A stretch of DNA of 64,000 nucleotides. Source: Octopus vulgaris. Its lineage: Eukaryota. Position numbers and translations under genes: made by a program. The DNA is taken from the NCBI GenBank assembly GCA_951406725.2, contig OX597828.1:58404001-58468000 (forward strand), given 5' to 3'. Under the pieces are notes generated by a model. The model was given only the letters and a program-made list of their open reading frames with translations, had not been told where the DNA came from and ran no database searches. Positions 1-64,000 of the stretch are shown here, piece after piece (positions within the stretch are counted from its first letter, which is position 1; every line of letters begins with the position of its first letter).

Positions 1-2229
1 ATGACTCCACCCGACACTGCCATTTCGCAGACTGATGACTGAGGATGACATCAAGTGGCATCTAGTGGCAGAAACCTGAACTACAACAGGCTTGTCCCAC
101 ACAGAATGTTTCTGGTTACTTTTGGATACCCCCTTGTACATGTTTCCAAGTAAGGTAATATTTCCCCCATGGCCAGACATGTTTTACATGGTAAATTGAC
201 AGTGGGGGACATTCATTTACAACTATAATGTGATGTCAAGATAAGGAGGCATTAACTATTGTGCGTGCACACACACACACACACGCACACACACACATGC
301 ATATGATGGGCTTCTTTCAGTCTCTGTCTACCAAATTCCCTCAGAAGGCTTTGGTTGGGCTAATGTTGTGGTAGAAGACACTTGCCCAAAATACCATGTA
401 GTGGGACTGAAAACTGAACCCGAAACCATATTCATCAAAATCTATTTTGGTATTGGATTTGTATCTTAAACATTGATCTATGAAATGGTGTTTCACTTTG
501 TGGATGACTGCTGTATGATATTAGTTACATAATCGTCTTCATCATTTTGACATCAATATATAAATATATAGAAAAGTTTATAGAACATTTCAAATAAACT
601 CTTGATATAGATATTATTAAATTGACATAATTAATCTTAAATGAGTGTGGACTGCCAGTACAATGCCGAAAAATTATTAATTGGATATGATAGTATCTTA
701 GATGACATCTGAAAAGAATATTCATCTTTTAAAATGCTAAGGAAATTTCACCGTTGCATTCTGTATACTGTATTTTTTTGCATTCTAGTCAACGTAGTAT
801 ATAGTATAAATGTGTAGTGTGAACATTCAAACATCATCTCTATCTTTCCAAATCCTGCTGCATTTCACATGAAATTTATGCTCCTCCACAGCTGCCTTGA
901 TGTATTAATCAACCTACTTTTTTTCTGGCTGTAAATTTTTGTCTGAGAAATTCAACTTGTATGCTAGAAAATATGATAAGCTAACACACAATATTTTGCA
1001 AAGTTCAATGGTGAAGTCTGTCAGTTATAGAATGTAAAATTAATGGGAAACTTGGTTTCCAAACTTGAAGTGACTGGGAATTTGACAAACTGGTCTGACT
1101 ACATTGTGCATACATAAAAACCTATATTAAACAGAAGATGATTGCCTGATGTTGATTTTTGACCTTTCATTATACAGTATTATTGATATTAATATATTAA
1201 TTGAATCTATATTCCCGTCTCAAATACAGCCAAGTTTTTTTTTAAATCAATAGCTAAGTAGTACTGTTGTGAGCAAAGAAGCATGAATTCTAGAGCTGAC
1301 TTTTTCTAATTTTTTTTTACTCTATTCAGTATTTTTCTTATTAAAGAGAAATTTGACATTTTAATAAATTTATTTTCCAAAAATTTCTACAGGAGAATGC
1401 ATCCACTCTAAACTTTTTTTCTCCAACTCTTGATCTAATACACACACACATACACACATCTTTGTCAGGAAGACAAGGCTGTGTGGTTAGGAAGTTAGCA
1501 TTACAACTATGTAGTTTTCGTTTAGATCAACTGTGCAATACCTTGTGCAGATGTCTTCCACTGTGCCTTAAGGCCGACCATTATCTTGTGATTGGAAATT
1601 GATCACCAGAAACTCTGTGTGTGTATGTGTTTTTGCCAATATATATTGGCAAAGGATGTAACCATTATTAAAAAAGCCAAATAACATTCTCTTGTTATTC
1701 GCTCCAAAAGAAATGTAATGAATCAGTGATATCGTCATTTAACGTCCGTTTTCCATGCTGGCATGGGTTGGACAGTTTGACCAGAACTGGCAAGCAGTAG
1801 AATTGCACCAGGTTCCATGGTTTCTATGGCTGGTTGCCCTTCCCCACGCTAACCTCTTTACAGTGTGTGCTGGGTGCTTATTACATGGTACTGGCATAGG
1901 TGCTTTTACATAGTGCCTGCACAAGTGCTTTTTATGTGGTACTGGTTATAGAGCTCTTACAGGCCAATCCTCTTCAGAAAGGGGAGGATGAGATAGGTAA
2001 ATAAATAGATGAATAAATTAATAAAACCTTTCACAATAGAAATGGAAATCTTTTACTTGACTTGTTTACAATAGACTTTTTTTGTTTCATTGCTAATGTA
2101 GTTAATTTTAGAGTTGGGTTTCTCTAAATTTAGCACTTCTTGGAGTAGTTGCTAAGATAAATGTTACAGCGATGCAGTGTGACAAAAGAAAGGCTTGGTA
2201 TTTTAGTTTTGTGACACTTTTTGACAGTA

Positions 2230-2604
2230 GGTGCAGGAGTGGCTGTGTGGTAAGTGGTTTGCTTACCAACCACATGGTCATGGGTTCAGTCCCACTGCAT
2301 GGCACCTTGGGCAAGTGTCTCCTACTATAGCCTCGGGCCAACCAAAACCTTGAGTGGATTTGGTAGATGGAAACTGGAAGAAGCCTGTTGTGTGTGTGTG
2401 TGTATGCTTGTGTGTCTGTGTTTGTCCCCCCAACATCGTTTGACAACCGATGCTGGTGTGCTTATGTCTCCGGTTCGGCAAAAGAAACTGATAGAATAAG
2501 TACTAGCCTTACAAACAATAAGCTCTGGCGTCGATTTGCTCAGCTAAAGGCGGTACTCCAGCATGGCCGCAGTCAAATGACTGAAACAAGTAAAAGAATA
2601 AAAG
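2230..2604 (+). mobile_element. tRNA-derived SINE, family A, full length
   Basis: A/B-box-like head (TGGCTGTGTGG, GGTTCAGTCCC), internal (GT)n, 3' end ...CAGTCAAATGACTGAAACAAGTAAAAGA. Other copies or fragments near 300-420, 1475-1630, 6225-6372, 8705-9060, 14435-14840, 16195-16510, 24221-24868, 40455-40600, 49225-49350, 56740-56880, 57620-57815 and 58115-58230. Confidence 0.9.
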
Positions 2605-3930
2605 TAGTTACAGAATAATTTAAACATTGTTGAAGTTGAACCAAAGCCTTTTTGAGATTCAAAAGACATGGGTAAGAATTTGAATACAACTGCTTCAAAT
2701 TATTTCTATATTTGCATTATCGTAATGAGACCTATGTCCTTTCTTTCATTAAAATAGCTAGAAAATTGTTAATTACAAAATCTATTTTAGTGACAAAACC
2801 TGGGGAAATAATTATCACTGAAGATATTTAATAAAATCTGTGATGAGTTGGTGGCTCTTACATCATCATTTAATGTGTGTGTTTCATGCTGGCATGGGTT
2901 GGTTAGTTGGTTTGACAGCATCTTACAAGTCAAAGGATTCTGCCAAGCTCTATGCTTCGGCATGGTTTCCTAACACCAACCCTTTTTACAGAATATACTG
3001 GGTGTTTTTCTACACGGCAGTGGCACCAGTGAAGTCACCAAGAAACTCGCAAGACAAGATTCCTCAACTTGGTTGGGTACAGTATTGAAGAAGATGGCTT
3101 TATGTGAGGTAATGAGAGGTTAAAGTATGACAGAGGGACAGAAACAGGCATCTTGCTGTACAAGAGGTACATGTTTACTCCGGTTGGAAAAGAGAGATGG
3201 TCGTGAAGACATCTCATGGGTGACCTTACATAAATTTGTGACGGAAGTTCTAATTTTGCCATGAGGGGCAGAAGTTTTCGCACTCTGGTTACCTCTTTCT
3301 ACTACAGCTATCAGCAACCAGAATCTGCAGACTCACAGAAATAGACTGGATTATGGAAAGAATAAAACATACCTTAATTGCCACACTATGTCACCATACA
3401 ATTAACCACTGCATGTCAGTGCATGCAGTATGGATGCCCAGCTTGGTGAACACATAACTGGAACAATAGTTTTGTGGGATGCACCTAATCTTTCAGCTGA
3501 CTACCTGTTGTCTATTACAGGTGTTTTCAGAGCTACTTTAGACCTCAGAAGATTTTACCATAGTCACCTGAACTGAAAGATTGCTGTTGCTTTGTTGTCA
3601 AGGTTGTTTTAATGGAAGTTTTATATTATAACTAGAGTTGAAGTAGCAGAAGAACTTTGGCTTCAATTGACTTCAGATTTGAAACCAGTGGGAAGAACTC
3701 GGCTATGAGGACTTTGCCTTGGCCAAGTTTGTTTTGAGTAATCTTCCATTCCACTTGGTTCTATTGTTCTACATTGGAAATGCTGCTCCACTGGAAACCC
3801 ATCATTGTTATCAACAGGTGTTACAAATTATATTCACCAATACATCATTATTAGCATTATATCTAACAACTGTTTGTAATCTGCTGATATGAATCGGTTA
3901 GGTTTACAATTTATAGCATATTAACATATA

Positions 3931-4326
3931 TCTTTTATATTTCACTTGATGCAGTCATTAGACTGTGGTCATACTGGAGTACGGCTTTGAATTTCTTTCT
4001 TTTTTGTTTTTTTTAGTTGAATGAATCAACCCCAGTGCTTTAATTTTTAAAGCCTGCTACTTATTCTATTAATCTCTTTTGCGGAACTGTTAGGTTATGG
4101 GGATGTAAACACACCAACACCAGTTGTCAAGTAGTGATGGGGGACAAACACAAAGACACACACACACACACACAGCTTCTTTCAGTTTCCGTCTACCAAA
4201 TCCACTTACAAGGCTTTGGTCAGCCCAAGGCTGTAGTAGAAGATACCTGCCCAAGGTGTCACACAGGGGGACTGAATCCGGAACCATGTGGTTAGGAAGC
4301 AAGCTTCTTACCACACAGCCACACCT
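3931..4326 (-). mobile_element. SINE family A
   Basis: Reverse-complement copy of 2230-2604. Confidence 0.88.
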
Positions 4327-5671
4327 TCACCTATATATTTTAGTTGTGTGTTATTTTATTTGTTAGATTGTATGTTATTTAACTGAATTAATTTATCTCA
4401 TCTCTGGACATATATATTATTTTGTGTAGTTTTCTCTTTAAATTGATGGTATAGTTCCACCCAGCATATATTATTCTATTGAGCAATATCCATACCATTT
4501 GGACAGAACAGAGAGATCCTTGGAAACCTGTGAACTACTAATTTTGTATTGGAGACTAGGTCATGAATTAGAATTTTGACTGTAGATATAGCTAATCCTG
4601 TGTCATTTTAATAATTCAAAGTAGGTCACATATGGCTCCCTCTTAAAGCCTATGGCATTATTTTTTTATTTAACTTACCGTTTCATAATTTTTTTTTCTA
4701 CCAGACTATTCATGTATTCATAAATTCTCCTTCTCTCAGCAAATATTGCTCATGGAATTTTGATAAATGCTTTCCAAGGTCAATACTTGCAGCATTCAAT
4801 TTTAATATTTTTTTTTGTAGCTTGTTTGCAATGTTTTAGTTTCTTTACATTAAATTGAACACTCACAAACTCAATCATAGTTATGTGATTGCTAATCTCT
4901 CTCTCTCTTTGTTTTTCAATCGACATACTAAGATTAGCTGGATACCACTCTCTTAATATCTTGTTTGTATTTTGGCATTAATATCCTGTGTTTTTTGGCT
5001 CATTTGCATATTCTTAATTCCTCCGAATTAAGATGGTTGTCAGGAATGTGACACTATTAAAACTATAATGTCAGGCTTTTCAGTGGCATGACAAAGTTAG
5101 TAAAGGAGATAGAATAAGAGTTACTCTCAGATAGAACTGTAGTATCCATGAGGTCTTTAGGATTAATAAGGTAGTTATTTAGTTTATATTGCTATTGGGC
5201 AGTCTGGGCAATATGTTTAGTATGAGTTGTAAGATGATAAGAGAAGCAAGTACATCAGTTGTGAAGCAATGGAAATGGAAACGGAAACAGGATCCATGGC
5301 AGTTGGCTTCATCTTTGTCAAGTTGGACAGCATTTAAAAACTTGATATACTCTAAAATGTCACTGAGTAGTATTCTGGTGTGGTGTGTGTGTGTATATAT
5401 ATAATAACAAAATAATAAATGAAACATATGCATATAAACATACATATATGTACATGCCTACATCTATATGTATATATACATGCATATGTGGTTACAGGAC
5501 ACCAAAAAAAAATGTAGAACACAATGAGAAACGAAATCATAAAAACATATAAAAACAAAACCATGGAAACGGACTTTTTTCAAACAACATAAAAACAGAG
5601 TACAAGACATACAACACAAGGAATATTTCCCTTCTTCAGCTGCCCCTGCTTCAACTACTCCGTGCTATTTG

Positions 5672-5702
<31 letters not shown>

Positions 5703-5972
5703 GTTAGCTGATCAGAGCTGGAGTATTTTTCGAATCAAAGTGAAATTCTAACCTTTTTAATTTGGTTGTGGGAAGCTGTGAAATATGTAGTGTCTTTATC
5801 TGAAGTGTGTGCATGCATACGCACACACACAAAAAAAAGTCCAAACGATAGCTGCCATCACTTGCTAGCAAGTCCCTTGCATTCACTAATTGGTTTAGAT
5901 CCCTATATTGTTGTGATTAGATATTGACACCCTCTCAGTCCTCTGACACTTAACCCGGTGGAGTGTTTGAGG

Positions 5973-5992
5973 ATGCAGCAGCTAGAGAGAAG
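5973..5992 (+). CDS. OSBPL11: Candidate first coding exon (MQQLERR)
   Basis: ATG CAG CAG CTA GAG AGA AG followed by donor gtaaga. Phase 2 matches the acceptor at 10221 (AG+A = Arg). In-frame TGA upstream at 5925. Short and without homology support. Confidence 0.5.
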
Positions 5993-8446
5993 GTAAGAGC
6001 TGCACCAGCTACTAGCAGGTACTCATTTTCTACTAAGTAGATTGGTGCATGGTAAAATGAAGTGCCTGGCTCAACTATACAATATGTCATCCAGTGAAGT
6101 AATTGAATCTAACCTTATGTGGAGGTGCATGACCAAATGGTTTGGGGGTGTATTCTCTTATTCTTTTCAGTCATTTGACTGTGGCCATGCTGGGGCATCA
6201 CCTCAAAGAGTTTATGTTGAACAAATGTCCCCGTAACTTAGCGGTTAGGCAAAAGAGACTGATAGAATAAGTACTAGGCTTACAAAGAATAAGTCCTGGG
6301 GTCGATTTAGTTGACTAAAGGTGGTGCTCCAGCATGGCCACAGTCAAATGACTGAAACAAGTAAGAGAGTAAAAAAGTATAGACAAAACAATATGTTAGA
6401 TAAGCTGCTAAGATTGAATATTGAATGTTTAAATTTTAGTGGCATTGAGCAGATGAGAACTGTGCTGATAGGTTTCTGTAGACTGTTTAGAAGAAGATCT
6501 TAAGAGGGAAATGTCTATTGGAAAAGATAAAACAGACTTACCACAGCAAAGTTCAAGTAAGATAGACATTAAGGCCAAAGATGAAAGAATCAGTGTTAGA
6601 TAGTCTGACAAGCAGATAAGTTGTGTGTGTGTGTGTGTGTGTGTGTGCACGCACATGCATGAGCATGCATGCTTGATTGGAAAGCAATATTTAATGATTA
6701 CTTAGGATTACATTACTTCCTTAGCAAATAGCTAGCTTTTACTGATGTAATTTTAGTTTATCTTCATGGAACATATTGTTATAAGACAGTTAATCACTTT
6801 ACACATAGCAATGAAGTGATGCAAAAGTTGTCTTGTTTTGTAAACATATGATGAAATTAAGGATTATGAACTTAGTAGTACTAGAAATACAATTGGCTAG
6901 TGGCATCTATACTATAATAAAGCTGCTTAATATTAGTTATGAGCATGCAACTTTTATTAAAAGAAACTAGTTATTAAACTCTGCACTGTCTAGAGAATTC
7001 ATATAAATTCCAATATTAATATATATTTTTATCAAAACGTGGTTTTATGCTTCTTTTATTACTGAAAATTTCAAATGTGTGCTAACCAGGAAACTAATTC
7101 TTATTCACTCTTACATAGGTTTTTTTTTTTTTACTGTCTCACAGTAGTATCCCTTTTCTTCTATTTCCTTGCAACATTCTCTCTCTCTCTCTCTTTCCAC
7201 ATTTTCATTGTTTACAGCTTCTATTTCTGTTAGTCTTTCTATTTCTCTGTCCTTATAACATTTTTCTCTCTCATTCTTATCCTCAGCAATATTTTTTTAA
7301 TGTCTTTCTCCTTTCAGTCTTTGTCTTACTTTCTTTCCTTACAATAATCTCTCTCTCCTCTATATTGCTATTAATTCAATCGTTTTCATTAAAAATAAGT
7401 GATTACAAAGTTTTACTTTGAGATTATTTATAAACATTTTTGTGAATATTTTTATACTATATTTATCATATCAAAATTACTTAAAAATTTTTCATTTCGA
7501 ATTTCATATATATATATATATTAGCAGACATGCACATTACAGCAGTTTTGTACAAGCAAACATGACATACACTATCAGATAACCATGAGAGGGCAGTTTT
7601 CTGTTTGTATTGTAAATAATGCCAGGAAATGTGGTCATAGTAACCTAAGATAGTTGAAACTGTGATATTGGTTATAGATTAAATAGACCATTTAATCTAT
7701 GCCAACATGATAAAATAGCTGTTTTTCCCTCAATATTTTATGGACAATTGAGGCCAGATAAACATTTAATTTGTTGTTTCTCTTGTTATAAAGGAATTTA
7801 GTCTCAAAGAAGCTTTTTTTTTATGTGTAAAAATCAGTTTTGTTTTTTATACTTCTTGTTTTTGTTTTATTAAGTAAATTATTAATAACGAGCGAAGTAA
7901 TTTTTTTTCTCTCTCGTTTGTTATTGGCTTATGAAGTAAAATAGCTGCTGCCCGAACAGATGGAGTAGTTTGGAAAGATGCCATAGTTGTCTTTGAAATT
8001 GGTTTCAGTGGAACAATCATATTGATTGTTTTTTATTGTTACTATTCTGTCTTTTAGAATATGGACATCAGGGATAAAACTGTTCTGAGAAGACTTTCTC
8101 TTTTTGACCTATGAAAGTATTAAGTTACAAAGTCAATGATTCTCTTGTAAAACCAACATTTTGTGATATGCACTGTAATCAACTAAAATGAATATTTTGT
8201 TGTTACTTTAAATGGCTTATCTGAAAGCAAAGGATGCAGTTTAATATTTTATGTTTTCTTCAGTTATTTTAGGGTCAGCCTATTATTTTTTTTTTTAAGC
8301 AAAGCATTTTAATGCAGTTTCATTTTATTTGTGATTTTTATTATCTCCTTTCTCTGAACACCAAAACCATTTTACGAAGAGTGTGAACCGTAAAACAAAT
8401 CAAACCTAGAAATATCACTGTATTTTATTGACATTGAGAAAATTAA

Positions 8447-8666
8447 CCCTTTAGTGTTTAAACCGGCCATACCCGGCCAAAATATTCTACCTATTTTATG
8501 TTCAAACTAGTCAGATATGGTCATTCATAGCTACCTTATTGTGTCATTTTAAAAATAAACAATCACATCATTGAAATCTCAAAGCCATGAAATGATGCAA
8601 GATTAATTTTACATGGTGTGAATTCATAAGCTTTACATTTGACAGAATAATCTGAATGCTAAAGGG
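8447..8666. mobile_element. piggyBac-type MITE (TTAA TSD)
   Basis: TTAA-CCCTTTAG...CTAAAGGG-TTAA, 220 bp, non-coding. Confidence 0.85.
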
Positions 8667-10220
8667 TTAAAGACTTTTTTTAATCTTTTTTTTTTTTTTT
8701 TTATGTCTCTGTATTGTGGCCATGCTGGTGCACCACATTCAAGGACTTTAATTGAAGAAATTGACCCCAGTACTTATTAGTTTTAAATCTGGTACTTATT
8801 CTGTTGGTCTCTTTTGTAGGGACATAAACAAAACAACACCAGTTGTCAAGTGGCAATGGTGGTAGGGACAGGCACAAAGACATCCAATCGCACACACAAA
8901 CAAACAGAATAGTTTCCTTTCACTTTCCATCTCTGAAATCCTCTCACAAACCTTTGGTCAGCCCTGTGTTATAGTAGAAGACATTTGCCCAAGGTGCCAC
9001 ACAGTAGATCTGAACCAGGAACCATGTGGTTAGGAAGCAAAATCTCTTATCACACACCTGCACCTTGGTTATGATTTGAAATTAGGTCAAAACTCTGCTT
9101 CTCTCAGCCACCTTTGATGTCTCTTTATCATAAATGGTTCATCTTTGGTTTCTTTATATTAAACAAATGAAAAATACTTTTGTGTGTGTGAAGCATTGAT
9201 ACAGAGGGAAGTTTTAGTTTATAGCCATCTTTATATCTTAACGTATATACATTGTTGAAAGGCAATTTACTCAGTATTCGTCCAGAGACAACATTTGTTA
9301 TGGATGTTACTGAGGATGAAATGCATCTGGATTTCATCATCATCGTTTAACGTCTGCTTTCCATGCTAGCATGGGTTGGATGAATGACTGAGGGCTGGCA
9401 AGCCAGATGGCTGCACCAGGCTCCAATCTTGATCTGGCAGAGTTTCTACAGCTGGACGCCCTTCCTAACACCAACCACTCTGAGAGTGTAGTGGGTGCTT
9501 TTACGTGCCAGTCAGGCGGTACTGGCAACGACCTCGCTCGAATCCTTTACACATGCCACCAGCACATGTGCCAGTAAGACGATGCTGGTAACGATCATGC
9601 TCGAATGGCGTCTTTTACGTGCCACTGGCATGGAGGCCAGATAGCCGCTCTGGTAACGATCACACTTGGATGGTGCTCTTAATACCCTACTAGAACAGGG
9701 CTCGAGTGCCAGTAAGGTGATGCTGGTAACGATTTATGTATATGAAATTGAAAGAAATAACTGATTTAATGCCAGTGTATTATTGGTAGAAATGTCAGCA
9801 AGGAATGTATTAGTCAGAAGTTCCAGTTCCACCGAGAGTGATTCTGACATGAAAATGACTTTGAAGTTGTTTATATACTTTTGGGGTTATTTTTCTACTT
9901 TTATATAAAGCAGTTGTGGACATGAATGCAACTAGGTCTTTTTATTCTTTTATGGTTTACTTGAAGCATTTTTTTTGTAAATATTGCTAAGGGATGGTGA
10001 AAATCACATCCGGAACTTATTAAAGACTGAAAGTTTGAATAAATGTATGTGATAGTGTTTATATATCTTCCTTGTATTCTTGTATTAGCCTCTCTGTCTT
10101 TGTAAGCCATTAAAAAACAAAAATAAATGATACAAATATGTTGTGATAATTTTTTTCTGTATATCAGTTTCAGCAAATCACTAAATATTCCTTCTTTTTT
10201 CTTCTCTCTCTCCTTTCTAG

Positions 10221-10326
10221 ACAACCAATGGAAGGTCAATTGAATAAATATACTAATGTGATGAAAGGATGGCAGTTCCGATGGTTTTCACTCGATCCAG
10301 AGTCTGGTTACCTGGAATATTTTGAG
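10221..10326 (+). CDS. OSBPL11: Exon 2, PH domain start ([35 protein letters not shown])
   Basis: Polypyrimidine tract + tag acceptor, gtgagt donor, canonical ORP PH-domain motif. Confidence 0.95.
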
Positions 10327-11073
10327 GTGAGTTTTTCTTTTCTATTTTTGTCTCCTTTCTTCCACAATATAAGAATTTTTACTTTGTATATTTTTAAGAA
10401 TTTTTGACCCAGATATTTACAGATGTAGTGTCATCATTTAAATGTTTGGTTTTTTTTTCACACTAGCATCTATTGATTAGGTGTGAATGGTTTGTATCAG
10501 TTTTGACAAATGTTTGTTTATCTGATGAATAGAATTTGCCTGGCTCTGTCAATTACGATGACAAGTGTTCCAGTTGATTCAGTCTATGGAACAGCCTGTT
10601 CGTGGAATTAGCCAAGCAGCACTCCACAGACACTTAACATAGTTCTCAGGGAGACACAGAGTGTGACAAGGCTGGTTTCTACAGCTAGATGCCCTTCCTA
10701 ATGCCAACCACTTTAGAGAGTGCACCAGGTGCTTTTCATGTGGCAACAGTGAGGTTACCAAGTAACTTTCAAGGCAAGACCCTCAATTGAGCGGGCAGTA
10801 GTGTTGAGGGCAGAAAAATGGTGTTTCGCAGTAGAGGAGAAACACAGCTACATTAGAACTTTCCATGCGAATTGCACCCGTAATATATTTGGTCTCCAGT
10901 CCAACATGAAGTCAAAAAGATTAAAACTCAGTGTACTGGCGTGCCTTGATTAGACCGCATCTGTTTTTAGTGAAATGCTAAGTCATACTACATATTCTCG
11001 TACTCTTAGCAAAAAGCTTTCTGAGAGGTAAATTCTCAAGAATAACCAATTTTTCAAATCTATTTAATTTCAG

Positions 11074-11121
11074 AAAGAGGAACACAAGAAACAAAGACCA
11101 AGAGGGGCCCTACATCTTGCA
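11074..11121 (+). CDS. OSBPL11: Exon 3 (KEEHKKQRPRGALHLA)
   Basis: tttcag acceptor, gtaagt donor, phase 0-0, PRG motif of ORP PH domains. Confidence 0.92.
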
Positions 11122-11150
11122 GTAAGTTTATGATATTGACTGTTACTTAA

Positions 11151-11370
11151 CCCTTTAGCATTCATAGTACTTCATCGCACATAATGCTTATTCATTCAGT
11201 TGTTTTGAATTGATCATGCGTCATCTCGTAGCCTTTCAAATTTCGAGGATGTGTTTGTTTACTTTTAGACTGACACTGCAGGATAGTTGTGAGAGGTCTG
11301 ATTTGGTCAGTTGGAACACAAAGCAAGTAGAATATTTAGGCCGGCTATGGCCAGTTTCAATGCTAATGGC
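11151..11370. mobile_element. piggyBac-type MITE, opposite orientation, 30 nt downstream of exon 3
   Basis: TTAA flanks, CCCTTTAGCA terminus; interior is the reverse complement of 8447-8666. Further copies at 21266-21482 and (partial) 62376-62535. Confidence 0.8.
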
Positions 11371-11763
11371 TTAAATAAGTTTTTAGTAATATTATTTTTA
11401 GGAAATAATTTACTCTTTTTCTTTAAAAGCAAAATAATTTCTCTTGCTTGTTAATTCAGAGTTTATTTCTTCTCATCATTTTGAAACTGGAAATTCCAAA
11501 TTTGTAATTTTTTTCTTAATTTACAATCATTGTTGCCATTGTTTTTAAGTCCATTTTTTCCATGCCAGCATAGATTGGATGAGACTTCTTAAGGCTGTAT
11601 TCTATGCCCAGATGCCCTTCCTGATACTAATCCTTGCTTTGTTTAAAGTAAAGTACTTTATTTCACATCTTAGCAAGTCGAATCAACCACTGCTAAACAT
11701 AAGCATCACTGTCAGCCAATCACTTTCAATGCAAAGCACACAAAGAGGATGTAATACACTTAC

Positions 11764-11764
<1 letters not shown>

Positions 11765-11835
<71 letters not shown>
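11765..11835. repeat. (TA)n/(TAGA)n microsatellite
   Basis: Read directly; one of many (TA)n, (CA)n and (CT)n tracts in the window. Confidence 0.95.
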
Positions 11836-11837
<2 letters not shown>

Positions 11838-12225
11838 CGAGCAAAACGCCCCCCGTTCAATGGACGGTGCTGAGTTGTCAAACATTTAAACCAAATTTTC
11901 TCAAAACAACTTGTCCGGCCGTCCCATAGGCCTCCCCTTTGAGAAACACTGATTTAACCTAAATTTGAGACACCAGCAAAAGAAGAAATAAAGATAAACT
12001 TTTTTTCTATTCCAAGAAAAACGATTTTACAAATGCACGTTCCCACGGCTTTATCGATCGCATTCTCACCTGGAATTGATTTTTGTAATTTTTTCAAGAC
12101 TTATACATGCCCTGATACCGTCGGTATCTACATATCAAATTTGAGCGCAATCGGATGGAGGATGCCCGAGATCCTAGAAGACACACACACACAGACAGAC
12201 AGAATGGATTTTATACAAGATATAT
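11836..12225 (-). mobile_element. Probable non-autonomous Helitron-like element
   Basis: Internal (ACAG)/(AC) microsatellite near one end, short GC hairpin (CCGTTCAATGGACGG) and CTCGT (CTRR-like) at the other, inserted in TA repeats, CpG-rich relative to flanks. Confidence 0.45.
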
Positions 12226-12607
12226 ATATATATGACAGACCTCTGTACAGTTTCCATCTACCAAATTTCACTCTCAAAGCATTGGTCAATCTGAGACTTC
12301 AAAGAAATTTATTTGCCTAAGGTGCCATATAGTGAGTTTGGAAGAATTACATAGTTGCAAAGTAAACTTTTTAACCACACAATTATGCCTGTTACAACGT
12401 AATTAATTTATTCAACAAGGCATTCACAGTTTAGCATTTTAATTTTCAACAGTTTATTATATTTTGATTGTCATTTTTTCTGCTTGATCTATTTTAATAT
12501 GAAAAAATTTTTTAAAAACTTATCCCGCATCTTCCTGAGTCTTTCCCTTCCACACATTATTATATTTTCAAATAATAATCTAATATTGTTGTTCAAAATT
12601 CTTCCAG

Positions 12608-12689
12608 GGAGCTGTTATAAGCCCATCAGATGAAGATTCACAAACTTTCATTGTACACGCAGCAAATGGTGAATTGTATCGACTAAAAG
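12608..12689 (+). CDS. OSBPL11: Exon 4 (GAVISPSDEDSQTFIVHAANGELYRLK)
   Basis: ttccag acceptor, gtgagc donor; GAVISPSDEDS is typical of ORP10/11. Confidence 0.95.
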
Positions 12690-13133
12690 GTGAGCACATG
12701 CAAAGGTTCTTCACATTAATAGTTGGCTCCTCTTGCTCTAGACATACTTGGTTGGCAAACCAAAATGAAATGTCTATTTTTTTGTATGTCTTTAGTATAT
12801 TTCTGTAACCCGAAGACATCTAGTATAATGCTTAAAAATGTTGCATTCAAATCTTCAAGCTCATCATCATCATCATCAACATTTAATGTCTGCTTTCCAT
12901 GCTGGTATGGGTTGGATGGCATGACGGGAACTAGCAAGGCCACGGCCACACCAGACTCCAAAGTCCGTTTTGGCTTGGTTTCCGCGGCTGGAAACCATTC
13001 CTAATACCAACCACTCCCCAGTGTGTGCTGGGTGTTTTTTTACATGGCACCAGCACTAGTGCTTTTTACCTGGCACCAATACCCACACCAATGCTTTTTA
13101 TATGGTACATTGGTTTTTTTCACACACTATGAA

Positions 13134-13365
13134 GGCGGAGAGCTGGCAGAGTGGTTAGCACACCGGGCAAAATGCTTAGTGGTATTTCGTCTGCTGTTAC
13201 GTTCTGAGTTCAAATTCTGCCGAGGTCGACTTTGCCTTTCATCCTTTCGGGGTCGATAAATTAAGTACCAGTTACGCACTGGGGTCGATGTAATCGACTT
13301 AATCCATTTGTCTGTCCTTGTTTGTCCCCTCTATGTTTAGCCCCTTGTGGGCAATAAAGAAATAA
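13134..13365 (+). mobile_element. tRNA-derived SINE, family B (Nin/Deu-like central domain)
   Basis: GGCGGAGAGCTGGCAGA head, B box GAGTTCAAATTC, GCCTTTCATCCTTTCGGGGTCGATAAATTAAGTACCAG core; near-identical copies elsewhere in the window. Confidence 0.9.
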
Positions 13366-14274
13366 ACATTGGTGTTTTTCAATTCCCAGACCAGCAATAT
13401 GCTCTGTCATTGAGCAAAACTCTTCACTTCACATTGCTGCATCCCTCTCAGCTGAAATGGGTTTACCCTGCAATGGACTGGTCTTCTGTTCTTTTCATGC
13501 CAGCTTGGCTTGGATAGGATTTGATTTTGAGGCTGGATATTATAGACACAGGCATAACTTTGGTTAATAAATTTACTTCCCGAATCCTATGGTCTTGGGT
13601 TCAATCTCACTGTTGAACCTTTGACTAGTGTCTTTTACTATAACCCCAGCATTTGGTTGAGAGAAACTGGAAAAAAACTTGTGTGTTTGTGTTTCTAGAC
13701 CATGATGAACATTTTCATGGGAAAATATTACCTTGGTTGAAAACAGATGAGGGATGGCAGCAGGAGGGGCATCCAACCATTGAAAATCTGCCTTAACAAA
13801 TTTCTCTGACCCATCCAAGCATGGAAAAGCAGCTGTTAAGTAGTGATAATGATGCATTTCCTGCTACTAACTGTTTTTCAAGCAAGAAAGTTTCACATTC
13901 CACAAAACTAGATTTTACGCATTATTCATGAATGCATATTATATGTGAATAAATACAATTTAAGTGAAAGGAAATTAATTTTTATCATGTTCACTGCATT
14001 CTCAAACGGCATTAGAATTGCTAGTGAAATTGTTGTTCCAACAGAGTATTGAATTAATCCTTGATTCTATTCAGAACACATTGCACACCAGGGTGCCTCT
14101 TATAATACAGATGAAGATAAAGAATTATAATCGCAAAAAGATTATTTTATTCTGATTGCTTTGGTATTGTCTGAAATGACTTTTATTTGAATATGTTTGG
14201 TTTTAAGTATTTGGTGATGTACGTCATTCACTTACCCTTATTTTCTTTTTTTCTCTCTCTCTCTCCATCAAAAG

Positions 14275-14354
14275 CTATCGATGCCCGTGAACGACAACAC
14301 TGGGTCGATAAGTTACGAGCAACAGCGGAATATCACACTGCAAACTTGGCACAG
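14275..14354 (+). CDS. OSBPL11: Exon 5, PH C-terminal helix (AIDARERQHWVDKLRATAEYHTANLAQ)
   Basis: Long pyrimidine tract + aag acceptor, gtaagt donor, phase 1-0, ERQHWV motif. Confidence 0.95.
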
Positions 14355-15594
14355 GTAAGTAGAAAGACGCTCTCATACATCTTGTAACAAAGTTGTCTGC
14401 TGTATAAATTGTTTAAGAAACCTACCCATAGGTTTGGGCATGGCTGTGTGATTTCAGGTTCAGTTCCACTGCACTGCACCTCAGGCAAGAGTTTTCTACT
14501 ATATCCCTGGCCTAACCAATGCCTTGTAAGTGAGTTGGGTAGATGTGTGTGTATACATATATCTGCGTTAAAAGTGTGAAATTATAACAATCTTTTGGAT
14601 GTTGACTGACGAGGAATTAGCCATGAATTTTCTGTTTGTTTTTGTAAAATTTTCCGTCTTTAGTGTTTTTATTAAATTTTTGAAATACACACATTTATTA
14701 GGTGTCTGTGTTTGTCTCTCCTTCCACTGCCTGACAAGTGGTGTCAGTTTGTTTATGTCCCTATAACTTAGCAGTTAGCAAAAGAGCCTAATACACTAAG
14801 TACCAATCTTAAAAAATAAGTACTGGAATTGATTTGTTCAACTGGGACCCTTCAAGGTTGTATCTTTTGTTTAGTGTCTTTTTGTTATTTAATTCCTTGT
14901 CAGCTCTTGCAGAAACCTGTTGACCAATGGCATTCCATTTGTGGCCATCAATTTTATGTAAGGCCCAGCGAACCCAAAGCCACATTATTCAACATCTTTT
15001 ATTTTTTTCATAATAGGGTTGTGATTTAGGGTGTGGGATTCCTGGCAGGCCAAGCTTGCATAATATTATGTACCATCCATTTGATCATAATATATGTTAT
15101 GAGTAGGAGGTGAATCTGACAAATCTAGACTAAATCATTTTGGCACGTATATTTGTTTACAGTGAAAACTTCATTCAACTGAAAATTTGAAGCAGTACCT
15201 TAATGAGCCAAGTTATGCAGTAGCAAATTGAGTGATGTCATATTGAGGGTTACAGGAGGAAGTTTAATAATGATGATTGAAATTCTGCTTGTGTTCAGCA
15301 GGCTAGTATTCTCCTACAACCATTGTGTAAAAGGAATTCTAATATTTACTATCTGCGCACACATACACTGCATTAAACCCAAATTATATACAGGTGTGTA
15401 TATATATATAATTTGGTACAAAACAAATCAATAACTGTTATTATAAAAAAATACAGTAAATTGATTTTGTTTTTACATTCACCTTTTCCTTTGTACTAGC
15501 TGGGGAGGCTTTATAAATTTGTACATTCATGTGTGTTCATAGAGAGCCAATGTATTTTCTCACACTGCTCACCTGTTGTGTGTTCAAAGATAAA

Positions 15595-15994
15595 TCATCA
15601 TCATCATCATCATCGTTTAACATCCACTTTCCATGCTAGCATGGGTTGGACGATTTTGACTGAGGGCTGGCTGCACCAGGCTCCAATCTTGATCTGGCAG
15701 AGTTTCTACAGCTGGATGTCCTTCCTAACGCCAACCACTCCGAGAGTGTAGTGGGTGCTTTTTACATCCCACTGGCACAGGGGCCAGTCAGGCGGTACTG
15801 GCAACGACCTCACTTGAATCTTTTTACACATGCCACCAGCACAGGTGCCAGTAAGGCGATGTTGGTAACGATCACACGAATGGTGTAGGCTGGTTATGCC
15901 CCTGGTATAGGCCATGAGATTATGGTTTCATTTGGCTTGCCGGGTCTTCTCACGCACGGCGTATTTCCAAAGGTCTCGGTCACTAGTCATCTCC
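15595..15994 (-). mobile_element. 3' end of an RTE-type LINE (ORF C-terminus + 3'UTR + (GAT)n tail)
   Basis: Minus strand reads EMTSDRDLWKYAVREKTRQAK*, then a 3'UTR ending ...GGATGTTAAACGATGATGATG. Shorter 3'UTR-only copies near 1733, 2860, 9334, 12862, 22324, 24399, 25365, 27236, 32290, 36217, 42360, 50212, 59812 and 62211. Confidence 0.8.
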
Positions 15995-16982
15995 TTGCTA
16001 AAACAAAATGTTGACAAGAATTATAGAACTTCCTTAAGAGCATATTGCAGTACTAACCAAGCAAGCTGATGCATTTGCTGTAACTTGTTTTGTATTTTCA
16101 ATGAGTTCAACTGACGACTGCTGCTGCCACACCAGAGACTATTCCATCAGGACTAACCAAGCCTGTCTAATGGTAAGACAAAGTTACAGCAAAAAAGTCA
16201 TTAGACTGCGGTCATGCTGGGGCACTGCCTTGAAGAGCTTTTAGTCAAATGAATTGACCCCAGTACCTTTTTTTTAAGCCTGGTACTGATTCTGTTTGTC
16301 TCTTTTTCCAACTACTAAGTTATGGGATGTAAACAAACCTACAGTGGTTGTCAAGTGGTGATGGAGGGGACACACATACACACGACAGGCTTCTTTCAGT
16401 TTCTGTCTACCAAATCCACTCACAAGGATTTGTTTGGTCTGAGGCTATAGTAGAAGACATCTGTCCAAGGTGTTGTGCTGTGAGACTGAACCCCAAACCA
16501 TGCAGTTGGGAAGGTCCATTTGAGCAGATTCTGATTACATCTACCAAACCAACAGCAGCAGCAGCATTGGTTCCATTGATATCCATCCGTTCGTGCAGGA
16601 GGCCATCTTCAGTTTCCCTCTTCATATTTGCTTTAACTTCATATTCACATTGAAGCATTTTTTGCTTTCTATCTTCCGTGACATTCGGTTAATTTTGATC
16701 TGATAATAAAGAGATTAATCGACAAATTCTTTTTTTTTTCTTGACCTTGAAGTAGTAAATAGAAAAATGTTCTTTTAAAGAAAATGTCAACAAAAGTGCT
16801 GAATTCCTTTACATGTAGAGCATAATGTTTAAAGGGTCAATTTGTAAAAAATGAGTGCGGGGTGTATATATATATTAATTCTTGTAATTGTCATTTTAGT
16901 AAATAAATAAATAAATAAGTTGACAAAATATAATGTCTAAAAGTTGATGAACCACCTATTGATCCCCTCCATTTTTTTATTA

Positions 16983-17030
<48 letters not shown>

Positions 17031-17308
17031 ATATATATATATATATATATATACTCTGTTATGAAGATAAATGTTCTATTAGTCAGTCAGTTGATAATCA
17101 GTGTATATATTTATATGTGCCTGTGTGTGTTGGTGATTTGTCTTGAAAGGCAATCAATGTAAATCATGGTTAGACAGGAAGTCAACAAGTTACCAAAGTC
17201 CGTTAATCCATAAACAATTTATAAATACAATACAGTTCATCTAAGTACTTTTGTTACTGCTAATAATTTTGATAATACAGTTCTATATTTAAGGGATGAG
17301 TGATAATG

Positions 17309-18657
17309 TACATTATTTACATTAGATGTATACCAATAAGAAACTTAATGGAAATGTTGACCTTCTGTGTAGAAACTACCTACTTCAGTATGGACACTGA
17401 TACATATCGACAAGAAGAGGGTTTAGCTTTGGGTTCGCCATTATCACCGATAATAGCCAATATATACATGGAATACTTTGAGAATTTGGTTTTAGGATCA
17501 ACACCACTAAAACCAACCCTATGGCTGTGATATGTTGATGACACCTTTATACTCTGGCCCCACCAGGAAGATGTCCAAGTGCTGTTAGATCGTGTGAACT
17601 CAATAAAGCCATCCATGCAGTTCACAATGGAAAAGGAAAAAGACAATCAGCAAGCATTCCTGGACGCACTAATAACAAGCACCACGTATGGGTTCAGGAC
17701 ATCTGTATACCGCAAACTGACCTTCACTGGATAATACCTCAACTTCAACTCCCACCATCCATACAGTGTAAAGAGAGGGATGGCTCAGTGCCTAAAACAT
17801 TGAGCAAAGAATATAAGTAGCGATCATAATACTCACCATGAAGAAGTGATCAGGCTCAGTAACAATCTATTAAGCAACAACAATCCCCGAAAACATACTC
17901 TCCACTCCAATTATGAAGAGAAGTGAGGATGAAACCGATAAACTGCCCACAGTCTGCCCACCCTATGTGAAAGGCCTCTCCGAAAAGATACAAAAGATAT
18001 GTGGCCCATATGACATCAGAACAGTATTCAAGAGTAATACAACACTTTGCAAATATCTCCTTCGAGTAAAACCATTAATAGAAGAGAATGTGACCAAAGA
18101 CTGCGTGTACTCCATCCAATGCAGTTGTGGTAGGTTATACAGAGGCGAAACATGTCGCCCCCTCAAAATAAGGGTAGAGGAACATCGCAAAGCTGTGACA
18201 CGAGGAGATATTGATAAATCGGGTACAGCTGATCATGTATGGAAAAAAGGAGACCACCTCCCCCTGTGGGATGAAGTTAAAATAATAGACAGAGAACACC
18301 ACTGGAAAATACAGAAACTAAAAGAAGCAGCACATATGCTAGGACACAACAACCTCCTAAGCAGACCAAGTGTAGATATGAATGGCATATGGGAACCGGA
18401 AGGATAGGAAAATATTAGATTTATAAGCCCTAAAATTCACTCCATAATTGCCCACAGGCATATGGCTAGTGGTTAAGAGCACAGGCTACTAACCCCAAGA
18501 TTCTGAGTTCAATTCCAGGCAGTGACCTGAATAATAATTACAATATCGAAAAATACCTTGGGAATGAGAACCCAGGTTTGGAAATTCCCCAAGACACCTG
18601 ATGAAGGCTGGAGGGTATATTAGCCGAAACATGTATCCATCAAATGTAAATAGTGTA
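17309..18657 (+). mobile_element. Penelope-like retroelement, 5'-truncated, decayed RT + GIY-YIG
   Basis: RT motifs YRQEEGLALGSPLSPIIANIYME, *YVDDTF, FTMEKE, VYRK, SHHP; endonuclease VYSIQCSCGRLYRGETCRPLKIRVEEH; several stops; 25-bp inverted terminal duplication. Confidence 0.92.
18593..18636 (+). ncRNA. Hammerhead ribozyme-like motif in the Penelope 3' end
   Basis: CTGATGA-A-GGCT(loop)AGCC-GAAA-CATGTA. Core and stem II intact, palindromic ACATGT stem III, stem I not paired in this copy. Confidence 0.65.
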
Positions 18658-19261
18658 AACATTTTGAGTTGATCAAGAATGCTAGAAACTAGAGCAGGGT
18701 TGACTTGTAATATTTTTTGATTCTTCTGATTAGTTTTCGAATTATTGTCCTGAAGTTTAGTTTTCTTCATTCTTTTGATTGATTGCTTAAATCAGTGCAC
18801 TTAGTTTTGTTTTGTTTTTTGTTTTTTTTTGTTTTTTACTAATCTCAGATTACACTAATCCTACTGAAAGTATCCTTATGTTAATCTCTTTTTCTCAAAT
18901 AATGCTTCACTGTGTGTGAGTACATGAATGAATTGTTTATGCTTTGATGAATCTGTTTAGATGTGAGTTTGTAGAATAATTTGTCTTAGCATTATTATTG
19001 ACTTAATAATATTTTATTTAAAGTGCTTATAATCAACGCTGTATGGAATGATGTAAAGCATGTTACTCGATCAGATTTCTGAATTTGTTTATCTTAAGCT
19101 ATGAATGCTGGGAAATTTACAAAGGAAGCCATTGTTGTCACCCGCAGTTCAGTGCTGTAAAACAATTCTGTCCCTTAAAATAAGTGCCAGCGTTCTTGGA
19201 TCAGTGTCAATCTACTTATTCATGTATGTTATGTGGATGCCTTTGCTGTCATTCTTCACAG

Positions 19262-19422
19262 AACCCTCCACCGGTTCAGACAAGACACACAGATGGAGGA
19301 GTTTTGTCGGCTTCAAACAGCGATTGCTCTGCTTCATCAAGGAAGCCACCAAGTGATCTAAATGCTAACAACAGACGACTTGCCAATTCAACGGAGTCTT
19401 TACCCACCATTGTGACAATGAG
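19262..19422 (+). CDS. OSBPL11: Exon 6, linker (NPPPVQTRHTDGG...LPTIVTMR)
   Basis: cacag acceptor, gtgagt donor, open frame, phase 0-2 fits both neighbours. Confidence 0.85.
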
Positions 19423-20309
19423 GTGAGTATGTATATTTATGAAGGGCTTCATTACTGCTTTATATTTATACCTTTGTGCTGTTTATGTAAGTAAGGTACA
19501 TTGTTCCACTTAACTCAGTCAGTGTAAATGTAACTAGATATTCGTTTGGCTGTTTAGGTGCTTCGAGGTAGAAGACATTCCGTTATAAAATGTTCTAATT
19601 CATGCAAAATCCAAATCTGAAGATTGTCTAAACCACAACTGTCACATTAAATCTTCTGCTCGTTTTCCAGGGGTCATGGGGTCAGTGTATAACTTATATT
19701 TCTGGAGTATTGAGAGAATGCCTTCTAGAATAATAAATGAAAAATGAAGAAAGCTTCTGACAATGCAGGAAATTCTTTTTTAAATCTTTGTATTTCGGGT
19801 GCAAAGGTCTATCTTTAGAGGGATACAGTCAAAGAAATGTGTGTCTATGTAGACCCTGTCGTCTTGAATAGCTGGATGGGCAGTGACCTTGTTTTAGTTT
19901 GGTGCTTGTAGCAGTAGCTTCCCAAGTGATGGTGTTAATGGTGCTGTGTCATAAAGGTCACACTGAGGACAGTGGTGCCATGCCATAGAGGTCACACTGG
20001 GGACAGTGGCTGTGGGTTGGTGGCGAGTGCCATGGTAGTAGTTGGTGGTCGTAATAACAGTAAATGTTGTGGTAGCAGTCAGTGATGGTTTTGTCTACAT
20101 CGGCATAGTTGGTGATGGCATTGGTGGTGTATGTTCTTGTAATAGGCATTGACATGGTAGTAGCTGTCAACAGCAACATTTCTCATTGCAATGGAAGCTG
20201 TGGTAGTGACAAATAAGGGGCTGATAGGCAACAGTGCTGATCACCGTCATAGAGGTGAAGATGCTAGTTGTGGTTGCAGTGATGCAGGGGTCAGTTTGTA
20301 ATATATTTA

Positions 20310-20940
20310 TAGGTGCCACAGGCCCAACTCCAATCAACTATAAATTTTCAGGTTAAGTCAGTGAATCAGTATGGATTCCTTGATATGGAGATTCCCTGTA
20401 TTCCTTTCTGTGTCCAATCTATCTCTCTAGTGATGTTGCTGCATTTGATTAAGTGTTTGTGGAAGGAAGATGCATTTGTAGTCAGATGTTCCTTCAGTCA
20501 TGTGTGGAATGGTCTGACCATACTACAGATGTAATAGTCACTGCATTTGGAACACTGTATCTGGTACACTACGTATATTCGTAACACTTGTTTGTGTTTT
20601 GGATAGGACAGTTTACTAGTGTGCAGGGCTGCTGTTCCACATGTGACCTCCTTGTTGATAGTTGTCTACATTAGGACAGTTCCAAGTGGACTGGTAGGAT
20701 GTTGAAGCTTTACCTGTGAGTGGCCTTATGGATGGCAGAGGTGATCCTCTCATTAAAGTGAGTAATTCTCAGGAATCAGGTCTTAGAGAGATTCCTCTTG
20801 CCATATTTTTTGGCTTGTGTCCATGTAGCGTGTTTGTGAAGGATGCTGGGTGTCTGTTGATTCCAAGTATCTTGAGGAACTTTACAACCTCTGTGTCCTG
20901 GCTGGTGCTGTCACAGCATCTGTAGTGTATACAGGCAATC
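20310..20940 (-). mobile_element. Second Penelope-like element fragment (GIY-YIG endonuclease), decayed
   Basis: Minus strand reads VVYQIQCSKCSDYYICSMVRPFHT*LKEHLTTNASSFHKHLIKC, then after a frameshift NLHIKESILIH*LNLKI. Not shown in the ORF track. Confidence 0.75.
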
Positions 20941-21714
20941 TCATTTTGTGTGTAGCAGGTCTTCTCTTGTTATTTTTCAGGTAACTTCATGCAGAAAAGT
21001 CTATTATTTAAGTAAATTATAACAAGTAGAATTAAGGGCCTTGTCTAGAGATAACAACAAAAGACCTCTCATAGAATATAAATTTATGATCATACTAAAG
21101 AAAATTCCGTTTTTTTTTTTTTTTCTTTTTCAAAAAAAAGATGTTTTTTTTTAACTTTTTAATTAAGAACCTTACTGAAATTGCTATTTAACCGGGGGAA
21201 AGTTTTCCCCGTGTCTTAATCTGCAAAAATATATTATTTATTTTAGGAATGTCAGTCTAACTTAAACCTTTAGCATTCAGATTACTCTGTCAAAATGTAA
21301 TGCTTATTTATTCACATTGTTTTGAATCAATCATGTATTACCTTGTAGCTTCAAGATTTCAATGATGTGGTTGTTTATTTTGAATAAGTTTGTAGGGTAG
21401 ATGTGAGAGGTCAGATCTGGTCTGTTTAAACATAAAAGGGTAGAATATTAGGCTGAAAATGAATGGTTTAAATTCCAAAGAGTTAATATTTCATTCCGTG
21501 CATTAATAATTTCAAAAAATGGCTTGAGTCATTCTATGGTAAGCTGAAGAAGTGTAAAATTGATCTTCAAATTTTGGCTTGGATCATCAACATGTCCTCT
21601 GCATTGGCTGTGGTGGTGGTTGTCAGCTATTTCTTAGTGGATTAGCCCTTCCCAATCCCATCAAGCACAGATCAATGTCTTTTGTAGACGCAGCCTCTGG
21701 CTTTGCCTGCCAGG

Positions 21715-22175
21715 ACTCGGCCGTTTTGTCCTCTGCTTCATTCTGGTGTAAAGCATTTTTCATTGCCAGTTATGGTGCAGTAAAGAAGTTTCTGTTTACG
21801 TCCATGAATAGCAGAGTGTTGAAGGAGAAAACTGGGAGCAATTGAAGAATGCTGGGGTTTGTTTCTTTCATTCAGAGCGTATGGCACCCATATATCAAGT
21901 TTTTGGACCTTACCCATAAAGTGAAGGTGACAGGCCATGGTATCATGAGAGCACCCTATCTACTTGGCCAATCCCTTAGTGGATTAGCTCAGATATCATG
22001 GATAAGCTCATTCAGTTAATCTTCATTGAACTTAAGTTGGCTGAAATGCAGAGAGTCTGCGAAGCCAAATTTCTTTTTCTTGAAGAGTGAAAACCACCTC
22101 AGTTCTTTCAGTAACAGCACAAATATCTCAAGTTACTTTGACAGCTTTGGAACTTGGATTGAAAATGAAGAAAAG
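21715..22175 (-). mobile_element. Mariner transposase fragment
   Basis: MGKVQKLDIWVPYAL (WVPHEL motif) and CTITGNEK (decayed TGDEKW). Confidence 0.8.
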
Positions 22176-22530
22176 CTAGTTTTTTTCCTTTACTAGTTTT
22201 AGTCGTTGGGCTGTGGTCATGCTGGAGCACTGAAATATTGCCATATGCCTGGAAAGATGTAATATTGATTCAGATCTCAAAAACAATAGTAGAGTAAGAA
22301 TACTGCTACATATCACCATATGACATCATCATCATCATCATCGTTTAACGGCCGCTTTCTATGCTAGCATTGTTTTGGACGATTTTGACTGAGGGCTGGC
22401 GAACCAGATGGCTGCACCAGGCCCCAATCTTGATCTGGCAGAGTTTCTACAGCTGGATGCCCTTCCTAACGCCAACCACTCCGGGAGTGTAGTCATTTAT
22501 GCCAAACTAAATTGGTTTCTTTCATTTCAG

Positions 22531-22645
22531 ATCGCAATACAAAGTGCCAGTTACTCAATCACCATCTGTGGATCCTTTCAAAGATGTTAAGGAGTATCTT
22601 TTTCAAGCAGCGGAATATTCCAGCAACTTAGGAGAAAAGATTACA
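22531..22645 (+). CDS. OSBPL11: Exon 7 (SQYKVPVTQSPSVDPFKDVKEYLFQAAEYSSNLGEKIT)
   Basis: tttcag acceptor, gtcagt donor, phase 2-0; resembles the helical region of ORP11. Confidence 0.87.
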
Positions 22646-23341
22646 GTCAGTCATCTTTTTATTTTTATTTATTTTGAAAAGAAATGTTGTCCTATTTTTT
22701 GTCATTATTATTATTATCATTATCATTATTAGTGAGCTAGAAGAATCTTTAGCATGCTGGGCAAAATGCTTAGCAGCATTTTGTCTGTCCTTCCATGTTG
22801 AGTTCAAATGCTGCTGAGATCAACTTTGCCTTTCATCCTTTTGGGATTGATAAAATAACAGTTGAGCATTCCCTTCCTTCTCCCTTCCTACCAAAATTTC
22901 AAGCCTTGTGCCGATAATGATTGTCATCATTTTGTGATAGTTGTATGCAAGTGTCACTTTCCAATCTTCTGTAAAATCATGTCTGGTTGTGGTGAAATAT
23001 TACTTTACTTGGAAACAGGTGGAGGTTGGCAACAGGACAGGCACCCAGCCATAGAAAGATTTGCCTCAACAAATTCTGTCCAGTCCATGTGAGCATGGAA
23101 AAGTGCATGTTTAAATGATGATGACGATTGTACCAAGTAAAAGCACTATATCAGTTCCACAGAGCACTCATGCCAGTGTCATGTGTGAACACTGGTTTAC
23201 AAAATACTTTACAAAAACTGTGCATATATTTACATTTAAGGTTAATTTCTCTTACATTTAGAGCTCTATTCATAACCTTTAATTGCAAAATTAATTTTCA
23301 TGGTCATTCCAGTAACACTGTTAAATATCTACCAAAAAGAT

Positions 23342-24169
23342 TGTTGTCATCCTCTGTCACACGGTTATAATGCCCACTCCAGTATAGCTGTATAGTTAGA
23401 CAAGTAAGATCATGATATTGTCTCTTCTCACTGACACTGACTTACAGTATTTATAATGACTAGCACATACCAGGTGAGAGGGGTGTACCATTATTACTAT
23501 TATCCCCTGTAACATTTCCCTTTTAAGTTTTTTTTTCTTAGAGAGTGTAATTTTATTTCTTTTAATAGTAATAATTTTTACATCTCCCCTTTTTAGCACT
23601 ATACTTCAGAGCTAGGTGAAAACTAAAAAAAGTTGAGGCCTATTTTGTATTTTGCTCAGTCAGTTTCTAATGCTAGTTTAAACTCATTGTATTGTTGAAT
23701 AGAGCTCGCATTTTTCTTCTGTTAACTTGAAGCCATATTCTCTAATCTTTTCGAAAAGATTAGACTGCTATACCCTTTTTGTGTGTTCTACATGTTGTTC
23801 ATATGATTCACTGTTTATTAGGATATCGTCTAAATAGGCAATAGCAAGATCAGTCACCCAGCATTGTATCCATTATTTGCTGAAATATGGAAGGAGCCAC
23901 TTTTACACAGAAAGGAAGCCGCTTAAGTTTTGTAACTCCTTGTGAGTTTAATTCCTCATTGTCACTGTTGTAATCCTCTGTTGGACTGTTATAATGTCCA
24001 CTCCAGTACAGCAGTATAGTTGGTTAGACAAATAAGACTGCAACTATCTATGACCAGCTACTTCATACTCTCTCCTCTCACTGACACTGACTGACAGTAT
24101 TTATCATGACTAGCACAACTGCTCGTTACGTGGGAGGGGTGTACCATTATTACTATTATCTCCATAACA
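23342..24169 (-). mobile_element. Miniature or internally deleted Gypsy LTR retroelement
   Basis: Direct repeats 23342-23514 and 23966-24169 with TGTTG...TAACA ends; PPT AAAAGGGAAA; decayed PBS; RT remnant RLPFCVKVAPSIFQQIMDTML...AYLDDILI; flanks AAGAT/AAAAT. Confidence 0.82.
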
Positions 24170-25300
24170 AAAATAGAATTGGTATTTTCTGCAAATCACA
24201 TTGCCTCAATAAACTTGATATGGGCACAGCTGTGGCTGTGTGGTAAGAAGCTTGCTTCTCAACCACATGGTTCTGGATTCAGCCCCACTGCGCGACACCT
24301 TGGGCATGTGTCTTCTACTATAGCCTCAGGCCAACAAAACCTTGTAAGTGGATTTGGTAGATGGAAACTGAAAAAAATCCCATCACATATATATATATCA
24401 TCATCATCGTTTAACGTCCATTTTCCATGCTAGCATGGGTTGGACGGTTCGACTGGGGTCTGGGAAGCCAGAAAGCTGCTCCAGTCTGATCTGGCAGTGT
24501 TTCTACAGCTGGATGCCCTTCCTAATGCCAACCATTCCATGAGTGTAGTGGGTGTTTTTTACGTGCCACCTGCACAGGTGGAAGGCGAGGCTGGCAACGG
24601 CCACGATTGGTTGGTGCTTTTTACATGCCAGAGAGAGAGAGATGTATCTGTGTGTATGTCTCTTATTTGTTATTCCATCACCACTTGACAACTGGTGTTG
24701 GTGTGTTTATGTCCCTGTAATTTTAGGGTTTGGCAAATGACACTGATAGAATAAGTACTAAGCTTTAAAAAAAATAAGTCCTGGGGTCAGTTTGTTTGAC
24801 TAAAACCCTTCAAAGTGGTGCTCCAGCATGGCTGCAGTCAAATGCGTGAAACAAATAAAATAGTATAAGAATATCCCAACAGAGGATCATTGCATGACGT
24901 CCCTCAACCAAAAACAGACTGGTATGGAAAGCTGCTTTCTGTATTCAAGAGGAATGGAACTTTGAGTGGTTGGTGTCAGGATGGGCATCCAATCACAGAA
25001 ATTTTGCCAAATCTGACTTTGGAGCTCAATGCAGCCTTGCAACTCACCAGATCCCGTCAAACCATCCATGCCATTCCAGTGTGGAAAACAGATGTTAAAT
25101 GACGATGATGAAGCTTCACAATTTCTGATAGTTTTTCCTGACAACTTCATTTATAAAACATTTACCAAAACTGCTTACAAATGACATGGGGTACTCCCCA
25201 CCCACCCACCCAATAATAGAAAATTCTTCAACTTTGATTAGTTGCCAACCCTTTAAAAACTAAAGTTAGGTCCAGATATTTGGGCTAGTACTGATGCCAC

Positions 25301-25340
<40 letters not shown>

Positions 25341-26497
25341 CCTAGGTAGCAGTCAAAAGTGATTTCAACTGGTGCCACATCAAAAGCATCCAACCCGCAC
25401 TGTAAGGTGGTTGGCGTTAGTAAGGGTGGTTGGTGTTAGGAAGGGTGGTTGTCGTTAGGAAGGGTGTTCAGCCATAGAAACGAGGCAAAATCAGACTGGA
25501 ACCTGTTGCAGCTCCCCTGCTTGCCAGCTCTGGTCAAACTGTCCAACCCATGCCAGCATAGGAAAACGGACATTAAAGGATGATGATGATGATGATGATA
25601 ATTCATTTGCAGATATTCAAATTTATAATCAGAAAACTAAAATTAATTTCACGTCATGTAATTAGTTTAGCCTTCTAAGTTCAAAAGAGCAACATCTAAA
25701 AGTTCTTTACATAGAAATCATTTGAAAATAAATTAGGAAGAATGAATTTTACAAATATTGTTTCATTGGTTGTTTATTAGTTGTAGATTTACAAAGCTGA
25801 ATGTTATTGTTAAAGATGGAGTTTAAAAGTTTGCTAACAGCCTTTTTATGCCGTGAGAAGCTTGGTGTATTCCTCTCCTTTTTCCCCTCAGCCATGTTGA
25901 AGTAGATGTCATAATATTTACTTCATTATTGGAGTGAAACACTGAGTAAACGACTGCACTGTAAACAAGGTGTAACTTAATTGTTTTCGTTGCCTTTGTT
26001 TACAATGAATTTAGCTGAAGGCAGTGAAGTGGAAGAAATACTAACACACCACACTGAACATCTTTTAATATTAAAACCACTTTGTGTTTAACTACTGCTG
26101 GAACTGACATTGCCTTTCATCTTCCTTGGGTCAATAAAATGACATTCAGGTTCGCATGTCCTGGCATCAATTCAGTTGACTGTCTCTACATATTCCTGGC
26201 CTTGTGCCAGTTGTGCCAGTTTTCCATTATTTCAGTCTTTTGTTGTCTTTAACTAGTTCTACTGTGACTAATTAGCTAACCTTTTCAACGACACTGCTGC
26301 ATGACAACTGTTTTAAAGTTATTGTGAGAAAGCAGTGTAGTAACACAAGAATAAAGAGAATGATTTTACGTTTTCATCATTTCGCAGTAGCTAAGTTTAT
26401 TAGTGCAGCTTCTTTGAACTTGTAAGTGTTGCTGTTTATTATGGCTGGTAAGGAGGAGAGTGGATAAACAAACTCATTAATGCAGTGCACAAAATAC

Positions 26498-26731
26498 CTA
26501 TTTCTTTACGACCCACAAGGGGCTAAACACAGAGAGGACAAACAAAGACAGACAGGGGTATTAAGTCGATTATATCGACCCCAGTGCATAACTGGTACTT
26601 AATTTATCGACCCCGAAAGGATGAAAGGCAAAGTCGACCTCGGCGGAATTTGAACTCAGAACATAACGACAGACGGAATACGGCTACGCATTTCGCCCGG
26701 CGTGCTAACATTTCTGCCAGCTTGCCACCTT
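26498..26731 (-). mobile_element. SINE family B with 13-bp TSD
   Basis: Reverse copy; flanks GTGCACAAAATAC (26485-26497) and GTGGACAAAATAC (26732-26744). Confidence 0.9.
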
Positions 26732-28231
26732 GTGGACAAAATACTTTGCAGTATTTGTTCTGGCTCTGTGTGTTTTGAGTTCAGATCCCACCAAGGTCAA
26801 TTTTGCCTTTTTCCTTTCAGGTTTGGGAAAATGAACTGCCAAACAATACTGGGGTTGATGATGTTGACTAACTCCTCTTAATTTCAAGTTATGTGCCTAT
26901 GTTTGAAAGATTAATTAAGGCTGGTATGTCTGGCCTTGTCCCTATGTAATAAAAGTTATTGTTAGTATGAATGGTAAAAGAGTAAGTAAGTTGAAAACAT
27001 CTATAGTGTTAGGTTATATGCCTTATGGTATTATTCATATTTTGTAGTAAAATTTGTGGAGAATGGCCTCATCAGTTGTAGCTTTCCAATAGATCAATCA
27101 CTGATTCATTGCTTTGTGGTGAAACTGATAAAGAAGTGTCTATCTTCAACTTTGTAAAGAGACATTTTTCAGGTTTTCTTTTCCTGATGTTTATATTCTA
27201 AGCTGATATGAATCAGTGTGTGTGGATATATATAATCATCATCTGATGTCTGATTTTGATGCTGGCATGGTTGGATAGCTTGACAAGATTGAGCAAGCTG
27301 CAGGGCCATGCCAAGCTCCTGTGTTGGCTTTGGCAGGTTTTCTATGGCTGGATGCTCTTCCTAATGCTAACCAGCCAGTATCTACTGAGTATTTTTTTTT
27401 TGTTCTACCATTTGTAGTGAGGTCACCAAGACTGTTTCCACACACTGTCCATCTACCAAACTTCCACTCACCAAGCTATTGTCCAACCCTAATAAAAGAC
27501 CCTTGCCCAAAGTGCTGCCCATTGAGAATTAATCTGGAACTGTGTGGTTTCAAAGCAAACCCCTTAACCAATCCTCTGCTAATGTTTATTACACTCTTTG
27601 CTTATAACCCTGAAAATATACCCTGATGAAGTATGGTGTTCATTAAATCAACTACACTCCTCTTTTAAAACTTGTGATCTTGTCCCAGTAATATAAATCC
27701 TAATTAACCAAGTGTCAGAAATGTAGTTTTGACTTACTCTGACTAATTAGCTAACCTTTTCAAGGACACTACTGCATAACGACTGCATTTTATAGTTATT
27801 GTTAGCAAACAGTATGATGAGGAGGAGGAGGAAAAGCTGCTGCATCCTCTGAAGTGGTTGTTATGTAAACCGATCCCTGATGCTGCAGGACTTTCCTTCT
27901 TGCCTGCACTTTTCGGTTTCCACAATCTTACACTTTGAACTCACACACTTGCCACAATCTTTTGGATATCATTCGCTCCTGACTGATGGCTGTATTCATC
28001 ATTAAGGCAATTTCGTTTTCTACAAAGTATCATCTTACTTGACAACTTCACTTTTAAACTATGTAACCCTGGCCTCTTTCTGTCACTAACTCATTTCTGT
28101 TTGAGAACAGTGATGCTCCAACCTTTATTACATTACAGACCATTTTCATGCCATACAATTTTCCCACAGACCAAGAGATCCCGGTGCATAACAGATCATA
28201 ATAAATGCATAATATATAATTTAATTTCATT

Positions 28232-28560
28232 ATTTTAGTTTCTTTATCAAAGCTCTTTCGTCATATATCTTGTGACCTCTTCAGTGAATCTATATCCCAC
28301 ATGTCTCCTTCCTCCCGTACTGCTTGTTCCACAAAATTGAATTAGCAGAATGGGATGAGACACATGGAATAATGAGTTACTGAAGGGGTCACAGGGTGTG
28401 TGATAAAAGAGCTTTGATAAAGAAACTAAAATGATATTAAAGCTGAAAGGAAAAGCCGAATATATAGTGCGTGTGTTTAATTGGTAAAATATGACCATCC
28501 CCAAGCAAAACAATATCTGTTTCAACACGTGATTTCACATCAAGAATCTTACAAAACAAA
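28232..28560. mobile_element. Inverted-repeat element carrying hammerhead-like motifs (probably Penelope pLTR-derived)
   Basis: Arms 28232-~28310 and ~28355-28432, outer 27 bp perfect; related rearranged copy at ~52860-53060. Confidence 0.6.
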
Positions 28561-28719
28561 TACATATTACATATAAAATTAATTTAATTATTACATATAA
28601 AAATATACTTATATATATTATATGTAATATATACTTATTTATTACATATGCAAAAACACCATGCGGACTGCAATAATAAATAAAACAGAAATAAAATTTT
28701 TAAATATGTTCTTTCTGTA

Positions 28720-28945
28720 GAGCCCAATGCATCCTTCAAAACTTCCTTGCTTCCTGAGATTCGCCAACACTATACCTGAGTTTCTCCCCTCCATACACAG
28801 GCAAGCATGTATCTGACTCATACACTGTTCGCTTCCCAGACATTTCTACATTACTGCATATGCTTTATACATACTTTTGACAAGTTGTGGTGCACCTGAG
28901 CACTGTATACAATAATTTCATTATTATTATTATTATTATTATTAT
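28720..28945 (+). mobile_element. CR1/L2-type LINE 3' end with (ATT)n tail
   Basis: ASFKTSLLPEIRQHYT* + 3'UTR; same family as 31826-32270 and 63845-64000. Confidence 0.8.
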
Positions 28946-29368
28946 ATGAATGAGCCAAGGCCCAGCACAAGTCTGTGGTTTGAGATTAGTAACTCTGGTT
29001 CTAGAAAATCCCAAACTTAAATGAACCTTTTCATTCTTGTCATCTCTTTTACTTACACCTTTATTTATTCGTTCAGATTTTGGCACAAAGCCAGCAATTT
29101 TCAGGGGTGGGGTTAAAATCAATTACATCAACCCCCAGTGCTCAATTTGTACTTACTTTATCAACCTCAAAAGGATGAAAGGCAAAATTGACCTCAGCAG
29201 ATTTTGAACTCAGAACAGTGACAGATGAAACACCATTAAGTATTTTGCATGACTGTTAACAGTTCTGCCAGAACCATTAAGACTTTGAAGTCTCTATCCT
29301 GGTTTCAATTTTGTTACCTTTGACAGCTGTTTTGACACATTCAGATCAACATTTACAGAACTTTATAA

Positions 29369-30664
29369 TCAGGCTGAGTAAAAAAAGTAAACAACGTTTT
29401 GAAACATGAAATTCATCACAATATATTTCAACAATGTGGAAATTTTATTCATCAAAGCAACTACCATTACAATCAACACATTTTTTGCTAATGAGTTACA
29501 ACTTTATTTATTCTGGTTCCATAAAGATCTGGAGTTCTGGAGTTGGTGAAATCTTTGAAAGCACTTTTCAGCGTTGGTTTGAGTTTTGAACTCCCTCTGT
29601 CGCAGGAAACCTTCAAGCTGCTTGAAAAAGGGGGAGTCAGTAGGAAAAAGATCCGGGGAATAAGCAAGGTGGGGAAGAACCTTGTAGCCAAATTCCCTCA
29701 ACTTCTGGAGCGTCATTAGTGAAACGTGTGGTCGAGCATTGTCATGAAGAATGATTGACCCTCTTCTTCTGTGACCAGTCTGGGACAGAGCAGTAGCAGT
29801 TTTTTTATTCGTTTTGGCAATTTCGTGTCAGTATGTTTCTGCAGTAATGGTGTTTTCATGTTTTAAGAAGTTATAATGGATGAGTCCAGTTGTACATCAC
29901 CAAACAGTCACCATAACCTTCTTTTTGAAGAGTTCAGGTTGAGGAAAAGTTTTCGGTGCTTCATTTTGGTCCAACCACTGCAAAGAATGTTTTTTTTATT
30001 ATTGTACGGAATCCACTTTTTATTGCAAGTTACAATACAGTCAAGAAATTGATCGGTCTGGTTACGGAGAAGAAGCAATGAGCAAACTTCATATCTGTGC
30101 ATTTTCTGATTTTCATTCAAATCGTGTGGTACCCATTTGTCAAGCATTTTTGATTTTCCGATCACATGCAAATGGTTGCAGGCAGTTTTCTGGCTAACTT
30201 GAAGTTCTTTCGCCAGTTCTTGAGTGGTTTTACGTGGATCTTTCTCAATAATTGTCTTTAATTGACTGTCATCAATGACAGATAGGCGTCCACTGTGCTC
30301 ATGACCTTCAAGGCTCAGGTCTCCACTGTGAAATCATTTAAACCATTTTCTAGCTGACCACTCACTGGTCATTTCCTCACCAAATGTTTTGTTGATATCG
30401 TGAGCAGTTTCAGCTTCTTTACGTCCTTTCTTTGAAGTTGATTAGCAAAATTGCTCGAATATCGAGCTTTGACAGTTCCATCTCAGATGAGTGTAACAAC
30501 AGTGAAAAAAATATCAATGTTAATTTATTGTTGCATTTCGACAAGTCTATGTCTGAATTATCAGACAATTACAAAAAAAATGTTAAAAAAATTTTTAAAC
30601 TCTGCAAACATCCTGTCTGAATTCTTCATGGTTCAAAACGTTGCTTGCTTTTTACTCAACCTGA
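29369..30664 (-). mobile_element. Full-length decayed mariner (Tc1/mariner) transposon, ~1.3 kb
   Basis: ~40-bp imperfect TIRs TCAGG(C/T)TGAGTAAAAA...AACGTTTTGAA; TA at right end; transposase motifs KWVPHDL, IVTCNKKW, HDNARPH, YSPDLFPTD split by frameshifts. Confidence 0.92.
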
Positions 30665-30870
30665 TATTTCAAATTCTGTGAAAGTTGTAATATATATGTT
30701 GTTGTTCTTTTTTTTTTATTCTTCCTTTCTATTTATTTCTGTCCTGATTGGTTCCCTAATTTCATACGCTCGTTATCAGCCCCTTGCCTTTTCTTTGTCA
30801 TCATGTAGATTGTCTCAATTTGAATCAATTTGAAATAATGACATTGAAAAATTTTCCAAAGAATGCATTC

Positions 30871-31500
30871 AATGTGGCTGTGTTGTAAGAAGTTTGCTTC
30901 CCAACCACAGGGTTTCAGGTTCAGTCCCACTGCATGGTACCTTGGAGAAATGTATTTTACTATGAGCTCCATGCCAACCAAAGCCTTGTGAGTGGATTTG
31001 ATAGGCAGAAACTGAAAGAGGCGGTGAGCTGGCAGAAACGTTAGCACGCCGGGCGAAATGCTTAGCGGTATTTCATCTGCCGTTATGTTCTGAGTTCAAA
31101 TTCTGCCGAGGTCGACTTTGCCCTTCATCTTTTTGGGGTTGGTAAATTAAGTACCAGTTACACACTGGGGTCGATGTAATTGACTTAATCCCTTTGTTTG
31201 TCCTTGTTTGTCCCCTCTATGTTTAGCCCCTTGTGAACAGTAAAGAAATAAGTAACTGAAAGAAGCACATCGCATGTGTGTGTGTGTGTGTCTTCAAATT
31301 TGTGTTTGTCCACCACCACTCAACTGGTGTTGGTTTGTTTATGTCCCTGTTATTTAGCAATTTTGACAAAAGAAATTAATAGAATAAGTGCCAGGCTTTT
31401 AGAAAATAGGTACTAAGGACTATTTGTTTGCCTAAACCCTTCAAGGTGGTGCCCCAACATGACCGCAATCCAATGACTGAAACGGGTAACAGTGAAAGAA
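30871..31500 (+). mobile_element. SINE family A interrupted by SINE family B (31020-31253)
   Basis: 10-bp TSD AACTGAAAGA at 31010-31019 and 31254-31263. Confidence 0.88.
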
Positions 31501-31825
31501 ACATTTAAATAGTCAAAACTAATGAAAAGTCAATGAAAATAAAAATTCTGAAAGAGGCAAGGGAGGGAACTCCATAAACTCCACTCGACTACAAATTAAA
31601 TGGAAACCCACTGAGTGGGGAGGGAGTTTTGCCTTTGATAGCCAAAGCATCACAGCTGGCTTTGTTTCACTCTCACCAGACCATATCAGTGTATCAGTCC
31701 ATTTACAAAATTTTCAACTCACCATATTCATGCAGAAAACATATCTTAAGAAATTTTTACATATTATAAATTTGTCTTATGAGGAAATTATTTTCACACC
31801 CAATTTATCAAAGTTAAACCCTATA

Positions 31826-32270
31826 TAATAATAATAATGAAATTATTGTATGCAGTGCTCAGGTGCACCACAACTTGTCAAAAGTGCGTATAAGGCATAT
31901 CCAGTAATGTACAAATGTCTGGTAAGCGAACAGTATATGAGTCAAATACTTGCTTGCATGTGTATGGAGGGGAGAAAATCAGGTGTAGTGTTGGCGAATC
32001 TCAGGAAGCATGGAAGTTTTGAAGGATGCAGTGCTCTGACAACTAACAACTGACGCCGGCAGTCTGTTCCATGCTTCAGCAACTCTTAGCGTGAAAAAAT
32101 GTTTCCTAAAGTCATGGGAGCTGTGCTGTTTTCTGACTTTGTAAACATGTCCATAGGTGTTAGACGGGTGGAGTTTGAAAAGGTGCTCAGAGTTATTGTT
32201 TGTGAGATGGTTAATAATTTTATTGGTGTCTGCCAAGTCAGCTGCCAGACGTCGGAGTTTCAATGTGTTA
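31826..32270 (-). mobile_element. CR1/L2-type LINE 3' fragment
   Basis: ORF2 C-terminus LKLRRLAADL...GHVYKV...RKHFFTLRVAEAWNRLP...SFK, (ATT)n tail. Confidence 0.88.
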
Positions 32271-32839
32271 CAATATATTTGTGTTACACACACACGCTTG
32301 AGAAGACACATCAAGGCAAGTGAAATCATACATAAAAGGAGCCCATGCTACACTACAATTTTGGAGTGGTTGGTGTTAGGAAGGGCATAGAAACCAAGCC
32401 AGACTGGAGCCTGGTGCAGCTCTCCAGCTTACCAGTTCCAATCAAACCATCCAACCCATGCCAGCATGGAAAACGAATGCTAAGTGATGATGATGATGAT
32501 GATAATGATGTGTATGTGTTTGTGTGAAAATTAAGATGAAAGCCAGTTTAGTTCCTAATTAGGCATCTAAATGCATTTGAACCATCCAATGCCGAGTTTC
32601 AAATAATTGCAGTCGTGAAATGTATTTATACTGGCGTTTATGTGTGTTCTCTGTATGTCATAATTAGTAAAACTGCTAAGTACAGTGGTTGACTAACCAT
32701 TATACTGAAAGCCGAGTGGATAATGATAATTACCATTATCCACTTGGATAATCTATGTGGATTTCTAACCCATTCAGTAATAGTTTTACATCTAACTGCA
32801 CATGCAATACACAGTATATTTATGTTGCAATATACCTGT

Positions 32840-33590
32840 GAAGGTGCATAGCTCAGTGGTTAGTGTCGGGTTCACAATCATAAGGTAGTGAGTTCAATTT
32901 ATGGACCGGGCTGTGTGTTGTGTTCTTGAGCAAGACTCTTCATTTCGTGTTGCTCCAGTTCATTCAGCTGTAGAAATGAGTTGTGACATCTCTGGTGCCA
33001 GGCTGTATCAGTCCCTTTTGCCTTTCTCTTGGATAATATCAATGGCTGGTATGCATGGGCAGCTGCTGGTCTTCCATAAACCACCTTGCCTAGACTTGTG
33101 CCTTGAAGGGCAACTTTCAAGAATTTGTCTTAAGAAGAAAGGCTGAAGACGCTCGACCTTTATTCTTTAGAAAAACAACGACGCCGTGGTGATCTCATTC
33201 TCGCTCACAACATTATAAGCGGAAAGTGTAACCTCTCGAAAGAGCTGTTCTTCACTCCTGCTCCAGAGCGTCGGCTGCGGGGTCACTCCGAAAAGCTCTA
33301 TCTGCGACGATTTCATCTCAATCGAAGGAGAGGGGCTTTCTCCGTCCGGGTTGCGGATCCGTGGAATAAGCTGCCGGACGAGATGATGAAGATGCCGACG
33401 ACTGCTCAGTTCAAAGTCTCTCTTGACCAGAAATGGCCTGAACTCTTTGCATGAACACTACCCTGTACATAACTCCATGTCCCCCTACATGGCCTTGCTT
33501 TTTGCTTTTTGAACCAAATAATTAACTTAACTTAACTTTCTAGTTGCAATCCCATGGTTATTCATGACTGAAGGAGATTCTTACCCTTTT
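32840..33590 (+). mobile_element. tRNA-derived SINE family C (Meta-domain-like), interrupted by a LINE
   Basis: TAGCTCAGTGG A box, GAGTTCAATT B box, CTTGAGCAAGAC...CAGCTGTAGAAATGAGT core. A copy without the insert is at ~53627-53925; another is at ~43765-44130. Confidence 0.8.
33119..33533 (+). mobile_element. Second CR1/L2-type LINE 3' fragment with (TAACT)n tail
   Basis: EERLKTLDLYSLEKQRRRGDLILAHNII...RGHSEKL...FSVRVADPWNKLP...FKVSLD; TSD AACTTTC at 33112-33118 and 33534-33540. Confidence 0.88.
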
Positions 33591-34365
33591 TTACAATATA
33601 TCTATGAGTTATCCTGAGGACTTAGCAGTTGCGAATGAAGTAAGCTGAGCTGAAGAGATCCCTTGCAACCGAAACATTTCTGACTTATGATTAAAAGCAT
33701 TCCAACTGTTACTGTCCTCTATTTGCCATTATTCTTTAGTCCCAAGTCAACTCTGATCAAGCTGACTTATGATTAAAAACATTCCAACTGTTACTGTCCT
33801 GTATTTTTCTGGTGTTATGTAGGATTACGTTATCTAAAGTATCCCTTAGTTAAGGGTTTAAGTGTGGGATTTGAGTGAGATTTCTCCTCTGCTTATAGCA
33901 AGTTGAATGATCCTGTATAAGCTCTCATTGACTCTTCTCTATTTGTTTGCATGTTGTGTGTGTGTGTACATATTTAAAAACTACTTGGAAGCAAAAGAAA
34001 GTATTATAAGTGTTGTTCTGGTCAAGTGTTCTGACACTTATTCCTTCTCATGATAGTGACTGAATAACCATCAGCAAATCTGCCCTTTGTCTTGCTTTAA
34101 TATCTTTATTAACTTCTGATATTTAACGAAAGCAATTAATATGCCAGCTCTTATATGAGCTGAATGAAAGAATGACAGTCTGTTTTCTCTACCTGTATTT
34201 GTGTTATTTCCTCTCCCCCCACCGCAATTATTCTTGGCCTCACAGAGTGTCTGTTTTGTTTAAATTATTATAAACATGATGTACAATTCACTTGATTTCA
34301 GAGGGAGTTCACTTGTAAAGCAGTAACTGTTTTAAAATTTTCCTATCTCTTTCTCTTTTTTGTAG

Positions 34366-34407
34366 GAACTTCCACATTCTGGGCAATATATCAATGGAAT
34401 TGATAAG
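34366..34407 (+). CDS. OSBPL11: Exon 8 (ELPHSGQYINGIDK)
   Basis: Strong pyrimidine tract + tag, gtaatt donor, phase 0-0; matches the LPxSG...LD segment preceding DLLxLKATS. Confidence 0.88.
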
Positions 34408-37253
34408 GTAATTTTCACTTCTATTTACAAAATATTATTCTGTATTAACTCTGCTTTATAATTTTCTCTTGACAGAGTAGATAAAACTAATTATTTTGTT
34501 TTAATAGTTTTTATTATTTGCTTGTTTCATGTCCTTAATATTTCGATATATACAGACATAGCAAAGATCAAAAGTTCAACTCACACTCTGATTCATCAAA
34601 GTATTTGACCAACACATTCATGCCATTACTTGCCCGTCTTTTTCTCTATCTTTTCTCCATATACTTTGTCCTGGACTTCAATATCCAATATGTCCTTTTT
34701 TATATAAAAATAAGACTGTGTACTTTATGGGGAATTCAGTTGATTTTTCTAGTAGTCCCCTACAGGCCCCTTCATTGGCCTAAGAAACTTATGTTAACCT
34801 GCAATTTTATTTAAATATCTGATAAATGGAATTTGAAAAAAAACAGAAGATACTTTCTAAAAAATAACATGCAGCCTAAAGAATTCTACAGGGTCCCTAA
34901 AAGATGCAGATAATTACTAGTCATTCTTAACAGTACTGGTGTGTTTAAATGGCTATAAAATAGAATGATTTTAATTAGAAAACTAATAATACTGTAGCTT
35001 GAGAAAAAATCTGTATGCTTTTTGTTGAAATACTGGTATAATTAATGTATGACTTCCACAATCACTTACTAACGCCTCAGTCAGGCAGCCCCTTTGTGGT
35101 TGCAATACTTTGCTAGAAATATTAGCTAAGTCTCTTTTAAATTATATATCACCGTCTGCGTTTTAAAAATTGCATTAGATAATGTCCAGGGTATCTGAAA
35201 AAGAAAAGAAAGATGAAGTGGCCTGGGACAGACACTCTTTGATTATAGGTATACTCAGCCAAGACTGACCTGTAGCTAAAGAACAGTGCTCACCACCAAG
35301 TAAACTCTCTCTAAGCCATTTAGTTCCAACTTCTCTGATACCAGATGTCTGTGTGAGAAAACAGTTTCTAGTGCTGTGTATGTTGGGTTGTGATGAGCCA
35401 GAAGTCGATTTCTCATAACTGATTCAGTGCTTTACATTCCTCAGAAGAACTGATGCTGAAAACTTTGCATTTCATCTTTCTGAAAAACTTATTCAAGTGT
35501 TATGTATGGTTCACTCTATGGAGCTAAAATCTGGATATTAACAGGAGTATCAGCATTGTTTTCTTTCTTTTCTTTTTGCTTGCTGCCTGGTGTGCATTCC
35601 ACCCCTATGGATGCATTCCAGTTACTCTCTTGATAGAGTTTGGTGATCCTTACCATTAGTCTTCTAGGATCCCTCTGCTCAGCCTCAGTGTAAGAAGCAC
35701 CTCTATCTCAGTTCAGCTCTTCATGATCCACCATGCTGCAGTTCCATGGCTTCGTTGTATTCCTGGCAGAGTGGCAAATAGATGAGTGCATGTAGAAGTC
35801 TTTAGAGAATATTATGGACAAAACTCAAAACCAGTGATGAAGAACTAAGAATAGCAACAACTACAAATTCTGTGTATAATTAGAGTGAAGACTAAAATAT
35901 TTTGACCATTTTAATTTGCTTTTAATGGCTTATTGATTCCAGAAGCTATGAAGAGAAGCTAAAATTGCTCAAAAAGGAGGAAAAGAATTCTCTGATGGAT
36001 AATATCAAGAATTGGACAGATTTAAAAATACACTGTTAGGGAAGGCATACAACCATAGAAACTATGCCAAAACACTGGAGCACAACGCGCCTTTGGACCT
36101 GTCAGATTCCGTCAAACTGTCCAACTCATGCCAGCATGAAACACAGATATTACATGATGATGAACACAAGAAAGATGATGATTCATGGTGTTCAATCTGC
36201 TGACAGAGGACTTTGTCATCATCATCGTTTAACGTCCGTTCTCCATGCTAGCATGGGTTGGACGGTTTGACCGGGGTCTGGGAAACCAGGAGGCTGCACC
36301 AGGCCCAGTCTGATCTGGCAGTGTTTCTACAGCTGGATGCCCTTCCTAACGCCAACCACTCTGTGAGTGTAGTAGGTGCTTTTTACATGCCACCGGCACA
36401 GGTGCCAGGGGAGGCTGGCAACGGCCACAATCGGATTGGTGAATCCTTAAAAGCATGGACAATACTTGATTATGTGAAAATTATACAAATAACAGTTATT
36501 GTGTGTATGGAATACTTGTGTCAATGAAATTCTTTTTGAAGGGTGTGTGAACAGGTAAATGGAAGGAGGAAAAGGAATGGTAAAATTTATTAGAATGTAC
36601 AAATTCTTGAGCCTGTGGCACCTTGTTTATAAAGGCTCAACATTGTAGAACTTCTTCAGCTAAACTTTGCCATATTTAATCATTGTTGTATGATTTAAGC
36701 TCAGGAGAAAAGGCATCCTCCAAAGACCTGATAGCAAGGAAAGAGAGGAAGAAACTTTGGTATTTTCTGCAACTCTATGAAGTAGATGAGGTGTAAACAT
36801 TCAAACATCATAACAATCTTTCCAAATCCTGCTGCATTTCACCTGGAAATTTTGGTCCTCCAAAGTTATCTTGGGGTATAAGTCAACTTACTTTAATTGG
36901 CTGTAAATTTTGATCTGAAAAATTGGACATGTATGCTGAAAATATATCGGACAAGTCATTGGTTACTGCAGTGAGAGGCAATCTTTGAGAGCCAGCCTGC
37001 TCTGAATGCTTGCAACAGGGTGTACTTAGCTACAATTCATTGAAATGTGATGATGGTGGTGGTGTTGGTGGTGGTGGACTTGATTGTCAACACAAAACAC
37101 TCTTTCAGCCATAATTCAATATCTCTTCACATCACACGACTACACCAGTGAAAAGTAATTTCCTCCTGCATGCATTGATTGTTACATTTTGGACATACCT
37201 GTGTGTGTGTGTGTGTGTGTGTTGATTGATTTTTCTTATTTTTATTCTTCCAG

Positions 37254-37334
37254 GATCTGCTCCTCCTGAAAGCAACATCTTCTGCCACCGTTCATTGTCT
37301 TCAAGATTGCCTTAATATTCTCCAGATGCGACAA
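37254..37334 (+). CDS. OSBPL11: Exon 9 (DLLLLKATSSATVHCLQDCLNILQMRQ)
   Basis: ttccag acceptor, gtaatt donor; DLLxLKATSxATxxCLxxC motif of ORP10/11. Confidence 0.95.
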
Positions 37335-37800
37335 GTAATTAAATCTTTTCTTTTAATTACTGCATTTAAAATTTACAGTTATTCGTTTTCAGTATATTTC
37401 CATAATTGAGTTTTAGTTCTTCAAAGATGAATTATTTGCTGCTTTGCTTGTGTTTTTCTCTTCTGCCTCTTTCTTGCTTCCAGCTGCGATTGTGAAGTTA
37501 TGTATTTTTCTCTTACAGATTCGCAAATGATGCCATCACAAAAAAAAAAAAAAAAAATGCTCGACTAAGAAATGATTTTCAGTATTCTAAGAGAGTTAAA
37601 TAATTTAATATGTTTTCAATAACACTAATTGATATTAATAAATTGCATGTACTTCGTTAAATTTTGAACTAATATATTGGAATTAAATTTCTATAGAAAA
37701 GGTTTTACTAATTAATAGAATGTTCTACCGTATCTAATTTGTACAGTACATTTGAAGTCTGTAAACTGAACTAGTGGCAGTGTTATGTACAATGAGTTTG

Positions 37801-38395
37801 TTATAACCATGGCTACAGTAGCAGTATTATAGACTCTTGGTAATTTTACTGTAACCATGGCTACAGTCGCATTATTAAAAACTCTTGGTAATTTTACTGT
37901 AACCATGGCTACAGTCGCATTATTAAAGACTCTTGGTAATTTTACTGTAACCATGGTTACAGCAGCATTATTATAGACTGTTGGTAATTTTACTGTAACC
38001 ATGGCTACAGTCGCATTATTAAAGACTCATGGTAATTTTACTGTAACCATGGCTACAGTCGCATTATTAAAGACTCATGGTAATTTTACTGTAACCATGG
38101 CTACAGTCGCATTATTAAAGACTCATGGTAATTTTACTGTAACCATGGCTACAGTCGCATTATTAAAGACTCTTGGTAATTTTACTGTAACCAATGTTAC
38201 AGTAGCATTTAGATTATTAGTTTTCTGTTGTAACTATGGTTACAGAAGCGCTATTACAGATGATAGGTAATCTGTTGTAACCATGGCTACAGGAGTGATA
38301 TTGGTCTCTTGTTACTATGACTATGGTAGCAATATTATATAGACTGTCTGTTGTAACCATGACTACAATAGCAATACCACAGACTGTTGGTAGAC
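37801..38395. repeat. 48-bp minisatellite, ~8 conserved + ~4 degenerate units
   Basis: Unit CTGTAACCATGGCTACAGTCGCATTATTAAAGACTC(A/T)TGGTAATTTTA; explains the 16-aa periodic ORFs on both strands. Confidence 0.95.
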
Positions 38396-41300
38396 TTATA
38401 CATAATTACAACAACAACAAAAATTAAAAAGTAGCACACTTTTATTCCCACTAATTTTCTCTCTCTCTTTTTCCCTTCTCTCTCTCTCTCTCTCTCTCTT
38501 TTTCCCTTCTCTCTCTCTCTCTCTCTCTTTTTCCCTTCTCTCTTCTCATTATCAATTCTTTAGTAGTTGTTTTCTCAAGTTTATGCGTTTACTGTCAGAC
38601 AATTGTTAAGTTGATCAGCAGGATTTCTTTTCTGCTTTATTATCAAGTTCTGTTAATTGGTTCGTTAATAATAAAAGTAATCTTACAGGAGTCACCATTG
38701 TCAAAAGAAAAAAAAACCAATCCTTTCTCTGAGCGCCATCTGTAGTTAATTTAGTTTGGTTTCTTGAAAACCTTGTTTTGTGGGGTTTAAAGCCCCTTGC
38801 TGATTGTTGTTGGTTTCGTTGTTAACGTTGGTGAAAACTGTATCCATAAATGTCTTCTTGAAACTATATTTAGCTTTGAATTTTGTTTTAAAAATATTCA
38901 GTTGATTGTCTTGAGCTTTGAAATTAACTTGATATTATGTATATGGACGTGTGTGTGTGTGTGTGTGAATTAAAATTAATATTTGGCAGTGAAGCTTTTG
39001 CTTATGAGATAAGCATTATTATAGTCATCAGAAAATAGCATTCAAACACCAACTGATTTCTTTATGTCACGTCATATGAATAATGTTTTGTGTCTGCCAA
39101 TGCATATAACTTCCTTTTATCACACACATGGCCACAATTACTGCCCCTCTCTTTCCCTCTCCCATCCAACCACTCACACACTAATCTATGTTGGATTGTT
39201 TTACAGGTTTGTATGTCAGTAAGTCCTTGAAAACTTTTTCTTTTATCAAATGGAAATTACTCACATAAAATCCGTATTTTCTGATTAGTTTTTGTCACTC
39301 ATACCAAAATACCGGTCTCCAAGAATTTCTTTTTCTTTTCCCAAACTTGCTACTTCCCACACTTTTTGCTTAATGTTAAAGGGTTGACAGTCCTTTTTTT
39401 CTTTTATGCTTTTTGGTGTCCATGTCTGTAAGATTACAAATATTACATTGTCACTAAACGTACACTTTTGGCAATCATTCATATAATACATATATCGTAC
39501 ATTTCCAGTCTGGTGCAGAGAAAATGGAATTAGCATTGAATAAAATATAATCATGTAAAATTACATTTAACATTCGTTAATGCATTTGAACATAAAATCT
39601 TCTACTGTGGAAAACTCTCCTTCTAAAAATAGAGTATTTTCTTCTGGGTCTATTTAAGCAGCAACAGGTCTTCTCACATTCAAATGCATTTGGACATGTT
39701 AAATATGATTTTGCATGAATATATTGTGATTTCAATTTACAGAGAAGGGAATAATCATAAATAAATGTTAATTATTTATTTTGTGTCTGGGGAGTCATAT
39801 TGTATTAATGCTTTATTATCACTTACAATTTTAACAATTTATGAATGAAAAAACTTTTTTACTCATATGTTTAAAAATGAAAATATTAACTAAGTTACTG
39901 TACTAATGAATATTATTAATAACACCATGAAAATGAACAGAACTTAATTTAAGAAGATGGGGGGAAATATTTCAATTTTTAATATTTGAGGCAATATTCT
40001 GTATAATGTAAGACTTTCACTTGATATATTATTCTATTTATTATTAACTACTTGATTGTGCCGTCCTAAGATTTCTTGCGATGGCTAAATGAAGAAAGCT
40101 AATCAGAGATGCAATAATTAATCTGCATAAGTTGAGATAGACTCTTTGAGCCATAACTGCATAAGGTGGATGCCCAATAAACACTGCTCACTATGATGTG
40201 GGCCTTTTCATTAAAACTGGTTACTATTTTTTTCAGTCTATGAAAATTTACTGAAAGGATGGTTTTTACATTTACAGTTTGTCAGTGTAGAATAAGAAAA
40301 TGACGGCTGTTGACATTTTCATTGAAAATGTCAACAGAAATACTGCATGTAGATTGGTATTACTAACGTCAACAATTAACTGAAGCAGTTTGAGTTTGTG
40401 GGACAGGTGCATAAAAAAAAGTAAAAAGCATACAGTTCTCTGCAAAGCAGACATGGCTCTGTGGTAAGAGGTCTCTTTCCCAACCTTATGGTTCTTGGTT
40501 CAGTCCCACTCTGTGACAACCTGAACAAATGTCTTCTATTATAGCCTCGGGCTGACTAAAAAATTTGAGTGAATTTGGTTGGCAGAACCTGAAAGAAGCC
40601 TGTTGAAAGTGAACCAAAAAATGGTTATGACAGCAGTAAGTTTTTAGGAAACCAACTCCACAACCTAGTTTCAATTCTTGATAAATTTCTATTCACTGAA
40701 GTTATTAATGCTCCTGATAGAGGCATCCACACACATCGTTACTTTCTCTTATCTTCTATCTATAATAATAAATGCGAAATTCTGTCTGTCCGGGGCCCCT
40801 CTGTCTCAATCTACATTTGCGCTACATAGACATATCATACAAGTAATGCCATATTGGTACGGTATCAATAAATGTTTCATTATTGCTCTCTGTAGCTTTG
40901 GATCCAGGCCCAATTAGCCCTCTGTAGGAGTTAGCTTAAAAGTCTGCATAGAGTGCAATTTTTAAGCTAGTTCCCTATAAAACTAAAAAGTTGAATGTGA
41001 AAGGACTCTACTAGTATTAAGTGAATTTTAGACTGATATCTAAATGATCCTAAATAGCCTGATATTTCCTTAGAGGTGGGTGATTATCATAACTTTCTGA
41101 CAAACTACAAGACATTTGTTGAAGTAGTTAAGAACAACTGACTGGCCGTTTCAGTCAAGGCAGAAAAATCAATTACAACTTAATTACTTTTATTGACAGG
41201 TAGCTTTAATTAAATTAGAAAATTCGTCTTTCAATCATTAAAGAATGTTTGTATTAGTTATATTGAAGATATTTTTCTATACCTTTTTATTTATTTTTTT

Positions 41301-42741
41301 TTTCTGTTCATTTTTGATAAAATCTGACATGAAGTTATTGAAATGGATTTGATTTGTTTTAATAAAACACTGTTTCTTTTTTTAATAATAAACACTAACT
41401 GTGGTGGTCTTTTTCTAAGTACCACAAGATGAGCGTCATTAAAGCATATGATACAGTTAGGTATCATAAAGCTTTTGAGCTCTTCCACCTCACAAATTGC
41501 TACAAAATCTTCTGGGCTTTTGTTAAGGTCTTTTACTGACACTGGAGAAGCTATTCTTCCACCCTTTAACTAAGACCAGTCTCAAAGTAGCATCCCTGCT
41601 GGATCATATTTGCTGCTCACTTTGCTTTCAATTCACAAATTTCTCTTCCACCTACACATTACCAGTTCATCATGGTAGTCTCTGCAGGGTTGTTGATCTG
41701 CTAGATATTGCGACCAAATCTCTCAAATCACACTTTATTTTGAAAAGGAAATGTTATTTTTTTATGTAGTCATAGGCATGCAAACAGTTGGAGTGGCTTT
41801 GATCAAACCTACTTGACCAGAGTAGATATATTAGGCTAAATAGTCCTTCCTTTAATCACTCCAACACAGCAAGCAATGGTATCTTTTACATCACCCCCAA
41901 ACAGTGTGCTCCACAGCTAGTTTCTACTTCCTACATATATTTTAGTGTTTATTGTTCCTGCACATCTGTCACACACAAGATCTGGAATTTCTTTTCTAAC
42001 TCTACTACAGATTCAGCTGCGAGAGTGAGATCATCACTACACAGCAGTTCCAAGGTAATCCTTCTCAGTTGCGGCCTAGAAGACTCAGGATACTGAGTCC
42101 TGGCACACCCCTACTTGCATTTCAAAATTGTTGCTCTACTCAATCCTTTTCATCTTAATGACAACACCTCTGTACATGCCTTGTGCGGTTCATGCAAATT
42201 CCTCACTGCCTACTATATCATAGTCAGGAACCAACTATGTTGTTTTGGGTCGAGTCCCCCCTGTGAAACACTTTGGGCGAGTGTCTTCTATACAACCGAA
42301 GCTTTGTAAGTGGGTTTGGTAGGCAGAAACTGAAAGAGGTCCCTCGTTTGTGTGTATATCATCATCATATAATGCCTGTTTTCCATGCTGGCATGGGTTG
42401 GATGGTTTGACAGGAGCTGGCAAGCCGGAGAGCTACACCAGGCTCTAGTTGTCTGTTCTTGCATGGGTTCTACAGCTGGATGCCCTTCCTAATGCCAACC
42501 ACTTTAGAGTGGATGCTTTTTATGTGACACCAGCACGAATGCTTTATATGTGGCACCGGCACAGGTGCTTTCTGTGTGGCACCAGGACCCATGAGTCTGT
42601 ATGACTAGGACCTCTCAACTGAGAGGGGGGGTGGAACTGAGAGATTAGAGTTTGATAGAGGGACAGAGATAGCTACCTCAGTAGGACAAGGAAGGACAGG
42701 AAGGTGGGAGAGAGTAAGCGAGAAAGATAGACAGACTGTTG

Positions 42742-42782
<41 letters not shown>

Positions 42783-43156
42783 CCTACCCACAAAGAACAG
42801 TGGTGGTGGTAGTATAAGTAGTGCAGAAGGGATAAAGGAGTTTGTTCCATAGGAGTGTGAGGGGGAGGTGTTTAGAGACAGCAAAAGTGATGGTGAGAGG
42901 GGAGGGGGTATGGTAGGTATGTGAGGGCAGGGAGATTGTGCGGATAGGCACATGAGGGAGGGTGGATACCCGCCCCCACAGTGAGTGGGGTGGGGTGGGG
43001 GAAATAGAGGACAGAATTCTGTGTGTGTTAAGAGGGCCATGGCTTCCAAGAACCTGCCTGTCTGTATGGGTGGCAACAGTTTTATTAAGCTTGACAAAAG
43101 CACTTCTCAAGTTTTGGTTTCTTCATATGAAATATTATAGAAAAAACAGAAAGATA

Positions 43157-43355
43157 CTCTTTTACTTGTTTCAGTCTTTTGACTGTGGCCATGCTGGAGC
43201 ACCGCCTTTAGTCGAGCAAATCGACCCCACGACTTATTCTTTGTAAGCCTAGTATTCTATCAGTCTCTTTTGCCAAACTGCTAAGTTACGGGGACGTAAA
43301 CCCACCAGCATCGGTTGTCAAGTGATGTTGGGAGAACAAACACAGACACAAATAT

Positions 43356-43386
<31 letters not shown>

Positions 43387-43463
43387 CATATATATGATGG
43401 GCTTCTTTCAGTTTCCGTCTACCAAATCCACAAGCAAGCTACTTACCGCACAGCCACTCCTGT
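43157..43463 (-). mobile_element. SINE family A, internally deleted
   Basis: Reverse copy lacking part of the head and body. Confidence 0.85.
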
Positions 43464-43883
43464 GCCTAAGGATGGAAACTTTTTTTTATCACACATATTT
43501 CATTTTCTAATAGGAATTATTAAGATTTATATGTTATGTTGACATATAAGGAATTTCCTGTCAGAAAATTACGGAGAAAACCTAATTCTACATTTCAGTG
43601 TGTGTTTTGATTAACACACAACACTAATTATGGTTATATATTGATTGTGATAATGAAATAACCAGATGTGCTTCTAGAGGAAACAGCTGGGGTTTACACT
43701 AACTGCTTATATATATATATATATATATATATATACCGTCTGCCTATGTGGAATATGTGAAGTTATTTGGCCTCATGGTTAGGGTATTGCACTCACAATT
43801 GCAAGAACATGGTTTAGATTCCCAGACCGGTAGTACATTGTATTCTGAAGCAAAACACATCATTTCACGTTGCTCTAGTTGAC

Positions 43884-44106
43884 GAGCTGGCAGAAACGTT
43901 AGCACGCCGGGCGAAATGCTTAGCGGTATTTCGTCTGCCGCTATGTTCTGAGTTCAAATTCCGCCGAGGTCGACTTTGCCTTTCATCCTTTCGGGGTCGA
44001 TAAATTAAGTACCAGTTACGCACTGGGGTCGATATAATCGACTTAATCCGTTTGTCTGTCCTTGTTTGTCCTCTCTGTGTTTAGCCCCTTGTGGGTAGTA
44101 AAGAGA
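43884..44106 (+). mobile_element. SINE family B nested in SINE family C
   Basis: 8-bp TSD TAGTTGAC at 43876-43883 and 44107-44114. Confidence 0.9.
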
Positions 44107-45000
44107 TAGTTGACTCAGCTGTACATTGGTAATCATTGGGGATGTTGGCCCGCCTGACTTGCCAGCGAGAAGGTATTTGAAAGGTACAACGATGGGAAGA
44201 AGTGCATTGTGACCAGTGTTGTATAACCACATTCGAAAGTCTGGTTGATACAATGAGGTGCAAATATGATAGATAGCTTTGATCGAGTTCTTTGTCAGTT
44301 AACATTTTCCAAAAAATCTGGTTCTCCTTTTAAACTAGTCAGTTGTTAATAAAGCTTTTTGCCTCTCCTGCCTATCTTTTTGCTTCATAAGTCTTATCCT
44401 TTCCTGCCCCTCTCGTTTCCTTGTGTCTTTCTTTTCTTCTTTCTCTTTCTTGTCTCAGCTTCTGCCTCTCTCTCTCTCTCTCTCTCTCATTCCATGGTTA
44501 GATCATTTTTTTCTCTCGTTATCAGAACTGAAAAATACAGACGTAAATATTTTTGACGGCCGCAACTATGTATGCGCGCGCGTGCGTGACTGTGCATGTA
44601 TATATTACATCCATTAAAAAAAAACCATTTCCTCATTTCAATAGATTAGGCATAGTTTGTGTGAGGGGCAGGTTAAGAATGTCGGCTGTTGTTGGTCATT
44701 ATCTGAACCTCGTTATCAATGGCGTGAGCTTAATTTTTTAATTATCTATCATGTGGATTGGTTGAATAGTTTGAACGTCGGACGAAATACCGGCTTTTTA
44801 CGTTCTGAGTTCAAGTCACGCCAAGATCAACATTTTTTTTCATCATCCATTCTGGATCGGCGATAAAATAGAACGAGTACCAGGTTTGGTACTTGAGGTT
44901 TGGTTTCACTGACTTCTCAGTCTCACCTCATTCCTAAAATAAAACTTAGAGCATTTACTGGGAGGTAGCGCTAAGCAATGATGTACATAAAAAAAAAAAA

Positions 45001-45392
45001 CGTGGCTGTGTGGTAAGTAGCTTGCTAACCAACCACATGGTTGTGGGTTCAGTCCCACTGCGTGGCATCCTGGGCAAGTGTCTTCTGCTATAGCCCCGGG
45101 CCGACCAAAGCCTTGTGAGTGGATTTGGTAGACGGAAACTGAAAGAAGCCTGTCGTATATATATATGTGTGTGTGTTTGTGTGTCTGTGTTTGTCCCCCT
45201 AGCATTGCTTGACAACCGATGCTGGTGTGTCTACGTCCCCGCCACTTAGCGGTTCGGCAAAAGACACCGATAGAATAAGTACTGGGCTTACAAAGAATAA
45301 GTTCCGGGGTCGATTTTCTCGACTAAAGGCGGTGCTCCAGCATGGCCGCAGTCAAATGACTGAAACAAGTAAAAGAGTAAAGAGTAAAGAGA
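45001..45392 (+). mobile_element. SINE family A, CpG-intact copy
   Basis: Full body and (AAAGAGT)-like tail. Confidence 0.9.
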
Positions 45393-46088
45393 GAGTTCCT
45401 ACATACTTGGAGCATAGTCGAACCCGTAAGAAAGCAATTAACTGTGGTTTCTCCATCACAAAACAATGACTGGCTGTTTTACGGGTTCGAATATCCCCCC
45501 AGGCATCTTTGAATTGGTAATATCACGGTATTTGTTTGGCTCTGTGTTCTGAGTTCAAATATTTCCGGGGTCAACTTTGCTTTTCATCTTTTCAGATATC
45601 GATAAAATATCGGGGCCGATTTAATCTACTGCTCCTCTTCCCCCAAATTTTTGGTTTTGTGCCTCTGTTTAAAAAAGGGGGTGGTGGTTTCGTGGAATAA
45701 CTAATGTCGGTCAAAATACCTCCAAGTATTTCATTAAGATCCCTTTTACGTTCTAAGTTCAAGTCTCGCCGAAATCAACTTTGCCTTTCATCCTTTTGAA
45801 GCTGATAAATAAATATAAATACCAGGGTAGATTTAATTGACTAACCCCAATCCCTTCCTCACACTATTCTGATCTTGTACCTATACATAGAAACAATTGT
45901 TATTATTTAAATTCCAATCTGTTCAGAAATTCAGCCATTGATTTATTATTTCCTCTTTTGAATAAACATTCCTTTTGCCCCAGTTAAAACCTGTCCCTTT
46001 CTGTATTTCTGCAGCTCCTTCTCTTTTCCTGAGTTAATTGTTTTTGTTATTACCTGGCGTTTTGAAAACACCATTACGTTCTCTCTGT

Positions 46089-46120
<32 letters not shown>

Positions 46121-48968
46121 CGTTCACGCACTCCCTCTCTTCCTCAAACACACTCTCTCTCATACACACTCTCTGTCTCTCTCTCTCTCTCTCTCATACG
46201 AGCACTAACTCGCCCTCCCTCCCTCCCACTTCATCCACAGTTTTTCTATTCGAAAAACTTTTTTTTATTAAGGAGTGTTTTTAGTTTTAGTTCTGCGGTT
46301 ACTGATCCTTCGTTGAATGTCTCTTCTATGCTTTTGTTTCTTTCTAAATAGATTCTAATACATGGAAACCATGTGCCACGATTCTTTTTGCTGGTAGGAA
46401 CTTACAAATCTTAGATTTATTATTGGATTTAATAATTGCACTCTGGTGTTTTGTTGATTTCAAATATTTTTCTTTCGGTTTTTTTTTTTTTGTCTTTTAT
46501 TTCATTTTTCCTGTTACCTTTATTTAATTATTTACTCTGTATGTTAGCTAGTTCGTCCAAATTTCGTTAAATATTTCCTGTCTTTTGATTGCTGTGTATA
46601 TTAGTCTAAAAATAGTCTTATTTTAATTAACTTTTTAGTCTCTTAGCTGCACTTGGTTTGCGAATTAGTTTGCAGTTAATTTATTTATTTCATTACTTTG
46701 ATATTTTTTTTTTTCCCCTTTAACTTTATAACTTCTTGTAACATTATTTTGCTTGAAGAAATATATAAATTCTATGTTAAACATATATTAACAGCTATAA
46801 GCTGTTTTTCTTCTTAACATGCCCTACATTTCTGAATTGTGTCATTAAAAGGATACGTCTTTCCGCAGTCTTCATGTTTCATTATTTATTATATTTTTCT
46901 CTTCTAAACTTAAACATGCCTCGTTTTTCCTTTCAATTGATCCTGATTAATCTATTTACCCACCTTTTTTTGTGTGGGTCCATTGCAGCTCTTCATATGA
47001 TTCCTCTTAGTATTACAAACATCTTTTAAACTTCGCGAAACTGAACCTAGAATATCTTAATTCCTGGTTAACTTTATCCTGTTTCCTCATCGTTGTTGTT
47101 GTTTTTTTCCTTTCTTTCTTTCTTTCTTTCTTTTATGTTCCCTGAGTTTAAATCCCGGCGAGGTTCCTTACTTTGCTTTTCACCTTTTCGGGGTCGATAA
47201 AATAAAATACTGGAGTCAATAAAAACGACCGTACTCTCTTCCAAATGTCTTACTTTATGCGTATGGTAGTGACAATTATTCTTATTAAAACCATTATTAC
47301 GATCGCTATCCTTCATACACGCACAAGCACCCACCTACATTGTTCAGCAAGCGAAAACAATGCGTCATTTAAAAATGTCTGCTATTGTTCCTTAATTAAG
47401 AAGTCATTGTTTTAAATTCATTAACCACTTGAGTGTGTATTGACTCCCTTCCCTGCTTGCGTCAAAATTACTTGTGGTCACAGCGACCCCTTTTGTAGTA
47501 CATAAGCTCTTGCAGTATTTCCCTTTAGTTAAACAGCTGCTGATTGTTTCTCGCTGCTAATTTTTGTCTTTGTGTGTGTGTGTTTATTATTGTTGACTTC
47601 GTTGGTCAAATTTGAGCTCTGTTTAAAGAAAAAGAAACGGGTTCCCCTCACTTCCACACTCACAAGACACAAGAAGCTGTTTCTGCTCTTAGGAAACCGT
47701 TTACCATTGTTAATTGACCGAATGATTCACGTAATTCGTTTTTGCTGTATTCAGTTTTATTTCCTGTTTTAAATGAATTAAAACAAAAAAAAATTGTTGT
47801 TTATTTAAATAACCATTTTGTGTTCTATAAAATGTAAGTAAAAATGTAAAAATTAAGTGTATTGTTTGGAGATTTTGATGATAACGGATACTTTTTATTA
47901 TACCTCATTAGCTTTAAAAGATAAACTTTTTGAAAGAAGGGATATTTATTTGGTTTCTTAAGGTTTGAATATTTAAATGAAATAGAACATAAAAAGCATT
48001 TATGAAAATCATATTGTATTGAATTCTTCTCGAGTTTATGTTTGTCTCTTAATTAGGAAAGTTATACAAAACTGACTTTTTATTAGATACATAATCGTGA
48101 ATAATTTTCATTTTACATATGTATGTAAAGCTACTTTATACTGTGTTGCATTCTTTTAATCGGTACTGTTGACTAAAGAATGTAAGGTTTCCTGAAACCT
48201 GACCGAAATTAACTGTAGAACTCCAAACAAGCACAGCTGCTATCAGGAACTGTTCTGATATTTTATATGATGGTACAGTGTGAAGAACTTTTGATTTTTA
48301 ACAAACCTATGGTGCTTCCATTGTAACTCAGAACAGAAGGAATTAGAAATAAAGTTTCATAATTTATAGTCCACCTTCTTCTTCTAAGGCAATACATTTG
48401 TGGACTTCAGTTGGTATCTTTGCTTGTTCGACTTGTTTTAATTGTTATTTTACAGGTGGATAAATTGTCATTACTTAATGTTTGTTTTTTGTTTAATTTA
48501 ACATCTATTTACTTTGTTGTGTCTGGGGAGAGTCACAGTGCCTTAATATCGAACACACTCACTGGTTCAATTTCCACTCTTTTTTTTTTTGTCTTCCAAA
48601 ATATTTGTTGTTTTTGCAACCTTGTCAATGGATGTCAACTCTGTCCATTATTGTTTTGCTTTGTTTGACTAAAATCAAAATCTAATCTCAATTTATAATT
48701 TTTCTTGTCTATTTACCTCCTTCTTTCATGATTTTGGAAGGTTTAAGATTTTAATGAATTGAAGTTAAATAATGTGAATTGTTCAAAATTAATGAATAGT
48801 CAGTATCCTTCTCTATTTCTGGGGCTGGATTCCATGCAATCTTTTGTTATTTGAAGATATATTATTCCTTCAAAGATGCAAGAGGAAAACAAAATATATT
48901 CTTTCCAAAATAATTTAAGAGGTATTATTGTTTTGTCCAGTTTATAATTATTTTTTTCTTTCTTTTAG

Positions 48969-49039
48969 AACACATTTAATAAGAATGCTTTGAGTGGACC
49001 TTTTACCTTACATGATCATCATCAACATTCACAGTCCTT
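48969..49039 (+). CDS. OSBPL11: Exon 10 (NTFNKNALSGPFTLHDHHQHSQSL)
   Basis: ttttag acceptor, gtaagt donor; phase 0-2 exactly bridges exon 9 and exon 11. No homology support. Confidence 0.75.
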
Positions 49040-49354
49040 GTAAGTATCTATTCAAACTGATGTCATTCATAAAGAACTTAACACTTGTGTCTGTTATTGG
49101 GTTACAATCTCTCTATCTGTGACAACATCATTGGTCAAATTGATAACGCATCACTCTGCTTATGGTTGTTGCACTCTCAAATGGATCAGCGCACCTAGAT
49201 ACACCTGTGCCTATTTGCATTTTTGTGGTTAAGAAGTTTGCTTCCCAACCACATGGTTTTGAGTTCAGTCCCATTGCAGGACACCTTAAGCAAGTGGCTA
49301 ACCAAAGCTTTGTGGGTGAATTTAGTTGACAGAAGCTGAAAGAAACTTGTCCTA

Positions 49355-49410
<56 letters not shown>

Positions 49411-49411
<1 letters not shown>

Positions 49412-49641
49412 GTGGCCAGCTGGCAGAAATGTTAGCGCGCCGGGCGAAATGCTTAGCGGTATTTCGTCTGTTGTTGCGTTCTGAGTTCAAATTCCTCCGA
49501 GGTCAACTTTGCCTTTCATCCTTTCGGGGTTGATAAATAAAGTACTAGTTTCGCACTGGGGTCGATGTAATCGACTTAATCCCTTTGTCTATCCTTGTTT
49601 GTCTCCTCTATGTTTAGCCCCTTGTGGATAGTAAAGAAATA
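49411..49641 (+). mobile_element. SINE family B inserted in a (TA)n tract
   Basis: Matches 13134-13365. Confidence 0.9.
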
Positions 49642-50060
49642 TATAAAAACGTGTGTGCTGACATCTTGTGACAGTTGTATCAGCATTATACAAGCTGTAT
49701 CATTCATTTCCAGTCTTCTCTGAAAACATGTCCAACCTAGAGAAAATATTATCCTGCTTAGACACAAGTAAGGATTTGTGACTGAAAGGGTATTTGGGTG
49801 TATAAAAAAATTTGTTTCCATAATTTCCATCTGACCCAAACAAGCATGAAAAAGTGGTCGTTATTGAAACAGCAAGGATCATGATGGTATACTACAGCAT
49901 AAGAACTAACAGATGGAGAAACACCATATGAAAAAGAAAAAAACAATGTTTTGTTAGCTAACCTGCTGAGTTCAAGTCTTTGAGTGTGTTATAGATGAGT
50001 GGGTTCTGACCAAGATACATTTCACAATGACAGACTAAACCAGTGACCTTACATATTAAC

Positions 50061-50590
50061 CAGTGGTTCTCCCCATGGGGGTTCATATAAGATTTTGTTA
50101 ACATTTATTTGCAATAACTTACTTATACTTCTACAATGCACAAAATATTTTGTGTTTTTTGTACAATTCCTAATATCTAATTATAAAAATTCAAATGGAA
50201 ATTGTAGTTAAGACACCTGTGCCGGTGACACGTAAAAAGCAGCGTCCGAACGTGGCAGATGCCAGCGCTGCCTGACTGGCATCCGTGTCGGTGACACGTA
50301 AAAGCACCAACCGATCATGGCCGTTTGCCAGCCTGCTCTGGCCCCTGTGCCGGTGGCATGTAAAAAGCACCCACTACTCTCACGAAGTGGTTGGCGTTAG
50401 GAAGGGCATACAGCTGTAGAAACCCTGCCAGATCAGACTGGAGCCTGGTGCAGCCTTCATGGCTTTCCAGACCCTGGTCAAACCGTCCAACCCATGCTAG
50501 CATGGGAAACGGACATTAAATGATAATGATGACAGTAAGATATATAGGACTCAAAGGGGTCCATAGGCATAAAATGGTTAAAAACCAGTT
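50061..50590. mobile_element. hAT/Charlie-like MITE split by an RTE 3'UTR insertion (50212-50533)
   Basis: CAGTGGTTCTC... and ...GGTTAAAAACCAGT ends; related left end at ~57866 (CAATGGTTCTCAACC...GTCCATATAAGATTTTG). No clear 8-bp TSD. Confidence 0.5.
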
Positions 50591-51143
50591 CTAAACCATT
50601 ATCAAACAAATATCTTATCTATTACCTATTTATCTGTCCCACTTCCTTAAAGTGGTTGATGAGTTACTGAATAAAATGACTTCATCATGAAAGTAACAGC
50701 TGTGATCGATAATTCTTTTTTAGAAAAATAAAACAGTTCCTATTTTTCATTCATTGTTTGTATGACAAACACAAAATTCAAGAAATGTGAAAGTAAACTA
50801 AACCTAAATCAATTTAGACGCATCTGTGCACAAATATTTATTTCTACTGCTTATTCGAAATTCAATAGCATTTGTAAACCAGCGACTGCCACATGCATTT
50901 TCTCTCCTGGAATTACTATTTGGAATTGATATTCACATGAATAAATTATTGAAAAGATAAGTTTTTAAAGTAGGAGAGAGATTTTTTACTGGGGGGTTTT
51001 TTTCTTTCTTTTTCAAAATTTGATTAAATTTTCATTAGTTTTACTCTGTATTTTGAAACTGCTTCTCCTACCAGGAATTTATTTCAACTGGTTTTGTTAG
51101 TCACCGTTTAATAACTAAATCAAATCTCAGAGCTTATATATAT

Positions 51144-51465
51144 AATTTAGAGGACTGACCACTAAAAGTGGACAGCCTATATGCTAAACATAGACGTCAA
51201 ATCACCACTACCACGAAGAATGTGTTCTCAAGAAAATTCTCAGCTAAAAACCAAAATGTAAAAATAAACAAGACAAATGAAAATATACGTAAATATTAAC
51301 AAGTGAAACCAATGGCACATAGGTATCGTTTTTTATTTCGTATTTTTTTACATTTTGGTTTTTAGCTGAGATTTTTCTTGAGAACATATTCTTTGTGGTA
51401 ATGGCGATTTGACATCTATGTTTAGCATATAGGCTGTCCACTTTTAGTGGTCAGTCCTCTAAATT
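51144..51465. mobile_element. Foldback MITE with ~120-bp inverted arms
   Basis: 51144-51264 is the reverse complement of 51345-51465 with about 6 mismatches; ~80-bp spacer. Confidence 0.9.
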
Positions 51466-51564
51466 TTGTATCTAACACAATTTTTAATCTTCGGATTTTT
51501 TAAAATATGCTAAGCCACTTGTTTTAATTAATTAATATCAATTTCTACCCTTATTATTTAATTT

Positions 51565-51605
<41 letters not shown>

Positions 51606-52138
51606 AAGAGTACAAGTTTGAATATTCTCCAAGCATAATTGAGCTGGTACATTTGTTTATATATATATATATATATAGTCATCACTAAAGTGACTGAGGG
51701 TGCTAGTAAGCACCAGCATTGCTAGAAATAAGAGTTAAAACAACGCTTAACCATGTGAGAACACTTTTCTAAGGGCTGACAAGGGAGACAGGTTCCTTCC
51801 CTATGACATGCGAAATAGCCATATCTGTGCTGATTTCAGATTTAATCAGTCTTCATCAGTGACCCATTACTCTGTCACCAACGGTTACTAGCACCAGCAT
51901 TTTGATGACTTTAGCGATAACTGTACTTCTTGCCCATCAGTTCTAAACTGCAAATAGCCACCTTAATACATATACATACATGTATATATTCCTGTAACAC
52001 ACACACGCACAGAGGGATGCTTACCTTGATGTTTTTTTTTTTTGTTGTTGTTAGTGCAGGTGTTTCTTTATAACATTTATCTGGGTTTTCTCTTTCCTGT
52101 TCTTTGAACTGGGTTTTCTTTTTTCCTGTTCTTTGAAG

Positions 52139-52386
52139 ACCCCCCTCGATGTCTCTAGCCAAGCAATCAGTTCAGCATCAACGGCAGGCGCATACTGATC
52201 CTGAATCCTCAGCAATAACTTCCCATCAGCAACCCAAGCAAGGGCCGCATCAGACATCACTCTACATCGCTCCACATTCAGAAACGTTACCATCAGACCA
52301 GCCATCACCATGTGAAAGTTACACCTCCACTACATCTCTGTCTTACTCAACTCCTACTGCTGTTATGATGGATAAAAAATGTGATG
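52139..52386 (+). CDS. OSBPL11: Exon 11, Ser/Thr/Gln-rich linker (PPSMSLAKQSVQHQ...AVMMDKKCD)
   Basis: Pyrimidine tract + aag, gtaagt donor, 248 nt open frame (ORF track 52149..), phase 2-1 fits exon 12. Confidence 0.8.
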
Positions 52387-54996
52387 GTAAGTGTGTTTCT
52401 TCTATGATTTCTGTAATGGTTATCGTTTGTCTACTCCTGCCATTGACTGCATTTAATTGTAATTCGTCAATTGTGGATGTTTAGGAAGTTAAAAAAAGAA
52501 AGAAAAAGAGGACATTCTAGTTGAATCTACACTTATAAGAGAAGTGAAACTCAATAAAGAATACAGGTAAAGAATACAGGTAAAATGCAATGATCACTTC
52601 ACCACTGGCACCCTAAAAGAAAAGGATTCACTTGCATGTGCATTCCTCTGTAATGCTGATGCATACCACCATGACTATGCATCTAGACATTAATTTGGTC
52701 CCTTAAGCATGGCATCAGTTGGATACTGCAGCAGACTTGTATTCAACGATGGCTTAAGACATTTGTAGAAAACACTCCCTGAAGGTGCCAGGCAGTGGGA
52801 TGGAACTCATAACCACATAAATGGAAGATAATGGAAGATAATATCTTTAATGTCTTTGTATTTGTTTTTGTAAGATTCCTGATGTGAAATCATGTGTTGA
52901 AACATGTTTTTACCAATTAAACACAGACACTATATCACTTGGTTTTCACAGAAAGACAGAATGGACTAAACAGAACAATAGGAGACACATGGGATTGTGA
53001 GTTGTTGAAGAGGTCACAGGAGGTGACAAAAGAACTTAGACAAAAGACGCTAAAATAATAATGATGATAATAATAAAGCTGAAGTGAATACCAAGTATAT
53101 AGTGTATGTGTGTGTGTGTGTGTCCTTGCCTAAACATCATAATGGCTGAAAATTAGCACCATTATCAAAGAAGGCAGGTTGTCCATGTCTAGCTATGGGG
53201 AAATATTACCTTACTTGGAAAAAGGTTAGAGTTGGCTATAGGAAGGGCATCAGGTTGTAAACAATCTCCCTCAGCAAATTCCAGCTGACCAATTCAGCCT
53301 GGAAAAGGGAACATTAAATGAAGAGGATATCTTTCATTTGAATAGTTTAAATGTTTGAGTTTTTGCAGTTGACATCAGAAATGTGTTATGTAGCTAAATA
53401 ATAATAATAATAAAGATAAAGCTGATGATAATTACTTGCACATGAGGCTGCCAGTTTTTAGAAGAGGACAAACAGATTTATGTCTGTTACCAGCTGTGAC
53501 TTCTATATGTAGGTGGACAGACATAGCGTTGGTCATTTTTGTTGCTCTCTTTTTTTTTTTATTATCTATGAGTGAATACTCTTCTTAACAGCTGATGTAG
53601 CAATGCTTAAAGGGTGGACTTCACACAGGTGCATGGTTAGAGCATTGGGCTCACAATCATGAGGTAGTCAGTTCAATTCATGGACAAGACGCTATTTCAC
53701 GTTGCTCCAGTTCACTCAGCTGTAGAAATGAGTTGTGACATCACTGGTGCCAAGCTGTATGAGCATTTATCTTTCCCTTGGATAACACTAACAGCAGGGA
53801 GAGGCGAGGCTGGTATGCATAGGTGATTGCTGGTCTTCCATCAACAACTTTGCTCGGACTTGTACCTCACAGGGTAACTTTCTAGGTGCAATCTCATGAT
53901 CTCAAAGGAGGTCTTTACTCTTACACAGTGTAATGGGTGCATTTTGTCATGGCAGCAGCATTAGTGGGGTTACCTTGTATCCTGTAAGACTAAAGATTTT
54001 TCACCATTAGTTTCTGTCCCTTCAAGTCAACGTCAGAAGAGTGACAACGGAAGGTGAAAGAAGTGAAGTATGAAGTGAGAAACAGGGACTGGGATGAAAG
54101 GGTGATGGTAGAGGAGAGGGGTGGGGATAGCAGTTCTATGTTTGGTAGAGAGAGAGAGAGATGGAAAGAGTAAGAGAAGTGATTTTTGTTCATAGAGATG
54201 AGTGATGGATGTTAATCACAAGTAACATGGATGGGATGGGGTGATGGGGGGGGGGGTTTAGCTGCACTGAAGAGTCAAAGTGGATGAATCAGTTATGGAC
54301 AACCTTAATGAACCGCTCATTACATATCATTTGTGTGGATGGTAGTGGGGGGGGGGGGAGCATTGAATATGAAAGGGCCCAGTGCCATCCTCTGTTAGAA
54401 GTGCACAGGGGCGGGTGACTGATAGAAAGAAGATTTCGGGGGTCAATTAAATAAGTACCAGTTATGCACTTGGGTCGATACAATGGACTTAATCCGTTTG
54501 TCTGTCCTTGTTTGTCCTCTCTGTGTTTAGCCCCTTCTGGGCAGTAAAGAAATAAGAAAGAAGAGATGGAGCAGTGATAGAATGGTAAAGGGTGTCTAAG
54601 AGGCTCATGAGAACAACAAATGGAAAACCAGAATGTGAAGGGCAACAGATTATCTTCCATTTGCATCACGTACTTCTGCTAACGCAGTCTCCACTTCTCT
54701 ACACTGCATTTGATCTCCTCTTCTAAACTGTTTCTCTCTCAGCTCATTTCTATGTTCTCATTCCTGCACACTAAACCTTACACATCAAGTGGAACATGCT
54801 TCCTTCATTTCTTTCCAACTTTTGCAAATCCTTTACATTCAGTGCCCATGTTTCACTACCCTGCAGCATCGCACTCTGTACCCAGTCATTGTACAATCTG
54901 CCTTTCACCCTAAAAGAGAAACCTTTTGTTGCTGTCGTAGGATTAAATCCTGTTAGGTTTAATGGCTTTAGTTTTCATAATCTTGTTACATTGTAG

Positions 54997-55130
54997 GATT
55001 CATTGATCACATGCAAGATGTTGAAGATGAAGAAGAATACAAGGACACAGAACTTGGTGCTGTTGAGGAACATAAAAGCATTATATTACATCTACTATCT
55101 CAACTAAAATTAGGAATGGATTTAACGAAG
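54997..55130 (+). CDS. OSBPL11: Exon 12, ORD start ([45 protein letters not shown])
   Basis: tgtag acceptor, gtcagt donor; highly conserved ORP9/10/11 lid region. Confidence 0.96.
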
Positions 55131-55170
55131 GTCAGTTAATTTACTAAATTTTTGCTTTTCTTTTTAGGAG

Positions 55171-56692
55171 TCATATAGTAGAATTGGTTCGACTGTGGCT
55201 TTGAAGATTTCAAGTTTGAAGTCTCTACTTAGATTTGATGACCAGATCTTATGCATGTCATTACAGGCTGACCAGGCCATACCCTTTCTAGTTAGAAAAT
55301 CTTTTCCAGATGATGATATGTATGACCCAAGATATTTGTAATCAGAAACCATATTTAAGGGCGCATTGTTGAGAGTATGGATGATGCAATCACTGTTGGA
55401 CAGGCACTTGTTTATATATTCAGTCTTGGCCTCATTGAGGTAAAGACCTACACAATTTGAGGCTTGTTCAAGAGATTGTAAAAGAGACTGGGCATTGGAG
55501 AGAGAATCACTGATAAGAGCGATGTCGTCAGCAAAGTCAGTGTCTGTCAAGTACTCAGCTGGGTGTCTGGAACTTCTTCTTGGTTTTATTTCAAAGCCCT
55601 TGCCAGAGATGGTATCAACTGACATATGTAGCACATAGTCAACGACAATGATGAAAAGAAATGGGGCGAGTGTGTCTCCCTGCAGTATTCCGGCTTTGAT
55701 TGAGAAAGATGATGTTTCTCCGTCAGGGGTTAAGATGGTTGAAGACGTATCTGTGTAGAGGACCTTGATGGCAGAAATGATTTTGTCTGGTATCCCATAG
55801 AGCTTAAGGATTTCAAACATCTTGTACCTATCTACAGAATCGAACGCTTTAGAAAAGTCTACAAATACCATTGCAAGATCGCGATTAAATGCTTTTGATT
55901 CTTCAATAAGTCTGCGTAGGCATAGTATCTGGCTCAGCATTGAGCGCCCATGTCTGAATCCATTTTGGTTCCTTCGGAGCAAAGGTTCAACAAAAAGGAC
56001 AAGACGATTTAGAATCAGTTTGTTGTACAGTTTTGCAGCAGTTGACATGAGAGATATACCCCTGTAGTTGGTGACGAGGGATAAATCGCATTTTTTAGGT
56101 ATTGGGATGATCTGAGATTGGTGCCAAATCTTTGGAGCGACAAAGGTGGAAAGTGGGTGGTTGCAAAGGTTGAGCAAAAGTGTGTGAAATCTATCATCCT
56201 TCCAAATTATAGCTGGGATGTTGTCGGGACCAAATGCTTTCGAGGCTTTTAGTTGCTTGGTGAATTGCTGAACAAATTCTGCTATATGGCTCAGAAACCT
56301 GGACGTTATCAAAGAAGCTTGAGAGGCGGTTGGATGGAACCTACACTCGCCTCCTTATGAGAACTCAAAATCTCTCGTGGAAGAGTCATCTAACCAAAAT
56401 GCAAATATATGGGAAACCACCACCCGTGTCATCTCTTGTGAAAGGTAGGAGAGTCCAGTTTGCTGGACATTGTTGTAGAGCTGAAAACGAGGTAATTTCT
56501 ACTCTCCTCCTCTGGAAGCCATCTGCTCGCGATACCAGAGGGCGCACACTCTCCTACCCTGATGTAATCTCCAGGGATACAGGCATCCAGCAACAGGACC
56601 TCCGTAATGCCATAATGGACTGTGAAGTCTGGCATAGCATAGTAAATTCCATTGTCTCGACCACGGTCGAACAATGATGATGATGATGATGA
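55171..56692. mobile_element. RTE-clade LINE, 5'-truncated with 5' inversion
   Basis: Minus-strand RT (NYRGISL, QNGFR, FVDFSKAFDSV, GILQGDTLAPFLF, FADDIAL, YLGS) at 55171-~56269; plus-strand continuation LLYGSETWTL...STTVEQ* + (TGA)n tail; TSD TTTTAGGAG. Confidence 0.93.
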
Positions 56693-58079
56693 TTTTAGGA
56701 GCTCTTTTAGATGAGAAGAAATCATTTGTGTATGTATTTGGTTAAAAGGCTTGCTTCCCAACCATGTAGTCTTGGGTTCAATCCAATTGTATGGCACCTT
56801 GAGCAAGTGTCTTCTACTCTAAGCCTCACGTCACCCAAAGCCTGTGACAGTGGAAACTGAACTGAAGGAAGCTTGTATGTGTGCATGTACACTTGTCTGG
56901 ACATCATATAATGTTTGTAAATGAGCTTCGTCATCATGCAAGCAAAATTGTTCATTTCCAGTCTCCCACGGAAAGTTTGTCTAGCTATGAGGGAAACATT
57001 ACCTTAGTTGGAAAGAGGTTGGAGGTTGGTGAGAGGAAGACTGTCTTCTTCCACTATCTTCCTACATTGACTGTAAAGTAATTGTTTTTACTTGATAATG
57101 TTCTCCTGCATTTTGTAAGAACTTGGCAATAGAGTGCGATTGAACTATATTCGTTAATGCATCACAAACTCATTCAAAAGATCCAGTCTTTGATGATACA
57201 ATCAGGCTTAACTTAAGAGGATTTAGCACTGCAAACTAAAGAATCACTCATCTATTATTTACAGTGGTGAATTATGACAGCCTGTGCTACCTTCTTACAG
57301 CCTAATGGACTGGGTCATTGAGCATTGAATACTTTGACCATGAATGACCAAACAGTGCTGGTGACAAGAGATGAATCGAGGTTACCCATTTGGTCAAATG
57401 TCCAATATTTTGTTCTGTAAGCAATGGGTGTCAGTTTTCTTGCCATCCAAATTGCAACTGAAACCTTGTAAAGATTTTTTCAGAGCTTTTGAGTCCGCCC
57501 ACCCCATAATTCCTCAACAAAAATGGATCCGTAATACTCCATTTTCTATGCCTCCTGTGTCATCTCCGTCTACAGTTGCCGTCAATGAAAACATCTTTGA
57601 TCTCTTTAACCTAAGAAGGTATTCTTTTAATTGTTTCAGTCATTTGACTGTGGCAATGCTGGAGCACTGCCTTAAAGAGTTTTTTTAGTCAAAGACCCCA
57701 GGACTTATTCTTTGTAAGCCTAGTATTTATTCTATTGGTCTTTTTTGCCAAACCACTAAGTTACAGAGACATAAGCAGACCAACATCAAATGCCAAGCAA
57801 TAGTGGGAGGACAAAGACAGTTTAAATGCTAAAGAGTTATTAAGTTTCTCTCTGCTACTGTCTAGGGCAATGGTTCTCAACCAGGATGGCCCCTGAGGGT
57901 CCATATAAGATTTTGTTGGGTTCACACAACAAAATAGTAAATTGGGGACCCACAGTAGTATTTCAAGTGCCCCTGAAAAAAATTTGCTTTGGATATATAA
58001 TTATTGATATGTATTGCTAGAAACCGATGGGTTTCTTTCTCTAATATTTTCCATAGTTCACTCACATAAATATATGCAT

Positions 58080-58113
<34 letters not shown>

Positions 58114-59093
58114 GTGATGGGCTTCTTTCAGTTTCTGTCTACCAAATTCACTCCAAAGGCTTTGGTTGGCCCAAGGCTGTAGCAGAAGACATGTGTCCAA
58201 GGTGCCATGCAGTGAGACTGAATCTGGAAGTTTTGTTGATATCCTTCCTGTTACCTTTAAACAGTGAACATCAGAACTAGTTCCTCCCCTCACTCGTCTC
58301 CTTAATATCCCTTTCTCTGCAAGATTATATTTCCACAAAAACCAAATGAGAGATTCTCTCATGGTAAATATTGCAGTACTGTGTGGTCTAACAGTACATC
58401 CACTTTTAAGTGGGGATAAATTTTTACCTTCTGGTATTAAAACTGCTTCTGTCTAAGTCCACTGGTTGTTAACAATACCAGTACCTGATTGGGCTCTGTG
58501 ATTCTATGTATGTTGCTAGTGGAATGGTTACAGGGCCAAAGAAGGCCGGAATCACATGACCTAGTAGTCCTGGCAGCATGGATGGCATTGATTATCTCCC
58601 ACTAGTGTTGTAAACAAAAGTGCTTATGTGCACCACAAAGCCATATGAGAGGTTCTCTTGTGGTAAACATCACAGGATTTTGTGTTCTAACACAACATCC
58701 ACTTTTAAGGGGTGATATAATTTTTTACCATTTGGGATTGATACTGTTTCTGTTGCCTCAGTTATTTTCCAGATAACAGTGTTTAACTTATCCTCAGAAC
58801 GACAAACTCTGACCTTATCAACTACTGTCTCATCCGGCCTCAATCTCAACAACATACCTGTGATGAGGCAGACCACTAGCATGGTTCCAAAGAGCCCAAA
58901 TCTACCTGAAGCTTGCTCTCCTACATCATATGCTATTGATTTCTCAGACTTTGAGAAATTTAATTTAAGCAGTGTTGTTTCCCTTGAAATCTGTGAATCC
59001 TCCAAGTACAGGTGTCCATTTATTGCTTATATCTCGGATCATCTGTTTTTTGTCAGACGGCGCCATTACAATGTATCAATTCTTGCTGCCTCT

Positions 59094-59493
59094 TCTCTTT
59101 ACTCTTTTACTTGTTTCAGTCATTTGACTGTGGCCATGCTGGAGCACTGCATTTAGTCGAGCAAATCGACCCCAGGACTTATTCTTTGTAAGCCCAGTAC
59201 TTATTCTATCGGTGTCTTTTGCCGAACCACTAAGTGACGGGGACGTAAACACGCCAGCATCAGTTGTCAAGCGATGTTGGGGGACAAACACATACACGCA
59301 CACATAAATATACATATATGTACATATATACGATGGGCTTCTTTCAGTTTCCGTCTGCCAAATCCACTCACAAGGAATTGATCGGCCCGGGGCTATAGCA
59401 GAAGACACTTGCCCAAGGTGCCACACAGTGGGACTGAACCCGGAACCATGTGGTTGGTTAGCAAGATACTTACCACACAGCCACTCCTGCACC
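59094..59493 (-). mobile_element. SINE family A, full length
   Basis: Reverse copy highly similar to 45001-45392. Confidence 0.9.
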
Positions 59494-60537
59494 TCTCTGT
59501 CACATTTCACTCTTCTGTAACCTTCAGCTTACAGCTGCTCTGCTACCTATATGTTAGAGAAGGAATCTGAGCCAATCATCAACCACACCAGATCACGTTT
59601 GATGGGTCGGATGGAATTTATTAAGACAGATTTTCTGTGGCTGGATGCTCTTCCTGTCTCCAACTCACATTTGTTTCCAAGCAAAGTAAAATAATATTTC
59701 TTCATGGCCAGACAGGTATCTTTTAGAAAAAAAAAAGACCAGAAATGATGGTAGTGCTCATTTGCAACCATCGCATTATGCTAAGGCAAGGGTTCATACA
59801 TGCACACGGATATCATCATTTAATGTCTGCTTTCCATGCAGGCATGAGTTGGATGGTTTGACAGGAGCTGGCCAGGTAGAAGACTACCCCTGGCTACTCT
59901 GTCTGTTTTGGCAGGGTTTTTATGACTGGATGCCCTTCCTTACCCCAGTCACTCCACAGAGCAGACTGAGTGCTCTTTACATGGTGCCAGCACAAGCGAG
60001 GTCAGTTTTGGCATGGTTTCTTTCAACTGGATTCCCTTCCAAATGCCAACCACTTAACGGATGCTTTTTAGGTGGATACAGCACCATTATAGCAAGACAC
60101 CTATTTCTGTGTCTCTGTCACACTCTAACCTTTCATCCTCAAATGCCCCCCTTCCCTCCCCTCTCATAATTCCTTGTCTTGCTAGTTACTTGGTGACCCT
60201 GCTAGTGCTGGGGCCACATGAAAAGCATCCAGTCCTCACCAGAAAGTAGTTGGCATTTGGAAAGGCATCCAGTTGTAAAAATCATGCCAAAACTAACCTC
60301 GCCTGTGCTAGTGCCATGTAAAAAGCACTGAGATCCACCCTGCAGGGTGGTTAGTGTTAGGAGACGACAGGGTGCAATTTGAGAGAAGTTTAACTGCTGA
60401 ATCTACTGAATTATCTGTGAACTTTATATCTTACTTTTTTTTATGCACACACTTAAGATATATATATATATATATATTTGTCTTCCTGTATAATTAGCTT
60501 TGGAAAATAATTTAAAATTGTATCTTTTAAATTACAG

Positions 60538-60623
60538 GTAGTCTTACCAACTTTCATTCTGGAAAAAAGGTCATTATTAGAAATGTTTGCTGACTGTATG
60601 GCACATCCACTGCTGTTTCTAAA
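60538..60623 (+). CDS. OSBPL11: Exon 13 ([29 protein letters not shown])
   Basis: tacag acceptor, gtaagt donor; LPTFILE motif of the phosphatidylserine/PI4P-exchanger ORP clade. Confidence 0.96.
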
Positions 60624-61117
60624 GTAAGTACTTCTGTCACACACACGCGCACACACACACATGTATACTTAGGCATACTTTAATGTTGTTAAATTTCAAA
60701 GTGGCCAGAGCAGATGGAAAGAACTGTTTGTAAATGAATTCAAAGTCTGGCAATCAAACTGTTGTTGCAAGTTTTACATAAAGAATAAAAAGTGTTGAAT
60801 GGTGCAACAATGCAGGAGGAGCAGGCGGAGCCGAACGAATGTTTTTAATGTGGAAATCTCCTGATCAGGAAAACATAGTCTTAGAATGTAAACCGAAGGA
60901 ATAAAAGTGTCTTCAAGGGTTTAATAGATATTGATTGAGAGTAAATGAAGTTAATCCTGAACCTTTCCTAGGAATGACGGAAGACAAGGATTTGTAAAAG
61001 TATTCTTTCTTGCAGAATATTTTCATTGAAGTAGTAATAAATGAGCCTGGAATGTTCTGAACATTTTTGTAACCCACACATTGTTCTTTTTTAATATTTA
61101 TTCCTTTTTATTGTCAG

Positions 61118-61199
61118 AATTCCTGACCTTGCAGATCCTGAACAAAGGATGCTTGCGGTAGTTGAGTGGTACCTAACGTCTTTCCATGCTGGCAGACAG
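61118..61199 (+). CDS. OSBPL11: Exon 14 (IPDLADPEQRMLAVVEWYLTSFHAGRQ)
   Basis: gtcag acceptor, gtaagg donor, phase 2-0; YLTSFH motif. Confidence 0.95.
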
Positions 61200-61416
61200 G
61201 TAAGGAAACTCTCCCTCACTCCCCCACTATCTCTCAACATACACACACACACACACACATATGATTGATTTTGATTTTGATTTTTGATTTTTGATTTTTC
61301 CAGTTTCAGCTAATGAGCTGTGGCCATGCTGGGGCACCGCCATTTGGTTTGCTACATGATTTTACCTCACGAATGCTTTTTAGCAACTGCCATTTGGTGC
61401 ATACATATGCATATAT

Positions 61417-61451
61417 ATATCTGACGAAGAGCTCTGCTCGAAACGTTAAAT
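61417..61451 (+). ncRNA. Minimal type I hammerhead ribozyme motif
   Basis: CTGACGA-A-GAGC-TCT-GCTC-GAAA-CGTT: intact core, perfect 4-bp stem II, palindromic ACGT stem III, GUU triplet; stem I 3/4 (ATAT/AAAT). Confidence 0.7.
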
Positions 61452-61536
61452 CCTCCTTCTTTCTTTCCTTTCCTGAGCGTCCAATAACACTATACTTGTT
61501 CCACGTCCTCACATTGTTGTGTTTTCATGTTTGGAT

Positions 61537-61594
<58 letters not shown>

Positions 61595-61818
61595 GACATA
61601 TGTTAATATTGAACAATGAGAATGAGTGCTCGACACTGCATTAGTGGATGAAGATTCTTGATTTTTTATTTATGGTTTAAGGCTACCATTAGTTTCATGT
61701 AAAGGGGAAGTCCCTCAACAATTGTCAAGCCTGTCACATGGAACTCCAGTGTTTGTCTTCATTTTGGTTTGGAACTACCCTTAACATGAAACCAATGGTA
61801 GCTTTAACCCATATATAA

Positions 61819-61851
<33 letters not shown>

Positions 61852-61981
61852 TCATGATTACTATTCAAAAATTATTAATTAATTTTCTAGATCAAGTAAC
61901 TATAACAAATTTTAATCCCAAATCTAATGTTGATTGCTTTAAAATTTCTGATCCTTTTATTTCTCTAAACCCCTTTTACAG

Positions 61982-62147
61982 GGTTCGGTTGCCAAGAAAC
62001 CATACAATCCAATTCGAGGAGAGACGTTTCATTGTTCCTGGAAATTTCCTAAGTCATCCGAGGGTCACACTGACAACGGTCTCAACACAGAACAAAATCA
62101 CTATCTATTAACCTATTGTGCTGAGCAAGTCTCCCACCATCCACCAA
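61982..62147 (+). CDS. OSBPL11: Exon 15 (GSVAKKPYNPIRGETFHCSW...YCAEQVSHHPP)
   Basis: tacag acceptor, gtaaga donor; OSBP signature EQVSHHPP. Confidence 0.97.
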
Positions 62148-62548
62148 GTAAGAACAGCTTTCTAATCAGATACTTTTGTTATTGTTGTTCCACCCTGATT
62201 GAGCAGACCTATCATCATCATCGTTTAACGTCCATTTTCCGTGCTAGCACGGGTTGGACAGTTCGACCGGGGTCTGAGAAGCCAGGAGGCTGCACCAGAC
62301 TCCAGTCTGGATGCCCTTCCTAATGCCAACCACTCCATGAGTGTAGTGTTTAAGGGTCTGTGGGCCTACAATGGTTTAACCCCTTAGCATTTAAACTGGC
62401 CATATTTGGTCCAAATATTCTTCCCACATTATGGTCACACTGGCCAGATCTGACCTCTTGCACCTATCCTACAATGTCATCTTCGAAATCTTGAAGTTAC
62501 ATGATAATGCACAATTAATTATTTATTCAAAATGTTATCTGGCCAGGG

Positions 62549-63137
62549 GTAGGGGTCCACCAAGGATCAGTCCTCAGCCCCCTATTATTCATCATAGTCC
62601 TTCAGGCAATAACAGAGGAATTCAAGACAGGCTGCCCCTGGGAGCTTCTCTATGCTGATGAGCTTATTCTAATAGCTGAGTCACTTTCAGAACTAGAGGG
62701 GTTTCAGGTGTGGAAGTAAGGTCTGGAATCGAAGGGCCTTAGGGTCAGTCTAGCGAAAGCTAAAGTCTTAGTAAGTAGGAAGGCTGACAAATCACAAATC
62801 CCTTCAGGTAGATGGCCCTGCTCGATCTGTCGAAAAGGTGTAGGTAGAGACTCCATAAGATGTACCTGGTGTAAACTATAGACACATAAGAGGTGCAGCA
62901 ATATCAAAGGAAGGCTAACTGGGAAGATAGATTTTGTGTGTGGCAAATGCACAGGAGCAATAAACACTAATAATGTGCAGTAAACAGCTTCCGTCACATG
63001 CCAGAGGGAAAAACTAGAAGTAATGGATAGCTTCTGTTGCCTAGGTGACAAGGTCAGTAGCAGAGGTGGATGCCCAGAGAACATAGCTGCTAGAATAAGA
63101 ATAGCCTGGGCAAAGTTCAGACAGTTCTTATCTCTGG
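62549..63137 (+). mobile_element. RTE-type LINE internal RT fragment with PHD-like zinc finger, decayed
   Basis: VGVHQGSVLSPLLFIIVL...ELLYADELILIAES...GLRVSLAKAKVL...[CSIC..CTWC..HKRC..CGKC]...FCCLGD...ARIRIAWAKF, with stops and a frameshift. Confidence 0.87.
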
Positions 63138-63661
63138 CATGGGTACTCTGTACTTGAGACCAGCACAGGTGCTTTACACTCGGCACTGGCACAAGTACTT
63201 TATATTTGGCACCAACACAGATCTTTACACTTGGCACTAGCACAGGATTTACTTGTGGACTTGGTGTATTGAGTTTTCTTCCCATGATACTGTTCTATGT
63301 GTTTGCATTAGTTAAGAGGAATGGGCAAAATCCGCAACCTCTGGGGGCTTTCTCAGACTGGTGAGATAAGCCATTCTAAGCATTTGCAGAAAAAATTGTT
63401 GGTGGGTGGGTTTCTAGTTTAAATGTTTGTATCAGTGAACTTTGTCTATTGAAGCCAAAGACTAAGTGTTCTTGTTAGCCTTGGTGTGCGAGGCCTACAA
63501 ACTTTGTTATAATGTTTTTAACATTCGTAAATCTCTGGGAAGAATTTTCAAGATATTTTTTCCAAATGTACTGCTTATTGAATTCTGTTTTTTCAGGTTT
63601 GTTTTACTAATCTCTCTTCTCTCCCCCACCCCAACTAACTTTCTTTTTTCTTTTGTTTTAG

Positions 63662-63772
63662 TTTCAGCCTTTTATTTTGAATGTCCAGACAAACAGATTT
63701 CTATGAATGCATCAATATGGACCAAATCTAAATTCATGGGAATGTCAATAGGTGTTATGATGGTTGGTAAAG
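63662..63772 (+). CDS. OSBPL11: Exon 16 ([37 protein letters not shown])
   Basis: ctaac branch point, pyrimidine tract, tag acceptor, gtgagc donor; KSKFxGxSI motif. Confidence 0.96.
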
Positions 63773-63844
63773 GTGAGCTGATGAGTTTTTCCTTTTTAAT
63801 ACCTTCAGAATGGATATTCGAAATTTCCTTTCTGGAGATTCTTG

Positions 63845-64000
63845 GGTTTCTGCACAACTTGTCAAAAGTGCATATAAAGCATATGCAGTAATGTACAAAT
63901 GTCTGGAAAGCAAACAATGCATGAGTCAGATACATGCTTGTGTGTGTGTATGTATGGGAGAAAATCAGGTGTAGTGTTGGCGAATCTCAGGAAGCATGGA
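63845..64000 (-). mobile_element. CR1/L2-type LINE 3' end (runs off window)
   Basis: Near-identical to 31865-32015. Confidence 0.85.

Follow-up and report, generated by a model that had tools for sequence, protein, structure and literature searches.

A tRNA-like unit with A and B boxes stands at the start of the pLTR of an octopus Penelope-like element (PLE), just behind the likely end of the ORF and upstream of a predicted hammerhead motif, and comparison with related copies supports the view that this head belongs to the PLE family and is built into its pLTR. We give about even odds (roughly 0.5) to the reading that the head acts as a Pol III promoter, making the pLTR a SINE-like unit that would be copied by the PLE's own reverse transcriptase (RT). 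The copy itself, at 17273-18660 of the window (the whole 64-kb stretch of DNA that was analysed), is a dead, decayed and 5'-truncated member of a high-copy family. Its features, in window coordinates, are as follows.

17266-17272, + strand: left target-site duplication, 7 bp, ATTTTGA (sole 7-mer common to both boundaries)
17273-17333, - strand: 3' tail of the element in inverted copy (25 nt at 88 % on the opposite strand)
17327-17873, + strand: 5'-truncated RT part with YVDD motif and three in-frame stops (translation)
17874-18426, + strand: linker and C-terminal endonuclease part, probably of GIY-YIG type (P0015 and relatives)
18449-18460: short hairpin (TGCCC, loop AC, complement) where the pLTR likely begins at its 5' side; lengthened into a larger palindrome in copies starting there
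18456-18530, + strand: tRNA-like head (box patterns), with tRNA position +1 at 18456
18463-18472, + strand: A box (pattern), within the head
18486-18492, + strand: anticodon-like loop CTACTAA, within the head
18505-18516, + strand: B box (pattern), within the head
18531-18592, + strand: linker, opening with a short (AAT)n run whose length varies in the family
18593-18632, + strand: minimal type I hammerhead, incomplete in this copy (motif pattern and family continuation)
18593-18597, + strand: hammerhead stem I, 5' strand, GACAC
18598-18604, + strand: hammerhead core CTGATGA, with an extra unpaired A next to it, before stem II
18606-18625, + strand: hammerhead stem II
18626-18630, + strand: GAAAC (GAAA at 18626-18629)
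18633-18660, + strand: 3' end of the pLTR, behind a deletion of ~30 nt or more (family coverage)
18661-18667, + strand: right target-site duplication, ATTTTGA, containing a T4 run (boundary comparison)

Other copies of the family were compared by alignment on 17850-18749 at 80 % likeness, using four of 24 listed sequencing runs, which carried three species labels. These comprised contigs of organisms A, D and E (runs X1, X7 and X8) and raw RNA reads of E (run X24), with 25,079, 11,769, 22,489 and 8,118 records aligned, respectively; X1 may be the window's own source.

Insertion and coding part

A 7-mer target duplication of the kind that bounds the element is expected by chance in about 1 % of random window pairs. 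Within the inverted left piece, ~25 nt match 18633-18657 and ~36 nt extend past the right-hand end; given the position of the target duplication, these extra ~36 nt are probably element sequence as well. The inverted end, the 30-40 bp tail and the short target duplication found at 17266-18667 are traits of EN+ PLEs, for which a one-sided tail of 30-40 bp and inverted ends have been described (PMC3846280, PMC8557442). The purified PAc protein is described as cutting preferentially at ATT. Family coverage in the four runs collapses after 18630 and is about zero after 18660. No second copy of the family was found within the 64-kb window. Two + strand stretches (19260-19424 and 61126-61200) resemble host-gene coding exons by eye, each followed by a GT donor, and the element may therefore sit in an intron.

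The RT part shared 69 % identity over 67 aa with P0015, an 806-aa relative. Its match to the RVT_1 profile was weak (E 7e-4, under the cut-off) and telomerase RT was among the profile matches; its assignment as a PLE-type RT comes through the identity to P0015 and through the nearest protein-atlas clusters of P0015, which are eukaryotic DUF8422/RVT_1/HTH_animal clusters (0.97-0.98). The endonuclease part was 70 % identical to residues 625-798 of P0015, and eight relatives out of 204 candidates were found at 61-70 % identity. No match in Pfam or NCBIfam named the C-terminal domain as GIY-YIG; among the atlas clusters of P0015 the label forms the name of the top cluster and is carried by 27 % of the members of another, and the C-terminal endonuclease contains what we take to be the GIY-YIG motif. 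The original prediction had a GIY-YIG frame stopping ~50 nt before the head. The frame of the window copy is indeed closed by TAG at 18405-18407, but this stop follows an 8-nt indel at 18397 relative to other family copies, so that TAA 18424-18426, which leaves ~30 nt to the head, is the likely end of the family ORF, and the GIY-YIG label is owed to relatives and to the motif.

Protein alignment against genome, viral and metagenome contig collections gave 128, 65 and 49 candidate related loci, respectively, none of which was confirmed. An ORF read from the ATG of the hammerhead, as in PAc, had no match to the N-termini of P0015, P0022 or P0025.

tRNA-like head and hammerhead

The A box, the CTACTAA loop, the B box, CTGATGA, GAAA, the first T4 run and the stop of the endonuclease frame all lie where the original prediction had put them. 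The strict pair of A and B boxes occurs once in the 64-kb window (18463-18516), compared with 0.01 times per shuffled 64 kb, and none of 200 shuffles contained a loose pair with a hammerhead core in the 150 nt behind it, the patterns used in these tests having been composed after the site was seen. A and B boxes at tRNA spacing are a trait of tRNA-derived SINEs; the LINE-derived tail and own target duplication of such SINEs are absent at the site, where the 3' part is a PLE pLTR. In the family the boxes are nearer to consensus than in the window copy, with one extra base after 18466 and G at 18511.

What had been called tRNA-like is borne out by boxes that exceed chance, but not by the fold. 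The head of the window copy folds no better than its shuffles (z 0.21), ARAGORN reported nothing on this copy down to 70 % of its threshold and a distorted pseudogene only at 60 %, and Rfam called neither a tRNA nor a hammerhead there. No usable cloverleaf was called by the tRNA finders, which were run on the window copy alone, and since the boxes are present with neither a cloverleaf fold nor such a call, the head is best described as a promoter-like relic and not as a tRNA gene. Inspection by eye shows some acceptor-stem pairing retained in the family; the T arm contains mismatches. The head may resemble tRNA-Thr; a search for a parent tRNA in phage gave three chance matches. Within the linker, 18574-18590 resembles a partial second B box in most family copies, with variants at 18579, 18581 and 18584.

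Behind 18630 the family continues with GTT and then GTGTT in at least 232, 174 and 245 contigs of the three contig runs and in at least 877 RNA reads. The GTGTT pairs with GACAC to form a stem I of 5 bp, so that the pairable stem on which the predicted hammerhead depended is present in the family. Helix III is the palindrome ACGT, and position 18621 is C in 97-99 % of the depth, which closes a 5-bp stem II. Judged by eye, the family has the core boxes, the extra base, G10.1-C11.1, the palindromic 15.2-16.2 and the stem I of 4-5 bp that are given for the minimal hammerheads of PLEs (PMC4209133), and its pLTR carries a complete minimal type I hammerhead pattern. These features are incomplete in the window copy, where a loss of ~30 nt or more, running from the cleavage triplet onward, has taken the triplet and stem I's 3' strand, and stem I therefore cannot form. 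The proposed ribozyme is thus intact as a pattern in the family and broken at the site where it was first noticed. Minimal hammerheads of PLEs are described as cleaving weakly, as dimers (PMC4209133), and the PLE protein as helping the cleavage (PMC11167929). An exact 23-nt hammerhead pattern had no match in genome, viral and metagenome contigs.

The deletion in the pLTR begins (window 18630-18634) within 1-2 nt of the predicted cut of the family hammerhead, and its far end coincides with the end of the inverted left tail (17327-17333). It could be the trace of an RT that jumped across cleaved RNA, a post hoc reading of one copy. Elsewhere in the window, a second minimal hammerhead core with a stem II of 4 bp (GAAACGTT) lies at 61421-61447, in an unrelated repeat between TA runs. 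No A or B box was found upstream of this core, which is likely a pLTR piece of another PLE family.

The first T4 run, at 18662, falls inside the right target duplication, where family coverage is about zero, and is therefore host DNA; the ~200-nt transcript that this run was originally thought to close is not supported in that form. No terminator encoded by the element was seen. The absence of T4 from the pLTR is not significant, as 63 % of shuffles likewise have none. The element as a whole has one T4 run in 1,327 nt, compared with 11 and 16 in its flanks. Depletion of T runs was considered as a Pol III signature and rejected, base composition being sufficient to account for it (mean of 1.3 in shuffles, P 0.6).

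The head and the pLTR edge in the family

Contigs that align upstream of 18466 on the ORF side and run on into the head numbered at least 87 of 25,079 in X1 and at least 55 of 11,769 in X7. Single contigs bridge the end of the ORF and the head at 18165-18463 (X1) and 18243-18466 (X8), the latter in a run for which no ORF-to-head joint was among the matches listed. Coverage across the head junction is continuous in all four runs, and no joint that cleanly skips the head was among the matches listed. The contigs of X1 and X7, which join the endonuclease end to the head, support the original prediction that the tRNA-like unit is built into the pLTR.

Depth is flat over 18270-18449 and then steps up about threefold within 60 nt at the head. 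Dividing the head bin by the average of the four body bins with the best coverage gives 2.9, 3.5 and 2.9 in the contig runs, where depth does not give copy number, and 2.7 in the RNA reads; coverage climbs further at the hammerhead (3.2- to 7.7-fold). Loose ends before 18467 occur in all four runs (at least 387, 197 and 267 contigs and at least 751 RNA reads), those at 18467 being in part alignment breaks at a 1-nt insertion. Over the nearest 18 letters the consensus of the loose ends agrees with the ORF-linked form, and beyond them the two diverge. There the three DNA runs have an 8-bp palindrome arm without mismatch, followed by a mixture of AT-rich letters (agreement 0.55-0.57); in the RNA run, the reverse complement of the start of the head is matched at 15 of 16 distal positions (by eye, and perhaps from few loci). 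The right arm of the palindrome starts at 18456, which is G in most family copies and corresponds to tRNA +1, with the T of the A box seven bases further on.

Palindromes at the 5' ends of pLTRs, read as self-priming, have been described for Adineta PLEs (PMC3846280). The coverage step and the copies beginning in a palindrome at +1 together place the likely 5' edge of the pLTR at the head. The step and the loose ends at 18467 also fit stand-alone copies starting from the head, as a pattern of coverage and not as a copy-by-copy count; an excess of solo pLTRs is normal among PLEs (PMC4209133).

In RNA the head-to-body ratio is like that in DNA, and it becomes 8.8 if the body upstream of the dominant transcript is used. 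No enrichment of the pLTR beyond copy number was seen in the RNA run, though short RNA lacking a cap would escape a fragmented cDNA library of this kind. The same run had about equal numbers of reads on each strand and no pile of RNA starts or ends, for which a cDNA library is ill suited. At 18119, at least 323 RNA reads of X24 share one foreign 5' flank (agreement 0.99); these represent a single abundant host transcript bearing a 5'-truncated copy of the PLE.

Possible mechanism, rival readings and precedents

If the head is a Pol III promoter, a tRNA or SINE head would have been acquired by an ancestor immediately downstream of the stop codon and have become the start of the pLTR. Pol III would initiate a few bases upstream of tRNA +1, at ~18449, read through the hammerhead and the tail and end at the next T run downstream. 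The PLE protein would begin cDNA synthesis within the tail, and on reaching the 5' end of the RNA the cDNA would fold back on the 5-bp hairpin and prime itself, yielding solo pLTRs arranged head to head. Cleavage by the hammerhead would require a dimer or the help of protein. Because it would separate promoter and tail, the uncut RNA would be the likely template; for PAc, reverse transcription is described as starting inside the tail, with uncut RNA as the main substrate (PMC11167929). The full-length mRNA would likely still depend on Pol II. The promoters reported for PLEs are of Pol II type (PMC2377424) or TATA/Inr-like (PMC3846280), and the characterised Drosophila Penelope promoter, a Pol II-type, LINE-like internal promoter (PMC2377424), counts against Pol III. 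More tentative than the promoter reading is the full proposal, in which the pLTR of a coding Penelope would function as a SINE cassette for Pol III, made up of tRNA promoter, hammerhead and a tail for RT start, and the element would spawn palindrome-capped solo copies via its own RT.

The head could instead be an inert relic of a captured tRNA or SINE, and the step and the palindromes a product of the GC-rich hairpin, at which an RT working on ordinary Pol II read-through RNA would stall and fold back. The RNA run, which has neither head enrichment over DNA nor strand bias, and the decayed cloverleaf are consistent with this, as are the pLTR palindromes in PLEs for which no tRNA is reported (PMC3846280) and the further rise of coverage at the hammerhead, which is expected from plain 5' truncation. 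An inert head does less to explain why the right arm of the palindrome begins exactly at tRNA +1, why the family boxes stay near consensus and why a sharp step follows the flat depth upstream, and we regard it as unlikely on balance, if the most serious rival. The coincidence of the boundary with tRNA +1 would also be expected if the unit acted as RNA, RNase P cutting a Pol II precursor at +1 and so setting the 5' end of the pLTR. The partly paired acceptor stem agrees with such a role, but the weak cloverleaf and the mismatched T arm do not, and a cut at +1 would deprive fold-back priming of the hairpin's left arm, which it requires; this reading appears quite improbable.

Transcription of the whole coding element by Pol III, with trimming by the hammerhead and cap-free translation, would find an analogue in R2, which is translated uncapped from Pol I transcripts. 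The scarcity of T4 runs in the element speaks for it at first sight, but that scarcity matches the base composition; the evidence covers the 3' part only, the 5' half being absent from this copy, and Pol III processivity is held to limit such RNAs to ~1.3 kb (PMC10886601). We consider it very unlikely. Least probable of all is a SINE that inserted in the window copy alone and is unrelated to the family. The unit is flanked by a 6-nt AT-rich repeat (18444 and 18534) and resembles the SINE-type heads resident in the window, but nothing longer than 6 nt was found as a target duplication of its own, the body behind the head matches no resident family, and the head is joined to the ORF end in other copies, through contigs in two runs, continuous coverage in all four and the want of any clean skip among the matches listed. 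An independent SINE with its own duplication, the alternative raised alongside the original prediction, is largely refuted by these comparisons.

With respect to known systems, the element is closest in its features to the Penelope/Poseidon-type EN+ PLEs (PMC4209133, PMC11167929, PMC3846280). These likewise possess an RT with a C-terminal endonuclease, a pLTR with a minimal type I hammerhead, an inverted 5' piece, a 30-40 bp tail at one end, a 7-bp duplication starting with ATT and a palindrome at the 5' end of the pLTR; the octopus pLTR differs by its head with A and B boxes. The combination of a Pol III promoter and a hammerhead is already known from Schistosoma Sm-alpha. Sm-alpha and Sj-alpha (PMC6765202, PMC2770079) are short, high-copy elements in which a tRNA-derived Pol III promoter is likewise followed by a type I hammerhead, but they are non-coding and often tandem, with a canonical hammerhead and no stated coding partner, whereas the octopus cassette is the physical 3' end of an RT-endonuclease ORF and its hammerhead is minimal. 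The arrangement, of which the original prediction knew no description, therefore has a precedent as a Pol III cassette ahead of a hammerhead. Full-text literature searches, whose coverage leaves out most subscription papers, turned up no coding PLE described with a tRNA head in its pLTR, and an existing entry in Repbase, Dfam or a deposited octopus repeat library is quite possible.

Animal non-LTR retrozymes (PMC7229834; bioRxiv 10.64898/2026.07.22.740005) are hammerhead-bearing non-coding units that have been proposed to derive from the pLTRs of PLEs. They are defined as tandem arrays yielding circular RNA, whereas the window holds a single unit. The word tRNA does not occur in the main text of bioRxiv 10.64898/2026.07.22.740005, the supplements of which may hold relevant pLTR sequences. 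Helenus and Cassandra (TRIMp3; PMC10886601) carry a small-RNA-derived Pol III promoter in a terminal repeat, proposed to have arrived via SINE insertion, but they are non-autonomous LTR elements without a hammerhead, and their autonomous partners are expected to be without such LTRs (PMC10886601).

The tRNA-derived SINEs resident in the window (heads at ~32840, 53615, 45000, 49205, 24222 and 40445) share a collinear head with A and B boxes but have diverged heads and unrelated bodies. Two of the resident repeat families have 5' ends to which the PLE head is collinear. Measured against a null drawn from the whole window, the likeness of the PLE head to these SINEs lacks significance (best score 55.5, exceeded by 1 of 15 shuffled queries), and the more favourable values of 0-1/2,000 are inflated because the targets were chosen as top matches. 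Several abundant SINE-like repeat families fill the window (2239-2606, 13140-13364, 36214-36441, 45002-45391, 32857-33121 and others), at least two of them with tRNA-like heads, and a tandem repeat with a period of ~96 nt lies at 37804-38392.

The arrangement bears on how the boundary of the pLTR is set, what the hammerhead does in PLEs and which enzyme moves hammerhead SINEs such as Sm-alpha. A stretch of ~280 nt holds the promoter boxes, the RNA 5' end, the fold-back hairpin and the ribozyme, each of which can be mutated on its own, so that a direct test is possible. For annotation it carries a warning, as some of the 'tRNA SINE' counts in such genomes may be terminal repeats of PLEs. If the Pol III reading is true, these would be SINEs driven by a Penelope enzyme instead of a LINE, and the family would offer a living model for the origin of Sm-alpha-type elements and of tRNA-bearing parasites of PLEs.
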